Made by a program: the position numbers and the translations under genes. A stretch of DNA of 64,000 bases from Bacteroidia bacterium (GTDB lineage Bacteria; Bacteroidota; Bacteroidia; UBA8524): positions 3,917-67,916 of the forward strand of contig JAMIFM010000020.1 of the NCBI GenBank assembly GCA_035906255.1. The letters run 5' to 3'. This document shows positions 1-64,000 of the stretch, piece by piece; positions within the stretch are counted from its first letter, which is position 1; each line of letters begins with the position of its first letter. The notes below the pieces were generated by a model. It had not been told where the DNA came from. It saw only the letters and a list, made by a program, of their open reading frames with translations, and ran no database searches.

Positions 1-368
1 TTGATAAACACGGTATCAACTACAAACGTATCAGAAGCAAGGGTAATCACCATTGAATAGCGTTGGCTGCTAAGATTTGACGGTACAATATATTGTTTGG
101 GCTTGTACCCAATACTGGTAAACATTATCGTATCATTTTTCTTGGCTACCAAAGTAAATATACCAAGTGTATTACTGATAGTGCCGTAAAAATGACCTTT
201 AATACGAATGTTTACATCGCTAAGTGCCATCAAACTGTCTGAACTCATTATCAAGCCCGAAAACTGCACCAATGAGTCATCTTTACTGTCCTTTTGTGCC
301 TTTGCGTGCGACCCTAAGGCCACCACAATCAGCAAAAAAAGCAAACTTTTAAGTAGGGTATTACGCAT
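1..368 (-). CDS. Carboxypeptidase-regulatory-like domain protein, N-terminal part only (gene runs past the window start; probable TonB-dependent receptor N-terminus)
   Basis: Minus-strand ORF with ATG at 366-368 and no stop inside the window, so it is absent from the ORF track. Translation MRNTLLKSLLFLLIVVALGSHAKAQKDSKDDSLVQFSGLIMSSDSLMALSDVNIRIKGHFYGT... shows a signal peptide followed by a CarboxypepD_reg-like beta-sandwich. Confidence 0.5.
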   Translation of the reverse strand, partial: MRNTLLKSLLFLLIVVALGSHAKAQKDSKDDSLVQFSGLIMSSDSLMALSDVNIRIKGHFYGTISNTLGIFTLVAKKNDTIMFTSIGYKPKQYIVPSNLSSQRYSMVITLASDTFVVDTVFI

Positions 369-407
369 TATCGTTACTAAACAAAGTTAACACTTTAACC
401 AACGTTT

Positions 408-1640
408 TTAAAACACAAAACCAAGCACTAAAGTACCAATTACCACCAACGGCGAAGGCACTTTGGTAAACAGCAATAATAATACCGTTACCGCCATCAC
501 AGCTACGTAGTGCCAATCTTGATACGGCATATCCTTAAAAAGTAAATAGGCTGCCGCCAAAATCAACCCCGCTGATGCCGCCGAAATCCCCTCAAATGCC
601 TTTGTAACCAGCGGATGTTTTTTAACTTTATTCCAAATAGGATACAAAAACATTATAAACAGTGCCCCGGGTAAAAATATCGCTACAGTACCTATCAATC
701 CGCCCAGCAATTGCCATTGTATGCCCCAATCTTTCAAAATCATACCGCCTGTATAAGCTGAAAGGCTAAACACCGGACCCGGCAATGCTTGCACAAACCC
801 AACACCGGTTATAAACTCATCCGCAGTTAAATAGTGCTTAAACGTTACAAACTGCTCATACATCATGGGTATTAGCACATTGCCCCCGCCAAACACCAAA
901 CTGCCAAAACGGTAGCTGTTTTCAAAAATCAAAATAGGCTTTGCCTCTTCATACCCCTCTGTAAACTTTACAATAGTTCCCGCCGCCACTGCCACAATAA
1001 AGACGGCCAAAAAGTAGGTGAGGTTTCGCCAGCGTATTTTTATTTTGGGTTTAACGTATTTTACTGGCTCTTTGTTGTAACGTGTGGCTATTACCCCACC
1101 CAAAACAATAATTAGCGGGAAAGCATAAGGCCCCAGCAACTGCACCGATGCTAATACAGCCGCCCCGAAATACAGGTATATATTGAGCCGTTTGCCTTTA
1201 ATGATATTAAATATTTTTATCGCCGCTACAACAATAAATCCCACAGCCATAGGTTGCAGGTATTTAAGAAAATCGCGGGGCATTTGGGCATTTTTGTATT
1301 GCACATAAAACACCGAAAGCAGGGTCATTAAAATAGCAGCAGGCAATACCCAAATCAGCAAGGTAACAAAGGCACGCAACGGCCCGCCCAACCTATACCC
1401 TATGGCTGTAATGGTTTGGGTAGATGTGGGGCCGGGTAAAATTTGGCAGAAAGAATATATCTCTAAAAACTCTTTTTGAGTGATGTATTGTTTTTCTTCT
1501 ACCAGCCGTTTGATAAAAAAGGCCATGTGGCTGCCCGGGCCGCCCACACTGGTGAGCGCAAGAATAAGAATATCTTTGTAGTAGATAATTTTTTTTAAAT
1601 GCTGTACTTTGGTGCCGGATGGTTGCAAAGGGGTAGCCAA
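408..1640 (-). CDS. chrA: Chromate transporter (CHR family, two-domain ChrA)
   Basis: 410-aa polytopic membrane protein with duplicated CHR motifs (SVGGPGSHMAFF...; ILPGPTSTQ...; ALPGPVFSLSAYTGG). Start is TTG in the ORF track. Confidence 0.85.
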   Translation of the reverse strand: MATPLQPSGTKVQHLKKIIYYKDILILALTSVGGPGSHMAFFIKRLVEEKQYITQKEFLEIYSFCQILPGPTSTQTITAIGYRLGGPLRAFVTLLIWVLPAAILMTLLSVFYVQYKNAQMPRDFLKYLQPMAVGFIVVAAIKIFNIIKGKRLNIYLYFGAAVLASVQLLGPYAFPLIIVLGGVIATRYNKEPVKYVKPKIKIRWRNLTYFLAVFIVAVAAGTIVKFTEGYEEAKPILIFENSYRFGSLVFGGGNVLIPMMYEQFVTFKHYLTADEFITGVGFVQALPGPVFSLSAYTGGMILKDWGIQWQLLGGLIGTVAIFLPGALFIMFLYPIWNKVKKHPLVTKAFEGISAASAGLILAAAYLLFKDMPYQDWHYVAVMAVTVLLLLFTKVPSPLVVIGTLVLGFVF

Positions 1641-1674
1641 CTTTGAGTGACAAAAGTATAAATTATTACTGCTT

Positions 1675-2223
1675 GTGAAGATTAATTTTTACCAAACAGC
1701 CATTATTGGGGTTGTACTGATGTTTTTTGTGCAGGTAGGCACAGGATGCAAAGGAACTATTACTGATTACGACCGCGAAAAAGTGCGCCTTGACAGTTTG
1801 AACGAGGTATTAATCTCCACCGCATTGGCGTTGAATGTGAATGAAGAAGAGTTGCAACTGCGTATAGCCACTGTGAACACATGGTACGTGAGCCTGCAAG
1901 ACACGGCTTTTGATGTTGCACAAAAAATGCAAGTAGAGTTTAACGGGTTTAAGGTGGTGTACCAAAACTATATTGATTTGTTTTTTAGTTACTCATCAGT
2001 GTTGAAGCTACACCGAGAACAATACACGAACCTTGAAGAGCGGGTGAAAAAGCAGGAACTTTCGCGTGATGAATTTAAAACTGAATACTATCGTTTGAAA
2101 AGTGACGCTGAAGCCAATTTTAGGAACGCCAATCTGATTGCAAAACCTGTTTACGACCTTGAACTTAGCTGGCGACGCTACAAAGCCGTGATGGAGGATA
2201 TGCAAAAACGAAGCAAGCGGTAA
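1675..2223 (+). CDS. Hypothetical lipoprotein
   Basis: GTG start. N-terminal signal peptide with lipobox (FVQVGTGC). No recognisable catalytic motifs. Confidence 0.5.
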   Translation: MKINFYQTAIIGVVLMFFVQVGTGCKGTITDYDREKVRLDSLNEVLISTALALNVNEEELQLRIATVNTWYVSLQDTAFDVAQKMQVEFNGFKVVYQNYIDLFFSYSSVLKLHREQYTNLEERVKKQELSRDEFKTEYYRLKSDAEANFRNANLIAKPVYDLELSWRRYKAVMEDMQKRSKR

Positions 2224-2363
2224 ACATTTGCGTACAATCATTCTTGTTAATACATCTCGACACAAGGGTACAAAGGCGCGAAAGTTTGTGCCTTTATGGC
2301 AATATTTAAAGTAATATTAGAAGCCGATACGCTTTATATTTTTTAGTAGTTGTAGTAAAAAAC

Positions 2364-2400
2364 AAACCCACTTAGGTATGGTTTACCTAAGTGGGTTTTT
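2364..2400. terminator. Bidirectional rho-independent terminator hairpin between convergent genes
   Basis: aaacccacttaggt-atggttt-acctaagtgggttttt is a perfect 14-bp stem flanked by A/T runs. It lies between the 3' ends of the 1675-2223 (+) gene and hutU (-). Confidence 0.8.
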
Positions 2401-2422
2401 AGTATAGTACGTTTAAAAACTA

Positions 2423-4102
2423 CTAACCCATTTGTGAGGTTTGGCCTTGCAAACGCTCTTTAATATCCAAACGGTGTTTGCGTGCGGTATCTTTAGCAAT
2501 ATCATATCCTGCATCAGCGTGGCGGATAACACCCATAGCCGGGTCGTTGTGCAGCACACGGTGCAAACGACGTTCAGCATCCTCAGTACCATCGGCTACA
2601 ATTACCATACCGGCATGGATTGAATAGCCCATACCCACACCGCCACCGTGGTGAATGCTCACCCAACTGGCTCCGCCTGCGGTGTTTATCAATGAGTTTA
2701 GTATCGGCCAATCGGCAATAGCATCGCTACCGTCCATCATGGCTTCGGTTTCGCGGTTAGGCGATGCCACCGAACCGGTATCCAAATGGTCGCGGCCAAT
2801 TACAATGGGGGCTTTTACTTTACCTTCTTTCACCAAGTTGTTAAAGGCAATGCCTGCCTTTTCACGTTCACCTTGTCCCAACCAGCAAATGCGAGCTGGC
2901 AATCCCTGAAACTCAATTTTTTCCTGCGCCATTTTTATCCAACGGTGCAAGCCTTCGTTTTCGGGGAATAACTCAAGAATTACTTTATCGGTTACATAAA
3001 TATCGTTAGGGTCGCCGGATAAAGCCGCCCAACGGAACGGCCCCCTGCCCTCACAAAACTGAGGACGGATAAACGCAGGCACAAAACCGGGGAAATCAAA
3101 AGCGTTTTTCACGCCGTGTTCAAGGGCACGGGCACGCAGGTTATTACCGTAATCAAAAGTAACACTGCCCTTTTTCTGAAACTCAAGCATTAGTTCCACA
3201 TGACGAGCCATGCTTTCATAGCTTAGTTTAATATATTTATCAGGGTCTTCACGACGCAAACGGTCGGCAGCCTCCACATCAATCGTATGCGGGTAGTAAC
3301 CAATCAATGGATCATGCGCACTTGTTTGGTCGGTAAGACTTTCAGGAATAACACCTCTTTCCATCATACGTTGCAACAGGTTAACTGCATTAGCACACAC
3401 ACCTATAGAAACCGCTTTTCCTTCTTCTTTCGCACGAAGTGCCATATCAATACCCTCATCAATGTTACGGGTCATTACATCAAGGTAACGGGTTTGCAAA
3501 CGTTTGCGAATGCGCCATTCTTCAACCTCGGCAGCCAAACAAACACCTTCATTCATGGTGATAGCAAGCGGCTGTGCACCGCCCATACCGCCAAGTCCCG
3601 CAGTTACGTTCAATGTACCCTTTAATGTACCTCCATAATGCTGACGGGCAAGCTCGCCAAAAGTTTCATACGTTCCTTGCACAATCCCTTGCGAACCTAT
3701 ATATATCCAGCTTCCGGCCGTCATTTGGCCGTACATAATCAAACCTTTAGCATCCAACTCCCTAAAGTGTTCCCAAGTAGCCCATTTGGGCACCAGCATA
3801 CTATTTGATAACAGCACACGGGGAGCATCTTTGTGGGTAGGCAATATCCCAACGGGTTTACCGCTTTGTATCAGCAGGGTTTCGTCTTCGTTTAGGTCTT
3901 TCAACGCCTTCACAATCAAATCAAGGCTTTCCCAGTTACGGGCAGCCTTACCCAATCCGCCATATACAATAAGGTCTTCGGGACGTTCGGCCACATCGCT
4001 GTCAAGGTTGTTCATCAACATACGCAAGGCGGCTTCCTGCACCCAACCTTTGCAGGTAAGTGTATTGCCCGTAGGGGTTTTAATATCGTTAATGCTAATC
4101 AT
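2423..4102 (-). CDS. hutU: Urocanate hydratase
   Basis: 559 aa with full-length urocanase similarity, including the NAD-binding GGMGGAQP region and conserved C-terminal [13 protein letters not shown] motif. ATG start. Confidence 0.95.
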
Positions 4103-4181
4103 ATCGTTTACAAAAAGAACCGCAAAAATAGTGGAAATATCGGGAAGGTATCTAAAGCAGATTTAAATCCGCCTTTACTGG

Positions 4182-4225
4182 GATTACGATACGGGCAGGA
4201 CTTAAGTCCTGCCCGTATCGTAATC
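4182..4225. promoter_or_regulatory. 44-bp perfect palindrome (22+22, no spacer) in the divergent hutU/fur-family promoter region
   Basis: gattacgatacgggcaggactt|aagtcctgcccgtatcgtaatc. It ends about 36 bp upstream of the -7 box of the Fur-family gene and 80 bp upstream of the hutU start. Confidence 0.6.
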
Positions 4226-4261
4226 TTGAAAGAATGGTATTTCAATGCCGTCACATTTAAG

Positions 4262-4269
4262 TATCTTTG
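4262..4269 (+). promoter_or_regulatory. Bacteroidota -7 promoter box (TAnnTTTG) for the Fur-family regulator gene
   Basis: TATCTTTG sits 8 nt upstream of the ATG at 4277, which predicts a leaderless or near-leaderless mRNA. Confidence 0.5.
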
Positions 4270-4276
4270 TAGTTGA

Positions 4277-4708
4277 ATGATGGAAACATCTTTAAATAAA
4301 GTAACCGATACCCTACGCAACCACAAACTGCGCATTACTGATACACGCACCCGTGTGTTGGGGCAATTTATGGAACGCCAACGCGCACTAACGCAAACCG
4401 ACCTTGAGGCTAATTTGGGCAAAGAGTTTGACAGGGTGACTATTTACCGTACACTGCACTCGTTTCTTGAGAGCGGTATTCTGCACAAAATACCCGACGA
4501 TAGCGGTGCTACCCAATACGCCTTGTGTGATAACTGCGACGAGCACGCCCACCACGACGAACACATCCATTTTAAATGTACCAACTGCCAAAAAATTGAG
4601 TGTTTAGACCACTATACCGTCCCAAAATTTGAAGTACCTACAGGTTATACTGTTAAAACCGCTGATTTAGTGGTAACGGGTATATGCAACAGTTGTAGCA
4701 AAAAATAA
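4277..4708 (+). CDS. Fur-family transcriptional regulator, probably Zur (zinc uptake regulator)
   Basis: 143 aa. N-terminal winged-helix DNA-binding region (RITDTRTRVL...TIYRTL) and two CxxC pairs (CDNC...CTNC) plus His-rich HAHHDEH, as in Fur-family proteins. The Zur assignment is inferred from the adjacent COG0523 gene and shared operator motifs. Confidence 0.8.
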   Translation: MMETSLNKVTDTLRNHKLRITDTRTRVLGQFMERQRALTQTDLEANLGKEFDRVTIYRTLHSFLESGILHKIPDDSGATQYALCDNCDEHAHHDEHIHFKCTNCQKIECLDHYTVPKFEVPTGYTVKTADLVVTGICNSCSKK

Positions 4709-4771
4709 CCCCCTTCACTTTCGCAAAGAGGGCTTCAGGAAAATTTATCGCTACTATTCTATTCGTGTTTA

Positions 4772-5536
4772 TTATTTTTCGCGGTGCACATCAAACTCAA
4801 CTTCAGTAGCATTGTTTTTCAAGTCAAAAACTTCTACTACAAGTAAATACTCACCGTCAGGCCACGCATCTTCAAAAACTACAGTTTCATTAAAACTTGC
4901 TGAAGTACCGCTAATATTACCATCTCTATCGAGATAATTAACCTTGGTTGTTTTATTTATTAACTTAATCTCATAGCTCTTTAACGACTCATTGTCGCCA
5001 GCTGTACTTACCAATGTGATAGTTTTGCTACCACCGTGCAAGTGTATCTCACCGCCCGATGGACTTGGAGTTGCGGCTACTGTTAACGTAGGAACAATAG
5101 AATCTAATGAACTTTTAATGGTGATATCGGCCTCTGCAAATTCAGCCTCATTACCGGCCTTGTCAAGCGCATTGATAATCAAATGGTAAGCTCCTGCTGC
5201 TACATCTTGGGGTATATCAATCGCTAAGTTTAATGTATTGCTGGTGCCGGAAATTCCTTCAATTTTAGTATAAGCAAAAGTCGGCGAACCTGTTTTTAAA
5301 TGTGAGTGCCCGTCAAAATCATCGTGTATCTCAATCTTATATTGGCTAAGATCTTTGTTGTCTGTAAAAGTAGCTGATATGTTAATTTTTGCACCCGAAA
5401 CAAATTCCTCCCCAGCAGAAGGGGTTAATAATGTAATTACAGGTTTTGTTGTGTCTTTCTCTTCATCATCTCCTTTATTACAAGCATTAAGAAAAACGAG
5501 TCCTGCGGCTAAAACAAGTATTGTTATTTTTTTCAT
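4772..5536 (-). CDS. Secreted His-rich lipoprotein with two Ig-like repeats (DUF4625-like); probable zinc-starvation protein
   Basis: Start set at MKKITILVLAAGLVFLNAC (lipobox) at 5536, not the TTG at 5587 used in the ORF track. Two internal repeats each carry His clusters (HDDFDGHSH, HLHGG). Sits directly downstream of the COG0523 gene and has its own promoter with TGCAAC-type palindromes. Confidence 0.65.
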   Translation of the reverse strand: MKKITILVLAAGLVFLNACNKGDDEEKDTTKPVITLLTPSAGEEFVSGAKINISATFTDNKDLSQYKIEIHDDFDGHSHLKTGSPTFAYTKIEGISGTSNTLNLAIDIPQDVAAGAYHLIINALDKAGNEAEFAEADITIKSSLDSIVPTLTVAATPSPSGGEIHLHGGSKTITLVSTAGDNESLKSYEIKLINKTTKVNYLDRDGNISGTSASFNETVVFEDAWPDGEYLLVVEVFDLKNNATEVEFDVHREK

Positions 5537-5552
5537 GATTTTCGTTGTTATA

Positions 5553-5594
5553 TGAAACATTGTTGCAAATATAACAAAACGCAACAATGTTGCA
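5553..5594. promoter_or_regulatory. Two copies of the TGCAAC-N3-GTTGCA-like palindrome flanking the -7 box of the lipoprotein promoter
   Basis: TGAAACATTGTTGCA (5553-5567) and CGCAACAATGTTGCA (5580-5594). The minus-strand -7 box TATATTTG corresponds to 5566-5573. Confidence 0.5.
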
Positions 5595-5600
5595 AAAATA

Positions 5601-6791
5601 TTATAATTTAAAAGGGTCGTTAAACACTTTTTTGGCCAAATACATTTTCACTTCTTCGTCCGATAGTGTGCAAGCATCCAGCGATTGTAAAATTTCAACC
5701 CTATCCACCAACTGCCCTATAAACACAATCTCAATCATCCTGTCTCCAAAAACCTTATCCCATTTGCTCTCAATGTGGGCTTGGTTTTCAACAAAAGAGG
5801 CATATCTAATTCTTTCACCGTAGGGCATAGATGCCCACCAAACTCCGGCACTTTCATAGGTAGATTGCGCACCTGCCTGCGACCAAGAAAATGCTACTTG
5901 AGGTTGTGATGCCAACCAAAAAAGCCCTTTTGACCTGATAATACTACCGGGAAACTTTGTTTGCAGGTAGTCCCAAAATCTTTCGGGATGAAAAGGTTTC
6001 CTGCTTCTATACACAAAAGAACTGATACCGTATTCATCGGTTTCGGGCGTGTGTGTATTCAGTAACTCATCATTCCAGCTTTGCATAGCCACCGAACGCT
6101 CAAGATTAAAACGATTAGTGCTCAATATTTTATTTAGTGCCACTTTGCCGTATTGAGTTTTAATAACCTCAGCGTTGGGGTTCATCTTTTTAATGATAGA
6201 CTCTAACAGCAACACATCAGCTTCACTAACCAAATCAATCTTATTTAATAGTATTACATCCGCAAACTCTACCTGCTCAGTCAGCAAACCGGTAAGTGAA
6301 CGCACATCATCTTTATCATTCGTTAAATTCCTGTCCTGTAGCTTTTCAACACTATTGAAGTCTCTAATAAAGTTAAAACAATCCACTACTGTAACCATAG
6401 TATCCAACTTACTAATCGAAGCCAAATCAATCCCCGCCTCCTTATCTTCAAAAGTAAAAGTTTGAGCCACCGGCAAAGGTTCAGAAATCCCCGTACTCTC
6501 AATCAGCAAATAATCAAACCTACCTTCGTTTGCCAGCTTTGTAACCTCTAATATCAAATCTTCACGTAGGGTGCAACAAATACACCCGTTACTCATTTCA
6601 ACCAATTTTTCCTCAGTCTTAGATAACACATCCGATCGTTGCACCAATGAAGCATCCACATTCACCTCTCCCATATCATTAACAATCACAGCAACTTTAA
6701 TACCTTCCTTGTTGTTTAACACATGGTTTAAAAGCGTCGTCTTACCACTTCCCAAAAAGCCAGATAAAACAGTAACAGGTAATTTTTCCAT
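5601..6791 (-). CDS. COG0523-family G3E GTPase (CobW/ZigA/YeiR-like zinc metallochaperone)
   Basis: 396 aa. P-loop [11 protein letters not shown] and the CxCC metal-binding motif (GCICCT) characteristic of COG0523, plus the C-terminal CobW_C-like region. ATG at 6791. Confidence 0.9.
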
Positions 6792-6795
6792 GAAG

Positions 6796-6803
6796 CAAAA
6801 ATA
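6796..6803 (-). promoter_or_regulatory. -7 promoter box (TATTTTTG on minus strand) for the COG0523 gene
   Basis: The box ends 4 nt before the ATG at 6791, predicting a leaderless transcript. The palindromic operator lies immediately upstream. Confidence 0.5.
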
Positions 6804-6810
6804 AACAAAA

Positions 6811-6845
6811 CTTAACTAAATGCAGCAATGTTGCATTTAGTTAAG
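6811..6845. promoter_or_regulatory. 35-bp near-perfect palindrome, candidate Zur-type operator (core TGCAGCAATGTTGCA)
   Basis: cttaactaaatgcagcaa|tgttgcatttagttaag with one mismatch in 17 paired positions. It overlaps the -33 region of the COG0523 promoter and lies in the divergent region shared with the ECF sigma gene. Confidence 0.6.
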
Positions 6846-6969
6846 TCACATATAAAAGTTCTTTTTGAATAAATTTATAGAAGTTTGTTTGGCGGGAAAC
6901 TTTTTTTGAGCTAATTACAACCCGCCCGAACAAAATGGCGTTTAATACATAAACACACTGCCCTTAGCT

Positions 6970-7527
6970 ATGATAAGCGAAACCGAACTGATAAAAGGAT
7001 GCGTGAATAACGACAGGTTGTACCAAAAACATTTGTACGACAGGTATGCACGCAAAATGCTATCGGTGTGTTTGTGTTATGCAAGAGACAGGTATGAGGC
7101 CGAGAATATATTACAGGAAGGGTTTATAAAGATTTTTGAGAACCTTAAAAACTATAAACCTGTGGGCAGTTTTGAAGGATGGATACGTCGCATAATTGTA
7201 AACACAGCCACCGATTACTACCGCAAAATGAAGCGGATTAAATACATAGAAGTGGATGTTGATGAGGCCGAGCACAAAGTATCGACCCTTGATATTGACA
7301 AATTTGCCACCGAGGATATAGTAGGTGCCATACAACGGTTGCCCGAAGGAGGAAGAATGGTATTTACCCTGTTTGCGGTAGAAGGCTTTAGCCATGCTGA
7401 AATTGCAGAGCAGTTGGGTATATCAGTGGGTACTTCAAAATCACAATACGCAAGAGCCCGTACCCTGCTGCAAACGATGTTGAAGAACAGCGAACGGAAT
7501 TTTTTTTTAAAACATAATATAGTTTAA
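6970..7527 (+). CDS. RNA polymerase ECF-type sigma-70 factor
   Basis: 185 aa with sigma-70 region 2 (YDRYARKMLSVCLCYARDRYEAENILQEGFIKIF) and region 4 HTH (FSHAEIAEQLGISVGTSKSQYARAR). Confidence 0.9.
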   Translation: MISETELIKGCVNNDRLYQKHLYDRYARKMLSVCLCYARDRYEAENILQEGFIKIFENLKNYKPVGSFEGWIRRIIVNTATDYYRKMKRIKYIEVDVDEAEHKVSTLDIDKFATEDIVGAIQRLPEGGRMVFTLFAVEGFSHAEIAEQLGISVGTSKSQYARARTLLQTMLKNSERNFFLKHNIV

Positions 7528-7560
7528 GGCACTGAGTAGCGACCATAAACAGACAAAACG

Positions 7561-8949
7561 ATGAAAATTGTTAATTTAAATGAATACAGCGAAGGGGAAG
7601 GTTTGAGGAACAAGCTGCGCCAGCGGATTGATAACTTTGAACCCGAACTGTCGGATAGCCTTTGGGACCGTATTCACCACGAAATGGACCAAAAGGAAAC
7701 ACAACGCAAAAAGCGTTTCCTTTGGTGGTTCTCGTCGGTGGCGGTAGTAGTGCTGGCCAGCGGCATAATAACGTTTACTATGGTAAATAATGGCGGGCAA
7801 CCACAAATGGTTCAACAGCCAACAATTACCGTACCCGCCCCCGCACAAAACGAAGTTGGTGCATCACAGGCTCAGCAAGTCACAACAACGCCTGCAACCG
7901 TTTCACCTTCAACATCAGCACCGGTAATTACTGATGCAGCAACACCTGCAAATAGTAATGGAAGCGGAAACAATGGAGGCACAACAACTCCCCGTTATAC
8001 AGCACCCGCAGCAGAGACATCTCCTGCTGTTTTGCCCGATGTAACCGAAAGCCGCCCTGCAACGGTTGAACCCGCTCCTGTTGAAAAACAAGCTATACCG
8101 CCTGCACCTGAAAACACCCAAGCTCCAATAGTAGATGATAACAATACTACTATTGAAGAACAAATCACCCCCTCTACTGAAACTAATGAAAAGACAGAGC
8201 AAGAGGAAACCGAAAAGGGTAAAGGCAAGACGGGCGAGAAAGACACCAAAGCCAATTATAACAAATGGTTTATTGGCGTAGTATATGGGTATGCCCAAAA
8301 CAACCGTACCGTTACCGATGTGAACCCCACTTACGGATGGGCATCAGCCGCTGAACGTAATAAATACGAACACAGCGGAATGGCTAAAACGTATGGCATA
8401 CAAATGGGATATATGGCTACAAAAAATATCTTTATAAAATCAGGGTTAAATATTTACACAACAACTGAGATTGTAAAGTACGATATCCACCGTCGCAAAC
8501 TTCAACAAGGTGGGCAACCTGATGACCCCATCTATGGAAATAAAATTGACAGCGTTGCAGTGGGCACTACTACTGCCCATCAAAATATTTATTCATACAT
8601 ACAAATTCCGCTTGAAGTAGGATTTGTACAGGATATAAACAAACACTGGGGCTTTAACGTATCGGCAGGTGCTGCTTACAACATCCTTAATAACTACAAT
8701 TATTACCTATACGAACCACAATTTGGCAATGCTTTTATACCATCAAGCAGTTCAAATACCAACTATTTCCAAAACTATGTAATGGTATCGGGTAATGCAG
8801 GTTTGCACTACAACATCAGCAAAAACTGGCGTGCTTTGGCAGGATTTAACTACCGCAGGGCAGTTACATCAGCCGCTACCAAAGAAACCCATGTTGATGT
8901 GCGCCCTTGGTCAGTAGGCGGTAATTTAGCACTGGCATTTAGTTTTTAA
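7561..8949 (+). CDS. Putative anti-sigma factor: cytoplasmic N-domain, one TM helix, Pro/Thr-rich linker and C-terminal outer-membrane beta-barrel-like domain
   Basis: Begins immediately downstream of the ECF sigma gene. TM segment FLWWFSSVAVVVLASGIITF, then a roughly 200-aa low-complexity P/T/A/E-rich segment, and a C-terminal region with alternating aromatic beta-strands ending ...NLALAFSF (terminal Phe). Confidence 0.6.
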   Translation: MKIVNLNEYSEGEGLRNKLRQRIDNFEPELSDSLWDRIHHEMDQKETQRKKRFLWWFSSVAVVVLASGIITFTMVNNGGQPQMVQQPTITVPAPAQNEVGASQAQQVTTTPATVSPSTSAPVITDAATPANSNGSGNNGGTTTPRYTAPAAETSPAVLPDVTESRPATVEPAPVEKQAIPPAPENTQAPIVDDNNTTIEEQITPSTETNEKTEQEETEKGKGKTGEKDTKANYNKWFIGVVYGYAQNNRTVTDVNPTYGWASAAERNKYEHSGMAKTYGIQMGYMATKNIFIKSGLNIYTTTEIVKYDIHRRKLQQGGQPDDPIYGNKIDSVAVGTTTAHQNIYSYIQIPLEVGFVQDINKHWGFNVSAGAAYNILNNYNYYLYEPQFGNAFIPSSSSNTNYFQNYVMVSGNAGLHYNISKNWRALAGFNYRRAVTSAATKETHVDVRPWSVGGNLALAFSF

Positions 8950-8993
8950 AAAATACAAGTCGAACAAATAATTTTTTTTCATTGGTTAGGTGT

Positions 8994-9029
8994 AAATCCC
9001 CGAAACAGTAATGTTTTCGGGGATTTTTT
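8994..9029 (+). terminator. Rho-independent terminator after the anti-sigma gene
   Basis: aaatccccgaaaca-gtaatg-ttttcggggatttttt: GC-containing stem followed by a T-run. Confidence 0.8.
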
Positions 9030-9089
9030 AGTTATCAAACCACCCGCAAAAATTCGATGAATAAATTTTTTTATTCGGTAACCAATGTT

Positions 9090-9097
9090 TAACTTTG
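9090..9097 (+). promoter_or_regulatory. -7 promoter box TAACTTTG for the S8 peptidase gene
   Basis: Lies 25 nt upstream of the ATG at 9123. Confidence 0.45.
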
Positions 9098-9122
9098 ATA
9101 TATCGTCTTGTTAACAAACGAA

Positions 9123-17622: not shown

Positions 17623-17663
17623 CGTATGGGTATTAGTTTTGTGTCCGTTTGAATTATTAGTAC

Positions 17664-18323
17664 ATGAAAATAGGTGTAACAGGACCGCAAAATAGGATAG
17701 ACGAGTTAAAACTGAAAATTTCATCAGCGGCAGAGTTGGTTGAAATCAAAGATACCGATTTATGGCAATTGCCCAATTTGGGCTTAACTGCTTTTATTGA
17801 TGCAGGTTTTGATGATACCCCCGAACACCTGCACCACTATTTGCACCTTGAGTTTCCAATATTGGTGAGTGCTGCCAAAACACAGCTTGCCCGTGAATTG
17901 GTGGGGCATTCGTGCACTTCGCCCATTTTTGGGTTTAATGCGCTGCCAACGTTTATTAACCGTACGTTGTTAGAGGCTACCTGCTATAATGAGGAACACA
18001 AACCCGTACTTGAACAACTGGCTACACAACTGGGTTGGCAATGCACTTGGGTGGATGACCGCGTAGGGATGGTAACCCCCCGAATAATTTTTATGATTAT
18101 TAACGAGGCTTACTACACCGTACAAGAAGGCACTGCCGGCAAAGCGGATATTGATACGGGCATGAAACTGGGCACTAACTACCCTTACGGCCCTTTTGAA
18201 TGGGCCGGCTTGGTAGGCATAAAAGATGTGTATGAACTGCTAAATGCGGTGCATGAAGATACCCGCGACGAACGCTATAAAATTTGCCCGTTGCTAAAAA
18301 CTGAATATTACAAAGCACAGTAA
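17664..18323 (+). CDS. Degenerate 3-hydroxyacyl-CoA dehydrogenase-like protein (retains 3HCDH C-terminal domain; NAD-binding GxGxxG lost)
   Basis: Aligns by eye along its length to the genuine hbd product at 23140-23985 (MKIGVTG vs KVAVIGAGTMG; PIFGFNALPTFINRTLLEA vs VVGIHFFNPAHIMKLVEVI; DIDTGMKLGTNYPYGPFEWAGLVGIKDVYEL vs TIDALCEASGFKMGPFRLMDLIGVDTNFSV). The dinucleotide-binding glycines are absent. Confidence 0.55.
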   Translation: MKIGVTGPQNRIDELKLKISSAAELVEIKDTDLWQLPNLGLTAFIDAGFDDTPEHLHHYLHLEFPILVSAAKTQLARELVGHSCTSPIFGFNALPTFINRTLLEATCYNEEHKPVLEQLATQLGWQCTWVDDRVGMVTPRIIFMIINEAYYTVQEGTAGKADIDTGMKLGTNYPYGPFEWAGLVGIKDVYELLNAVHEDTRDERYKICPLLKTEYYKAQ

Positions 18324-18324
18324 A

Positions 18325-18882
18325 ATGCAGATTGAAAAACCGTACAAAAACAGGGCTATTATTGAAGAAACAATGAGTGGTGTAATTATTACCATTCCGG
18401 CAAAACGCAATTATTTTATCATGGCTTTTATGATAATTTGGCTCACAGGCTGGCTATTTGGAGGAGGAACTGCAATTAGCGCACTTTTCACCAGCTCTGA
18501 AGGCGGGTTTCAAGGCTTTCTAACAATTTGGTTGTTTGCGTGGGTATTTGCACTGCTTGCGGTTTTATCAACTTTACTATGGTACATAATGGGCAAAGAA
18601 CTAATAACCATTGATAGGGGTATATTAACCATAAAAAAGGCGGGAGCCATTTTTACCCGAACAAAATCATATACAATTGCAGACACTGCCAATTTTAGAA
18701 TAGTAGCAACAAATACGGATGGCATTTGGGGGCGAAGAAATGCTATTGCCTATAATGCACCCGGAACTATTGTTTTTGATTACGGCATGAAATCTAAAAA
18801 CTTTGGAATGGGCATTGACGAACCTGAAGCGATATACCTTGTAAATTTTCTGAAAGAAAAGGAGCTAATCCCTAATAAATAG
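18325..18882 (+). CDS. Hypothetical membrane protein (two TM helices followed by a bacterial PH-like soluble domain)
   Basis: 185 aa with hydrophobic segments FIMAFMIIWLTGWLFGG and FLTIWLFAWVFALLAVLSTLLWYIMG, then a soluble region. No catalytic motifs recognised. Confidence 0.5.
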   Translation: MQIEKPYKNRAIIEETMSGVIITIPAKRNYFIMAFMIIWLTGWLFGGGTAISALFTSSEGGFQGFLTIWLFAWVFALLAVLSTLLWYIMGKELITIDRGILTIKKAGAIFTRTKSYTIADTANFRIVATNTDGIWGRRNAIAYNAPGTIVFDYGMKSKNFGMGIDEPEAIYLVNFLKEKELIPNK

Positions 18883-18910
18883 AACATCTTACTTGATAAG
18901 CAAACGATAA

Positions 18911-18954
18911 AAAAAATCCCCTGTTACATAGCGTAGCAGGGGATTTTAATTTTT
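18911..18954. terminator. Bidirectional terminator hairpin between convergent genes
   Basis: aaaaaatcccctg-ttacatagcgtag-caggggattttaattttt between the membrane-protein gene (+) and gpmA (-). Confidence 0.75.
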
Positions 18955-18964
18955 ATAGCAGCAA

Positions 18965-19570
18965 TTACATGGCTTGCGCCTTAACTACTTTTGCGTTCTC
19001 GTCTAACTGGTAAATAATGGGGCGGGCAGTGCCCAACTCTTTTTGCAAAATTTGCTCGGGAGTAAGGTTTTCAAGGTACATAATCAACGCACGCAAACTA
19101 TTTCCGTGAGCCGATATGATAATGTTCTTACCTTGTTTCAATAACGGCTCAATAGTCGCTTGGTAGTAAGGCAGTACGCGCTCGGCAGTATCCTTCAAAC
19201 TTTCACCGTTAGGAGGAGCAATATCAAAACTACGTCTCCAAATATGCACTTGCTCATCACCGTATTTTTTAGCGGTTTCGGCTTTATCAAGTCCTTGCAA
19301 ATCGCCATACATACGCTCGTTCAAGGCTTCATGCTTAGTTACGGGTATATCGGTTTGTCCGGTTACTTCTAAAATAGTAGCTAAGGTGTTTTGGGCACGT
19401 TTCAAACCCGATGTATAAGCCTCGTCAAATTTGTGGCCTTTCAACATTTCGCCTGCATTGCGGGCTTCTTCCTGTCCTTTAGGAGTAAGTTCAACATCTA
19501 CCCATCCTGTAAAACGGTTTTCGAGGTTCCACTGCGATTGGCCGTGGCGTATGATAACAAGTTCTGACAT
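18965..19570 (-). CDS. gpmA: 2,3-bisphosphoglycerate-dependent phosphoglycerate mutase
   Basis: 201 aa. Histidine phosphatase motif RHGQSQWN at the N-terminus and second His (SAHGNSLRAL). Minus-strand -7 box TATATTTG (plus 19590-19597) lies about 20 nt upstream. Confidence 0.95.
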   Translation of the reverse strand: MSELVIIRHGQSQWNLENRFTGWVDVELTPKGQEEARNAGEMLKGHKFDEAYTSGLKRAQNTLATILEVTGQTDIPVTKHEALNERMYGDLQGLDKAETAKKYGDEQVHIWRRSFDIAPPNGESLKDTAERVLPYYQATIEPLLKQGKNIIISAHGNSLRALIMYLENLTPEQILQKELGTARPIIYQLDENAKVVKAQAM

Positions 19571-19647
19571 AGTAAATTCTATTGGCCTGCAAATATAAGA
19601 TTTGATAGTACAATGTGTTAACGGGTAATCTTTGTTACCTCAACAAC

Positions 19648-20136
19648 TCATTTCACTGCTTTGCAAACAGTGCGCAGTTTACCCCCTTTAATCAAAGAGT
19701 TTAACTGCTTTTCAGGCTCGGTAAGTGCTTTTTTGCTCCCGCAATTGCACAGTTCAGCTAAAGGCTCTTTATCTATTATTTTATCGTAAAGTTCTTTCAA
19801 CGTGGGTACTTCGGCCAATTTGCTATACTCTTCGTACGTATAACTCAAAAAAGCTACGTTAGCACCTATTCCCTTATTATCCAGCAGATAGCCATCATCA
19901 AGAGTTGTAGGGGTTAAAAAAGCCTCCCCCACCCTTAGGTCGGCAGGATGAGGATAGGCTATAATTTCTGTTTTATCGTCTGATAAAAGCACAGGCACAC
20001 GATTGGCATAATCGCCTTTTGTTTTATACACCAACGCTTGTGGAGCAGGTGTTTCAAAATCAGGTGTAAAAGCAATATTACTTTTGCCCATGCACGCTGC
20101 AAATGCCACCGTTAATATGCCCAGCTTTTTTATCAT
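19648..20136 (-). CDS. Small lipoprotein translationally coupled to the C10 protease gene (candidate cognate protease inhibitor or chaperone)
   Basis: 162 aa with signal peptide and lipobox (TVAFAACMGK). Its start at 20136 overlaps the last base of the C10 protease stop codon (20136-20138). Confidence 0.55.
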   Translation of the reverse strand: MIKKLGILTVAFAACMGKSNIAFTPDFETPAPQALVYKTKGDYANRVPVLLSDDKTEIIAYPHPADLRVGEAFLTPTTLDDGYLLDNKGIGANVAFLSYTYEEYSKLAEVPTLKELYDKIIDKEPLAELCNCGSKKALTEPEKQLNSLIKGGKLRTVCKAVK

Positions 20137-23024
20137 TATTGTTTAGTAATCTTTTTAGTTATCACACCTTCGTTGGTGTGTATCTGCACCAAATAAATAC
20201 CACTTTGCAAGCCGTTTAGCGATACATCGGTAACCTTGCCCGAAACAGCCTCGGTTTGTATCACCTGCCCTTGCAAAGTAGTTAGGGTAATTTGTGATAC
20301 CGCTCCGCCAAACGCGTTGGCATCAACGTGTAATACATTAATCGCAGGGTTAGGATATACACTGATGCTATTTGCCAATGCAGGATTTTCAACCCCAACA
20401 TTTGGCTGTTTAGTGATAGTTACCGTCCATTGTTTGGTACTCAAATCTTCGGCAGTAACGGTATAAGTTACAGGATTAGTGAAATTACGTACCGCCCCTG
20501 ATGGAGGATTAATGCTTGCCAAGTTTGACACTGTAATTACAGGGGTTAGGGCAGTAATATCAGTTTGTGAAGTTACTACTACATTAACCGTAGCATTGGT
20601 GCTGTTAATTGTTGCATTGCCAACAATACCCGTAACCGAAAAACCTGTGATTTCTTTGGCTGAACTTTTGACTTTTGAACGTTGTATTAAAGTTTCAAAC
20701 AGGTAAGTTCCTGTTTCACCGGTAAAATAGGGCGAAACATAAAAGTACACAGTACCGCCGCCTTGTACATTAAAGCTGCCGTTTATTACATCATCATACG
20801 CATCAGACCATGTGCTGCCATCAGTTGAGTATGACAGCAGGCCGTCAAAAGTATAGGTATTACCGTTACCGCTGTTGTATGAATCGTGAATACGGGCTTG
20901 AATGTTATAATCATACCCTGCCGGCAATACCACCTTATAATAATCGTAATCATTGCCCTTGTGGCAGTTAGAACCCGGTGTAGTAATGGTTGCTGCATTA
21001 TTAGAAAAAGTTACAGGCAGGTTATAGGCTTGTCCTACGGTATTATTCACCTCATAAGCATCAGGATTTAAACCGGGCTCAACCACTTGTATGGTAATAG
21101 GGTTAGCATACGCACCGTTGCCCAAAAACTCCCAGTTGCCATTATCAGGTTTATCCCATATAAATAATTGGTATGTACCTGCTGAGTCGGCAATACCGCC
21201 TGTAATGGTATAAGTTAAACCATTGGTAAAGTGGGTGTTTGATGGAAGACTTAAACCGTTTTTGATTGACAGTTCGCGTATCCAAGTACCGTCTGATTTA
21301 TGAATATCTACCGATACATCACCGTTAAAGGTTGATGAGCCAAAATTGGCAATATCAAACTCAACTGTAAACGTTTGGTTGCGAACAATAACTGTTGGGG
21401 TAGTTGTTATAGCCGCATACAACTTAAGCGGGTTGGTATTGTTGCCTTGTACATTTACTGTAATAAAGTTTTGATAATTACCATTGGCAAAAGCCGTCCA
21501 TTGGGTAGCACTGCTTGTTTTGTAATATACCCCTATTTTGTACTCGCCGGGAGTAAGTGCTGATATGCTGCTGGTAGAGAACACCAACGGATTGGTGTAA
21601 TGCTTATTATAATCAAGCGTCATACCCGTTTGGGTTTCAACTGTGGCTACAAACTCATTGTTGGCGTTAAACACTGCAACGGTATAATCACCGCTGAAAT
21701 TTTGCGCTGCCGATGTTCCGTAGTTGGCTACATCTACTGTTACGGTAAAACTCTGACCGTATTGTATCGGGTCGGGGTTCACAACAATATCGCTGTACAA
21801 ACGCATATCAAGGGTTACAGGTGCGCTGCTCGGAGGTTCAATACCAATTACGGCTTGGTGTCCGCTGTTAAAACCACCTGTTCCGCCACCTGTGCCCACA
21901 CCGCCGGGGTTAAGTCCGTTTACTGAAAAATATCCGTCGTAAGCTCCGCTCCAACCCCAGTTAAAATGCAAAAAGTCGTTATTATCATATCCATCGCACA
22001 CAAATGCGTGTCCGCCGCCGCTGCCGAAACCTGCATATAACACAGGGCGGCCTGCGTTTAATTCACCTTTAATCAAATTCAACCATTGGGTTTGGCTGTA
22101 GTTGGCACGCTCCACACCTTGCAGCGAGGTTTTATACCCGAAATAAGTTTCAAAAGCATACTCAGCACAATGGGTAACAGGGCTTTGTGAGTTGATAACA
22201 TACGCACCGCTACCGCCGTTTGCAGCCACATCGTAGTTCATATCCACGCTCACACCACAATGGTACATAAGGGTTGCTACTGCTGTGTTGGTTGAGTTTA
22301 CGCTATTGGGCATACTTCCCCAATTGTAAGTGGTAGCTCCAAAATTGGCTGATAATGTACCGTATGAACTGTGGTTGTATGAGTGATTGCCTGTACCTGT
22401 TGAAGGATAGTTCCAAAACTTCATTACTTGTGCCATAGCGGTAGCCACACAACCTGAAACCGTGCGTTGACCAGCACCTCCGTCATAAGGACAAAGGGCA
22501 TTATAATAAGGGCTTTGATCCCACTTGGTTTGTACCAAAGGCGATACGCTGGCCGCAATGGTATTATCAACGGGTTCGCCTTTTATTAACTCTTGCCACT
22601 GGCCTGCAATAACAGTAGTTTGTTTTACACCATTGGCAATAATGTAACGCATTTCTGTTTTGTAGCCCTCTAACCATTTTGCAGTTTGGGGCGCAACGTT
22701 TGCAGGGTCAAAATCGGCAGCGTCAGAATATCCCAACACCGGTACTGCATTATCATCGGCAGAAACAATTACAAAACCGTTTCCATTGGCCACATTAAAA
22801 ATGTAGTAATAGGCTACGGGTGCCGCAGATGATTGAGAGTTGTAGGCTTTTGAATTTGCGGTAACAGCCAAATCAAGCTGAACACCTGCTTTAAAAGAAC
22901 CACCCGTAACACGGGTAGCTAAGAAGTTTTGCCCTACCAATTTGGCAGTGGCTTCATCAATGGGTTTTGCAACGGCAAACCCGCAAACAATTAAGAGGCT
23001 TAATAGTGCAACTAATTTTTTCAT
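20136..23024 (-). CDS. Peptidase C10 family (streptopain/SpeB-like) cysteine protease with T9SS C-terminal sorting domain
   Basis: Start set at MKKLVALLSLLIVCGFAVA (23024). C10 signature around the catalytic Cys (WDQSPYYNALCPYDGGAGQRTVSGCVATAMAQVMKFW) and a His region (GGGHAFVCDGYDNN). Several Ig-like/lectin-like domains follow. C-terminal VYPNPAINVLHVD...GIYLVQIHTNEGVITKKITKQ matches the Por CTD pattern. Confidence 0.85.
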   Translation of the reverse strand: MKKLVALLSLLIVCGFAVAKPIDEATAKLVGQNFLATRVTGGSFKAGVQLDLAVTANSKAYNSQSSAAPVAYYYIFNVANGNGFVIVSADDNAVPVLGYSDAADFDPANVAPQTAKWLEGYKTEMRYIIANGVKQTTVIAGQWQELIKGEPVDNTIAASVSPLVQTKWDQSPYYNALCPYDGGAGQRTVSGCVATAMAQVMKFWNYPSTGTGNHSYNHSSYGTLSANFGATTYNWGSMPNSVNSTNTAVATLMYHCGVSVDMNYDVAANGGSGAYVINSQSPVTHCAEYAFETYFGYKTSLQGVERANYSQTQWLNLIKGELNAGRPVLYAGFGSGGGHAFVCDGYDNNDFLHFNWGWSGAYDGYFSVNGLNPGGVGTGGGTGGFNSGHQAVIGIEPPSSAPVTLDMRLYSDIVVNPDPIQYGQSFTVTVDVANYGTSAAQNFSGDYTVAVFNANNEFVATVETQTGMTLDYNKHYTNPLVFSTSSISALTPGEYKIGVYYKTSSATQWTAFANGNYQNFITVNVQGNNTNPLKLYAAITTTPTVIVRNQTFTVEFDIANFGSSTFNGDVSVDIHKSDGTWIRELSIKNGLSLPSNTHFTNGLTYTITGGIADSAGTYQLFIWDKPDNGNWEFLGNGAYANPITIQVVEPGLNPDAYEVNNTVGQAYNLPVTFSNNAATITTPGSNCHKGNDYDYYKVVLPAGYDYNIQARIHDSYNSGNGNTYTFDGLLSYSTDGSTWSDAYDDVINGSFNVQGGGTVYFYVSPYFTGETGTYLFETLIQRSKVKSSAKEITGFSVTGIVGNATINSTNATVNVVVTSQTDITALTPVITVSNLASINPPSGAVRNFTNPVTYTVTAEDLSTKQWTVTITKQPNVGVENPALANSISVYPNPAINVLHVDANAFGGAVSQITLTTLQGQVIQTEAVSGKVTDVSLNGLQSGIYLVQIHTNEGVITKKITKQ

Positions 23025-23139
23025 ATTTTGTTTGGTAAGAACTCTGTGTAAACTAAACAAGTGTATCAATACAGTTTACGGCAAAAATAGAGATTGGTTT
23101 AATTTGAACACCAATAAAACCAATGATTTATATCACCTA

Positions 23140-23985
23140 TTAGTAACTATAAAACCCCTTGCCGGTTTTACGTCCGTGGTGGCCTGCATCTACCTTTTGC
23201 TGCTGTATGCGGCTGGGACGGAATTTAGGGTCGTAATGAAATAACTGGTACATGGATGAGGTAACCGAAAAGTTGGTATCAACGCCTATCAAATCCATCA
23301 AGCGGAAAGGTCCCATTTTAAAACCGCTGGCTTCACACAAGGCATCAATAGTTTCAAGCGGTGCCACATTTTCTTCGGCTACTTTCAAGCCTTCCACATA
23401 AAAGTGGCGGGCAACACGATTCACAATAAAACCGGGGGCATCTTTGGCCATAATAGGAGTTTTGCCCACACTCAGCACAAATACTTTTGACCGTTCCGCT
23501 ACTTCATCAGAGGTTTGCGCACCAGCTATAACCTCTACCAGTTTCATAATATGGGCAGGGTTAAAAAAGTGTATACCAACTACCCTTTCAGGATTAGCAA
23601 TTTTAGCAGCTATTTGTGTAATGGGTATGGTTGATGTATTGGTGGCCAATATGGTTTCGGCAGGGTTTTGGGCAGCCAGTTTCTCAAAAAGGCTCACTTT
23701 TACATCCAATCGCTCTACAATAGCCTCAATAATCAAATCAGCTTTTAAGGCTTCAAAATCGCCTGTAAATAGCATTCGCCCAAGCGTAGCTTCTTTTTCG
23801 GCAACGGTAAGTTTACCGCGCTCAATTGCCCCGTCAAGGTTTTTTACAATTCCCTTTTCGGCTTTGGCAACCATCTCAGCGTTTATATCATACAAAACAG
23901 TATCGTACCCGCTTTGTGCACATACTTGGGCTATACCGGCACCCATAGTTCCGGCACCTATTACTGCTACTTTTTTAATAGTCAT
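23140..23985 (-). CDS. hbd: 3-hydroxybutyryl-CoA dehydrogenase
   Basis: 281 aa. NAD-binding VAVIGAGTMGAGIA, catalytic region HFFNPAHIMKLVEV and 3HCDH C-domain. Confidence 0.95.
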   Translation of the reverse strand: MTIKKVAVIGAGTMGAGIAQVCAQSGYDTVLYDINAEMVAKAEKGIVKNLDGAIERGKLTVAEKEATLGRMLFTGDFEALKADLIIEAIVERLDVKVSLFEKLAAQNPAETILATNTSTIPITQIAAKIANPERVVGIHFFNPAHIMKLVEVIAGAQTSDEVAERSKVFVLSVGKTPIMAKDAPGFIVNRVARHFYVEGLKVAEENVAPLETIDALCEASGFKMGPFRLMDLIGVDTNFSVTSSMYQLFHYDPKFRPSRIQQQKVDAGHHGRKTGKGFYSY

Positions 23986-24015
23986 TATTAGAAATTAGAA
24001 ATTTCAAATTTGAGA

Positions 24016-24447
24016 TTACTTAATAGCTATCTTATCTACCCTGTTTTGGTGGCGGCCGCCTTCAAATTGTGCTGAAAGGAAACTATCAGCAATAGCAAAG
24101 GCTTTTTCAACACTCACAAAACGGGCAGGTATGCACAGCACATTGGCATTGTTGTGCTGGCGGGCAAGAGCTCCTAATTCAGGTTCCCAGCAAAGTGCCG
24201 CACGTATATCAGCATATTTATTCGCAGTCATACAAACACCGTTACCGCTACCGCAAATCAAAATACCCAACTCGGCTTCTTTTGCCACTACCGATTTTGC
24301 CAACGGGTGCACAAAATCAGGGTAATCAACTGATTCAGGACCAAAAGGGCCAAAATCGTGTACCTCATGCCCAGCATCCTCTAAGCGGGTTCTCAAAAGC
24401 GCTTTCAGTTCATATCCGGCGTGGTCGCCTGCCATTGCTATTTTCAT
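24016..24447 (-). CDS. rpiB: Ribose-5-phosphate isomerase B
   Basis: 143 aa. RpiB/LacAB motifs (AGDHAGYELK...ICGSGNGVCMTANK). Confidence 0.95.
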   Translation of the reverse strand: MKIAMAGDHAGYELKALLRTRLEDAGHEVHDFGPFGPESVDYPDFVHPLAKSVVAKEAELGILICGSGNGVCMTANKYADIRAALCWEPELGALARQHNNANVLCIPARFVSVEKAFAIADSFLSAQFEGGRHQNRVDKIAIK

Positions 24448-24460
24448 GGTAGTTTATATT

Positions 24461-25312
24461 TTATCGATTTGTTACTTCTGTTGTTGTTTGGGCTGCCCTG
24501 CGTTTTTCAACCCGTGCAGCAATCATTATCCCTATCTCGTAAAGTATCACCAGCGGTATGCTCATCAATACCTGACTGGTAACATCGGGCGGGGTTAGCA
24601 CAGCAGCTACAATTACTACAATAAGTATGGCATATCGGCGGTATTTGCGCAGGTATGCGGCTGTTACCAATCCTATCTTAGTTAGGAAATAAATGATAAT
24701 AGGCAGTTCAAAAATTATCCCTGTGGCAAGGGTAAGCATGGTAACAAAACTGATGTAAGAATCTACCGTAAATTGGTTTTGAATGTTATCCATCAACTTA
24801 AAATTACCCAAAAAGTTAAGTGATATGGGCGTAAGGATAAAATACCCGAACGATATGCCCAAAAAGAACAAAAAGCTGCCATAGCCCACCATTTGTTTGG
24901 CGTATTTTATTTCTTTATCGCTAAGGGCGGGTTTTATAAACAACCACAACTGGTACAATATCCAAGGAAAGGCCAACACAACTCCCGCAATAATCGATAC
25001 CATAAAATACTGCGTAAACTGCGATGTGATAGAAGGACTAAAAATGGCATACTCTATCGCCTTTAGGCACAATGTGTCGTCATTATTCACAAGGTATGAC
25101 AATTCACACATCTTGCGGTACGTCCAAAAATCGAGATGCGTAGGGCCAAAAATAATTTCATCAAACAATATGTGCGGAAACGCCAACCCAAAGATTGAAA
25201 ACAGCACCACACCCGCCAACGCCCTGATAATATATTTTCTCAGTTCATCAACGTGTTCAAAAAAACTCATTTCCTTCACGGGTTCATCATCAAACTCTTG
25301 GTCTAAAGCCAT
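24461..25312 (-). CDS. tatC: Twin-arginine translocase subunit TatC
   Basis: Six TM segments. TatC N-terminal motif (SFFEHVDELRKYIIRAL) and C-terminal region (LTPPDVTSQVLMSIPLVILYE). Start set at MALDQEF (25312); the ORF track extends 23 codons further to 25381. Confidence 0.9.
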   Translation of the reverse strand: MALDQEFDDEPVKEMSFFEHVDELRKYIIRALAGVVLFSIFGLAFPHILFDEIIFGPTHLDFWTYRKMCELSYLVNNDDTLCLKAIEYAIFSPSITSQFTQYFMVSIIAGVVLAFPWILYQLWLFIKPALSDKEIKYAKQMVGYGSFLFFLGISFGYFILTPISLNFLGNFKLMDNIQNQFTVDSYISFVTMLTLATGIIFELPIIIYFLTKIGLVTAAYLRKYRRYAILIVVIVAAVLTPPDVTSQVLMSIPLVILYEIGIMIAARVEKRRAAQTTTEVTNR

Positions 25313-25446
25313 CTTGTTCAGTCGCTGTTTTAAGGCTGCGAAATTAACTAAAATTGTCGGGAGCAAAAGGCATAAATGCAAACCGATTATGGTACCGCCC
25401 TGCCAAAAACAAACATTAGCAATCTCTTAATACAATTGGGCTACTT

Positions 25447-25935
25447 TTGTTACAAACAATTGTGAGAACACCCGCCAAAAAACGAAGAAAAGTATCGCGT
25501 AAAGCATTGTGGCGGCTCACTCGTCGCTCGCTCATCAACCCGAATGAAGCACCCAAAACAAGGGCATTTAGTGTAGCTGTTGCAGCTTTTTTGGCCTTTG
25601 TGCCTTTGTATGGCCTGCAAACCATTTTAGGCATTCTGGTAGCTTTTGCTTTGCGGCTTAATAAGGTACTGGTAATAGTATTGATAAACGTAATAAACCC
25701 ATACCCCTTGGTTCCTTTTATTATGTACCTGAGTTTTAAAATTGGAGGGTTATTTATGGAATATCCCGCCCAAATTGATGCAGGGCAAAATTTCTCGTGG
25801 CAACTGTTGCAAGATAACTTGCTGCAATACCTAAGCGGTGGGCTTATTTTGGCTATTGTAATGGGTTGCTTGTTGGGTCTTGTATCATATCCGCTTTTTA
25901 TCTCATTGCAAAAAAAGCAACACGCAAAAAACTGA
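25447..25935 (+). CDS. DUF2062-family membrane protein
   Basis: 162 aa with a basic N-terminus and 3-4 TM segments (AVAAFLAFVPLYGLQTILGILVAF...). TTG start in the ORF track; GTG at 25462 is an alternative. Confidence 0.6.
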   Translation: MLQTIVRTPAKKRRKVSRKALWRLTRRSLINPNEAPKTRAFSVAVAAFLAFVPLYGLQTILGILVAFALRLNKVLVIVLINVINPYPLVPFIMYLSFKIGGLFMEYPAQIDAGQNFSWQLLQDNLLQYLSGGLILAIVMGCLLGLVSYPLFISLQKKQHAKN

Positions 25936-26150
25936 CTTTGCGCTTTTTTCGTAAATCATTCAACGTTTAAACAACATTTGTATTAAAAAATATGTCTTGG
26001 GGTGTTACCATTATTGCTAAAACCAAGTGAAAAAAACCAAACAGGTGCTACAAGCCACAGTAAATGTGACATTTGTTGGAAAAATGCCTCTGTTTTTTTA
26101 ATTATTTTTGCCCTTAGCAATTAATGTTCAAACCTTAATTACAACTTACT

Positions 26151-26600
26151 ATGAAACTAAAAACTGTACTTTTAATCGGCCTTATCGTAGCCGTACTAAC
26201 AGCCGCTTATGTTTGGTTCTTTATTTACAACAAACCCAAGAAAAACATTCTTGAAGCAAAGGCTGATTACACATTGACTGTAGCCCAACTTGTGCAAGAA
26301 TTTGAAACCAACCACGACAGTGCCATTGCCAAGTATAACGATAAAGTACTTGAGATTAGCGGTGAGGTGACAAGGATTGAGCCTAATGACTCTATCAGTT
26401 CGGTAGTATTTAAATCAGGCGATAAGTATGAGGTATTTTGCGAAGTGCATCCTGAATACAATACCCAAGCAAAACAACTTGCAGTACCGCAAAAGGTGGT
26501 ATTAAAAGGCTTGTTTATCAGTGCTGAAAAACCCGACACTGATTTTGACCTTGCCGGATTGGTACGCCTTAAGAAAAGCTCTTTTACTAACGAAAAATAA
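26151..26600 (+). CDS. Hypothetical membrane-anchored protein (possible OB-fold domain)
   Basis: 149 aa. N-terminal TM helix (LLIGLIVAVLTAAYVWFFIY) then a ~120-aa soluble domain. First gene of a unidirectional seven-gene cluster. Confidence 0.5.
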   Translation: MKLKTVLLIGLIVAVLTAAYVWFFIYNKPKKNILEAKADYTLTVAQLVQEFETNHDSAIAKYNDKVLEISGEVTRIEPNDSISSVVFKSGDKYEVFCEVHPEYNTQAKQLAVPQKVVLKGLFISAEKPDTDFDLAGLVRLKKSSFTNEK

Positions 26601-26637
26601 TATCTCTTAACGGATATAAGCTCCCATTCTTATTTAG

Positions 26638-27348
26638 ATGAAAAAAATAATCCTTGCGGCCATAGTTGCAACGTTGGCACTTGCATACAGTTGCCAACAC
26701 CAACCCGAAATTGTACCAACAACAAACAACGGAAACCCCAACAACCCCAGCGGGGGAACCGGAAAATGCAACCCTGATAGTGTATATTTTGAAAACGACA
26801 TTCTACCCATTTTAACTTCAAATTGCGGTATGGCGGGTTGTCACGATGCCATTACCCAAACAGAGGGTATCAATGTTGCTTCGCACGCAAGCCTTATTAA
26901 CAGCGGTGCTGTGAAACCCGGAAATGTTAACGGTAGTGATTTGATTGAAGTAATTACAGAAAACGACCCCGACAAGAAAATGCCCCCTCCCCCGCGTACT
27001 CCGTTAACTCAAGAACAGATTAACAAACTTACCAAATGGATACAACAAGGAGCTAAAAACAACAAATGCAACAGCGGTTGCGATACTACCAACTTTAAGT
27101 TTGCAGCAAATGTGTTACCTCTATTGGACACCAAATGTAAAGGCTGCCATAGCGGTGCATTTCCCTCAGCAGGAATATCCCTTACTAATTACGCTGAAGT
27201 GAAAACACAGGCCGATAATGGAAAATTGCTGGGGGCTATAAGCCACGACCCCAGTTACAAACCGATGCCGCAAGGTGCTCCCAAAATGGCCGATTGCGAG
27301 ATAACAATTATACGTAAGTGGATACAAGCAGGTGCACAAAACAACTAA
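26638..27348 (+). CDS. Lipoprotein with two PSCyt1-like (planctomycete-type cytochrome c-like) repeats
   Basis: Lipobox (LALAYSC). Two internal repeats of ~95 aa: ILPILTSNCGMAGCHD...KMPPPPRTPLTQEQINKLTKWIQQGAKNN and VLPLLDTKCKGCHSGAF...KPMPQGAPKMADCEITIIRKWIQAGAQNN. The first has C-x4-CH and the second CxxCH. Confidence 0.6.
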   Translation: MKKIILAAIVATLALAYSCQHQPEIVPTTNNGNPNNPSGGTGKCNPDSVYFENDILPILTSNCGMAGCHDAITQTEGINVASHASLINSGAVKPGNVNGSDLIEVITENDPDKKMPPPPRTPLTQEQINKLTKWIQQGAKNNKCNSGCDTTNFKFAANVLPLLDTKCKGCHSGAFPSAGISLTNYAEVKTQADNGKLLGAISHDPSYKPMPQGAPKMADCEITIIRKWIQAGAQNN

Positions 27349-27420
27349 ACCGCCAAAGTTTGGCACGATAATTTATTTGTATATACCAACATTGAAACTA
27401 AAATTTAAATCTATAGTACT

Positions 27421-27972
27421 ATGAAAAAATTAGCATTTGTAGCTGCATTGGTGTTGATGACAACCTTTGCATTCGGGCAAAAAAAGTATTTTACCCGCAC
27501 AGGTAATATTTCTTTCTTTTCTGATGCTACGTTAGAAGACATTACAGCCAATAACCATCAGGTGACTGCATTGTTTAATACCGCCGACGGTAAACTGGCC
27601 TACAAAGTACCCATTAAAGGTTTTGAGTTTGAAAAGGCTTTGATGCAAGAGCATTTTAACGAAAACTACATGGAATCGGACAAGTATGCTGAGGCTTCAT
27701 TTGACGGTGCTATTGAAGATTTGAAAAAGGTAGATTTTACCAAATCGGGTACCTACAAGGTGAGTGTAAAAGGTAAACTTACCATGCACGGTGTAACTAA
27801 AGACATAACAACCCCCGGTGAGGTTATTGTTGATGCTGCCACAAACAAAGTAACTACCAAAGCTACTTTTAAGGTAGCATTGAAAGACTACAACATCAAA
27901 AACGATAAGGTAGGAAAGATTGCAGATGAAATTGAAATACGTGTAAACGTTGAAATGACGGAGAAAAAATAA
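27421..27972 (+). CDS. YceI-family periplasmic protein
   Basis: 183 aa. Signal peptide and YceI-like beta-barrel pattern (FFSDATLEDITANNHQVTALFN...KGKLTMHGVTKDITTPGEV). Confidence 0.8.
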   Translation: MKKLAFVAALVLMTTFAFGQKKYFTRTGNISFFSDATLEDITANNHQVTALFNTADGKLAYKVPIKGFEFEKALMQEHFNENYMESDKYAEASFDGAIEDLKKVDFTKSGTYKVSVKGKLTMHGVTKDITTPGEVIVDAATNKVTTKATFKVALKDYNIKNDKVGKIADEIEIRVNVEMTEKK

Positions 27973-28057
27973 GGATATTAGAAAGGGACTGTGTTAAACA
28001 ACCTTTTCGTCATTGCGAAAAACTGCTTTTGAGTTTTGAAGCAATCCGTTTGCATTG

Positions 28058-28095
28058 ATTGTGCGAGATTGCTTCGGGAGACCTCGCAATGACGG
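28058..28095. repeat. Short dispersed intergenic repeat of the GTCATTGCGAGG/GAATGACA family
   Basis: cgagattgcttcgggagacctcgcaatgacggcagaat. Related GAATGACA-containing copies lie near 30828-30846, 47615-47640 and 58783-58800. Confidence 0.5.
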
Positions 28096-28156
28096 CAGAA
28101 TTGTACGATACATTTATTTTTATATAGCCCCTTTTCCCTCTAAAAACAAACTAACC

Positions 28157-28540
28157 ATGAATAAACTACTGATGCTGGGAATTGTAGCATTCCTCAGCCT
28201 TCAATCTTGTTATTACGACAACGAAGAAGAACTATACCCGCAAACCGGCAATTGTGATACCACCGCCGTAACCTACAGCGGCACCGTCTCTAAAATACTG
28301 AACCAACGTTGCGCAACTTCAGGCTGCCATTTAGGAGCATCAGGTCAGGCAATCGGTATTTTTGATACCCATGCTAATGTTAAAACATTTTTAGATGCCG
28401 GTAATACCGTGCGGTTTTTAGATGCCATAAACCACCGCAACGGACGCTCGCCAATGCCCAAGGGCAGTGCAACTAAACTTGATGCCTGCGACCTGTTAAA
28501 AATTGAAGCATGGATACATAGCGGCTACCCTAATAACTAA
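28157..28540 (+). CDS. Lipoprotein with a single PSCyt1-like repeat (paralogue of the repeats at 26638-27348)
   Basis: Start set at MNKLLMLGIVAFLSLQSC (lipobox). The ORF-track start at 28055 runs through the dispersed repeat. Motif ILNQRCATSGCHLGA...SPMPKGSATKLDACDLLKIEAWIHSGYPNN includes C-x4-CH. Confidence 0.6.
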   Translation: MNKLLMLGIVAFLSLQSCYYDNEEELYPQTGNCDTTAVTYSGTVSKILNQRCATSGCHLGASGQAIGIFDTHANVKTFLDAGNTVRFLDAINHRNGRSPMPKGSATKLDACDLLKIEAWIHSGYPNN

Positions 28541-28548
28541 CCACTACT

Positions 28549-29475
28549 ATGAAAAAAAATATACTGTTACTGTTAGTATCGTTTGCATTCATACTTCCGG
28601 TTGTTGCTCAACCCGGCAGCAGTTTGCTGGATGAGTTGGATGCCCTTGACTCTAACGTTGAAAAAAAGCCCGATTATGCTTTTGCTACCTTTAAAGGTGT
28701 GCGCGTAATTAACGGACAATCGGTTGAAATTCCTGCAAAAGGCGAATTACTATACATGCTTGCCCACCGCTTTGGCACTATTGAAAACGGCTTTTATGAT
28801 ATGTTTGGTATGGATAGAGCCACCATGCGCATGGGGCTTGAATATACCTTGCCTACTGATTTTGTAACTATTGGTTACGGCCGCAGCACCTATGGCAAAA
28901 CCTACGACGGTTTTATCAAAGCTAAACTGTTTCGTCAGCAATCGGGGGCAAAAAACTTTCCTGTTACCATTGTATGGGTTTCGGATATGGCCATCCGCAG
29001 CGAAAAGTTTACTAATACCGACCGGAAAAACCACTTCTCTTCACGTATCGCTTATATGCACCAGTTATTGATTGCACGTAAGTTTTCAAGCAGCTTTTCG
29101 TTGCAACTAAGCCCAACGGTTATTCACAAAAACCTTGTACACACCGTTAATGAGCAAAACACCTTTTTTAGTATGGGTGTAGGCGGCAGAATGAAATTAA
29201 CCCGCCGTGTATCGCTAAACCTTGAGTATTTTGGTTTTATGCCGGGACAAAACATTCCCAAAATTGGAACGCAAACCATACGCAACACTGTTGCCGTTGG
29301 CTTTGATATTGAAACAGGCGGACACGTTTTCCAGCTTCAGTTTACCAATGCACGTGCCATGTATGACGGAGGTTATATCAGCGAAACCGTTAACGATTTT
29401 GCAGCCCCGAAAGGACAAGGCATTGCTTTTGGCTTTAACCTTACCCGCACATTCTCTTTCAAACGATTTGAATAA
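28549..29475 (+). CDS. Hypothetical outer-membrane beta-barrel protein
   Basis: 308 aa. Signal peptide, alternating hydrophobic beta-strand pattern and C-terminal aromatic residue (SFKRFE). Stop and start are 9 bp from the neighbouring genes. Confidence 0.5.
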   Translation: MKKNILLLLVSFAFILPVVAQPGSSLLDELDALDSNVEKKPDYAFATFKGVRVINGQSVEIPAKGELLYMLAHRFGTIENGFYDMFGMDRATMRMGLEYTLPTDFVTIGYGRSTYGKTYDGFIKAKLFRQQSGAKNFPVTIVWVSDMAIRSEKFTNTDRKNHFSSRIAYMHQLLIARKFSSSFSLQLSPTVIHKNLVHTVNEQNTFFSMGVGGRMKLTRRVSLNLEYFGFMPGQNIPKIGTQTIRNTVAVGFDIETGGHVFQLQFTNARAMYDGGYISETVNDFAAPKGQGIAFGFNLTRTFSFKRFE

Positions 29476-29545
29476 TAAAAATACACCTTTCAACCCTCTT
29501 TTGGCAGGTTAATTGCTGTCGAAAGAGGGTTGTTTCTTTTACAGG

Positions 29546-30037
29546 ATGATTAAAAAAACTGCATACACACTTTTATTGTGGCTAATGGCTTTTGCAGCCA
29601 AAGCACAATTGCAAGACAGCACTACTGTACCCATTGTGGGGTTTGACTACGTGCAACAACTGATGCAACAAAAAAACGATACCACGTATGTAATCAACTT
29701 TTGGGCTACGTGGTGCGGCCCCTGTATTAAAGAGCTACCCCATTTCGACCATTTGAAAGCATCATATCCCGACAAAAAGTTAAAGGTTATCTTAATAAGC
29801 CTTGATTTTAAAAAGAACTACAAGAATGTTTTGTTGCCTTATTTGCAAAAGCACAAAATAACCAGCCCTGTGGCTTTGTTATATGAGCCTGACGCAAACA
29901 GATGGATTGAAAAAGTGAGCCCTGAATGGAGCGGAGCAATACCTGCTACTCTTATTTTTAACAAGAACAAAAGCAGCTTTTATGAACAAGAGTTTACTGA
30001 GAAAGAGCTGCACACCACTGTTGAAACTTATTTTTAA
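29546..30037 (+). CDS. TlpA/ResA-like thiol-disulfide oxidoreductase (thioredoxin fold)
   Basis: Start set at MIKKTAYTLLLWLMAFAAKAQ. Active site WATWCGPCIKELP. Confidence 0.8.
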   Translation: MIKKTAYTLLLWLMAFAAKAQLQDSTTVPIVGFDYVQQLMQQKNDTTYVINFWATWCGPCIKELPHFDHLKASYPDKKLKVILISLDFKKNYKNVLLPYLQKHKITSPVALLYEPDANRWIEKVSPEWSGAIPATLIFNKNKSSFYEQEFTEKELHTTVETYF

Positions 30038-30064
30038 CCCCTGATATACTAAACACAAACAGAT

Positions 30065-30691
30065 ATGAAAAAAGTTATCCTTTCGGCCATAGCGTTGCTT
30101 GCAGTTGCAGCAATGGCTGTTGCCTTTACTTACAAAACAAATGCAACAACAGGCTATGCCATTGGTGATGCCGCCGCCGATTTTTCGTTAAAAAACATCG
30201 ACGGTAAAATGGTTTCTTTAGCTGACTTTAAAGACGCTAAAGGCTATATTGTAGTATTTACCTGCAACCATTGCCCGTATGCAAAGGCGTATGAAGATCG
30301 TTTGGTAGCACTTGATAAGAAATATAAAACACAAGGCTACCCCGTAATTGCTATTAACCCTAACGACCCTGCGGTGAATGCCGAGGATAGCTATGAAAAA
30401 ATGCAGGAACGCGCCAAAGAAAAAGGATTTACTTTCCCCTATTTGTTTGACGAAGGACAAAAGATATTTCCAATTTTTGGTGCTACACGCACCCCACACG
30501 TATTTATCCTGCAAAAAGACGGTGCTAAAAACGTTGTAAAATACATTGGAGCTATTGACGATAATCACGAGGATGAAACTGCCGTGAAAACCAAATATGT
30601 TGAAGGCGCTGTTGATGCCTTAATTGCTGGCAAAGCACCAAACCCCGAAACAACAAAAGCTATCGGGTGCACCATTAAAGTTAAAAAATAA
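30065..30691 (+). CDS. Thioredoxin-fold redoxin family protein (C-x-x-C = CNHC)
   Basis: 208 aa. Signal peptide. Redoxin-like core (YIVVFTCNHCPYAKAYEDRLVAL...HVFILQKDG). Confidence 0.75.
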   Translation: MKKVILSAIALLAVAAMAVAFTYKTNATTGYAIGDAAADFSLKNIDGKMVSLADFKDAKGYIVVFTCNHCPYAKAYEDRLVALDKKYKTQGYPVIAINPNDPAVNAEDSYEKMQERAKEKGFTFPYLFDEGQKIFPIFGATRTPHVFILQKDGAKNVVKYIGAIDDNHEDETAVKTKYVEGAVDALIAGKAPNPETTKAIGCTIKVKK

Positions 30692-30714
30692 ACGCCGTTT
30701 ATACAGCGATAAGC

Positions 30715-30746
30715 AAAGGGGCTGTCTTTTGAGACAGCCCCTTTTT
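30715..30746 (+). terminator. Rho-independent terminator ending the 26.1-30.7 kb gene cluster
   Basis: aaaggggctgtc-ttttga-gacagcccctttt followed by ttg. A related imperfect hairpin (30882-30911) follows the convergent yebC-like gene. Confidence 0.8.
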
Positions 30747-30937
30747 GTTATTAACGAATAATTGTTGCCATGCTGACATAGGAAGCAACTTATCACGCTT
30801 TGATAACGCACTTGCTATAAGTTTCCTCTCTGCCCTTCGGAATGACAGGGAAATAAACCTCTGAACATACAAACAAAAAAGGGACTATCTCAAAAGTTGA
30901 GACAGCCCCCTTAATTTTATAAGCAGTTATTGGAAAA

Positions 30938-31657
30938 CTATTCCTCTTCGGGTTTCATGTTATGAAACACGTTTTGTATGTCTTCGTCTTCTTCAATCTT
31001 CTCAAGCATCTTGTCAATTGCAGCACGTTCTTCTGCCGTTACATCCACATAAGAAGTAGGGATGCGTTGCAACTCAGCATTGATTATAACTATACTGCGT
31101 TCTTCTAATGCTTTTTGCATTTTTCCAAAATCAGTAAACGAGGTAGTAATAATAATTTCGGCCTCGTCTTTTTCAATCTCCTGCAAACCAAAATCAATCA
31201 AATCCAATTCAAGCTCATCTGCATCCTGCCCTTCGGCACTAACAGTAAACAAGCCCAAACGCTCAAACATAAATTCCAGCGAACCGGTTTTGCCCAATTC
31301 ACCCCCGCCCCTGCTAAAATACGAGCGAATGTTAGCCACAGTACGGTTGGGGTTATCGGTAGCCGACTCAACAACAATACCTACGCCCTTAGGGCCATAG
31401 CCTTCATACACTATTTCTTCAAAATCTTTCTCGCTCTTGTCGCTGGCACGTTTAATGGCTGATTCTATACGGTCTTTGGGCATATTCACACCCTTAGCGT
31501 TCTGTATCACCACACGTAAGCGGGCATTCAGTGTAGGGTCAGGTCCACCTGCCTTTACCGCCATCGATATTTCTTTACCGTATTTTGTAAACGCTTTCGA
31601 CATCTGGTCCCAGCGTTTCATCTTTCTTCCTTTGCGAAATTCAAATGCTCTACCCAT
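30938..31657 (-). CDS. YebC/PmpR-family DNA-binding transcriptional regulator
   Basis: 239 aa with full-length YebC similarity (MGRAFEFRKGRK...KYGKEISMAVKAGGPDP...). Confidence 0.9.
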   Translation of the reverse strand: MGRAFEFRKGRKMKRWDQMSKAFTKYGKEISMAVKAGGPDPTLNARLRVVIQNAKGVNMPKDRIESAIKRASDKSEKDFEEIVYEGYGPKGVGIVVESATDNPNRTVANIRSYFSRGGGELGKTGSLEFMFERLGLFTVSAEGQDADELELDLIDFGLQEIEKDEAEIIITTSFTDFGKMQKALEERSIVIINAELQRIPTSYVDVTAEERAAIDKMLEKIEEDEDIQNVFHNMKPEEE

Positions 31658-31769
31658 AGTAGTTTGTATTACTGCGCAAAATAAATAAAATGAATGTGAA
31701 TTGGCTACTGCAAAAGGGCAAATACTGTGATTTTATGTTCGCGATGTTTTCAGCCGAACAATGAATCCA

Positions 31770-33029
31770 TCAGGTTTTTTGTTTTTTCTTTTTAGCCGAG
31801 GGGAACAAAACGTTGTTCAAAATCAACCTGAAACCGGGTGAGTTAGGGTGCAAAGCCAAATCCGTAGGGGGTTCACCCACAATATGCTGATAATCCTCGG
31901 GGTCGTGACCACCATAAAACGTCCAAGTACCATTCCCTGCTGTACCGTGTATATAACGAGCTTCGTTCAAGCCTTTGTTTTCGCCCATAATCACCACATT
32001 GCTTTTTATATAGCGTTTGTTATAAGCAGTAGTTTGCCCCATAAATGCGTCAATAATTTTAGTATGATTTTGGCACAACATAGTGGGCACTAAATCGGTT
32101 TTTGCTGAAAACTCAAACAACAGAAACAAGTCTTCTTCTTCAGTAACACCACGTTGCTGCGGGTTTACATCTATAGTTGAAAACTCATACACATAAGGGT
32201 TCATTTCCAGTTTAAAATCAGTAAACGCAAAGCAGTTATCGTAGTTTAATTTCTGATTAGCATTCCGGTCGGCAGGGTCACCGTCAAACATACTTTCGCA
32301 AATATCTACCCCATCGGCTGCAAGAGCAATATCGTAGGTATCAGTAGCACTGCACATGGCAAACAAAAAACCGCCTCCCAGTGTAAAGTCTCTTATCTTT
32401 TTAGCTACTGCCAATTTCAGCTGGCTCACGCTGGCATATCCGTGTTTGGCAGCCATTGCTTCGGCCTCTTTCACCTGCTCTAAATACCAAGGCGCATACC
32501 TGAAACTACTGTAAAACTTACCGTACTGCCCTGTAAAATCCTCGTGGTGAAGATGCAGCCAATCGTAAGTAGGCAGTTTACCTTCCAGCACTTCATCATC
32601 AAATATTATATCGTAAGGTATTTCAGCATAGGTAAGCACCATTGTTACCGCATCGTCCCAAGGCTGTTTACTTTTTGGCGAGTACACTGCTATTTTGGGT
32701 GATTTAAGCAACTTCACCGCTTCCATATTTACCTCGGGGTTGGCAATTTCGGCCAATATTCCATTGTACTTAGCGTCGGTTATAATTTCATAACTCACCC
32801 CACGCACACGACATTCTTTCTCAAACTTTTCTTGGTAAGGAAACACAAAACTGCCGTCGCGGTAATTAAGCAGCCAATCGGCCTCAATATCAAACGTAAG
32901 CACCCAATAACATACCCCGTATGCTTTCAGGTGGTCTTTTTGGGTATTATCCATCGGCACAAGAATGTGCGAGGCCTGAGCCGTGAAAACGGTTACAAAA
33001 AATATAAATGCCGCTAAAATGTGTTTCAT
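31770..33029 (-). CDS. Secreted hypothetical protein
   Basis: Start set at MKHILAAFIFFVTVFTAQA (signal peptide). Conserved block HILVPMDNTQKDHLKAYGVCYWVL. No catalytic residues assignable. Its start overlaps the crcB stop by 4 bp. Confidence 0.45.
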   Translation of the reverse strand: MKHILAAFIFFVTVFTAQASHILVPMDNTQKDHLKAYGVCYWVLTFDIEADWLLNYRDGSFVFPYQEKFEKECRVRGVSYEIITDAKYNGILAEIANPEVNMEAVKLLKSPKIAVYSPKSKQPWDDAVTMVLTYAEIPYDIIFDDEVLEGKLPTYDWLHLHHEDFTGQYGKFYSSFRYAPWYLEQVKEAEAMAAKHGYASVSQLKLAVAKKIRDFTLGGGFLFAMCSATDTYDIALAADGVDICESMFDGDPADRNANQKLNYDNCFAFTDFKLEMNPYVYEFSTIDVNPQQRGVTEEEDLFLLFEFSAKTDLVPTMLCQNHTKIIDAFMGQTTAYNKRYIKSNVVIMGENKGLNEARYIHGTAGNGTWTFYGGHDPEDYQHIVGEPPTDLALHPNSPGFRLILNNVLFPSAKKKKQKT

Positions 33030-33394
33030 ACTTGTGTTAATTGATACCCCACGTACACCAAAAGTAAACCCGCAATATTTGTTCCTAATATGTAATAAAC
33101 GGCAAGCTGCCACTGCTTATTTTGCAAAAGCTGAATGGCATCAAACCCAAAGCTCGAAAATGTGGTAAATCCGCCTAAAAAACCAACTACTAATAACGGC
33201 CAATATTGGCGCAGCACAGGATTACTTAGTACACTGCCCATTGCCGCCCCTATGAGTAAACAACCTAAAAGGTTTACAAAAAAAGTAGCCCAAGGAAACG
33301 CCATACCACCGCTTGAGGGGAACAATTGCCCTATCCCGTAACGTGAAACAGCCCCCAAAGCACCACCTATAACTACTTGCAAAAAAGTTGGCAT
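33026..33394 (-). CDS. crcB: Fluoride ion channel CrcB/FluC
   Basis: Start set at MPTFLQVV (33394). Four TM helices with CrcB motifs (GALGAVSRY...FPWATFFVNLLGCLLIG...GFLGGFTTFSSF). Confidence 0.9.
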   Translation of the reverse strand: MPTFLQVVIGGALGAVSRYGIGQLFPSSGGMAFPWATFFVNLLGCLLIGAAMGSVLSNPVLRQYWPLLVVGFLGGFTTFSSFGFDAIQLLQNKQWQLAVYYILGTNIAGLLLVYVGYQLTQV

Positions 33395-33544
33395 CCTGCC
33401 CAAAATTAAACCTTTTGTACGAAATACACGCTTGGTTGCTTCGCAAAACATCCCCTTGTGTTTTTGCATTTGAAATAGGCACAGCAATTTAAACCACCCT
33501 GTTGTGCCAAAAATACCTACCTTTGCGGGCTTAATAATTTTATA

Positions 33545-34861
33545 ATGGGACGAATTGTAGCCATAGTAGGCAGGCCAAACGTAGGAAAATCAACTTTATT
33601 TAACCGATTGGTTGGTGAACGCAAGGCAATAGTGGACGATATGAGCGGGGTGACCCGTGACCGCCACTACGGAAAAGCCGAATGGATTGGATATGAGTTT
33701 ACGGTGATTGATACGGGCGGATATGTACCGAATAGTGATGATGTGTTTGAATCGGCCATACGCGACCAAGTGAAGATTGCGATTGAAGAAGCTGATGTGA
33801 TGCTGTTTATGGTGGATGTGACTACCGGTATTACTGACCTTGACAGTGATTTTGCAAATATTTTACGTAAATCGAAAAAGCCTGTATTGGTGGTATCAAA
33901 TAAAGTGGATAACAACGACCGCTTGGTGGATACAGCGGAGTTTTATTCATTTGGTTTGGGCGAGGTATATCCGCTATGCTCAATTTCAGGCGCGGGAACA
34001 GGTGAATTGCTTGACGAAGTAGTGGAACGTTTGAGGGCATTACCTCCGACGGCTGCCGAAGAAACCCTTGCCGATATCCCTAAAGTGGCCATCGTAGGTA
34101 AACCCAACGTTGGGAAATCATCATTGGTAAATGCTTTACTTGGTGAAGACAGAAACATTGTTACCCCCATTGCAGGTACTACTCGCGATACTATACATAC
34201 CCATTACAAAGCATACGGGCACGAATATTTGCTGATTGATACGGCAGGTATCCGCAAAAAAGGCAAAGTAACCGAAGATATTGAGTTTTACTCAGTAATA
34301 CGTGCCATAAAAGCTATTGAAGAGTGTGATGTGTGTGTGTTGCTGATTGATGCCACACAAGGTATTGAGAGCCAAGATTTAAACCTGTTTCACCAAGCGG
34401 AGAAAAACGGAAAAGGGATTGTGGTATTGGTGAATAAATGGGACTTGATGGAGAAGGAAACCAACAGCGCCAAAACGTATGAGGAAACCATAAAGAGGAA
34501 AACGGCTCCTTTTACCGATTACCCCGTATTGTTTGTATCGGCTCTTGAAAAACAACGGATATACAAGGCAATGGAAACCATTGGTGCTGTATATGCCAAT
34601 ATGTCGAAAAAGATTAATACCCACCAGTTGAACGAGGTAATGCTGCCGATAATACTGGCAACACCACCACCTGCATATAAAGGAAAATATATCAAAATTA
34701 AATATATCACCCAATTACGTACTAAGGTTCCCAGTTTTGCATTTTTTTGCAACCTACCCCAATATTTTAAAGACCCCTACAAACGCTTCTTAGAGAACAA
34801 ACTCCGTGAAAATTTTGACTTTAGCGGAATGCCTGTAAGAATCTTTTTTAGAAAAAAATAA
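33545..34861 (+). CDS. der: Ribosome-biogenesis GTPase Der (EngA), tandem GTPase domains plus KH-like domain
   Basis: 438 aa. Two G-domains with P-loops GRPNVGKST and GKPNVGKSS and DTAG/DTGG motifs. Confidence 0.95.
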
Positions 34862-34891
34862 GGGTATTCTTGCATAATTTGTTTCTTTGGC

Positions 34892-34899
34892 TACCTTTG
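34892..34899 (+). promoter_or_regulatory. -7 promoter box TACCTTTG for the small lipoprotein gene
   Basis: Lies 28 nt upstream of the ATG at 34928. Confidence 0.4.
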
Positions 34900-34927
34900 C
34901 ACGGAATTTTAAAAGTATCACAAAAAA

Positions 34928-35152
34928 ATGAAAAAAGTATTTGCTCTGTTAACCATCGTATCTGTAATGTCATTCGTAGCTTGCAAAAACACTCCTGCTG
35001 TTGATCATGCTGCTGATTCAAAACGTGCTGCTGATTCACTACAAAAGATAGCTGATTCAGTTAAAGCTGCTGAAGAAGCTGCTGCTGCTCAAGCTACTGC
35101 TAACGACACTGGTGCTAAAGATTCAGGTGCTACTGCTCCTGCTGGTCACTAA
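34928..35152 (+). CDS. Small Ala-rich lipoprotein (74 aa)
   Basis: Lipobox (SFVAC). Strong GCT(Ala)/GAT codon bias with reiterated gctgctgattca triplet blocks. Has its own -7 box and terminator. Confidence 0.55.
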   Translation: MKKVFALLTIVSVMSFVACKNTPAVDHAADSKRAADSLQKIADSVKAAEEAAAAQATANDTGAKDSGATAPAGH

Positions 35153-35183
35153 TCAGTAAGTCTTACAGACCGAGAACGAAATT

Positions 35184-35211
35184 AAAGAGTGCCGAGGCAC
35201 TCTTTTTTTTT
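35184..35211 (+). terminator. Rho-independent terminator
   Basis: aaagagtgcc-gag-gcactcttttttttt. Confidence 0.85.
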
Positions 35212-35268
35212 GCCTAAAAGTGTGATTGGGTCATTTTACATTAGAAAAAGATTGATTTAACTTGCAGT

Positions 35269-35472
35269 ATGAAAAAGACACTTTCTTTATACGCTGCCAT
35301 TATCACCTTATCAGTAATTGCTTGTAAATCAAAACCTGAAGCTGAAACAAAAACCCCTGAACAGCAAAAAGCAGAGACTATTGTGAAAAGCGATAAAGAA
35401 AAGGCGGACTCGGTATTAGAGTATTACAAGAAAAAAGCCGGAGCCGCCCCTGATACATTACCATCGAAATAA
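35269..35472 (+). CDS. Small lipoprotein (67 aa), probable paralogue of 34928-35152
   Basis: Similar N-terminus (MKKTLSLYAAIITLSVIACKSKP vs MKKVFALLTIVSVMSFVACKNTP) followed by a Lys/Ala/Glu-rich tail. Confidence 0.5.
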   Translation: MKKTLSLYAAIITLSVIACKSKPEAETKTPEQQKAETIVKSDKEKADSVLEYYKKKAGAAPDTLPSK

Positions 35473-35531
35473 TCCAATAAAAAACCTAAGCACTTAATAT
35501 GCTTGGGTTATATCTTTATCCGGTAGGATAG

Positions 35532-37166
35532 TTATTTTCGCGCGGTTTTAGCAGTTCCTTTTAACACCGCATCGTATTCAGCTAAGGCTTTCAAAGCGGT
35601 ATTAAATATCACATCGCCTTGATTTAGCACTTGGTAATATGCTTCTTTACCAAACACTTGTCTTGCTATTAACGCCTTTACCTGATTGGCCATTAAACGC
35701 TTAGAAGCCTCAAATTCAGAAGCTGCGTATGTAACATGGGCATCAGCAAGCATTTGGCGCAATTTGCCCTCTAATTGGCTACTAAAGTCAAATCGTTTAC
35801 CAAAGTCTTGGGCATCCTTATATGTCTTTTTCAGCACGTCGCGGTTATTATCCGCATATTGGTAGGCCAATCGTGTGGTAAGCCCGTTGCGGTATATATG
35901 CGTCATTAAGTCGGTGTGTATTGCACTGTCAACAGGCACAAACACATCGGGATAAATTCCGCCACCACCATATACTTTGCGCCCTGACGGGGTTTTAAAC
36001 ACCATCTTCTCATTCTTCTTCACACTATCGGGGTGGTCAAGCTCCCCTCCTCTTAAACGCTCACCTACTTCTGCCTCGTATGTATCATAGCCTTCATCAT
36101 ACGGTTTTTGTATGCTGCGTCCTGTAGGAGTATAATAACGGGCAATGGTAAGCCTTACTGCCGAACCATCGCTAAGGTTAAACGATTCTTGCACCAACCC
36201 TTTACCATACGAACGGCGACCTACAATAATCCCCCTGTCCCAATCCTGCACAGCACCCGATACAATCTCACTGGCCGAGGCTGAGCCTTCGTCCACCAAA
36301 ATCACCAGCTTGCCTTCGATAAATTCGCCTGCGTGGTCGGTAACATATTCTTTTTTCTTTTGGTTGCGGCCCTCTGTATATACCATCAGTTTGCCCTCAC
36401 CCAAAAATTCAGAGGTTATCATGGTAGCCGCATGTAAATACCCACCGGGGTTTCCCCTCAAATCCAACACAAGGCTTTCCATTCCTTCCTTTTTCAACTT
36501 ATCAAGCCCTGCTTTCAACTCGTCGTAAGTATCTTTAGCAAAGCTGTTCACTTTCAAATATCCCGTTGTGGGGTTAATCATGTAGGCTATATCAACACTT
36601 TTCAACGGTATGCGATCGCGCACAATGGTATATTTCAACAAACCTTTCATACCCGTACGTTTCAACTCCACATCAACCTTAGTGCCTTTGGTGCCTTTTA
36701 ATTTCTTAATAACATCACTATTACTAATATTTATTCCGGCCACCGTCTCGCCATTCACTTTTATAATGCGATCGCCGGGCATTATACCCGCCTTTTCCGA
36801 TGGCCCCTCAGGAAGCACCGTAGCAATAAAAATGGTATCGTTAAGCAAATTAAACTCCACTCCTATCCCCTCAAAATTTCCCTGCAATTGCTCATTAACA
36901 GCCGTTAGCTCAGCAGCGGGTATATAGTTTGAATGCGGGTCTAAATCGTGCAACATTTGCTCAATAGCCACTTCTGCCAAACGTTCATCATCCACCGTAT
37001 CCACATACTCTTTGTTTATTAACGACATCACATGGTCTATTTTGCTATTGCCCGTAAGGGTAAAACCACCTTTATTGCCTTGCAGCATAAAACCGCCCGC
37101 AACGCCTGCCGCCAATAACCCCGCGTAGATAAGGGGCTGCCATTTATTTATTTTTCGTTCTTCCAC
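35532..37166 (-). CDS. ctpA: S41-family carboxyl-terminal processing peptidase
   Basis: 544 aa. N-terminal membrane anchor, PDZ domain (GIMPGDRIIKVNG) and catalytic Ser and Lys motifs (GSASASEI ... YGKGLVQ). GTG start. Confidence 0.9.
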   Translation of the reverse strand: MEERKINKWQPLIYAGLLAAGVAGGFMLQGNKGGFTLTGNSKIDHVMSLINKEYVDTVDDERLAEVAIEQMLHDLDPHSNYIPAAELTAVNEQLQGNFEGIGVEFNLLNDTIFIATVLPEGPSEKAGIMPGDRIIKVNGETVAGINISNSDVIKKLKGTKGTKVDVELKRTGMKGLLKYTIVRDRIPLKSVDIAYMINPTTGYLKVNSFAKDTYDELKAGLDKLKKEGMESLVLDLRGNPGGYLHAATMITSEFLGEGKLMVYTEGRNQKKKEYVTDHAGEFIEGKLVILVDEGSASASEIVSGAVQDWDRGIIVGRRSYGKGLVQESFNLSDGSAVRLTIARYYTPTGRSIQKPYDEGYDTYEAEVGERLRGGELDHPDSVKKNEKMVFKTPSGRKVYGGGGIYPDVFVPVDSAIHTDLMTHIYRNGLTTRLAYQYADNNRDVLKKTYKDAQDFGKRFDFSSQLEGKLRQMLADAHVTYAASEFEASKRLMANQVKALIARQVFGKEAYYQVLNQGDVIFNTALKALAEYDAVLKGTAKTARK

Positions 37167-37291
37167 TTCAGTACCTGTGTTAATTCACCTAAACGTCAAA
37201 ACTACATTTTAGTTTATACAGACGTGCTATAAAAACGGCGAAAGTGGCGCAAATATCGTTCCTTAAAAAACACCATCTTTGCTTTTGTAAA

Positions 37292-38092
37292 ATGGAACTA
37301 AGAAATACTGAGAAACCTTCGCACTACAGCAGCCTTGATACAATGACAACGGCTGAGCTGTTGCAAGGCATTAACAACGAGGATAAAAGCGTACCCCTTG
37401 CCATTGAAAAGGTATTGCCCCAAATTGAAGCGTTGGTAAATGAAATTGTAGCCAATATGCAATTGGGAGGACGCTTGTTTTACATGGGTGCAGGAACCAG
37501 CGGCCGATTGGGTATTGTGGATGCCAGCGAATGCCCGCCAACGTTTGGAGTTGAACACGGTTTGGTAGTGGGCATTATTGCAGGCGGCGACGGAGCAATA
37601 CGCAAAGCAGTAGAGTTTGCGGAAGACGACCGCGAGCAAGGCTGGAAAGACCTTGAAGCATACACAATAAATAAAAGTGATGTGGTGATTGGAATTACTG
37701 CCAGCGGCACTACGCCTTATGTGTTGGCGGCTATTGAAAAATGCAACGCCAACGGAATAACAACAGGGGGAATTAGCTGCAACCCAAATAGCCCGCTGGG
37801 CAAACTGGCCAAATTTTCGGTAGAGGTTGATACAGGCCCTGAGTTTGTTACCGGAAGTACCCGAATGAAAGCGGGAACGGCACAAAAACTGGTACTGAAT
37901 ATGATTAGCACCACCACTATGATTCGGTTAGGCCGTGTAAAGGGCAACCGTATGGTAGATATGCAGCTTACTAACCAAAAACTGATTGAACGGGGCAGCC
38001 GCATGATTATGGAAAGCACAGGACTTGATTACGAGGCCGCTAAAGCCCTATTACTTGAAAAAGGAAGTGTGAGAAAGGCAATAGAGAGATAA
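37292..38092 (+). CDS. murQ: N-acetylmuramic acid 6-phosphate etherase
   Basis: Start set at MELRNTEK. SIS-domain motifs (GRLFYMGAGTSGRLG; ITASGTTPYVLAA; GSTRMKAGTAQK). Confidence 0.95.
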   Translation: MELRNTEKPSHYSSLDTMTTAELLQGINNEDKSVPLAIEKVLPQIEALVNEIVANMQLGGRLFYMGAGTSGRLGIVDASECPPTFGVEHGLVVGIIAGGDGAIRKAVEFAEDDREQGWKDLEAYTINKSDVVIGITASGTTPYVLAAIEKCNANGITTGGISCNPNSPLGKLAKFSVEVDTGPEFVTGSTRMKAGTAQKLVLNMISTTTMIRLGRVKGNRMVDMQLTNQKLIERGSRMIMESTGLDYEAAKALLLEKGSVRKAIER

Positions 38093-38094
38093 CT

Positions 38095-38964
38095 ATGTGG
38101 CTGGGCAAAAAACGGGGTTATTTACAAGACTGGATTACCCAAGTGTGGGTAAAAACCACAGGCCGTCGTTTTTACCCTGAAAAAGAAGCGTGGCTGACAG
38201 GCCCCTCAGGAGATACCCGTGAGATAAAAGACGAATACATATACCGTTTGTGCAAGGCTGAAAACCTACGTCTTGAAAAGAACCAGACGGGTTTCGGACT
38301 TATTGATGAAATAAATGAGTGGGGGCTTGACCCAACGGATGAACAAAGGTTACATCCTACAATTATTGATTTTTATACCCATACGTTTAATTATGGTTTT
38401 GAGGTAAAATCAACTTGGACGGGGATATTTTATCCTTTTGGGTGGCTGCTGGCTCTTATTTTTAGCCGCAGACTGCAACAATTAAACTTACCCCTTACCC
38501 CTGCCGATACTGCACAAGGACTTGAAAGCAATTTGATAAAATTGTTTGCTGATAATCAAAAAAGAGCCAAGTACACAATTTGGTACCGAACTCAAAAGAA
38601 GAAAGACACTGTTGTATTTTCAGGTATATACGGCTACACACTTGTGCCTGCTGAAAACCGTACCTGCCTTAAAATTGTTTTTCCGCTGCCTAATGGCAAT
38701 GCAACAATAATACTGGGCATAAAGGTGCTTGATGATGGCAGTTTGCGCCTTACCTCAAAAGGTAGAAAAGACGGTGACCCGGGTTTTTACTTTTTACTTG
38801 AAAACGGCAACAACGATTATTGGATAAAATATGTGAAAGCCATGCACGAGACACTGGATGTATTTGTTGATGAAAACAATGTGTTAAAAGCCTCCCATAC
38901 TTTTAAATTTTATGGCCTCACATTTATGACCTTGCATTATACCATGCACAAAAAACAATCCTGA
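38095..38964 (+). CDS. Hypothetical protein translationally coupled to murQ
   Basis: ATG lies 2 bp after the murQ stop. 289 aa with no signal peptide and no nucleotide-binding or catalytic motifs recognised. Confidence 0.5.
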   Translation: MWLGKKRGYLQDWITQVWVKTTGRRFYPEKEAWLTGPSGDTREIKDEYIYRLCKAENLRLEKNQTGFGLIDEINEWGLDPTDEQRLHPTIIDFYTHTFNYGFEVKSTWTGIFYPFGWLLALIFSRRLQQLNLPLTPADTAQGLESNLIKLFADNQKRAKYTIWYRTQKKKDTVVFSGIYGYTLVPAENRTCLKIVFPLPNGNATIILGIKVLDDGSLRLTSKGRKDGDPGFYFLLENGNNDYWIKYVKAMHETLDVFVDENNVLKASHTFKFYGLTFMTLHYTMHKKQS

Positions 38965-39897
38965 TTATTCAGGTTGTTTAAAAGGATCTTCTTGTGCAGG
39001 GTCTTGCTGCTGCTGTTGTTGTTCCTCTTCCTGCTTTTTTTGGTCGTCCAGTTTTTTCTGCTCATCTTCTGGCGACAGGTAATGGATAAGTCCTTTTTTC
39101 ACCTCTTCCTTACCATTCATAAACACCTTGTACACATACGTTGCACTGATAATATTATCCCGTTTAATCACATTCACAGGCTTTACTAAATCAGGGTAGA
39201 TAGCCACCACCTGATACGATAGGTCGTATATCATCAACGTAACCTTTCCGCGTTTCACCATTTCTTTGGGCAAAATCAGCTTATAATCGTACATCACCTT
39301 GCGGTCGGCAGGGTCAAAAGTTATTTGTTCCTTCCACAAATCCAGCAAACGGGGCGGTGTTACACCTTTAGCTCCATAAATAATATCCTCTAACCTAAAA
39401 GTAAGTTTTGTGTTTACCTGCGGTACAGCGTTTGAAACTGCATATTTCTCAAACGGAACCACAAACACCTCAAGGTTTTCAAGGTCGCGGCTGCTGCACT
39501 CAATTACAAGGTTTTTTTCACCCAACTTCAACGTATCAAGATTGGTTTTTAACGAAATCGGTTTTGCGTCAGGATTTTCTACATCCCTGATAAAAAAATT
39601 CCCACCGCTGTCTATATACAGCATACTGCCGTCAGACTCAAATAAAATAATCTCAGGAGCAAGTAGATGGCTGTATTCTGACGGGATTACACTTTCGGCA
39701 GGTAATTTTTTACCCTGTTTGTTTTTAAACACTACGCTATCGCCCGGCAGCAGGGTATTAAATAAAAATATCCTTTTGTTATCGCTGGCAGTAGTTATAT
39801 CAAAAGAGATGGTTTGCTGTGCGTTTGCCGCAAAAACTTGCAGCAGGCACACAACCGACAAAATCACTTTTTTAATATGGTTTAAAAAACCATGCAA
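38965..39897 (-). CDS. Secreted hypothetical protein with C-terminal Glu/Gln-rich low-complexity tail
   Basis: Signal peptide (VVCLLQVFAANAQ). C-terminus ...EDEQKKLDDQKKQEEEQQQQQQDPAQEDPFKQPE, encoded by the ctg/ttg simple repeat at 38990-39060. Confidence 0.5.
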   Translation of the reverse strand: MHGFLNHIKKVILSVVCLLQVFAANAQQTISFDITTASDNKRIFLFNTLLPGDSVVFKNKQGKKLPAESVIPSEYSHLLAPEIILFESDGSMLYIDSGGNFFIRDVENPDAKPISLKTNLDTLKLGEKNLVIECSSRDLENLEVFVVPFEKYAVSNAVPQVNTKLTFRLEDIIYGAKGVTPPRLLDLWKEQITFDPADRKVMYDYKLILPKEMVKRGKVTLMIYDLSYQVVAIYPDLVKPVNVIKRDNIISATYVYKVFMNGKEEVKKGLIHYLSPEDEQKKLDDQKKQEEEQQQQQQDPAQEDPFKQPE

Positions 39898-39905
39898 GGC
39901 CGTAT

Positions 39906-40703
39906 TTATTTTTTTGTGATGGTGATAGTGCCTTCGGTTATCAATGTCCCGTCGTACACTTCTACTATATACTTGTACTTGCCCTTTGGTAAATCGTTTA
40001 TGTATAAAATACTTTCAGTAGCTTTAATATTCAAATAGTCTTTTACCTCTTTTTTAGCACTATTATACAATTTAAAATTAAGTGATGTAAACTGTTTTAA
40101 CGCATCGCGTGAAACCTTTATTATCAACACTTTTTTCTCTTGCACTACACTTACACCGGCCGCCGCTTTTTGCAAATCGGTTTTTGCACGTGTACCCGTA
40201 GCATTGGCATAATTTTCTTCGATATTGGTTTGCAGCAAAGTAGTTTCACACGATACCTTTTCACCATTTTTGATAATTTCTTTACCCTGTGTGTTTACTA
40301 AATATACCGTAATATTATTTTTCCCTTCGGGTTTTGCATACAACACAGCTCCCTTTTCCCAGCAAGGCATTTCGTTGGCATACTTCGATAAAAACAATTC
40401 GCGTTTACCATTTTTAGCTTTAAAATAAATAGCCGTAGTCCTGTCGGTTTCAATGCTAAAGCTATCAGTGGCAAACAAAATTGCACGTTCACCGTAATTT
40501 TCAATTACGGGTTTTAATTCGCTTTTAGCAATACCGTCGTCAAACTTAATAATATCTGCAAAAGTACTGTCGGGCTTGTAAAACAGGTAATTGCTTCCCC
40601 TTGCTCCGGGCATGGCCGTTGTGTAATAATCGGCGGTTTGCGCTGATACACTTCCAAAAATTATTGTTGCAACAATTGCGGCAGCTATTTTGAAATTTTT
40701 CAT
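39906..40703 (-). CDS. Secreted hypothetical protein
   Basis: Signal peptide (AAIVATIIFGSVSAQ). 265 aa, Lys-rich, no recognised domain. Confidence 0.5.
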   Translation of the reverse strand: MKNFKIAAAIVATIIFGSVSAQTADYYTTAMPGARGSNYLFYKPDSTFADIIKFDDGIAKSELKPVIENYGERAILFATDSFSIETDRTTAIYFKAKNGKRELFLSKYANEMPCWEKGAVLYAKPEGKNNITVYLVNTQGKEIIKNGEKVSCETTLLQTNIEENYANATGTRAKTDLQKAAAGVSVVQEKKVLIIKVSRDALKQFTSLNFKLYNSAKKEVKDYLNIKATESILYINDLPKGKYKYIVEVYDGTLITEGTITITKK

Positions 40704-40791
40704 TTTTTCAAAGGTATTACTACAAAAACAAAAAAGCTGCCAGTGTTTTATACACAGGCAGCCTATAGGTGTCTTTTACTTAGTTAGAGCG

Positions 40792-42333
40792 TTATTTAGC
40801 AAAATTTACCGCACGACGTTCACGGATAACCGTTACTTTTATTTGACCGGGGTAAATCATTTCTTTCATAATGCGCTGACTGATGTCAAACGAAAGCATT
40901 TCTGCTTTTTCATCGCTCACGCGCTCGCTTTCAACCATCACACGCAACTCGCGACCTGCTTGTATCGCAAATGCTTTCTCTACACCATCGTATGAAAGGG
41001 CAAGGCTTTCCAAGTCTTTCAAACGCTTCATGTAGTTTTCAACATCTTCGCGGCGGGCACCGGGACGTGAACCTGAAATAGCATCACACGCCTGAACGAT
41101 GGGCGACAGCATCGAAGTCATTTCAATCTCGTCGTGGTGGGCACCAATGGCGTTCACTACTTCAGGATGTTCTTTGTACTTCTCGGCCAGTTTCATACCC
41201 AACAATGCGTGCGGTGTTTCAGCATCGTCATCGGGCACTTTACCAATATCGTGTAACAATCCTGCACGTTTGGCCAGTTTCACATTCAAGCCCAACTCAG
41301 CAGCCATAGTAGCACAAAGGTTGGCTACCTCGCGGCTGTGCTGCAACAAGTTTTGACCGTATGATGAACGATAACGCATCCTTCCCACCATACGCACCAA
41401 TTCAGGGTGCAAACCGTGTATGCCCAAATCTATACAGGTACGCTCACCTATTTCAATAACTTCTTCTTCCAGTTGTTTTTTGGTTTTAGCTACCACTTCC
41501 TCAATACGCGCGGGGTGGATACGTCCGTCTGTTACCAACCTGTGCAGTGAAAGGCGGGCAATTTCGCGGCGAATAGGATCGAAACCTGAAAGGATAATTG
41601 CCTCGGGGGTATCATCAACGATAATTTCAATACCTGTAGCTGCTTCAAGAGCACGGATGTTACGACCTTCACGACCGATAATACGACCCTTTACCTCATC
41701 GCTTTCGATGTTAAATACCGATACCGAGTTTTCTATTGCTTGTTCAGCAGCAGTACGCTGTATGGTTTGTATCACCATACGGCGGGCTTCTTTAGTTGCG
41801 GTTAGTTTGGCCTCGTCAACAATATCTTTCACGTAGGCTGATGCTTCGGTAGTAGCTTCGGCTTTCAAACTTTCTACCAATTGGGTTTTAGCTTCTTCGG
41901 CTGATAAGCCTGCCAGTTTTTCCAATTGTTTCACTTGTGTCTGATGGAATTTATCCAGCTCCTCTTTCTTTTTGGCAACAATCTCAAGCTGGTTGGTAAG
42001 GTTATCTTTAATGGTTTCAACCTCTTTCTCCTTCTTGTTCATGTTCTCCATTTTCTGATTCAGGCTTTGCTCTTTTTGCTTGGCTCTGTTTTCAGCTTGT
42101 TGAAGGTTATTGTTGCGTGAATTGGCTTCCTTTTCATGCTCTTCTTTCAAGCGCATAAAATGTTCTTTGGCCTCTAATTGTTTGTCTTTCTTAAAAATCT
42201 CTGCCTTTTGTTTTGCCTCACTAATGATAGCGGCAGCAGCACTTTTGTTCTTTTTGCTGATAAGCACCCACGTTGCACCCGCGCCTATGGCAAGCGAGCC
42301 CAAAATGGATATTACTAGGATAATACTGTCCAT
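40792..42333 (-). CDS. rny: Ribonuclease Y
   Basis: 513 aa. N-terminal TM anchor, coiled coil, KH domain and HD domain (HDIGK...). Confidence 0.95.
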
Positions 42334-42388
42334 ACGTTTTCTTTGGCTTAATTATTTTTAAGCAAGGTAGGCTGAATAAGAAATGGAG

Positions 42389-42682
42389 TTATGCAAGGCG
42401 GCTGTCTAAAAGGTTATTTATGTCTTTTAGCAGCACATCTACTTCGGCGGTAGGGCCAGTAGTTTGCTTTGTAGAAGATATCAAATCGGTTGCCAAATCA
42501 AGCGATGCCATTGCAAGGGCATCTTGTTTATCTTTTACCGAGTAGTTTTCGGTATAGTTTTTTGCTTTATCGTTGGCCAGTTTTGCGGCAGCTCTAACGC
42601 TTTCCTCAAACCCCGCATGTATACGCAACGGGTAAAACCTGTCGCAAATATTCACTTTTATCGAAATCTCTTCCACAGCCAT
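42389..42682 (-). CDS. zapA: Cell-division protein ZapA
   Basis: 97 aa. ZapA-like N-terminus (ISIKVNICDRFYPLRI) and coiled-coil C-terminus. Located upstream of rny. Confidence 0.75.
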   Translation of the reverse strand: MAVEEISIKVNICDRFYPLRIHAGFEESVRAAAKLANDKAKNYTENYSVKDKQDALAMASLDLATDLISSTKQTTGPTAEVDVLLKDINNLLDSRLA

Positions 42683-42688
42683 CTTTCT

Positions 42689-42979
42689 TTATTCGCTTAA
42701 TCTTGCAATACAACGGTCTATCTCTCTGATGTATTCATTTATTTTCAACTTCACTTCCCTTACATCGGTTTTTGAGAGGTGTAAACCTCCTGCAATTTTA
42801 ATGATTTTATTATACTCTTCTAAATCCTTAATGGTGTTTTTTTGAATATCCAGCGTTTCGCCCAGCCGTTTATTCTCATTTCCCAAACGGATATTTTCTT
42901 CGCGTAAAGCATCATTGGCAGCAGCCAGTTTTTCAACCTTTGCTTTTATTTCCAGTAATTGTTTTGCCAATGCGTCCAT
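42689..42979 (-). CDS. Coiled-coil protein (ZapB-like) co-oriented with zapA
   Basis: 96 aa, predicted all alpha-helical with heptad repeats, 6 bp upstream of zapA. Confidence 0.55.
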   Translation of the reverse strand: MDALAKQLLEIKAKVEKLAAANDALREENIRLGNENKRLGETLDIQKNTIKDLEEYNKIIKIAGGLHLSKTDVREVKLKINEYIREIDRCIARLSE

Positions 42980-43074
42980 GCTTCGCGTTTATGGTTTTTA
43001 AGTCTTCTGTTTTAAATTTATGATTTATATTCCTAATTACAAGTTTCAAGCCTCTTTAAACTTGAAACTAAAAA

Positions 43075-45462
43075 CTATTTTCTAATCACAGCCCCTACTT
43101 CTTTTTCAAATCCTTGCATCAGGCGGCCCATAATCTTCTCAATATCAGCATCAGTAAGGGTTTTTGTTTCATCCTGAAGGATAAAACTTAGTGCATACGC
43201 TTTTTTCCCTGTTTCAATTTTATCCCCCTCGTACACATCAAACACATCAATAGCACGCAGCAGTTTGCGCTCTGCCTGACGGGCAATGGTATGCAGTTGC
43301 TCAAAAGTGATTTTTTTATCAATCACCAGCGATAAATCGCGGCGCACCTCGGGGAATTTTGAAATCTCTTTTAAGGTGAATTTTTGAGCCGTTGCCTTCT
43401 GCATCAAACGTTCCCAATCAATCACGGCATAAAATACGGTGCCCTGTATATCAAAACTTTTGGTTATTTTGGGTGATACTGCCCCGTAGTTTACCAGCTT
43501 ATCACCGTCAATCTCAGCAGGACTGCCAATAATATTACGTTCCGTAAAAGGCACCTCAACCCCCATTGCGGTAAACAGGTTATCGCAGGTTTGTTTAAGG
43601 GTATAAAAATCGCTTGTACGAGTGGGGTATTTCCAACTCTCGTTTTGTTCATCACCACACAACCAAAGACTTAGCCACCATTTTTCCTTGTATTTACCCT
43701 CCACCTTGCGGTAGGTTTTACTCAACTCAAAAAACTTAAGGTTGTGAGCTTTGCGATTGCGGTTATAAGCCACTGCCTCTAACCCCGAATACAGGGTATT
43801 AAGGCGCATCACTTCCAAATCAGCACTTAGCGGGTTTAGCATACGCACCGCTTGCTGTAACTCCTCTTCGGTATAATACGATACTTTGGTGAGCGAGTTA
43901 GTTACCAACTCGTTGTATCCGTTGGCAGCCAGCATATCGGCAGCGCGGTTATACAGTTTTTCTTTATCTATACCCGTTGAAGTATTGTAAGACAGTTTTA
44001 CCGACGAGGGTATCTCTATCCTGTTTAGCCCGTATATGCGGATAAACTCTTCTATTACATCTATCTCGCGGGTAACATCAGGGCGGTAAGCAGGTACGCT
44101 TAATTGCAGACCATTTTCATCTTCACCCTCAATAGTAATATCCAATCCTGTGATGATGACTTTTACCTCACCGATTGAGGCGGTTTGACCCAATACTTCG
44201 TTTAGTTTTTTATAGCGCAGGGTAATTTTTGAAGGATTGATTTTGCGGGCATATACATCTACCACAGGGCTGCTAACGATGCCACCTGCGGTTGCTAAAA
44301 TCAGTTCCACTACCCGTTTCAGGGCGTTTACGGTGATTTCGGGGTCAGTTCCACGCTCGTAACGAAAAGAGGCATCGGTATTCAACCCCTGTGTTTTGGC
44401 TGATTTACGAATGGTACCGGGGTCGAAATAAGCACTTTCAATAAACAAGCTCGTGGTCTCATTACTCACACCGCTGTGCAAACCGCCAAACACCCCTGCA
44501 ATGGCCATCGGTTCGGCAGCATTGCAAATCAGTAATTCGTTTCCGGTAAGTGTACGTTCGGTTTTATCTAACGTGGTGAATTTTTGGCCTTGCGCAGCCT
44601 TTTTCACTACGATTTTATTGCCTGTGATTTTATCAGCATCAAATGCGTGTATGGGCTGACCCAATTCATGCAACACAAAGTTGGTAACATCTACAATGTT
44701 GTTAATGGGGCTTAACCCAATTGCTTTTAAGCGGTTTTGCAACCACGCGGGACTGGCCTTCACCTCAACTCCGCTAATGCTGATACCACTATATCGGGGG
44801 CAACCTTCGGTGTCCTCAATCACCACTTCCACAAGGTTACTACCTTGTTGGGCTGGTAACGGAGTATAGTTTACATTTACTTTTTTACCCGTAAGTGCCG
44901 CGACATCGCGGGCTACACCCAAATGACTGGCAGCATCGCCACGGTTGGCGGTAAGGCCAATTTCTATCGTAAAATCGTTTTCTACTTTAAAGTAATCCGC
45001 TCCTTGTGAGCCTACCTCTGCCGAAGCATCCAGCACCATAATACCGTCGTGGCTTGTTCCCAAGCCTACTTCATCTTCGGCGCATATCATGCCTTCCGAA
45101 ACTTCACCGCGTATTTTTGATTTGCTGATTTTAAAAGGCTCTCCGCCTGCGGGGTACAGGGTTGCACCAACAGTTGCTACTAACACTTTTTGCCCTGCGG
45201 CCACGTTGGGAGCACCGCACACAATTTGTAACAACTCAGGCCCGCCCACATCTACTTTGGTAATGCTCAAACGGTCGGCATTGGGGTGCTGCCAACGTTC
45301 TTTCACTTCGCCTATCACCAAGCCTTGCAAGCCGCCTTGTATGCTGCTTATCGGCTCAATGCCTTCTACCTCTAATCCGCAATTGGTAAGTAATACACCC
45401 AACTCTTCGGGCGATTGCTCTATATCTATCAGGGTTTTTAACCAGTTGTACGAAATTTTCAT
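43075..45462 (-). CDS. pheT: Phenylalanine--tRNA ligase beta subunit
   Basis: Start set at MKISYNWLKTLIDIE. Full-length PheT similarity with tRNA-binding, B3/B4, B5 and C-terminal FDX-ACB domains. Confidence 0.95.
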   Translation of the reverse strand: MKISYNWLKTLIDIEQSPEELGVLLTNCGLEVEGIEPISSIQGGLQGLVIGEVKERWQHPNADRLSITKVDVGGPELLQIVCGAPNVAAGQKVLVATVGATLYPAGGEPFKISKSKIRGEVSEGMICAEDEVGLGTSHDGIMVLDASAEVGSQGADYFKVENDFTIEIGLTANRGDAASHLGVARDVAALTGKKVNVNYTPLPAQQGSNLVEVVIEDTEGCPRYSGISISGVEVKASPAWLQNRLKAIGLSPINNIVDVTNFVLHELGQPIHAFDADKITGNKIVVKKAAQGQKFTTLDKTERTLTGNELLICNAAEPMAIAGVFGGLHSGVSNETTSLFIESAYFDPGTIRKSAKTQGLNTDASFRYERGTDPEITVNALKRVVELILATAGGIVSSPVVDVYARKINPSKITLRYKKLNEVLGQTASIGEVKVIITGLDITIEGEDENGLQLSVPAYRPDVTREIDVIEEFIRIYGLNRIEIPSSVKLSYNTSTGIDKEKLYNRAADMLAANGYNELVTNSLTKVSYYTEEELQQAVRMLNPLSADLEVMRLNTLYSGLEAVAYNRNRKAHNLKFFELSKTYRKVEGKYKEKWWLSLWLCGDEQNESWKYPTRTSDFYTLKQTCDNLFTAMGVEVPFTERNIIGSPAEIDGDKLVNYGAVSPKITKSFDIQGTVFYAVIDWERLMQKATAQKFTLKEISKFPEVRRDLSLVIDKKITFEQLHTIARQAERKLLRAIDVFDVYEGDKIETGKKAYALSFILQDETKTLTDADIEKIMGRLMQGFEKEVGAVIRK

Positions 45463-45532
45463 CTTTGCGCAAAGATAGGTTGCAATGTGCAAATGTGGGA
45501 ACGGGGATTTTGAGGATTTGAAGAAGTGATGA

Positions 45533-46807
45533 TTATTTTTTAGTACAGTAAATTAATACTGTATCTTTAACAACATTTCCAAAAAAAGTTGAACAAACGA
45601 AGTTCTTATCAAATACCGATTTATTGATATTAACTCTTTTATTAACCCATACAGTATCTAAGTTTGCAAATGTAAAATCGGTATTGTCAAGCTTAGCGTT
45701 GTGCAGCTCTGTTTTATGTATGGTTGAATAATTTAACTTAACACTATCCAAGTTAGCTTCAATCAAGTTAACATTTCTCAATGTAGAGTGGCTCAAATCG
45801 GCACCGTGTAAATTAGCTAAACGCATCGTAGAACCACTTAAGTCAATCCCATATAAATAGGCATTTGATAAATCCATATCAAATAAGTATGAATGCTTAA
45901 AATTAGATTTCTTATAAATTTCTCTCAGTGTGCTTTCATGAATTCCACTATTTACTAGCGTAATTAATAATTGTCCTCTTTCAGCACTATATTCTTTCTT
46001 TGCTAATTTACCACCCATCAAAGACTTATAAGGAATGAAACTATGACTTAATGAAACAATACGACCTATTAATTGAGAGGATAATATCCTATGTGAATCT
46101 GCTTTTAACTCGCTACTCACTTCATCAAAAATATTCCCCATTAAAAACACCAATGCACTTCTGCGTTCAGCTTCCTGCAAATAGGTTTGCTGGTCGAGGC
46201 GGTTGTTTTGTGCTTCTACTAATAGGTTTTGGTTTTGAAAAAGTAGGTTTTGTTGGGCAATCATCTTAGTTTGTTCATCCATCAAATCAGTTTGATGCTG
46301 AACCATTGTATTTTGGTTTTCAAACAACCGATTCTGCCAGTCAATCATAGATGTCTGCTTTTCTACCATTTTGTTTTGCTCACCAAACATTTGGTTTTGG
46401 AACTTCATAATATTGGTTTGACTGTCCATTAATGCAGTTTGATTTTGCGCCATACTGTTTTGCTCCCCCATTAAATCCGTTTGGTTTTTTGCTATTTTAG
46501 TTTGCTTAAATAATAGGCATACTTCAAAAATGGCAACAAGCCCTAATACAACTGCACCTAACTTTGGCCAAAAGTCTTTGGTTATTTTTACAGATTTAAT
46601 CTTATTTACTACCCCTTTAAAAAAGTTTAGGTTTTGTTCTAATGCAGATGTTAGTTGAGATTTCTTTTGTGCACTATATTTTGCTTCAAGCTCATTAAAC
46701 CTGTCCCTTAAGTTTGCTTGCTCTTTTACTAGCTTTTTCTTTTCTTCCGAGAGCTTATTGTTTGCCTTTTCAAGCTCACGCAATCGCTTTCCTCCCTCTT
46801 CAGTCAT
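45533..46807 (-). CDS. Membrane-anchored protein with a Q/N-rich heptad repeat array and a C-terminal pentapeptide-repeat domain
   Basis: N-terminal coiled coil, TM helix (LGAVVLGLVAIFEVCLLF), about 14 heptads of Q(T/N)x(L/M)(M/F/V)xx, then pentapeptide repeats (...IDLSGSTMRLANLHGADLSHSTLRNVNLIEANLDSVKLNYSTIHKTELHNAKLDNTDFTFANL). Confidence 0.65.
   Translation of the reverse strand: MTEEGGKRLRELEKANNKLSEEKKKLVKEQANLRDRFNELEAKYSAQKKSQLTSALEQNLNFFKGVVNKIKSVKITKDFWPKLGAVVLGLVAIFEVCLLFKQTKIAKNQTDLMGEQNSMAQNQTALMDSQTNIMKFQNQMFGEQNKMVEKQTSMIDWQNRLFENQNTMVQHQTDLMDEQTKMIAQQNLLFQNQNLLVEAQNNRLDQQTYLQEAERRSALVFLMGNIFDEVSSELKADSHRILSSQLIGRIVSLSHSFIPYKSLMGGKLAKKEYSAERGQLLITLVNSGIHESTLREIYKKSNFKHSYLFDMDLSNAYLYGIDLSGSTMRLANLHGADLSHSTLRNVNLIEANLDSVKLNYSTIHKTELHNAKLDNTDFTFANLDTVWVNKRVNINKSVFDKNFVCSTFFGNVVKDTVLIYCTKK
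46225..46525. repeat. Intragenic 21-bp-period tandem repeat encoding the Q/N heptad array
   Basis: Reiterated caaac.g...ttgatgga / ttggtttt units inside the 45533-46807 ORF. Confidence 0.6.
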
Positions 46808-46965
46808 TCGATAGCTTATTAATTATGTGTAAAAATAATTAATTACGCGTAACTATGCTGCAATTTCTTTTGACACCCTCTCCCGCTCTCCCTTAACAAA
46901 GGGAGAGAGACCTGAACCAGCTTTCTAACATGATAACGAGAGTTTGCGCGATGGCCTTACCCATA

Positions 46966-46988
46966 TCAAGGGGGAACACAAGGGGGTG
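46966..46988 (+). repeat. Left copy of a ~22-bp direct repeat bounding the DUF559 islet
   Basis: tcaagggggaacacaagggggtg, immediately 3' of the DUF559 stop. The partner copy at 47746-47771 reads tcaagatggggaacacaaggggtatg. Confidence 0.6.
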
Positions 46989-47378
46989 TCAGACGGTATT
47001 TGACATAGCCTTTTTAGCTTCAAATTCTTCAATAAATTGTGCTAACTCAGACAACACATTATTTATATCCCTATAAATTCTTTTATCAGGAAACCGCAGT
47101 ATTGTTAACCCCAATTCATTGGCAAAAACATCTTTGGCATTGTCGTTTTCAATCACTTCTTCAAAAGTATGGGTGTAGCTATCCAGCTCAATCACTACTT
47201 GCAAATCGTGGCAATAAAAATCATATATAAAGTTTCCGATTGGTTTTTGACGATGAAAATCATATCCACCCAGTTTGCCCCCTTTTAAATATTTCCATAA
47301 AATTTTCTCTGATTTTGTAGGGTTATTCCTCAGTTGTCTGGCAAATTCAGTAAGGTGGTGATTATACTTTATTTTCAT
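46989..47378 (-). CDS. DUF559-family endonuclease-like protein (Vsr/restriction-endonuclease-like fold)
   Basis: 129 aa. FARQLRNNPTKSEKILWKYLKGGKLGGYDFHRQKPIGNFIYDFYCHDLQVVIELDSYTH matches the DUF559 core (conserved D...E..D/H cluster). Confidence 0.7.
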   Translation of the reverse strand: MKIKYNHHLTEFARQLRNNPTKSEKILWKYLKGGKLGGYDFHRQKPIGNFIYDFYCHDLQVVIELDSYTHTFEEVIENDNAKDVFANELGLTILRFPDKRIYRDINNVLSELAQFIEEFEAKKAMSNTV

Positions 47379-47745
47379 GGCTGAGTTAATACGTTGAGTT
47401 ATTAGAAAAGTAAACTTTTTAGACAGCCTCTCCCGCCCTCACTTAAAAGGGATAGCGTCTATCCGCCAGACTATCATTTAGAAAGGTGATGCCTGTTTGT
47501 GTTGGACTCTTTGGCAAGTTCAGGATAGTTACCACACTTACCCTGTCATGCTGAACGATAGTGAAGCACCTTATCCCGTTTTGTTAACACAATTGCAATA
47601 AGGTTCTTCCCCGCGGTCAGAATGACAAATATTGATTTTGTTATTCATTACCAACAATCACAAGACTATAAAGGCATTGCAAGCAGGCTTCCCATTTTGT
47701 ACGGATAGAAACGATTGTGCAAGTCTTCCTTATCTTTCGGCAGGC

Positions 47746-47771
47746 TCAAGATGGGGAACACAAGGGGTATG
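47746..47771 (+). repeat. Right copy of the direct repeat bounding the DUF559 islet
   Basis: See 46966-46988. The two copies are about 780 bp apart and flank the DUF559 gene plus about 370 bp of repeat-rich non-coding DNA. Confidence 0.6.
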
Positions 47772-47809
47772 AAAGCAACTAAACAAAAAACAGTAGCTTT
47801 GCGCCCTGA

Positions 47810-48352
47810 ATGAAATTGAATTACAAACCCGAGAAAGGTTTATTGTGGCAAGCCCCTGTGGTGTTGATAGGCTTGGCAGCAGGCGCAAAAATGAAGGTGG
47901 ATGTGGGTGCTGTACCCTTAACATTGCAATCGCTGATACTGTGTTTTACCTGCTTGTATTTTAGCCGTCAGGCTAATTTGTTGGGTACGTTTTTATATAT
48001 GCTGGCGGGTATGTATTTACCTGTTTTTAGCGGTGAAATTTTTGGTAAAGAGTTTTACTTTGGCCGTACTGCGGGCTATATATACGGGTTCCCGTTTGCT
48101 GTGATTTTACTAACTGCGGCACGCCAATATTTTAAAGACTGGTTTGGGGTATTTGCATGGGTGCTGATGGCTCACGCTGTGATTATGATTTTTGGGGTGG
48201 CATGGGGTATTTTGTACTACAAAATGGATATTGATTTTGCCCTTAACAACGGCTTCTTTAATCTGTTGCCGGGTGCAATTGCCAAATCGGTGATAGTGTC
48301 GCTGGTATATTGGCTCACCCGAAAATACTTGAAGACTGAGCAAGCTGTTTAA
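47810..48352 (+). CDS. bioY: Biotin transporter BioY (ECF-type S component)
   Basis: 180 aa, 5-6 TM segments, BioY motif VPLTLQSL. Confidence 0.85.
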   Translation: MKLNYKPEKGLLWQAPVVLIGLAAGAKMKVDVGAVPLTLQSLILCFTCLYFSRQANLLGTFLYMLAGMYLPVFSGEIFGKEFYFGRTAGYIYGFPFAVILLTAARQYFKDWFGVFAWVLMAHAVIMIFGVAWGILYYKMDIDFALNNGFFNLLPGAIAKSVIVSLVYWLTRKYLKTEQAV

Positions 48353-48365
48353 GAAACAAGCGTAT

Positions 48366-48410
48366 AAAAACGAAGCCCGACTTTTTAGAAAGTCGGGCTT
48401 CATTTTTTAT
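48366..48410. terminator. Bidirectional rho-independent terminator between bioY (+) and obg (-)
   Basis: aaaaacgaagcccgac-tttttagaa-agtcgggcttcattttttat. Confidence 0.85.
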
Positions 48411-48424
48411 AACTGAATTTAAGA

Positions 48425-49417
48425 TTAATCATTCAACTCACGCCAAATAATATCTTTTAATTCCTGAATGTTTTTTCCTGTAACCGATGATATAAAAATC
48501 GTTTGAACATCTTTAGGAAGTTCTTTTTTCATTTCTTCCATCAGCTCATCGTCCAACATATCGGTTTTGGTAATGGCCAGCAAACGTTTTTTGTGTAACA
48601 ATTCGGTATTAAACTGCTCCAATTCGTTGTTCAAAATGGCGTATTCTGCTTTTATATCCTTGCTATCGGCAGGAATCATAAACAACAACAAGGCATTACG
48701 CTCGATATGACGTAAGAAACGATGTCCCAATCCACGACCTTCGTGCGCACCCTCGATAATACCGGGTATGTCGGCCATTACAAACGATTTGTAATCACGA
48801 TATTTTACTATACCCAAATTAGGAACAAGGGTAGTAAAAGGATAATCGGCAATTTCAGGTTTTGCAGCCGTTACAACCGACAACAAGGTTGATTTACCCG
48901 CATTGGGAAAACCTACCAAACCTACATCGGCCAACACTTTCAACTCCAATATCCGCCACTTTTCATCGCCGGGTTCACCGGGTTGGGCATAGCGAGGGGT
49001 TTGATTGGTTGGACTCTTGTAATGATGATTACCTTGTCCGCCCCTACCGCCTTTCAGCAATACTTCGGTTTGGCCGTGCTCGGTTATTTCAAACAGTACC
49101 TCACCCGTTTCTTCGTCTTTAGCAACAGTACCCAAGGGTACTTCCAAAATCTCGTCTTTACCGCTTGCACCTGTTTTTAAGCCGCTACCACCCGGTTGCC
49201 CTACTTCGGCAATTATGTGTTTACGGTATTTTAAATGCAGCAGCGTCCATAGCTGGTCGTTGCCTTGCACAATAATATGCCCGCCACGTCCGCCGTCACC
49301 GCCGTCAGGCCCGCCCTTAGCAGTAAGTTTATCACGGTGCAAGTGTGTACTACCTTGCCCGCCCTTACCACTACGGCAGCATATTTTAACGTAATCTATA
49401 AAGTTACTATCAGCCAT
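48425..49417 (-). CDS. obg: GTPase Obg/CgtA
   Basis: 330 aa. Obg-fold Gly-rich N-domain (GGDGGRGG...GGRGGQGN) and G-domain ([11 protein letters not shown]). Confidence 0.95.
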
Positions 49418-49998
49418 TAATTTGCTTTTGCAGCATCAATATGTGTGCATATCACACCAAAAATATCATCAACTCCACCTACACCATTCAACTCAACATA
49501 TTTGCTTTGTGCTTGGTAATGATTAGCCACAGGCAAGGTTTGCTCGTTGTAAATATTAATGCGGTTTTGTATTACCTCAGGGTTTTGGTCGTCAGGGCGG
49601 CCACTGTCTTTACCCCTTAGCAACAAACGGGTTTTCAATTCGTCGTTTGGTACTTCTAAGGCCAACATACAAGTAATACCCAATCCCTTAGCCTCTAACA
49701 AATTATCTAATGCTTCGGCTTGTGCAACAGTACGAGGAAACCCATCAAAAATAAAGCCTTTGGCTTCAGGGTTAGCATCTAACTTGTTGCTTATCATACC
49801 TATCACAATCTCATCTGAAACCAAAATGCCTTTGTCCATCAGCTTTTTGGCCTCTAATCCTAATTCTGTACCTGCGGCAATCTCTGCACGCAATAAATCG
49901 CCGGTAGATAATTGTATCACCCCATATTTCTCAACCAGTTTGGCCGATTGGGTACCCTTGCCCGAGCCGGGAGGGCCGAAAAGAACTATATTGAGCAT
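49417..49998 (-). CDS. adk: Adenylate kinase
   Basis: 193 aa. P-loop [10 protein letters not shown]. Short form lacking the zinc lid. Confidence 0.95.
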
Positions 49999-50117
49999 CA
50001 GTGTTCTAAAATTTTTTGTTTAGGGGTGCGAAGATAGGGATTTATTGATTGAATGATTACGGATTAAAACACAGGTGTTGCTATAGGCCAAAATCGCTTT
50101 AACTGACAGGCCATCGG

Positions 50118-50654
50118 CTAATTATCAGCCAACACGTATATGCAATCCAAATTACGACCCAAGCCGTTGTAATCCATCCCATAGCCTACCACAAAACGAT
50201 TTTGTATTTCGATGCCTTTAAAATCTATGGCAAGGGATACTTGCAAAGCATCGGGCTTGGTGAGCAATGCAGCCACTTTAATACTTGCAGGATTGTGTTT
50301 AGCTAATTCAGGGAGTAAATAACTTACGGTAAGCCCCGTATCAATAATATCTTCTACTATAATCACGTCTTTGCCTGCTATATCAATATCTAAACCCAAT
50401 AAAGAAGCTACTTTCCCTGTACTTTGGGTATTGTGGTATGACTTGTATTTAATAAACGAAAAATGCGCCTTTACGGTAAGGTGCTTTGCCAAATCAGCCG
50501 CTAACATAAATGCCCCATCGAGTACGGGTAACAGTATTGGTGATTTACCTGCATAAAGGGTATTTATTTCTCCTGCCATGCGAATAACGGCCTGCTGCAC
50601 ATCATTGGCAGGAATAAAAGGAACGAAGGTTTTATCGTGCAGTTGTATGCTCAC
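50118..50654 (-). CDS. hpt: Hypoxanthine phosphoribosyltransferase
   Basis: 178 aa. PRPP-binding motif VIIVEDIIDTGLT. Confidence 0.9.
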   Translation of the reverse strand: MSIQLHDKTFVPFIPANDVQQAVIRMAGEINTLYAGKSPILLPVLDGAFMLAADLAKHLTVKAHFSFIKYKSYHNTQSTGKVASLLGLDIDIAGKDVIIVEDIIDTGLTVSYLLPELAKHNPASIKVAALLTKPDALQVSLAIDFKGIEIQNRFVVGYGMDYNGLGRNLDCIYVLADN

Positions 50655-50687
50655 AAGTGCAAAGAAAATGTTTTATGCTAAACTTTT

Positions 50688-50750
50688 GCGATGGGTTTGA
50701 AACCCATCGCTATTAAATTGTATGAGCGGGTGAGTTTAAAACCCACCCGC
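50688..50750. terminator. Two tandem related hairpins downstream of the efflux operon and upstream of hpt
   Basis: gcgatgggtt-tga-aacccatcgc (50688-50710) and gcgggtg-agtttaaaaccc-cacccgc (50726-50750). Confidence 0.5.
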
Positions 50751-50802
50751 CCATATAGTTTGCAAGAGCAGGATTTTGATATCCTGTCAAAACTCTATCA
50801 TA

Positions 50803-52254
50803 CTATTGCACCAATATCTTATTACCTGTTTCAAAATCAAAAAGGGTAAGGCGGCGAAGCTGGTAATACGATACCCAAAAGTTTTGCAGGTTGCGTATGT
50901 AGCCTATCAACGCTTGGTCTTTCTCATTTTGGGCAATGGTTAGGTTGGTAAGGTCAATTTTACCCAACACAAACCGTTTGGTGCTGATATCGTACCGTTG
51001 GCGGGCAATGGTATCCGATTTTGCGGAAATGGCCAGTATTTGCTTCAATTGGTTAAACTGCAACACGTTATTCATTATATCCAATTCAAGGTTGTTACGG
51101 TTGTTCTCAATTTGCGCCATACGGCTTTCTTTATCGTTTTTAGCTACCATGTAAGCGGCTTTGTTACGGCCAAAATTGAGTATCGGCATCGAAAAACCAA
51201 CGGTTAACCGTTGTGCATCCTGTAAATTATTATATGCGCCGTTAAATTCAGGAGATGTATTTGTCAACCCGAAACTCATCGTCAAATCACCATTAAATCG
51301 GCGGTTTGCCATCGACCTCCGTACATTTAAATCAGCATCCACCTCCTGCATTTTAAAACCTACATAATTGCTTCGGTTTTCTCTTGCCTCAGTCAATGCC
51401 TTATCTAAACTCACGGTATATAAGGGCAGGCTCTCTTCGTATTCCACATCCACCCGTTGGTTATCGGGCACACCCAACAGGTTTTTCAAACGTTTTTCGG
51501 TAGTTAATATTTGTATCTGTATTTGGTCGCGCATATTTTGGGCATTCATCAAACTCAGCTCGGCTTGCAATTTTTCGTTTTCGGCAATTTTACCTACGCT
51601 GTATCGGCCTTCGGCAATGCGGTAAAAAGTATCATTCATGGCTACGTTATACTCAGCATTTATCATTTGCTTACGCACAATGTAGTAATCAAAAAAGGCT
51701 GTGGTGATTGATATTGATAAATCCTCTAACGATTCAGTGGCTTGTTTTTTGGCAAACTCGTATTGTAGTTTTGCTTGTTTCCAATCCCAACGCAGATTGT
51801 TTACTCTGAACAACGGCTGCGTAATACCCACCTGCAAAGGCGATGCCTGCCATGTGGTAGTGGGACTGTTGCCCAACAAATCAATACGAGAAAGGTCTGA
51901 CGACATAAAAATACTACCGCCCGTAGGGGTTATGTTTTGCGACAACATCATTGAAAGTGACGAACTGGCAAGGCGTTGCTCACGGAAACTTATATCGCCG
52001 TTGGGCTGCTGTATTTGCGATATGCTGCGCACAAAACCCGGCACATTGCCTTGCAACGAAAGGCTGGGCAACAGCGCAGAACGCGAAGCTATATAATTCC
52101 ATTCGGCACTGCTGTATGCGGCCTTTATGCTGCGCGCACTGGGGCTATGTTCGTGTCCGTATGTAATAGCCTGTTTAAGGTTAAACTTCATTTGGCCGAA
52201 AAGCGGCATTATGGCTACTGAAATAAGTAGCAGTAAACTGTATTTTTTATTCAT
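50803..52254 (-). CDS. tolC: TolC-family outer-membrane efflux protein
   Basis: 483 aa. Signal peptide and two OEP repeats with coiled-coil segments. Its start overlaps the stop of the upstream permease gene by 8 bp. Confidence 0.85.
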   Translation of the reverse strand: MNKKYSLLLLISVAIMPLFGQMKFNLKQAITYGHEHSPSARSIKAAYSSAEWNYIASRSALLPSLSLQGNVPGFVRSISQIQQPNGDISFREQRLASSSLSMMLSQNITPTGGSIFMSSDLSRIDLLGNSPTTTWQASPLQVGITQPLFRVNNLRWDWKQAKLQYEFAKKQATESLEDLSISITTAFFDYYIVRKQMINAEYNVAMNDTFYRIAEGRYSVGKIAENEKLQAELSLMNAQNMRDQIQIQILTTEKRLKNLLGVPDNQRVDVEYEESLPLYTVSLDKALTEARENRSNYVGFKMQEVDADLNVRRSMANRRFNGDLTMSFGLTNTSPEFNGAYNNLQDAQRLTVGFSMPILNFGRNKAAYMVAKNDKESRMAQIENNRNNLELDIMNNVLQFNQLKQILAISAKSDTIARQRYDISTKRFVLGKIDLTNLTIAQNEKDQALIGYIRNLQNFWVSYYQLRRLTLFDFETGNKILVQ

Positions 52255-53599
52255 GCCTTAATGATTCTACGGGGTCTTGACGGGCGGCTCTGCGGGCGGG
52301 TACTATACCCGAAACCAACCCCACTACAATAGATATGGTAAATGATAATATGATTGAAAAGGGAGTGATGATGGTTTTGGTTTCCATACTCGAGTCGATA
52401 AGGTAACAAAACGCTACCCCAAGCAATACGCCAATAATACCACCTGAAATACTTATTACTACTGCCTCACTGATAAACTGCATCGAAATATCAGTACGGG
52501 TAGCCCCCAGTGATTGCCGCAAACCAATTTCCTTTATACGCTCCATTACGCTGGCAAGCATAATATTCATAATACCTATACCGCCTACAATAAGAGATAT
52601 GCTTGCAATAAAGGCCAGCATATTATTAAACTGCCGTTTGTTTTTTTGTTGCTGTTTTAGCAACAGTTCGGGTATCTGTACCTCAAAATCTTCTACCAGA
52701 TTGTGACGGCGCATCAGCAGTTTTTTCACTACTTCTGATACCTCTTTCATCATCTCGGTATTTTTCACCTTTATCACCAGCTTATCAATTTGGTGATAAT
52801 TTTCAGGCTTTTTCTCTCCGTCGTCTTCATCCCACATATTACGACGCATATCGCCGGGGGTTATTTTTGCGCGGTTTTTAAACCGCACCAACATAGTAGT
52901 AACAGGCACATATACTTCTTCGTTGGCATTACGTACCGAGTACGATGAAATGGTTTGGTCTGACACGTTTTTCTCTCCCAACACACCTACCACCTTTAAC
53001 CAAACATCCCCACATTTTATTTGCTGTCCCACAGGTTCAACATCAGTAAACAGTTTTGCCCGCAACGATTTACCAATAATACATACGGGCTGTGCTAAAC
53101 TGAAATTAACATCCGAAAACAGTTGGCCGTCGCCAATGGTTAGCACGGCCACATCAAAAAAGTTATTATTTACCCCTATTACCTTGCCTTGGTATCTTTT
53201 ACCACCGCGCATCACAGGGGTTTCTACTTCAATTTCGGGGCTATAAAACTCAACGTACTCACCCAACGTTTGCGCAATGTTTTCCCCGTCGGCAAGGGTA
53301 AGTCCGGGGGTAAACCTTTTTACTTTCTCATCCCCTTCATTGGTATTGCTTTGTTCTTTTTCTTCTTTACTTTTCGATTTTTCTTCTTTCCAAAGAGCAT
53401 TGATGGTAATGTTGTTTGAACCTACTTGCTTTAACTGCTCGGCAATTTCTTTTTCAGTGCCTTTGCCTATGGCAAGCATGGCTATTACTGCCGCCACACC
53501 GAAAATAATACCCAACGAGGTAAGCAATGCTCTGAACCGGTTATACCCGATGGCATCAATCCCTATTTGAAAGTTAAATAACAGGCGTTTTAAATCCAT
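52247..53599 (-). CDS. MacB-like ABC transporter permease (periplasmic MacB_PCD plus FtsX domain; no ATPase domain)
   Basis: 450 aa. N-terminal TM (LGIIFGVAAVIAMLAIG), a large periplasmic domain and C-terminal FtsX 3-TM bundle (FIASISLIVGGIGIMNIMLASV...). Confidence 0.85.
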   Translation of the reverse strand: MDLKRLLFNFQIGIDAIGYNRFRALLTSLGIIFGVAAVIAMLAIGKGTEKEIAEQLKQVGSNNITINALWKEEKSKSKEEKEQSNTNEGDEKVKRFTPGLTLADGENIAQTLGEYVEFYSPEIEVETPVMRGGKRYQGKVIGVNNNFFDVAVLTIGDGQLFSDVNFSLAQPVCIIGKSLRAKLFTDVEPVGQQIKCGDVWLKVVGVLGEKNVSDQTISSYSVRNANEEVYVPVTTMLVRFKNRAKITPGDMRRNMWDEDDGEKKPENYHQIDKLVIKVKNTEMMKEVSEVVKKLLMRRHNLVEDFEVQIPELLLKQQQKNKRQFNNMLAFIASISLIVGGIGIMNIMLASVMERIKEIGLRQSLGATRTDISMQFISEAVVISISGGIIGVLLGVAFCYLIDSSMETKTIITPFSIILSFTISIVVGLVSGIVPARRAARQDPVESLRHE

Positions 53600-53616
53600 A
53601 TCCCTAACAACCTGTA

Positions 53617-54972
53617 TTAGTCCTCAATAATAATAAAATCACCTCCGCCGGCACCCCTTTGCCCCGTTGGTGAAGTATCTTTTTTAGCAGTGTCGGCGGG
53701 ATTTACTTTCACCCTTGTAAGACTATCGTGCAGCAATACCCACTTCATACTGGCAGTATCGGCCATGTCTTTCAAATACACTGTTTGTCCTTCTTCAAGT
53801 CCGTATTTCACATAGGCATCTTTGCTGTTGGTGGCTTCAACAACTACTTGCTGGCGTACCACACCTGAGCCGTCTTTTTTAAACACAAACGATTTATTAC
53901 CTGATACGTTCACCGCCTCAACAGGAACGGTTAACACATTATCAAACGCATTGAAAAGTATGTTGCAACTGGTTGTCATTGAAGGGCGCAGAGTACTGTC
54001 TTTTGATAATACATCTATCACTACTTCAAATACTTTACTGTTTTGGTTAGGGCGTTGCTCACCAATGCTGGCAACTGCTTTCACCTTACCTTCCAGTTTC
54101 TTCGATGGGTCTGCATCCAGCCCTATCTCTACCTTTTGCCCTGTTTTTACCTTTTGTATATCTACCTCGTTCACATACGACACTACCTCCATTTCCCTTA
54201 AATCGGGCAGGTTGGCTACCTCGGGGTCCCACACGTTTATTGTACTGCCCACTACCCTTTTGCGGCCGTTCCATTCTTTAGCATAAATAATCATACCGCC
54301 TTTAGGGGCATTCACCGTAAGTTCTGAAAGCAGGTCTTGAAATACTTTCAATTTATTTTGGGCTTTGGTAAGGTCTGATGACACGATGCTCATTTTTGCC
54401 TTTGCCTGTGCCACTTTGTTTTTATAAGTATCTTTTTTTTGATTCAATGCCCGCTCAGCCTTTTCGTATGATATTTGCACTTGCTGTTTAATAGCAGGAG
54501 CTTCGTATTCTGATTGTTCAAGCTCCAGTTTCTTTTGCTTCAACTCGTAATCATAATTCACCAGTTCGTCACGGGCTTCGCGCAACGATATGGCAGTATC
54601 TAACTGGGTTTGGTTATACTCCGATTCTTTTTTCTGTACATTCAGCAATTCCTCGTTCAGCTTGCTCATTACCTCCGTTCTATCCAACGAGGCCACATAA
54701 TCTCCCGGTTGTACCACAGAGCCTTCGGCAATTATATCGTTAATCTTTATCTGGTATATACCCGCGTTGCGCAAGCCTATCGGGGCTGTAATATCGGTTT
54801 GGGTTTTGGCGCGTAATTCACCTGTTACGGTTATCACTACATCAAAACGACCTTTGGTTACTTTGGCTGTAACATCGGCACTGGGGCCGTCGCTACCTGA
54901 AAAAAACAGCCACCAAACCAGTAGTGCGGCCAACAAAGCAATGCCAATATAAAGTACAGTTTTTTTGTTCAT
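53617..54972 (-). CDS. HlyD-family periplasmic adaptor (membrane fusion protein)
   Basis: Start set at MNKKTVLYIGIALLAALLVWWLFF (54972). Biotinyl/lipoyl-like hairpin, a long coiled coil and a beta-barrel domain. Confidence 0.85.
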   Translation of the reverse strand: MNKKTVLYIGIALLAALLVWWLFFSGSDGPSADVTAKVTKGRFDVVITVTGELRAKTQTDITAPIGLRNAGIYQIKINDIIAEGSVVQPGDYVASLDRTEVMSKLNEELLNVQKKESEYNQTQLDTAISLREARDELVNYDYELKQKKLELEQSEYEAPAIKQQVQISYEKAERALNQKKDTYKNKVAQAKAKMSIVSSDLTKAQNKLKVFQDLLSELTVNAPKGGMIIYAKEWNGRKRVVGSTINVWDPEVANLPDLREMEVVSYVNEVDIQKVKTGQKVEIGLDADPSKKLEGKVKAVASIGEQRPNQNSKVFEVVIDVLSKDSTLRPSMTTSCNILFNAFDNVLTVPVEAVNVSGNKSFVFKKDGSGVVRQQVVVEATNSKDAYVKYGLEEGQTVYLKDMADTASMKWVLLHDSLTRVKVNPADTAKKDTSPTGQRGAGGGDFIIIED

Positions 54973-55148
54973 AGTTTCCCAAAATTCATCAAAACAACGA
55001 ATATATAGAAAGCAAAGTATAGCGATGAGTAATTTAGACAAATTATTAGCAAGCAAGGCACCAAATCGGTGTTTATTTAATTATCTGCCTGCATAAAAAC
55101 AAAAACCCGCCACAATGGGCGGGTTTTAAAAGAAAAAGCGAAAAGGTA

Positions 55149-64000: not shown

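Follow-up and report, generated by a model that had tools for sequence, protein, structure and literature searches.

A predicted Zur regulon with a promoter-phased palindromic operator in a Bacteroidota bacterium

The window analysed here is a 64-kb stretch of DNA from an uncultured Bacteroidota bacterium close to Chitinophagales and Cytophagales. It contains genes for a Fur-family regulator, a DUF4625 lipoprotein and a ZigA-like COG0523 metallochaperone GTPase, followed by genes for a flavoenzyme and a TonB-dependent receptor (Table 1). A sequence-only reading had described the first three as a compact zinc-starvation module. Its genes and palindromes are real, but the module is larger than proposed and comprises four promoters in the window rather than two.

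Table 1. Positions of genes, -7 boxes and predicted operators in the window.
Feature	Position	Strand	Details
Fur-family regulator gene, predicted Zur	4277..4708	+	143 aa; Pfam FUR
DUF4625 lipoprotein gene	4772..5536	-	254 aa; Pfam DUF4625 (PF15418); lipobox LNAC
Proximal operator, lipoprotein promoter	5553..5567		TGAAACATTGTTGCA; -6 phase class; conserved in relatives L001 and L003
-7 box TATATTTG, lipoprotein promoter	5566..5573 (5573->5566)	-	Sequence reading, phase analysis
Distal operator, lipoprotein promoter	5580..5594		CGCAACAATGTTGCA; 27 bp from proximal operator
ZigA-like COG0523 metallochaperone GTPase gene	5601..6791	-	396 aa; Pfam cobW and CobW_C
-7 box TATTTTTG, COG0523 promoter	6796..6803 (6803->6796)	-	Sequence reading; 4 nt 5' of ATG
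COG0523 operator	6810..6846		Core 6821-6835 (TGCAGCAATGTTGCA) in 37-bp palindrome; +32 phase class
Oxidoreductase operator	12064..12110		Core 12080-12094; perfect palindrome, 22-nt arms
-7 box TATTTTTG, oxidoreductase promoter	12104-12111		
FAD-dependent disulfide oxidoreductase gene, DepH/GliT type	12116..13138	+	Pfam Pyr_redox_2; CPYC; Tat-like leader STRRDFFK
TonB-dependent receptor gene	13143..15512	-	789 aa; Pfam Plug, TonB_dep_Rec_b-barrel, CarboxypepD_reg
Receptor promoter	15530..15559	-	-7 box TATTTTTG 15537->15530; operator core 15545-15559 (TGCAATATTGTTGCA)

The product of the regulator gene matches Pfam FUR (PF01475) over residues 17-115 with an E-value of 5.8e-11 and a score of 43 bits (cut-off 23.1). 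This confirms the Fur-family gene proposed earlier and gives its product the winged-helix DNA-binding and dimerisation domains of the Fur fold. In an alignment of 25 sequences of the clade, C101/C104 and C137/C140 form two invariant CxxC pairs, as in a structural Cys4 zinc site, and H70, H96, H98 and C109 are also invariant. The regulator reaches no NCBIfam equivalog cut-off. The Zur model PRK11639, which represents the enterobacterial type of Zur and has a cut-off of 167, gives it 35.9 bits, and the Fur and PerR models give similar scores. Its nearest solved relative is Zur of M. tuberculosis (2o03, 31.7 bits), with PerR about equal, and no solved Fur, PerR or Zur exceeds 32 bits.

The lipoprotein matches DUF4625 with an E-value of 1.4e-32 and 113.2 bits against a gathering cut-off of 27, and is 100% identical to a database protein of 254 aa (P0121). 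A longer, TTG-started open reading frame reaching 5587 was rejected as the lipoprotein gene. The AlphaFold2 model (mean pLDDT 89.3) comprises two beta-sandwich, Ig-like domains, and the His clusters HDDFDGHSH and HLHGG both lie within the protein. The earlier description as a His-rich tandem-Ig lipoprotein thus holds for the domains and the clusters, but His-rich is an overstatement for 7 His in 254 residues. Only the first cluster is a conserved feature of the family. The protein carries the family-invariant motif IH-x5-H-x-H with H71, H77 and H79, plus a fourth His, H118. Across 24 DUF4625 sequences, neither the lipobox Cys nor H-x5-H-x-H varies. A search of the PDB with the model found only generic tandem Ig/FN3 folds (RbmA, factor XIII barrels) and no analogue of the metal site. 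To our knowledge, no substrate has been proposed before for the DUF4625 family.

In the COG0523 protein, a G3E GTPase, Pfam recognises cobW at 188.9 bits and CobW_C at 86.3 bits. Its Walker A motif is GFLGSGKT and its metal motif GCICC, which bears out the CxCC-containing GTPase read from the sequence. Its best NCBIfam family is ZigA, with 554.1 bits over residues 4-394, a near miss of the equivalog cut-off of 600, and the second-best is MRF with 172 bits. A predicted Zur box lies upstream of its gene, as expected for a member of COG0523 subfamily 1 (ZigA/YciC/ZagA). The receptor is TonB-dependent by its plug and barrel domains. Its best NCBIfam family is ZnuD, but its score of 155.9 bits, with the cut-off at 950, does not make it a ZnuD orthologue by this model test. 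The solved chains closest to the flavoenzyme are 3fbs, DepH and GliT.

The promoters share a 15-bp palindrome, TGCAACA-W-TGTTGCA, with the 7-1-7 layout used by Fur-family proteins (PMC6103462). The box TGCAACAWTGTTGCA occurs at five sites in the 64 kb with at most one mismatch, against 0.01 expected, and a count of five is reached in none of 100 shuffles of the window. Three of the sites had been noticed before, and those at 12080-12094 and 15545-15559 are new. Matches with three mismatches at 6640, 29281 and 41252 all lie within coding reading frames and were rejected as chance. Every window site adjoins a Bacteroidota -7 box (TAnnTTTG) at a fixed phase. The positions of the -7 box relative to the core fall into three sharp phase classes, and all window sites fit them.

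At the lipoprotein promoter, two cores flank the -7 box TATATTTG, as the sequence-only reading had it. The proximal core takes in the predicted transcription start as well as the two final nucleotides of the -7 box, and the two-box layout recurs in the relatives L001 and L003. At the COG0523 promoter, the palindrome around the core lies 7 nt upstream of the -7 box. The COG0523 transcript probably has little or no leader, and the oxidoreductase transcript also appears leaderless. The palindrome reported at the COG0523 promoter is present and shares the core, but its true length is 37 bp instead of 35 bp, with one internal mismatch. The orthologous oxidoreductase sites in L001, L003 and L008 keep a palindrome with different arm sequences. 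The receptor operator belongs to the +22 phase class and is conserved in L001 at position 20019.

BLAST of all window ORFs found no other regulon families (ZIP, ZnuA, MerC, DUF1826 and others) beyond the five known genes. Neither a classical zinc importer of the inner membrane (ZnuABC, ZIP) nor a zinc-free paralogue of a ribosomal protein is encoded in the 64-kb window, and Rfam and tRNA scans detected no RNA genes there.

The box is conserved at orthologous DUF4625, oxidoreductase and receptor promoters, at loci whose regulators are 83%, 71% and 56% identical to that of the window. Together with the fixed phases, this upholds the earlier prediction that the palindrome is an operator. The syntenic loci L001, L003 and L004 lack the COG0523 gene, so the conserved pairing is that of the regulator and DUF4625. 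The regulator gene itself has no upstream box in the window or in its closest relatives. Orthologues with 50-53% identity do have the box in their own upstream regions, and Chitinophagales and Rhabdobacter loci carry it upstream of the regulator gene. Cultivable relatives with this box include Rhabdobacter roseus, Niabella defluvii, Dyadobacter and Chitinophaga. The hutU gene adjoins zur divergently, an arrangement kept in L001, L003 and L004, and in the window it also lacks a box.

Among DUF4625 clusters, the box is present in about 11 of 29 evaluable non-redundant ones (about a third), and the idea that DUF4625 is always Zur-controlled was rejected on this count. The DUF4625-receptor operons of human-gut Bacteroidales have no box. 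These operons adjoin a small ORF with a CxxC and a C-terminal RGPP-like motif.

A sample of at least 120 loci in other genomes was selected by perfect cores with an AAA flank, so its counts are not genome-wide frequencies. Among the matches listed, a recurrent family lies directly 3' of the box at 103 of 120 loci. These families comprise the Fur family (24), an unnamed His/Glu-rich lipoprotein of about 200 aa (20), COG0523 (15), a TonB-dependent receptor (12), the oxidoreductase (11, the flavoenzyme following the box in 11 other genomes), MerC (7), DUF1826 (5), ZIP (5), an ABC ATPase (5) and ZnuA (2). The 24 Fur-family genes directly downstream, among the 120 listed loci, all belong to the same clade and score 72-129 bits to the window regulator, which links the box to this clade, and many more listed loci have a Fur-family gene within the box-bearing operon. 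A recurring operon order is box, lipoprotein, receptor, zur. In Clostridia and Proteobacteria, the same box accompanies zur, znuA, ZIP or COG0523.

The region is very probably part of a Zur regulon. The identification of the regulator as Zur, first made from gene context, is supported in silico by the association of box and clade and by the zinc-gene families downstream of the box across genomes. In silico, predicted palindromic operators overlap the promoters of zinc-uptake and zinc-sparing genes, as expected for Zur. The zinc signal is suggested by the recurrence of the box before COG0523, ZIP, ZnuA, DUF1826 and ZnuD-like receptors. It is unlikely that the regulator instead senses iron (Fur), manganese (Mur), nickel (Nur) or peroxide (PerR), with the receptor and lipoprotein importing another metal or metal chelate and the COG0523 protein serving cobalt or iron. 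The regulator sequence is equally near PerR and Zur and passes no Zur model, iron and haem systems classically employ TonB-dependent receptors and surface lipoproteins, and the box-less gut operons beside the CxxC/RGPP-like ORF may indicate another metal. Against this, the box precedes ZIP, ZnuA, ZigA-like COG0523 and DUF1826 genes across genomes, ZnuD is the best family match of the receptor, and siderophore, haem, catalase and peroxiredoxin genes are not among the recurrent downstream families in the matches listed.

That the box is a real operator of a different transcription factor, with the neighbouring Fur-family gene unrelated, is very unlikely. The window regulator gene lacks an upstream box, and adjacency alone does not prove recognition, but the same-clade genes directly 3' of the box or within its operons, the 7-1-7 architecture typical of the Fur family, and the presence of the box in all seven DUF4625 clusters with a Fur-family neighbour argue for the regulator. 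Least probable of all is that the palindromes have no regulatory role and are structural or selfish DNA, for example terminator hairpins or small repeats. Several sites do lie inside long perfect palindromes, like that before the oxidoreductase gene, and some follow a gene on the same strand, so that a hairpin there could act as a terminator. The contexts of the long palindromes are nevertheless mixed (five tandem, four divergent, two neither and one both), so termination of an upstream co-directional gene does not explain them and was rejected. Between genomes only the 15-bp core is kept while the arms differ, its phases to the -7 box are fixed, and the same gene families lie downstream across orders.

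Under Zur control, at least four window genes are most likely switched on by zinc shortage through the repressor. The Fur-family protein would be the zinc sensor, and its zinc-loaded dimer would bind the 7-1-7 palindrome. The predicted box covers the -33 region, or the -7 box and transcription start, at four Bacteroidota-type promoters, and it is therefore proposed that Zur keeps these genes off at sufficient zinc and lifts the block under zinc shortage. The genes released would include those for the ZnuD-like receptor and the DUF4625 surface lipoprotein. The invariant His cluster of the lipoprotein probably takes up metal at the cell surface and hands it over to a receptor. The ZigA-like COG0523 protein would distribute scarce zinc to client proteins, and the DepH/GliT-like flavoenzyme would also be produced.

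The Zur regulons of E. coli, B. subtilis, M. tuberculosis and S. coelicolor resemble this system in their Fur-family repressor, a 7-1-7-type box overlapping promoter elements, two boxes at some promoters, and COG0523 GTPase and outer-membrane or uptake targets (PMC6103462). The window regulator, in contrast, is very distant from any solved Fur-family protein (at most 32 bits), and its box is in phase with the -33/-7 promoter of Bacteroidota instead of -35/-10. The window also lacks ZnuABC and ribosomal paralogues, while DUF4625 and a DepH-like flavoenzyme are among its targets. The Zur-ZigA-ZnuD system of Acinetobacter baumannii shares a Zur-controlled ZigA-type COG0523 protein and a ZnuD-type TonB-dependent receptor. 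However, the window COG0523 protein is just under the ZigA cut-off (554/600), the receptor is far under that of ZnuD (156/950), and the phylum and promoter type differ. A. baumannii has a functional link between ZigA and histidine catabolism (PMC10269061); the counterpart in the window is the divergent hutU beside zur, but without a box.

In Bacteroides, cofitness data and an AlphaFold-Multimer model pair the DUF4625 "lid" lipoprotein BT1419 with the transporter BT1420 (10.1101/2023.03.17.533168). The window lipoprotein is of the same Pfam family, and among 43 non-redundant metagenomic clusters, 29 have the DUF4625 gene directly 3' of a receptor gene, in agreement with these data. The window lipoprotein gene lies 8 kb from the nearest receptor gene, and the two are linked solely by the shared operator. 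The gut Bacteroidales loci of such lid lipoproteins lack the box, whereas the window locus has it. The FAD-dependent dithiol oxidases of the DepH, GliT and HlmI type are closest to the flavoenzyme among solved structures, with E-values of 3e-54 to 2e-38; thioredoxin reductases reach 3e-23 at best. They share the CxxC redox pair, which is CPYC in the window enzyme. In contrast to them, the window enzyme lies outside a natural-product gene cluster, in a predicted metal regulon, and has a Tat-like leader in its lineage.

A wider joint reading is possible but doubtful. It holds that many Bacteroidota may have an uncharacterised outer-membrane zinc route, in which a TonB-dependent receptor under Zur control cooperates with a lipoprotein on the cell surface that itself binds the metal. 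This lipoprotein would belong either to DUF4625, whose four-His site is invariant, or to the unnamed His/Glu-rich family of about 200 aa. The flavoenzyme with the CPYC motif, which this lineage would export by Tat, would act on a thiol-based zinc ligand, either processing it or freeing its zinc. The Zur boxes of the phylum may often be the exact centre of long perfect palindromes with compensatory arm substitutions; if the joint reading is true, such changes would make a DNA or RNA hairpin part of operator function.

Bacteroidota are abundant in soil, water and gut. No published Zur study for the phylum was found in the literature searched, and its zinc regulation appears to be essentially uncharacterised. 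The design, in which a Zur repressor controls an outer-membrane receptor and a COG0523 GTPase, is familiar, and this type of system is well known, while the DNA switch and several of the parts seem undescribed for the phylum. The analysis suggests testable functions for families without a known role, namely DUF4625 and the His/Glu-rich lipoproteins of about 200 aa, and likewise for the MerC-like membrane proteins adjoining zur and the DepH-like flavoenzyme. It also provides a concrete predicted operator, TGCAACAWTGTTGCA, with defined promoter phasing, which can be used to read zinc regulons in Bacteroidota genomes and metagenomes.

The genes around the Fur-family regulator of the window, together with the palindromic boxes at their promoters, very probably form part of a Zur regulon, as judged from sequence comparison across genomes. 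The sequence-only reading had described a zinc-starvation module of a Fur-family regulator, a COG0523 GTPase and a lipoprotein, and all three genes are present within 4277-6791. A longer TTG-started ORF was rejected as the lipoprotein gene; a database protein 100% identical to the product of the shorter gene likewise has 254 aa. The GTPase scores 554 bits against the NCBIfam ZigA model (a COG0523-type GTPase), slightly below the cut-off of 600.

Genes, palindromes and promoter elements of the window locus
Feature	Position	Strand	Remark
hutU (urocanate hydratase)	2423-4102	-	divergent from regulator gene
44-bp perfect GC-rich palindrome	4182-4225		hutU-zur divergent intergenic region
Fur-family protein, 143 aa	4277-4708	+	predicted Zur
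DUF4625 lipoprotein, 254 aa	4772-5536	-
COG0523 GTPase, 396 aa, CICC motif	5601-6791	-	NCBIfam ZigA model
COG0523 promoter, -7 box to ATG	6796-6791
37-bp palindrome	6810-6846		COG0523 promoter, one mismatch
ECF sigma factor	6970-7527	+
Palindrome with 22-nt arms	12064-12110
Oxidoreductase promoter, -7 box to ATG	12104-12118
FAD oxidoreductase	12116-13138	+	box 12080-12094 upstream
TonB-dependent receptor	13143-15512	-	box 15545-15559 upstream

The box is a 15-bp palindrome and a predicted Zur operator. Its consensus, TGCAACAWTGTTGCA, occurs at five sites with at most one mismatch in the 64 kb, against 0.01 expected. Two of these, upstream of the oxidoreductase and receptor genes, lie outside the proposed module, and each has a TATTTTTG box 7-9 nt downstream. 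Matches with three mismatches were discarded as noise, every one lying within a coding ORF. The two box-bearing promoters first proposed are thus real, but the window total is four. The minus-strand sequence of the lipoprotein promoter is TGCAACATTGTTGCG-ttttgt-TATATT-TGCAACAATGTTTCA; its -7 box TATATTTG does stand between two palindrome copies, as claimed, with an overlap into the second copy. At the COG0523 promoter the predicted palindrome is present too, although it measures 37 bp and not 35, with -7 box TATTTTTG 7 nt past it and the ATG 4 nt beyond. The oxidoreductase promoter also has only 4 nt between this -7 box and the ATG, which suggests that both transcripts could be leaderless or nearly so.

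The species-representative genome collection was scanned once for AAATGCAACAWTGTTGCA, giving at least 120 loci; ORFs starting just downstream of each site were clustered, and cluster representatives were named by Pfam. Among the matches listed, about 100 loci belong to Bacteroidota (Cytophagales, Saprospiraceae, Chitinophagaceae, Flavobacteriales and some Bacteroidales), and 103 of 120 have a recurring downstream family. Directly downstream, again among the matches listed, are a Fur-family gene (24 loci), a His/Glu-rich lipoprotein of about 200 aa with no Pfam match (20), COG0523 (15), a TonB-dependent receptor (12), the same oxidoreductase as in the window (11), MerC (7), an ABC ATPase, DUF1826 and ZIP (5 each), DUF4625-like and DUF3299 proteins (3 each), and ZnuA (2). 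This gene content indicates zinc as the probable signal. An operon of box, His-rich lipoprotein, receptor and zur recurs in the gene maps of the matches listed. The His/Glu-rich lipoprotein, the second commonest class at 20 of 120, is usually the first gene of such operons (L021, L032, L039, L051, L059, L086, L124 and other loci). Outside Bacteroidota, the matches listed include two Clostridia with the box between zur and znuA, Eubacterium ruminantium with COG0523 downstream, and several Proteobacteria with ZIP and/or zur downstream. Since the same core accompanies zinc genes in other phyla, the predicted box type extends beyond Bacteroidota. Loci of this kind are L013, L066 and L096 (Clostridia) and L026, L028, L058 and L118 (Proteobacteria).

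The regulator has both CxxC pairs, and His70, His96, His98 and Cys109 are invariant across its clade. By sequence alone it is indistinguishable from PerR or Fur, so its earlier assignment as Zur stands on the cross-genome context. The frequent presence of the box at Fur-family genes themselves ties it to the clade of the window regulator. Box-adjacent regulators score 72-129 bits against the window protein among the matches listed, and solved Fur, PerR and Zur structures reach 32 bits at most. In the sampled loci, among the matches listed, the position of the -7 box (TAnnTTTG), counted from the first core base, clusters tightly in three groups: -6, where its TG forms the first two core bases (30 cases), +21 to +26, and +32 to +34. 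The window promoters have -6 and +21 together (lipoprotein), +22 (receptor), +24 (oxidoreductase) and +32 (COG0523). From these phases, a bound protein would cover either the transcription start or the -33 region together with the spacer, and the geometry of Zur repression in a review matches such coverage (PMC6103462). Promoters with two boxes spaced 36-40 bp are common in other genomes among the matches listed; the spacing is 27 bp in the window and likewise in close relatives.

The regulator might instead respond to another metal or to peroxide, a different factor might bind the box, or the palindromes might be purely structural. Many boxes are centred exactly within longer perfect palindromes of up to 51 bp (window, L024, L037, L102, L121 and others). 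Among the matches listed, 15 of 141 sampled sites extend at least 7 bp past the core on each side, up to 18 bp, against less than one expected from base composition. The arms are unrelated in sequence from one genome to the next; where orthologous oxidoreductase sites are compared, paired changes preserve their complementarity (window, L001, L003, L008). Some of the contexts are incompatible with a function as terminators. Each of the three alternatives is contradicted by the gene content across genomes, by the association of the regulator with its own box and by the promoter phasing, all of which favor Zur control. The searchable literature, whose coverage is incomplete, yielded no account of a Zur operator or regulon from Bacteroidota; RegPrecise, a curated collection of Zur boxes according to a review (PMC6103462), lay outside this search.

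The nearest database relatives of the regulator are from uncultured Bacteroidota, then Chitinophagales and Cytophagales. Loci with regulators 83%, 71% and 56% identical have much gene order in common (hutU, regulator, DUF4625, ECF sigma, S8 peptidase, C1 peptidase, oxidoreductase, receptor), the 56% loci retaining only part. The double box precedes DUF4625 in every one of these loci, and those covering the oxidoreductase and receptor genes have boxes there too. COG0523 is at the corresponding position in none of them, so that the regulator-COG0523 pairing holds in the window but the conserved pair is regulator and DUF4625; COG0523 and its box are most simply read as a putative insertion in the window's lineage. 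With regulators 50-53% identical, a Chitinophagales locus and Rhabdobacter roseus have a box between the regulator and a divergent MerC-family gene, and in R. roseus the oxidoreductase gene has a perfect box as well. Farther out, an Algoriphagus locus and one further locus lack a box within 20 kb. The divergent MerC-family membrane protein gene with intervening box recurs (L006 9534-10417, L008 9436-10417, L015, L057), and its product may carry metal across the inner membrane as part of the regulon. The window lacks such a gene.

The adjacency of hutU and zur is kept in the lineage (window, L001, L003, L004), with no box at hutU in the window. The 44-bp palindrome between them is unlike the Zur box, folds as RNA at -42.5 kcal/mol (z-score -9.7), is single-copy in the window and is missing from this intergenic region in relatives. 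In Acinetobacter baumannii, histidine catabolism is functionally tied to ZigA (PMC10269061).

DepH and GliT, which are dithiol oxidases, resemble the window oxidoreductase more closely than thioredoxin reductase does. Every regulon copy has a CP(Y/F)C pair (CPYC in the window), and a Tat-like leader is present only in the window, L001 and one other locus. In two genomes the gene follows COG0523 in an apparent operon. This FAD dithiol oxidase or disulfide reductase recurs downstream of the box in 11 other genomes among the matches listed. Its solved DepH/GliT-type relatives act on dithiol natural products. For the window receptor, the zinc-piracy model ZnuD is the best family match, far under cut-off.

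The DUF4625 lipoprotein is confidently predicted to have two beta-sandwich domains (mean pLDDT 89.3). In the family alignment the lipobox Cys and an H-x5-H-x-H motif are invariant and a fourth His nearly so. Of the two His clusters first pointed out, one is this motif, but HLHGG occurs in close relatives only. His/Asp/Glu-rich tails end many homologues. A preprint proposes that DUF4625 proteins are lids of TonB-dependent transporters (10.1101/2023.03.17.533168). Among 80 metagenomic loci picked by protein and not by motif (43 clusters), a receptor gene is immediately upstream of DUF4625 in 29 clusters. The box is present in about 11 of 29 evaluable clusters (two misclassified loci corrected by hand), including all 7 with a neighboring Fur-family gene, and is absent from the large human-gut Bacteroidales cluster. 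In boxless operons, including human-gut ones, the receptor gene is preceded by a short ORF whose product has a CxxC motif and, at its C terminus, R-G/A-P-P (L141, L154, L163, L180, L199); this ORF may point to a different metal. Judged by where the box occurs, DUF4625 is under probable zinc control in some lineages only, and proteins of this family may handle more than a single metal.

Follow-up and report, generated by a model that had tools for sequence, protein, structure and literature searches.

Background

Zur regulons are well described in the Proteobacteria, Firmicutes, Actinobacteria and Cyanobacteria. The Zur box of Bacillus subtilis has a 7-1-7 core, TCGTAAT-n-ATTACGA, that lies within AAATCGTAATnATTACGATTT, and the consensus of the iron Fur box is GATAATGATAATCATTATC. 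In the Bacteroidota, the sigma-A promoter is composed of a -33 TTG and a -7 TAnnTTTG element. A review of Zur proteins distinguishes 7-1-7 boxes from a 23-bp class, quotes the Escherichia coli consensus as TRWNAYRWTATAWYRTNWCA, and describes Zur footprints that are longer than one dimer (PMC6103462). In Cupriavidus metallidurans, most Zur targets carry one box and the cobW1 operon carries two, with two boxes being associated with tighter repression (PMC10882993). No Bacteroidota Zur box was found in a comparative study of COG0523 proteins (PMC2770081), in the Zur review (PMC6103462), in a 2024 review of metallostasis (PMC11672702), in a 2025 review of gut metals (PMC12574912) or in further full-text searches; the motif described below may already be catalogued in RegPrecise.

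The window analyzed here (the whole 64-kb stretch of Bacteroidia DNA) contains a gene for a Fur-family regulator of 143 aa, a candidate Zur (4277-4708, + strand; Pfam FUR, 5.8e-11), and because this gene adjoins COG0523 and receptor genes the idea of a zinc regulon was taken up for testing. The neighboring genes encode a DUF4625 lipoprotein with a His-rich patch (4772-5536, - strand; Pfam DUF4625, 1.3e-32), a COG0523 GTPase resembling the zinc metallochaperone ZigA (5601-6791, - strand; Pfam cobW and CobW_C), which scores 554 bits against the NCBIfam ZigA model and thus falls just below its cutoff of 600, and an ECF sigma factor (6970-7527, + strand). Farther along are a thioredoxin-reductase-like Pyr_redox_2 flavoprotein with a CPYC motif and a twin-arginine N-terminal extension (12116-13138, + strand), whose gene follows a co-directional peptidase gene and whose Tat signal is limited to the lineage of the window and one relative, and a TonB-dependent receptor (13143-15512, - strand; Pfam Plug, TonB_dep_Rec_b-barrel and CarbopepD_reg_2), the N-terminal domain of which is CarboxypepD_reg and the best NCBIfam match of which is ZnuD, far under the cutoff. 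The protein previously described as a His-rich lipoprotein is here identified as a member of the DUF4625 family. DUF4625 proteins have been proposed to act as lids on TonB-dependent transporters of the non-SusC kind (bioRxiv 10.1101/2023.03.17.533168), and the lipoprotein of the window is a putative lid or partner of such a transporter.

Five palindromes in this window are very probably operators (Zur boxes) to which the Fur-family regulator encoded at 4277-4708 would bind as a zinc-loaded dimer, and the element is most likely a lineage-specific Zur operator of the Bacteroidota. The evidence for this reading, and the alternatives that compete with it, are presented below.

Occurrence and consensus of the motif

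An earlier note, made from the letters of this DNA, had reported the same palindromic core, TGCAAC-N3-GTTGCA, at five places. All five positions hold, with matches starting at 5553, 5580, 6821, 12080 and 15545, whereas their sameness does not: the exact form TGCAACNNNGTTGCA has a single copy in the window, at 12080-12094, and the other four copies each carry one mismatch. Five matches with at most one mismatch in the whole 64-kb window compare with 0.44 expected, and none of 100 dinucleotide-preserving shuffles contained as many as five. When two mismatches are allowed, the seven matches found are at background level (5.3 expected). All five core copies are intergenic.

A 27-bp weight matrix trained on 30 sites from the COG0523 loci of other genomes (at most one mismatch) gives the five window sites scores of 24-36 bits, and no other position in the 64 kb reaches 8 bits, in agreement with the earlier statement that the core is absent from the remaining intergenic regions of the window. 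It should be noted that this matrix, like the metagenome pattern used below, was derived from the motif itself and is therefore blind to divergent sites, and that the conservation of the core is partly forced. The symmetrized consensus of the 30 foreign sites is TATAAATGCAACAaTGTTGCATTTATA. Since the N3 spacer reads A-N-T in this consensus, the core is a 7-1-7 inverted repeat, TATAAATGCAACAnTGTTGCATTTATA, with A/T-rich flanks and an overall length of ~27 bp. As judged from the consensus, this A/T-rich 7-1-7 architecture is that of a Fur-family operator.

A repeated intergenic palindrome, some copies of which are long, could also represent a small mobile or repetitive palindromic element of the REP or MITE type whose copies lie near genes by chance. 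We consider this scarcely credible, since the copies do not share their flanks, occupy orthologous positions in different genera, stand in a fixed register with the -7 box and precede functionally coherent genes. The five copies per 64 kb in the window, all of them in promoters of a coherent gene set, led us to reject a REP/MITE-type element.

Register with the Bacteroidota promoter

A sigma-70 promoter scan performed near chance level and is uninformative for this phylum, and TAnnTTTG was used instead. Offsets are given as the position of the first T of TAnnTTTG relative to the center of the site. Two sites belong to the promoter of the DUF4625 gene. Site 1, the proximal one (5553-5567, - strand; TGAAACATTGTTGCA; 26.3 bits), is fused with the -7 box at 5566-5573(-), with a 2-bp overlap and an offset of -13, and the - strand here reads TATATTTGCAAC. 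Site 2 (5580-5594, - strand; CGCAACAATGTTGCA; 25.6 bits) lies 27 bp from site 1 and 6 bp upstream of the same -7 box (offset +14), and is also fused with a second -7-like box at 5593-5600(-), again with an offset of -13. The operator of the COG0523/ZigA-like gene (6810-6846, - strand) has its core at 6821-6835 (TGCAGCAATGTTGCA; 23.9 bits) within a 37-bp palindrome with arms of 15-16 nt and a DNA fold of -13.9 kcal/mol (z -6.05); its -7 box (6796-6803, - strand) is 17 bp from the core and at +25 from the site center, and stops 4 nt short of the ATG at 6791. The operator of the flavoprotein gene (12064-12110, + strand; 36.1 bits) is a perfect 47-bp palindrome in which 22-nt arms, 100% complementary, surround a 3-nt center, with the exact core at 12080-12094 in the middle and a fold of -20.5 kcal/mol (z -6.7). 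Its -7 box (12104-12111, + strand) is inside the right arm, 9 bp from the core and at offset +17, and likewise stops 4 nt short of the ATG, at 12116. The operator of the receptor gene (15545-15559, - strand; TGCAATATTGTTGCA; 30.7 bits) lies 7 bp upstream of the -7 box at 15530-15537(-), with an offset of +15. The gaps thus run from a 2-bp overlap through 6, 7 and 9 bp to 17 bp, much as had been claimed (7-17 bp upstream of the box, or overlapping it), and the longer inverted repeats noticed previously at the COG0523 and flavoprotein sites are borne out by arms of 15-16 and 22 nt, respectively.

In the COG0523 loci and the window together, offsets fall into three classes, +24 to +26 (15 sites), +14 to +18 (8 sites) and -13 (9 sites), and the box is in every case on the strand of the downstream gene. 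In the metagenome set, a recognizable -7 box was present for 58 of the 132 putative downstream ORFs among the matches listed, and 47 of 60 boxes among these matches lie within +14 to +28, with a peak at +25. In the +25 class, the right half-site TGTTGCA places its TTG 19 nt upstream of the -7 box, and 19 nt is the canonical -33-to--7 spacing of the phylum. In the -13 class, the -7 box and the operator have bases in common (TAnnTTTGCAAC). Many COG0523 promoters pair one +25 site with one -13 site, 36-39 bp apart. With promoters recognized by motif alone, the sites thus appear to overlap -33, the -7/start region or the spacer between them, as one would expect if a repressor kept RNA polymerase off the promoter. 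The geometry that had been proposed earlier, a repressor occluding the -33/-7 elements, is strengthened by these sharply fixed offsets.

Conservation of the motif in other genomes

A search with the COG0523 protein, restricted to one genome per species, yielded 80 loci (875 kb), the best of them 62% identical. These 875 kb contain 30 copies of the core with at most one mismatch, nearly all of them in Bacteroidota, and the genera with copies are Algoriphagus, Lunatimonas, Emticicia, Ohtaekwangia, Porifericola, Pedobacter, Sphingobacterium, Chitinophaga and Litoribacter. The motif is kept before COG0523/ZigA orthologues of the Cytophagales, Sphingobacteriales and Chitinophagales and of a Flavobacterium. 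The sites lie 30-600 bp upstream of the COG0523 gene, with the farther ones preceding a small gene that heads the operon and encodes either a ~150-aa protein or a MerC-like membrane protein. At two Flavobacteriales COG0523 loci (L049 and L066), no site was found within 400 bp upstream. Two high-GC contigs that bear the labels Verrucomicrobia and Thiobacillus (L019 and L062) carry a motif resembling TGCAAC-N3-GTTGCA before ZIP/COG0523 genes; the motif may reach beyond the Bacteroidota, or these contigs may be mis-binned.

The flavoprotein loci of Adhaeribacter, Zobellia, Flavobacterium and Sphingobacterium were found through the protein, without use of the motif. In Sphingobacterium the flavoprotein gene directly follows COG0523, the FUR-MerC-cobW-flavoprotein-receptor cluster of one Flavobacterium carries a double site, and Zobellia has the symmetric variant TGCGAC...TCGCA. 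Flavoprotein orthologues lie within Zur/COG0523 clusters at loci L013, L016, L207, L209 and L210.

Three syntenic relatives of the window (L202, L204 and L206), with regulators that are 83%, 79% and 71% identical, respectively, allow a closer comparison. The DUF4625, flavoprotein and receptor sites are kept among them, individual deviations included. For example, the pair of sites in the DUF4625 promoter, 27 bp apart and with the TGAAAC deviation of site 1, is present in L202 and L206, and the receptor site with its TGCAAT deviation is kept in L202. COG0523 is missing from this position in L202 and L206, and the gene has therefore been either inserted or retained, together with its operator at 6810-6846, in a lineage-specific manner. 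Conservation at orthologous promoters, which the earlier note had put forward as a check on the motif, is therefore seen in the syntenic relatives as well as in many genera of Bacteroidota, where the motif precedes COG0523 orthologues.

Genes downstream of the motif

Metagenome contigs were scanned with the pattern AAATGCAACNNNGTTGCATTT, which has 18 fixed bases, and at least 120 loci were obtained. The longest ATG-initiated ORF starting within 300 bp on either side was taken, a crude call that gave 132 ORFs from the matches listed, and these were subjected to a Pfam scan. Among the matches listed, FUR is the most frequent family (10 of 132 ORFs), followed by MerC (9), cobW and Pyr_redox_2 (8 each), ZnuA (6), receptors with CarboxypepD_reg/Plug, the architecture of the window receptor (5), ZIP and ABC_tran (4 each), and paralogues of GTP cyclohydrolase II (3). 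The eight Pyr_redox_2 proteins among these matches are orthologues of the window flavoprotein, with 53-64% identity. A scan by motif alone thus lands upstream of zinc families among the matches listed, in keeping with the suggestion that the motif would be enriched before metal-homeostasis genes. As inferred from family membership, this gene set is a zinc-starvation regulon and not an iron or peroxide regulon.

There is another Fur-family scenario, in which the sites serve a sensor of iron (Fur), of peroxide (PerR) or of some other non-zinc metal. TonB-dependent receptors and a disulfide-reductase-like flavoprotein could fit iron or redox control. Against this stand the hallmark zinc genes behind the motif (ZnuA, ZIP, COG0523/ZigA and the GTP cyclohydrolase II paralogues) and the ZnuD match of the window receptor, and no siderophore, haem, catalase or peroxidase family is among the top families behind the motif in the matches listed. 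The iron Fur box was itself tried as a candidate for the element and rejected, because the core TGCAACA is unlike the Fur hexamers and the downstream families are zinc-related. On the whole we regard an iron, peroxide or other non-zinc regulator as very unlikely, and the regulator sequence, which bears on the same question, is considered next.

The Fur-family regulator

The regulator has no NCBIfam equivalog model near its cutoff; the Fur, PerR and Zur models score alike and all far below, a result that leaves room for the iron or peroxide scenario. Its best solved relative is Zur of Mycobacterium tuberculosis (2o03, 1.7e-6), followed by PerR of B. subtilis, which as the second-best relative also lends something to that scenario, and Zur of E. 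coli is a detectable relative as well (2.5e-4). Eight residues are invariant in 19 members of the family: C84, H96, H98, C101, C104, C109, C137 and C140. We take the two CxxC pairs to correspond to the structural zinc site of the Fur family, and the Cys followed by H-x-H before these pairs presumably resembles the Asp/Cys/His/His sensing site of Zur proteins. Zur sensing sites typically have a Cys ahead of the His cluster, and the invariance of this Cys in the present family speaks against an iron or peroxide sensor. By comparison with M. tuberculosis Zur, the invariant Cys and His-x-His would fit a Zur-type sensing site. Nevertheless, we would like to emphasize that the name Zur is given to this regulator from the content of its regulon, its sequence alone being about equally close to Zur, PerR and Fur. 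All homologues of the regulator come from Bacteroidota and are annotated as 'transcriptional repressor' or 'ferric uptake regulator', with one 'Zur' label, and the closest named relative is the metagenome-assembled genome GCA_008933805.1 (83% regulator identity).

At least seven unrelated loci show linkage between a Fur-family gene and the sites. For instance, in two Chitinophaga loci (L017 and L040) the Fur-family gene and the COG0523 operon share a divergent promoter, in Adhaeribacter and Zobellia the Fur-family gene is divergent from the flavoprotein gene, and in one Flavobacterium it stands at the head of the cluster. This co-localization, together with apparent autoregulation, points to the regulator at 4277-4708 as the candidate reader of the motif. 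In this window, the matrix scan detected no site upstream of the regulator gene itself, a result that would be compatible with a binder from another family (e.g., ArsR/SmtB, MerR or Rrf2), with the Fur-family gene merely one of its targets, as would the two Rrf2 genes found behind the motif among the matches listed. This scenario is very improbable in our estimation, since FUR tops the families downstream of the motif (10 of 132 ORFs among the matches listed), the seven or more unrelated linkages are left to be accounted for, and the A/T-rich 7-1-7 architecture is that of Fur-family boxes.

Long co-varying palindromes

The long inverted repeats of the COG0523 and flavoprotein operators are not peculiar to the window. 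Among the 113 distinct metagenome sites listed, the palindrome extends for at least 4 consecutive bp past the 21-bp pattern in 33 (~2 expected) and for at least 7 bp in 20 (~18%; ~0.3 expected), the expectations having been derived from a flank-swap control. The long perfect palindromes span 35-55 bp, and their flank sequences are not conserved between sites. Extension by at least 7 bp is concentrated at the flavoprotein gene, occurring at 6 of 8 flavoprotein sites and 15 of 112 others among the matches listed (Fisher p = 3e-4), and at 12 flavoprotein promoters the arms measure 9-26 nt, reaching at least 16 nt in nine. Several of these arms end in A-runs and T-runs. When the window is compared with L202, L206 and L204, six arm positions have changed on both sides with complementarity kept; at least six such doubly changed pairs were obtained in 2 of 500 shuffles, and arm cells are paired in 93% of cases, compared with 42-49% after the pairing is slid by 1-3 columns. 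The 64 kb contains six perfect palindromes with arms of at least 13 nt, two of which are the COG0523 and flavoprotein operators.

These observations raise the possibility that the palindromes act mainly as hairpins, i.e., as RNA terminators or insulators or as DNA cruciforms, with sequence conservation being secondary. In this direction point the two long hairpins among the window sites, the flagging of 6847-6809(-) and 5594-5580(-) by a terminator scan, the excess of long extensions among the listed metagenome sites, the compensatory changes and the A-run/T-run ends of the arms, and the co-directional upstream gene at about 9 of 12 flavoprotein loci. Yet the core is conserved across orders and the arms are not, a long stem is missing from three of the five sites in the window and from the majority of sites elsewhere, and divergent genes, too, can have long arms between them (L163, L207 and the COG0523 site of the window). 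The presence of long arms in both tandem and divergent contexts argues against a terminator reading, and an intrinsic terminator was further rejected because the stems are A/T-rich with centers of 1-3 nt and only 2 of the 120 metagenome sites listed lie between convergent ORFs. The arms show no strand-specific tolerance of G.U pairs such as would support an RNA hairpin, and an Rfam search returned no family match, only sub-threshold hairpin-like matches to animal microRNAs at 4182-4227, 6797-6864 and 12060-12113. Hairpins as the main function are therefore most improbable, and the flavoprotein palindrome may secondarily serve as a terminator for the peptidase gene upstream.

While the Zur operator remains our preferred reading of the core, a simple operator leaves perfect palindromes of 35-55 bp with co-varying arms unexplained. 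Since the arms are not conserved between sites and yet show compensatory change, the long palindromes cannot be described simply as extended operators. A second repressor dimer was also considered and set aside, because it would predict conserved flank bases and the flanks are not conserved. We tentatively suggest, as a doubtful but concrete proposal, that the Zur box at the flavoprotein promoter, and at about one in five sites elsewhere, may be the center of a selected, perfectly base-paired DNA palindrome, the arms of which would provide a second, structure-dependent layer of control. If so, this layer could consist in the extrusion of a cruciform or hairpin, in competition with Zur binding or as a gate to it, or the operator could serve at the same time to insulate the gene from read-through. 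Alternatively, recurrent intrastrand template switching may keep the arms identical, in which case these operators would exemplify the concerted evolution of palindrome arms in nature.

Proposed mechanism and significance

An A/T-rich inverted repeat of the Fur type, a location in promoters, zinc genes downstream, conservation at orthologous positions and a linked Fur-family gene are found together here, as in a Zur box. From these we infer the identity of the binder, its response to zinc and a role in repression rather than activation. The earlier proposal of a repressor operator on metal-homeostasis promoters is supported by the conservation, the metagenome gene families and the fixed register, and can be refined to zinc, not iron. 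When zinc is sufficient, the repressor would bind the 7-1-7 repeat TGCAACAnTGTTGCA and its A/T-rich flanks, at a site interlocked with the sigma-A promoter of the Bacteroidota, and RNA polymerase would be excluded. Three ways of interlocking are predicted: in the first class the right half-site would provide the -33 TTG, 19 nt ahead of the -7 box; in the second the TTTG of the -7 box would form the start of the left half-site (TAnnTTTGCAAC); and in the third the site would occupy the spacer between -33 and -7. Under zinc scarcity, its sites would be vacated, and the COG0523/ZigA-type metallochaperone, the TonB-dependent receptor, the probable DUF4625 lid and the flavoprotein would be transcribed. 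The two sites on the DUF4625 promoter probably bring about tighter repression.

Should the motif be validated, genomes and metagenomes of Bacteroidota could be searched directly for their zinc-starvation regulons, and the Fur-family paralogue could be renamed Zur. Likewise, zinc physiology could then be assigned to DUF4625 lipoproteins, MerC-like membrane proteins, the ~150-aa protein upstream of COG0523 and the widespread CPYC flavoprotein. The sites illustrate how an operator may be constructed from the unusual -33/-7 promoter elements of a phylum, and the co-varying long palindromes at the flavoprotein promoter present a small and directly testable puzzle.

Comparison with known Zur systems

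In its predicted action, the element resembles the Zur boxes known from Bacillus, the Actinobacteria and the Enterobacteria. The B. subtilis Zur box resembles the present element in its 7-1-7 repeat, its AAAT...ATTT flanks, its overlap with the promoter and its reader, here presumed to be a Fur-family dimer as well; the regulons also share a COG0523 gene (yciC in B. subtilis) and the presence of two boxes at some promoters. The two differ in the core, which is TCGTAAT in B. subtilis and TGCAACA here, and in the promoter elements concerned. Whereas -35/-10 is occluded in B. subtilis, the elements occluded here would be -33/-7, with the predicted operator itself giving the -33 TTG or the -7 TTTG. 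The operator of E. coli znuABC, to which Zur binds as a dimer of dimers (4mtd, ~31 bp), is likewise palindromic and overlaps the promoter, but it has a different consensus, and conserved flank bases of the kind belonging to a second dimer were not seen in sites of the window type. The regulon of C. metallidurans is similar in that COG0523, ZIP/ZupT and TonB-dependent receptors are among its targets, and double sites are common here too; it belongs to another phylum, and the likeness is one of targets and box number. The sigma-A promoter of the Bacteroidota would be the element occluded and is not a relative of the operator; the adjoining boxes match TAnnTTTG, and the +25 class has the canonical spacing. 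A Zur-type switch at such genes is itself expected, and it is the core sequence of the element and its adaptation to the -33/-7 promoter that differ from known boxes.

Promoters and products of the putative Zur targets

The thioredoxin-reductase-like flavoprotein with a CPYCHG motif (12116-13138) recurs in the putative zinc regulon across Bacteroidota (the window and loci L013, L016, L207, L209 and L210), where the only annotations given to it are 'NAD(P)/FAD-dependent oxidoreductase' and 'thioredoxin reductase'. The window protein carries a 37-aa N-terminal extension (12116-12226), in which a hydrophobic stretch comes after TRRDFFKRS, a twin-arginine motif. This 340-aa form is common only to the window and its closest relative, L202; orthologues elsewhere are about 300 aa long and begin at the equivalent of M38. 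Hence, either export of the flavoprotein may be specific to this lineage, or the true start may be at 12227.

In the 64 kb, the Bacteroidota -7 box is followed at four nucleotides by a start codon (TAnnTTTG-N4-ATG) in two cases only, namely at the starts of the COG0523 gene (6789-6803, TATTTTTGCTTCATG) and of the flavoprotein gene (12104-12118, TATTTTTGCATTATG). The flavoprotein gene of Chitinophaga agrisoli (L208, about 2985-3003) has TATATTTGCAACATG. This arrangement at the start codons suggests that the mRNAs of these two zinc-starvation genes are leaderless or near-leaderless.

Gene content of the locus and its relatives

The relatives L202 and L206 lack both the COG0523 gene and the putative operator belonging to it (5601-6846) in the region comprising zur, the DUF4625 gene and the ECF sigma gene, which is otherwise syntenic. 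This pattern points to a recent gain or loss of the COG0523 gene along with its promoter. Two small uncharacterised genes stand at the head of putative Zur-box-controlled COG0523 operons in relatives, both 5' of COG0523: one encodes a secreted-looking protein of ~150 aa with a conserved 'RLWELF..TTFQEKFNK' stretch, and the other a membrane protein that resembles MerC and measures 115-132 aa. The loci cited for the two genes are L001-L008, L012 and L018 (upstream of COG0523), and L007, L009, L014, L017 and L209.

The block between the putative Zur targets (6970-12040) is conserved in all relatives (L202, L204 and L206), and encodes an ECF sigma factor, a putative anti-sigma/beta-barrel protein of 462 aa and two peptidases, one of the S8 type with a T9SS tail and one of the C1 type. 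Since the ECF sigma gene is divergent from a putatively Zur-controlled promoter, it may be co-regulated.

Beside the Fur-family regulator gene, between it and the divergent urocanase gene, lies a perfect, spacer-less palindrome of 44 bp (4182-4225, GATTACGATACGGGCAGGACTT/AAGTCCTGCCCGTATCGTAATC). It is the longest palindrome of the window, its sequence is unrelated to the putative Zur box, and it is absent from the equivalent position in L202 and L206.

Variants and reach of the putative operator motif

Two contigs with a G+C content of 62%, which bear the labels Verrucomicrobiia and Thiobacillus, have a TGCAAC-N3-GTTGCA-like motif (L019 4053-4067; L062 713-727 and 752-766) immediately 5' of COG0523 or of a ZIP-COG0523 operon. 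Two explanations are at hand: a motif that reaches beyond Bacteroidota, or mis-binning of these contigs. At a metagenome site (L087, about 7615-7680), a palindrome with 26-nt arms has a -7 box (TATATTTG) ending both arms, each pointing outward to a divergent gene; this site resembles a bidirectional promoter of full symmetry with one common operator. In Zobellia galactanivorans (L210, about 2943-2965), the intergenic region between the divergent Fur-family and flavoprotein genes contains the box in a variant but still symmetric form, TTATTGCGAC-AGC-TTCGCAATAA, in which positions +/-4 are altered jointly from A.T to G.C. This paired change hints that regulator and site have co-evolved.

Follow-up and report, generated by a model that had tools for sequence, protein, structure and literature searches.

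A conserved five-gene envelope module of cytochrome-c-like proteins, YceI, an OB-fold protein, and a DUF5777 outer-membrane barrel in Bacteroidota

The genes g1 to g5 of the window (the whole analysed stretch of 64,000 nucleotides, to whose positions all coordinates refer) constitute a five-gene envelope module whose members stay together, though with their order permuted, in Bacteroidota and in neighbouring phyla, namely KSB1 and a MAG labelled Chlorobiota. The anatomy of the module is well supported, and its mechanism, for which we put forward a working model of electron transfer associated with the outer membrane, is inferred. Taken as one explanation, anatomy and working model have in our judgement a slightly better than even chance of being correct. 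The module is widely conserved in Bacteroidota yet unstudied.

Table 1. Features of the locus, with positions in the window
Feature	Position	Strand	Description
TATTTTTG, Bacteroidetes -7 promoter motif match	26103..26110	+	48 nt upstream of g1; motif match only
g1	26151..26600	+	membrane-anchored OB-fold protein (tRNA_anti-like); core of module
g2	26638..27348	+	predicted di-haem lipoprotein cytochrome c
g3	27421..27972	+	secreted YceI-family protein (polyisoprenoid-binding, lipocalin-like)
palindromic element, MITE/REP-like	27990..28120	.	insertion in g3-g4 spacer; outside module
g4	28157..28540	+	predicted mono-haem lipoprotein cytochrome c
g5	28549..29475	+	DUF5777 outer-membrane beta-barrel
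terminator-like hairpin and T-run	29491..29541	+	17-bp stem; g5-g6 spacer
g6	29546..30037	+	secreted TlpA/ResA-like thioredoxin-fold protein, WCGPC; mere neighbour of module
g7	30065..30691	+	AhpC-TSA/Redoxin-family protein, CNHC; mere neighbour of module
second terminator-like hairpin	30715..30744	+	13-bp stem, 7 GC pairs, T-run; closes g6-g7 pair

Seven open reading frames in the same direction were confirmed on the + strand at 26151-30691 (Table 1), and the gaps between them measure 37, 72, 184, 8, 70, and 27 bp from g1 to g7 instead of the 9-152 bp claimed originally. The start of g4 was placed at ATG 28157, replacing a mechanical TTG call at 28055, and the flank of this ATG is conserved in a relative (L001, 86% identical); g6 starts at ATG 29546, and the alternative TTG 29513 falls within the hairpin upstream. 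The 184-bp gap between g3 and g4 contains an inserted palindromic element of ~131 bp with an 11-bp perfect inverted repeat (28008-28018/28084-28094) and a fold of -42.1 kcal/mol (z -5.5), which is missing in L001 and had no match in Rfam. The -7 promoter consensus of Bacteroidetes is TAnnTTTG, and TATTTTTG is its sole intergenic + strand match in 25800-30800, giving the module a single promoter-like motif, upstream of g1. The stem of the hairpin between g5 and g6 is kept in L001 through compensatory changes (ACCC/GGGT to ATAC/GTAT), and g1-g5 appear to form one transcription unit that ends at this conserved hairpin.

Conservation was assessed in 160 related loci; counts are given for 80 genome loci anchored on g2 and for 30 well-flanked metagenome loci anchored independently on DUF5777. 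The g2-anchored loci contain DUF5777 in 65 cases, YceI in 58, the OB-fold gene in 57-58, and a small cytochrome in most. In the 30 well-flanked DUF5777-anchored loci, 29 have a cytochrome, which adjoins DUF5777, and 26 have YceI, 20 the OB-fold gene, and one TlpA. Most loci encode three haem motifs. YceI is present in 71-87% of loci; OB and YceI are missing from ~15-35%, so that the minimal form consists of the cytochromes and the barrel. A cluster of YceI and an outer-membrane barrel with cytochromes, as originally proposed, is thus upheld by the conserved gene content. Of the proposed seven-gene cluster, g1-g5 travel together across the 160 loci and g6/g7 do not, and a check of the presumed gene order revealed conserved content in permuted order. 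The KSB1 locus L081 carries the identical five-gene set directly after ResB-CcsA and is the only locus in which ResB-CcsA adjoins the module. A histidine kinase and LytTR pair was found in 30 of the 160 loci (in nearly all of which the gene maps show an extra YceI directly upstream), and an AraC regulator in 14; a dedicated trio of YceI, propeller histidine kinase, and LytTR, or else AraC, may therefore control the module in many genomes. Among the 143 dereplicated neighbour families, no functional class, whether respiratory, metal-related, or other, was enriched in a way that points to a substrate.

The view that the repeats are cytochrome-c-like domains is borne out by the PSCyt1 HMM and by conserved Cys, His, and Met residues. 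In Pfam, the check proposed at the outset, g2 matches PSCyt1 (PF07635) at residues 67-118 with an E-value of 1.8e-11 and 44.9 bits against a gathering threshold of 22, and it also lies above the cutoffs for Cytochrome_CBB3 and Cytochrom_C. Behind its lipobox Cys19 are two domains, in both of which Met-Pro is conserved and a pair of Cys residues probably forms a disulfide. The three candidate haem motifs translate exactly as predicted: CGMAGCH in domain 1 of g2 (C-x4-CH, nt 26824-26844), CKGCH in domain 2 (CxxCH, nt 27136-27150), and CATSGCH in g4 (C-x4-CH, nt 28310-28330). As for the signature ascribed to all three domains, W-I-x-x-G-x-x-N-N indeed closes each of them, but KKMPP is confined to domain 1, where g2 domain 2 and g4 carry xPMPxG. 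The haem-site residues C63/C68/H69/M115 and C167/C170/H171/M210, as well as G67, P116, W134, P211, and W228, are invariant in 30 homologues of g2, and this conservation of the cytochrome motifs is far above chance. C52/C57/H58/M100 are likewise invariant across g4 homologues. Both g4 and g2 domain 2 lie below Pfam detection, and no Pfam model covers g4; against the domain 2 profile of the g2 family, g4 reaches an hhalign probability of 99.2% (E 2e-19). Its lipobox Cys18 is followed by a near-invariant Y-Y-D-x-E-E-x-L-Y-P. The AF2 model of g2 is helical (pLDDT 80); c-type cytochromes account for almost all of its top fold matches, which are weak (best E 0.048). The best PDB sequence match is FoxE (5MAB), a partial and weak profile match (E 1.1e-4), and other fold or sequence matches include the hydrazine synthase haem domain, PccH, and c6.

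With a Cys pair, a proximal His, and a distal Met, g2 and g4 resemble class I c-type cytochromes, and their domains can be read as small, class-I-like ones of the PSCyt1/FoxE type with a haem motif, a distal Met-Pro, and one stapling disulfide. From their sequences, both proteins are predicted to be exported by Sec and lipidated, and their maturation probably falls to the general system II machinery (CcsBA). Going by the conserved Met-Pro and FoxE only, the haems would be His/Met-ligated and therefore probably high-potential.

The C-x4-CH motif had been called rare, but it is a hallmark of this domain family and makes up ~42% of the motifs (158 versus 213 CxxCH) in the top 148 domain representatives examined; haem-motif surveys already count it as a haem c motif (PMC11492766, PMC10734462). 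It is an invariant feature of domain 1 in the di-haem protein, and the order of C-x4-CH followed by CxxCH is found in 76 of 77 di-domain g2 orthologues. At one aligned site, the 111 mono-haem g4 orthologues have 87 CxxCH, 20 C-x4-CH, and four C-x3-CH motifs, the exchange between the first two being a clean two-residue indel, and a neighbour-joining tree of these orthologues requires at least nine changes of motif state. Such alignments suggest that C-x4-CH is interchangeable with CxxCH in this family. A canonical CxxCH at the start of the PSCyt1 domain occurs in domain 2 only and neither in g2 domain 1 nor in g4, and it is on account of the C-x4-CH spacing that the HMM alignment begins past the first Cys, at profile position 3. 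Domain 1 of g2 passes the threshold of PSCyt1 (PF07635), the N-terminal domain of Planctomycete PSCyt1-PSCyt2-PSD1 proteins. In Planctomycetes, PSCyt1 domains are fused to DUF1549/DUF1553-type domains, whereas those of the family described here are free-standing, in tandem arrays of 1 to 8 copies among the representatives listed.

The remaining members of the module are an OB-fold protein, YceI, and the barrel. The protein encoded by g1, left unnamed in the earlier note, is a core member with a tRNA_anti-like OB fold (PF12869, E 5.6e-12) and an N-terminal TM helix; well-flanked related loci carry a gene of this type in 36 of 56 and in 20 of 30 cases, usually adjoining YceI. The g3 product belongs to YceI (PF04264, E 4.6e-17, 63.2 bits versus 23.7), has a visible signal peptide, and matches E. 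coli YceI (1Y0G, E 4.5e-5). DUF5777 (PF19089) is matched by g5 with E 3e-85 and 285.9 bits, and the AF2 model has 12 strands (pTM 0.72). Across 30 sequences, 51 columns are invariant, many of them polar, including H73, H193, H259, and M271. Foldseek matches were barrels, such as FapF, OmpG, and a COG4313 channel at TM ~0.47, and the lipid A enzyme LpxR is also among the fold neighbours. No solved sequence relative of DUF5777 was found, nor did a literature search yield a publication on it.

In the working model, three His/Met haems tethered at the outer membrane would pass electrons from the respiratory chain to a substrate or in the reverse direction. This substrate would enter via the DUF5777 barrel or be bound by it. 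YceI, together with the OB-fold protein, would be the carrier of a lipophilic molecule of the isoprenoid/quinone type that serves as substrate, cofactor, or shuttle. In g4, the acidic N-terminus may steer the protein to the barrel or to the cell surface. By analogy with MtrCAB, PioAB/MtoAB, Geobacter Pcc, and Cyc2, in which c-type cytochromes (including lipoproteins) are tied to a dedicated barrel, the cytochrome-barrel gene linkage agrees well with an exchange of electrons at the outer membrane or across it. Porin-cytochrome conduits, however, have 8-12 bis-His haems and barrels of 16-26 strands, whereas the module has three haems in His/Met-type domains and an unfused barrel of ~12 strands, and its YceI and OB-fold partners have no counterpart there. 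An MtrAB/Pcc-type conduit, which requires a cytochrome with at least eight haems and a barrel of ~20 strands or wider, was rejected given three motifs in most loci and 12 predicted strands, and so was a Cyc2-type fused cytochrome-porin, as g4 and g5 are encoded separately, with 8 bp between them; cytochrome-barrel fusions were absent from the 120 DUF5777 homologues and 150 domain representatives listed. It speaks against the working model that a barrel of 12 strands lacks the width to enclose a cytochrome in the manner of MtrB. A more far-reaching version, to which we assign a small chance, would see in the module a minimal trans-envelope redox device that has so far gone unrecognised in Bacteroidota and relatives and has no multihaem wires. 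Here, the YceI lipocalin, aided by the inner-membrane OB protein, would ferry a quinol-type carrier across the periplasm, and three outer-membrane-tethered His/Met haems would work with a catalytic or substrate-specific 12-stranded barrel, the mono-haem lipoprotein possibly being surface-exposed, so that electrons would pass to, or come from, a substrate outside the cell or in the outer membrane. If this were true, system II (CcsBA) would routinely mature C-x4-CH sites.

The original prediction counted g6 and g7 among the cluster members, and in such a seven-gene system the TlpA-like protein and the redoxin would act as dedicated reductants for the unusual apocytochrome cysteines. This would accord with the same orientation and short gaps in both the window and L001, with the need of the cytochromes for reduced haem-motif Cys next to oxidised structural Cys, and with the finding of CGPC/CGWC thioredoxin-fold genes beside the module in three unrelated loci (L065, L103, and L157). 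Moreover, the g5-g6 spacer showed no promoter motif (+ strand, 25800-30800), and read-through into g6-g7 is therefore possible. We nevertheless consider this reading quite improbable, as only 6 of 160 loci (1 of 30 and 1-2 of 56 well-flanked ones) have a thioredoxin-fold ORF at a distance of 500 bp or less from the module, the conserved hairpin parts g5 from g6, and the pair of TlpA-like and redoxin genes follows the module in the window and L001 only. TlpA-like paralogues are numerous in Bacteroidota, and chance adjacency is thus expected. Like the ResA/CcsX-type reductants of system II, g6 combines a signal peptide with a thioredoxin fold and WCGPC, and its best NCBIfam matches are TlpA, ResA, and StoA, but it scores 44 bits versus equivalog cutoffs of 170-230 (which leaves domain-level thioredoxin-fold membership), is not syntenic with the cytochromes in other genomes, and has no ResB/CcsA in the window cluster. 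It was therefore rejected as a dedicated ResA/TlpA apocytochrome reductase. The AhpC-TSA/Redoxin match of g7 (E 1e-20) likewise stays at 60 bits against an equivalog cutoff of 170. g6-g7 are a separate adjacent pair, local neighbours of the module, and nothing in the analysis points to the haem-handling system that had been envisaged.

Other readings concern the substrate. An iron module would perform FoxE-like Fe(II) oxidation or reduction of chelated Fe(III), with iron entering via DUF5777, and serve detoxification, energy, or iron acquisition. FoxE of Rhodobacter ferrooxidans, the best solved sequence relative, has, like g2, two small c-type haem domains with a stapling disulfide and the common layout C..CH ... 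L-x-L-T-x-Y ... RMPP ... W-I-x-x-G-A, and Fe(II) oxidisers typically pair a cytochrome with an outer-membrane barrel (Cyc2, PioAB/MtoAB) (PMC10654088). FoxE is His/Met-ligated, and g2 has the conserved Met-Pro. On the other hand, FoxE has two CxxCH motifs, is soluble, and is encoded in foxEYZ, whereas g2 has C-x4-CH in domain 1, is a predicted lipoprotein, and is accompanied by DUF5777, YceI, and the OB-fold protein instead of FoxY and FoxZ; the likeness is at superfamily level only, a level that includes the hydrazine synthase haem domain and the N-terminus of CTI. With the match partial and weak (E 1.1e-4) and neither FoxY (a PQQ-type propeller) nor FoxZ found among the window neighbours or in the 160 loci, FoxE/foxEYZ membership was rejected. 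The neighbour families (n=143) are without iron-related enrichment, the hosts appear to be mostly ordinary heterotrophs, and YceI and the OB-fold protein are left unexplained, which makes iron an unlikely substrate. Doubtful to a similar degree is a quinone- or lipid-linked protection of the envelope, in which YceI would present an isoprenoid quinone or lipid, the cytochromes would oxidise or reduce it or scavenge reactive oxygen, and DUF5777 would either act on a lipophilic molecule of the outer membrane or let it through. The module would then be the c-type counterpart of a proteobacterial pairing of YceI with cytochrome b561 (yceI and yceJ in E. coli), where a periplasmic lipid/isoprenoid binder is also genetically coupled to a cytochrome, although there to a membrane di-haem b protein instead of c-type lipoproteins with an added barrel. 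The frequency of YceI, the second YceI wired to a sensor kinase in ~30 loci, the COG4313 hydrophobic-molecule channel and LpxR among the fold neighbours, and the fit of the PSCyt1-like signature to the N-terminus of CTI, a lipid-acting haem enzyme, argue for it; this YceI subfamily has no known ligand, however, the minimal module lacks YceI and OB, and the barrel matches are generic at their TM score. Homeostasis of copper or another metal, with the invariant His and Met residues of the barrel as a metal path and the cytochromes changing the metal's redox state, is highly improbable. Near the module, a heavy-metal P-type ATPase is encoded in a Chitinophagaceae synteny block and, independently of it, in L046. 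Upstream of it, Phaeodactylibacter loci have a large RND-like gene and a gene for a CusB-like fusion protein, and DUF4920 lies downstream in 9 loci. These amount, however, to some three independent contexts among dozens, metal genes are not enriched among the dereplicated neighbours (2 of 143 families have HlyD), and none lie near the module in the window.

Some loci also hint at surface reach. In L009-L011, the operon contains an inserted gene for a T9SS-sorted choice-of-anchor-V protein with CTACH, and L045, L072, and L079 encode SprB-repeat proteins that end in a C-x4-CH domain.

Seven ORFs of the same orientation (g1 to g7, 26151-30691, + strand) lie in the window and were identified by Pfam and NCBIfam scans (see table), and comparison with 160 related loci (L-numbers) shows that the first five form a conserved envelope module in which c-type cytochrome lipoproteins are combined with a dedicated outer-membrane barrel. 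The module consists of an OB-fold protein (g1), a di-haem lipoprotein (g2), a YceI protein (g3), a mono-haem lipoprotein (g4), and a DUF5777 barrel (g5). The start of g4 was corrected to an ATG with conserved flanking sequence in a relative, and that of g6 was likewise moved to an ATG because the upstream TTG sits within a hairpin. The intergenic gaps from g1 to g7 measure 37, 72, 184, 8, 70, and 27 bp. The genes upstream of the module (C10 peptidase, TatC, and DUF2062 protein) are not conserved beside it in other loci.

Features of the window and of related loci (L-numbers), in the coordinates of the sequence named
Feature	Sequence	Position	Strand	Description
C10 peptidase	window	20136-23069	-	977 aa, streptopain-like, inhibitor I69, T9SS sorting tail
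TatC	window	24461-25381	-	
DUF2062 protein	window	25447-25935	+	
g1	window	26151-26600	+	tRNA_anti-like OB-fold, N-terminal membrane helix; PF12869 E 5.6e-12
g2	window	26638-27348	+	lipoprotein; PSCyt1 E 1.8e-11 (above threshold), Cytochrome_CBB3, Cytochrom_C
g3	window	27421-27972	+	YceI, E 4.6e-17
Insertion	window	27990-28120		about 131 bp, YceI/mono-haem spacer
g4	window	28157-28540	+	small lipoprotein, no Pfam match
N-terminal motif of g4	window	28208-28240		residues 18-28
g5	window	28549-29475	+	DUF5777, E 3e-85
Hairpin	window	29491-29541		17-bp stem, then T-run
g6	window	29546-30037	+	thioredoxin-fold, WCGPC; top NCBIfam matches TlpA, ResA, StoA, far under cutoffs
g7	window	30065-30691	+	AhpC-TSA/Redoxin protein, CNHC
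Kinase/LytTR pair	window	58835-62621	-	propeller/Y_Y_Y histidine kinase and LytTR regulator
Hairpin	L001	about 9715-9760		counterpart of 29491-29541
AraC-family regulator	L008	2683-3618		directly upstream of module
Choice-of-anchor-V protein	L010	7797-8591		264 aa, CTACH, T9SS C-terminal sorting domain
SprB-repeat protein	L045	4684-6300		one C-x4-CH domain at the end
Tandem haem array	L069	6179-7768		
SprB-repeat protein	L072	4196-6250		one C-x4-CH domain at the end
SprB-repeat protein	L079	4717-6297		one C-x4-CH domain at the end
Module context	L081	1-3684		KSB1 phylum; NrfD-like, ResB, and CcsA genes 5' of module

Two scans, independent of each other, defined module membership. The first, of genomes and anchored on g2, used 10 closer sequences as query and gave at least 507 matching stretches; among the 80 loci kept, DUF5777 was present in 65, YceI in 58, the OB-fold protein in 57-58, and the small mono-haem gene in most. 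A metagenome scan anchored on DUF5777 gave at least 584 matches, of which 80 loci were also kept, and adjacency was counted in the 30 of these whose flanks extend 3 kb or more on each side: a cytochrome adjoined the barrel gene in 29, YceI in 26, and the OB-fold gene in 20. Lipoprotein c-type cytochromes are thus a near-constant partner of DUF5777, in most cases with YceI and an OB-fold protein as well, which provides a testable functional context for these families in abundant Bacteroidota of soils, freshwater, the sea, and wastewater. Cultured carriers include Terrimonas sp. R1 and Phaeodactylibacter xiamenensis. The genes occur in permuted orders, most often di-haem, mono-haem, OB, YceI, barrel; the order in the window is a rarer one. 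The OB and YceI genes mostly stay side by side, and the minimal form comprises the cytochromes and the barrel alone. In a KSB1 locus (L081), the five genes occur with the same motifs directly 3' of NrfD-like, ResB, and CcsA genes, the only locus seen in which system II maturation genes adjoin the module. The original prediction of a seven-gene redox or haem-handling cluster was right about the cytochromes (its three quoted haem motifs match the translations exactly, and g2 passes the PSCyt1 threshold) and about a conserved cluster, as the co-occurrence in both scans confirms; its conserved gene order, its inclusion of the TlpA-like and redoxin genes, and its view of C-x4-CH as rare do not hold.

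Concerning the last two genes, the TlpA-like gene was found solely in L001 and a redoxin in 3 of the 80 g2-anchored loci, and a TlpA-like gene adjoins 1 of the 30 DUF5777-anchored loci. With an iterated thioredoxin-fold profile, just 6 of the 160 loci showed a matching ORF at 500 bp or less from the module, which speaks against membership of g6 and g7 in the system. A hairpin followed by a T-run separates the stop codon of DUF5777 from the start of the TlpA-like gene; the hairpin stem is kept in L001 by compensatory ACCC/GGGT to ATAC/GTAT changes (two double substitutions), which argues for a functional terminator or attenuator. Further terminator-like hairpins follow g7 and the upstream DUF2062 gene. 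The Bacteroidetes -7 promoter consensus TAnnTTTG has its sole intergenic match on the + strand 48 nt 5' of g1; a sigma-70 promoter scan returned 15 sites, with 13.3 expected. From the hairpins and the lone -7 motif we conclude that g1 to g5 are one unit and g6 and g7 a neighbouring pair to which read-through may extend. When relatives are annotated, adjoining TlpA and redoxin genes should therefore not be carried over as members of the system.

The spacer between the YceI and mono-haem genes holds an insertion that is missing from L001. It contains a perfect 11-bp inverted repeat (CGTCATTGCGA / TCGCAATGACG), folds strongly (-42.1 kcal/mol, z -5.5), and has a single copy in the window. A search of Rfam yielded nothing credible for this structured element or for the hairpins; the insertion looks like a MITE/REP-type element. 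L001 (CALRQL020000009.1) is the closest relative of the window (g2 86% identical) and carries a Bacteroidota-type module although its public database entry bears the title 'Agrobacterium sp.' MAG; the contig is probably mis-binned or mislabelled.

In an alignment of 30 homologues of g2 (matches 41-97% identical), C63, G67, C68, H69, M115, P116, and W134 are invariant in the first domain and C167, C170, H171, M210, P211, and W228 in the second. Among the additional cysteines, C148 and C220 are invariant and C44 and C144 nearly so. Each domain may accordingly be read as combining a single haem motif with a distal Met-Pro and a stapling disulfide, the last being a putative bond modelled on C80-C258 of FoxE (PMC10654088). 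The di-haem Fe(II) oxidoreductase FoxE (5MAB) is also the top match of the g2 profile among PDB sequences (E 1.1e-4), and both proteins have the signature RMPP ... W-I-x-x-G-A. The AlphaFold model of g2 is all-helical (pLDDT 80), and c-type cytochromes make up nearly all of its best fold matches, which are weak and are led by the hydrazine synthase haem domain (E 0.048) and followed by PccH, c551, and c6. Aligned by hhalign with the second domain of the g2 family (probability 99.2%, E 2e-19, 39% identity), g4 differs in the haem motif solely by a 2-residue gap. The mono-haem member lacks a Pfam model and carries the annotation 'hypothetical'; proteins of the g4 type should be labelled as c-type cytochromes.

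With a profile built from g4 homologues, 12,467 cluster representatives (50% identity) were retrieved at E <=0.001; the proteins have from 1 to 8 copies of the haem domain in tandem. Tandem arrays are exemplified by L069 and by the protein representatives P0258, P0289, and P0386; a length of 529 aa holds 5 motifs, one of 749 aa holds 7, and proteins of 1611-1830 aa have 7-8. Bacteroidota-type arrays no longer than about 750 aa nearly always end in a CxxCH domain, often with C-x4-CH in the domain before it. In the di-domain orthologues, C-x4-CH precedes CxxCH in 76 of 77, and the best 148 of the 12,467 representatives hold 158 C-x4-CH versus 213 CxxCH motifs, figures at odds with the supposed rarity of the former. 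At the one aligned site of 111 mono-haem orthologues, 87 have CxxCH, 20 C-x4-CH, and 4 C-x3-CH. A neighbour-joining tree of these orthologues, noisy for sequences this short, requires at least 9 changes of motif state. Of the arguments from sequence for haem attachment by both cysteines of C-x4-CH, these repeated switches are the strongest. Bacteroidota mature cytochromes c by system II, and a C-x4-CH motif that is routine and swappable with CxxCH in this phylum bears on the substrate specificity of CcsBA. Judged from these alignments, C-x4-CH is a hallmark of the family rather than an oddity. Haem-motif surveys already accept CXXXXCH as a haem c site (PMC11492766; PMC10734462), so that the motif, although uncommon overall, is not new.

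DUF5777 (more than 7,350 homologues above threshold in one search) is unusually conserved for a barrel, with about 50% identity between distant lineages and 51 invariant columns in 30 sequences, many of them charged or polar and including H73, H193, H259, and M271. Conservation to this degree points to a specific channel or an enzyme more than to a general porin. The model has 12 strands (pTM 0.72) and generically resembles FapF, OmpG, the COG4313 channel, and LpxR (TM about 0.47); a solved sequence relative was not found. The membrane anchor and an HPEY motif led us to consider g1 as a CcmE-like OB-fold haem chaperone, a candidate rejected as the His lacks conservation among 40 orthologues and no CcmE HMM matches.

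We propose that the haems are His/Met-ligated, which would probably make them high-potential electron carriers, and that they would be matured by the general system II machinery and act at the outer membrane jointly with the barrel, while YceI, with the OB-fold protein, would handle a lipophilic partner. Iron is a candidate substrate by analogy with FoxE, and a quinone or lipid is another, following from the logic of YceI. A metal such as copper is a weak candidate: a few loci adjoin genes for a Cu-ATPase, a CusB-like protein, or DUF4920, but a survey of 143 dereplicated neighbour families found no functional enrichment besides the recurrent regulators and left this lead unsupported.

In its predicted working, the module would most resemble a small porin-cytochrome pairing with a lipid-carrier arm. 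It is not a FoxEYZ system, as it is without FoxY or FoxZ, nor an Mtr/Pcc conduit, having 3 haems and a 12-strand barrel. Unlike the Cyc2 fusion, its cytochromes and barrel are encoded by separate genes, and a Rosetta-stone search gave no cytochrome-barrel fusion proteins among the matches listed. It is not a ResA-coupled maturation operon either. The literature searched yielded no description of the module and no mention of DUF5777, and PMC5429918 (on YceI) was irrelevant to the module.

Both lipoproteins have conserved N-termini. From its lipobox Cys on, the mono-haem protein carries a near-invariant C-Y-Y-D-x-E-E-x-L-Y-P; position +1 is Y in 65 and position +3 is D in 66 of 69 orthologues (L001-L163). 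Its acidic tail is similar to Bacteroidetes surface-export signals, and is more conserved than these. In the di-haem protein, the sequence from the lipidated Cys on is C-(K/T)-H-(E/D)-P (His at +2 in 66/72). These motifs could serve in sorting, docking, or as ligands. In three loci (L009-L011), a choice-of-anchor-V gene sits within the operon between the di-haem and mono-haem genes, and its product may be a surface-located haem protein. SprB-repeat proteins of 526-684 aa are encoded just 5' of the module, after a kinase/regulator pair, in three others. Both protein types hint at an extension of the system to the cell surface.

A trio consisting of an extra YceI, a propeller/Y_Y_Y LytS-type histidine kinase, and a LytTR response regulator recurs upstream, downstream, or inverted relative to the module (L018, L022-L029, L036, L039, L041, L045, L062, L072, L079, and others), and the kinase-LytTR pair is present in 30 of the 160 loci; the YceI of the trio may be a ligand-presenting co-sensor. 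An AraC-family regulator lies directly upstream in L008 and 13 other Chitinophagaceae-type loci, and its N-terminal region, rich in Cys (C-x7-C ... E-C-D-x-C ... C), may sense redox state or a metal. The kinase/LytTR pair of the window itself was rejected as regulator of the module: it lies 29 kb away, and with 22% identity to the module-linked kinases its kinase is probably an unrelated paralogue. Next to this pair are encoded a T9SS cargo protein of 1183 aa and a MacB/HlyD/OEP efflux set.
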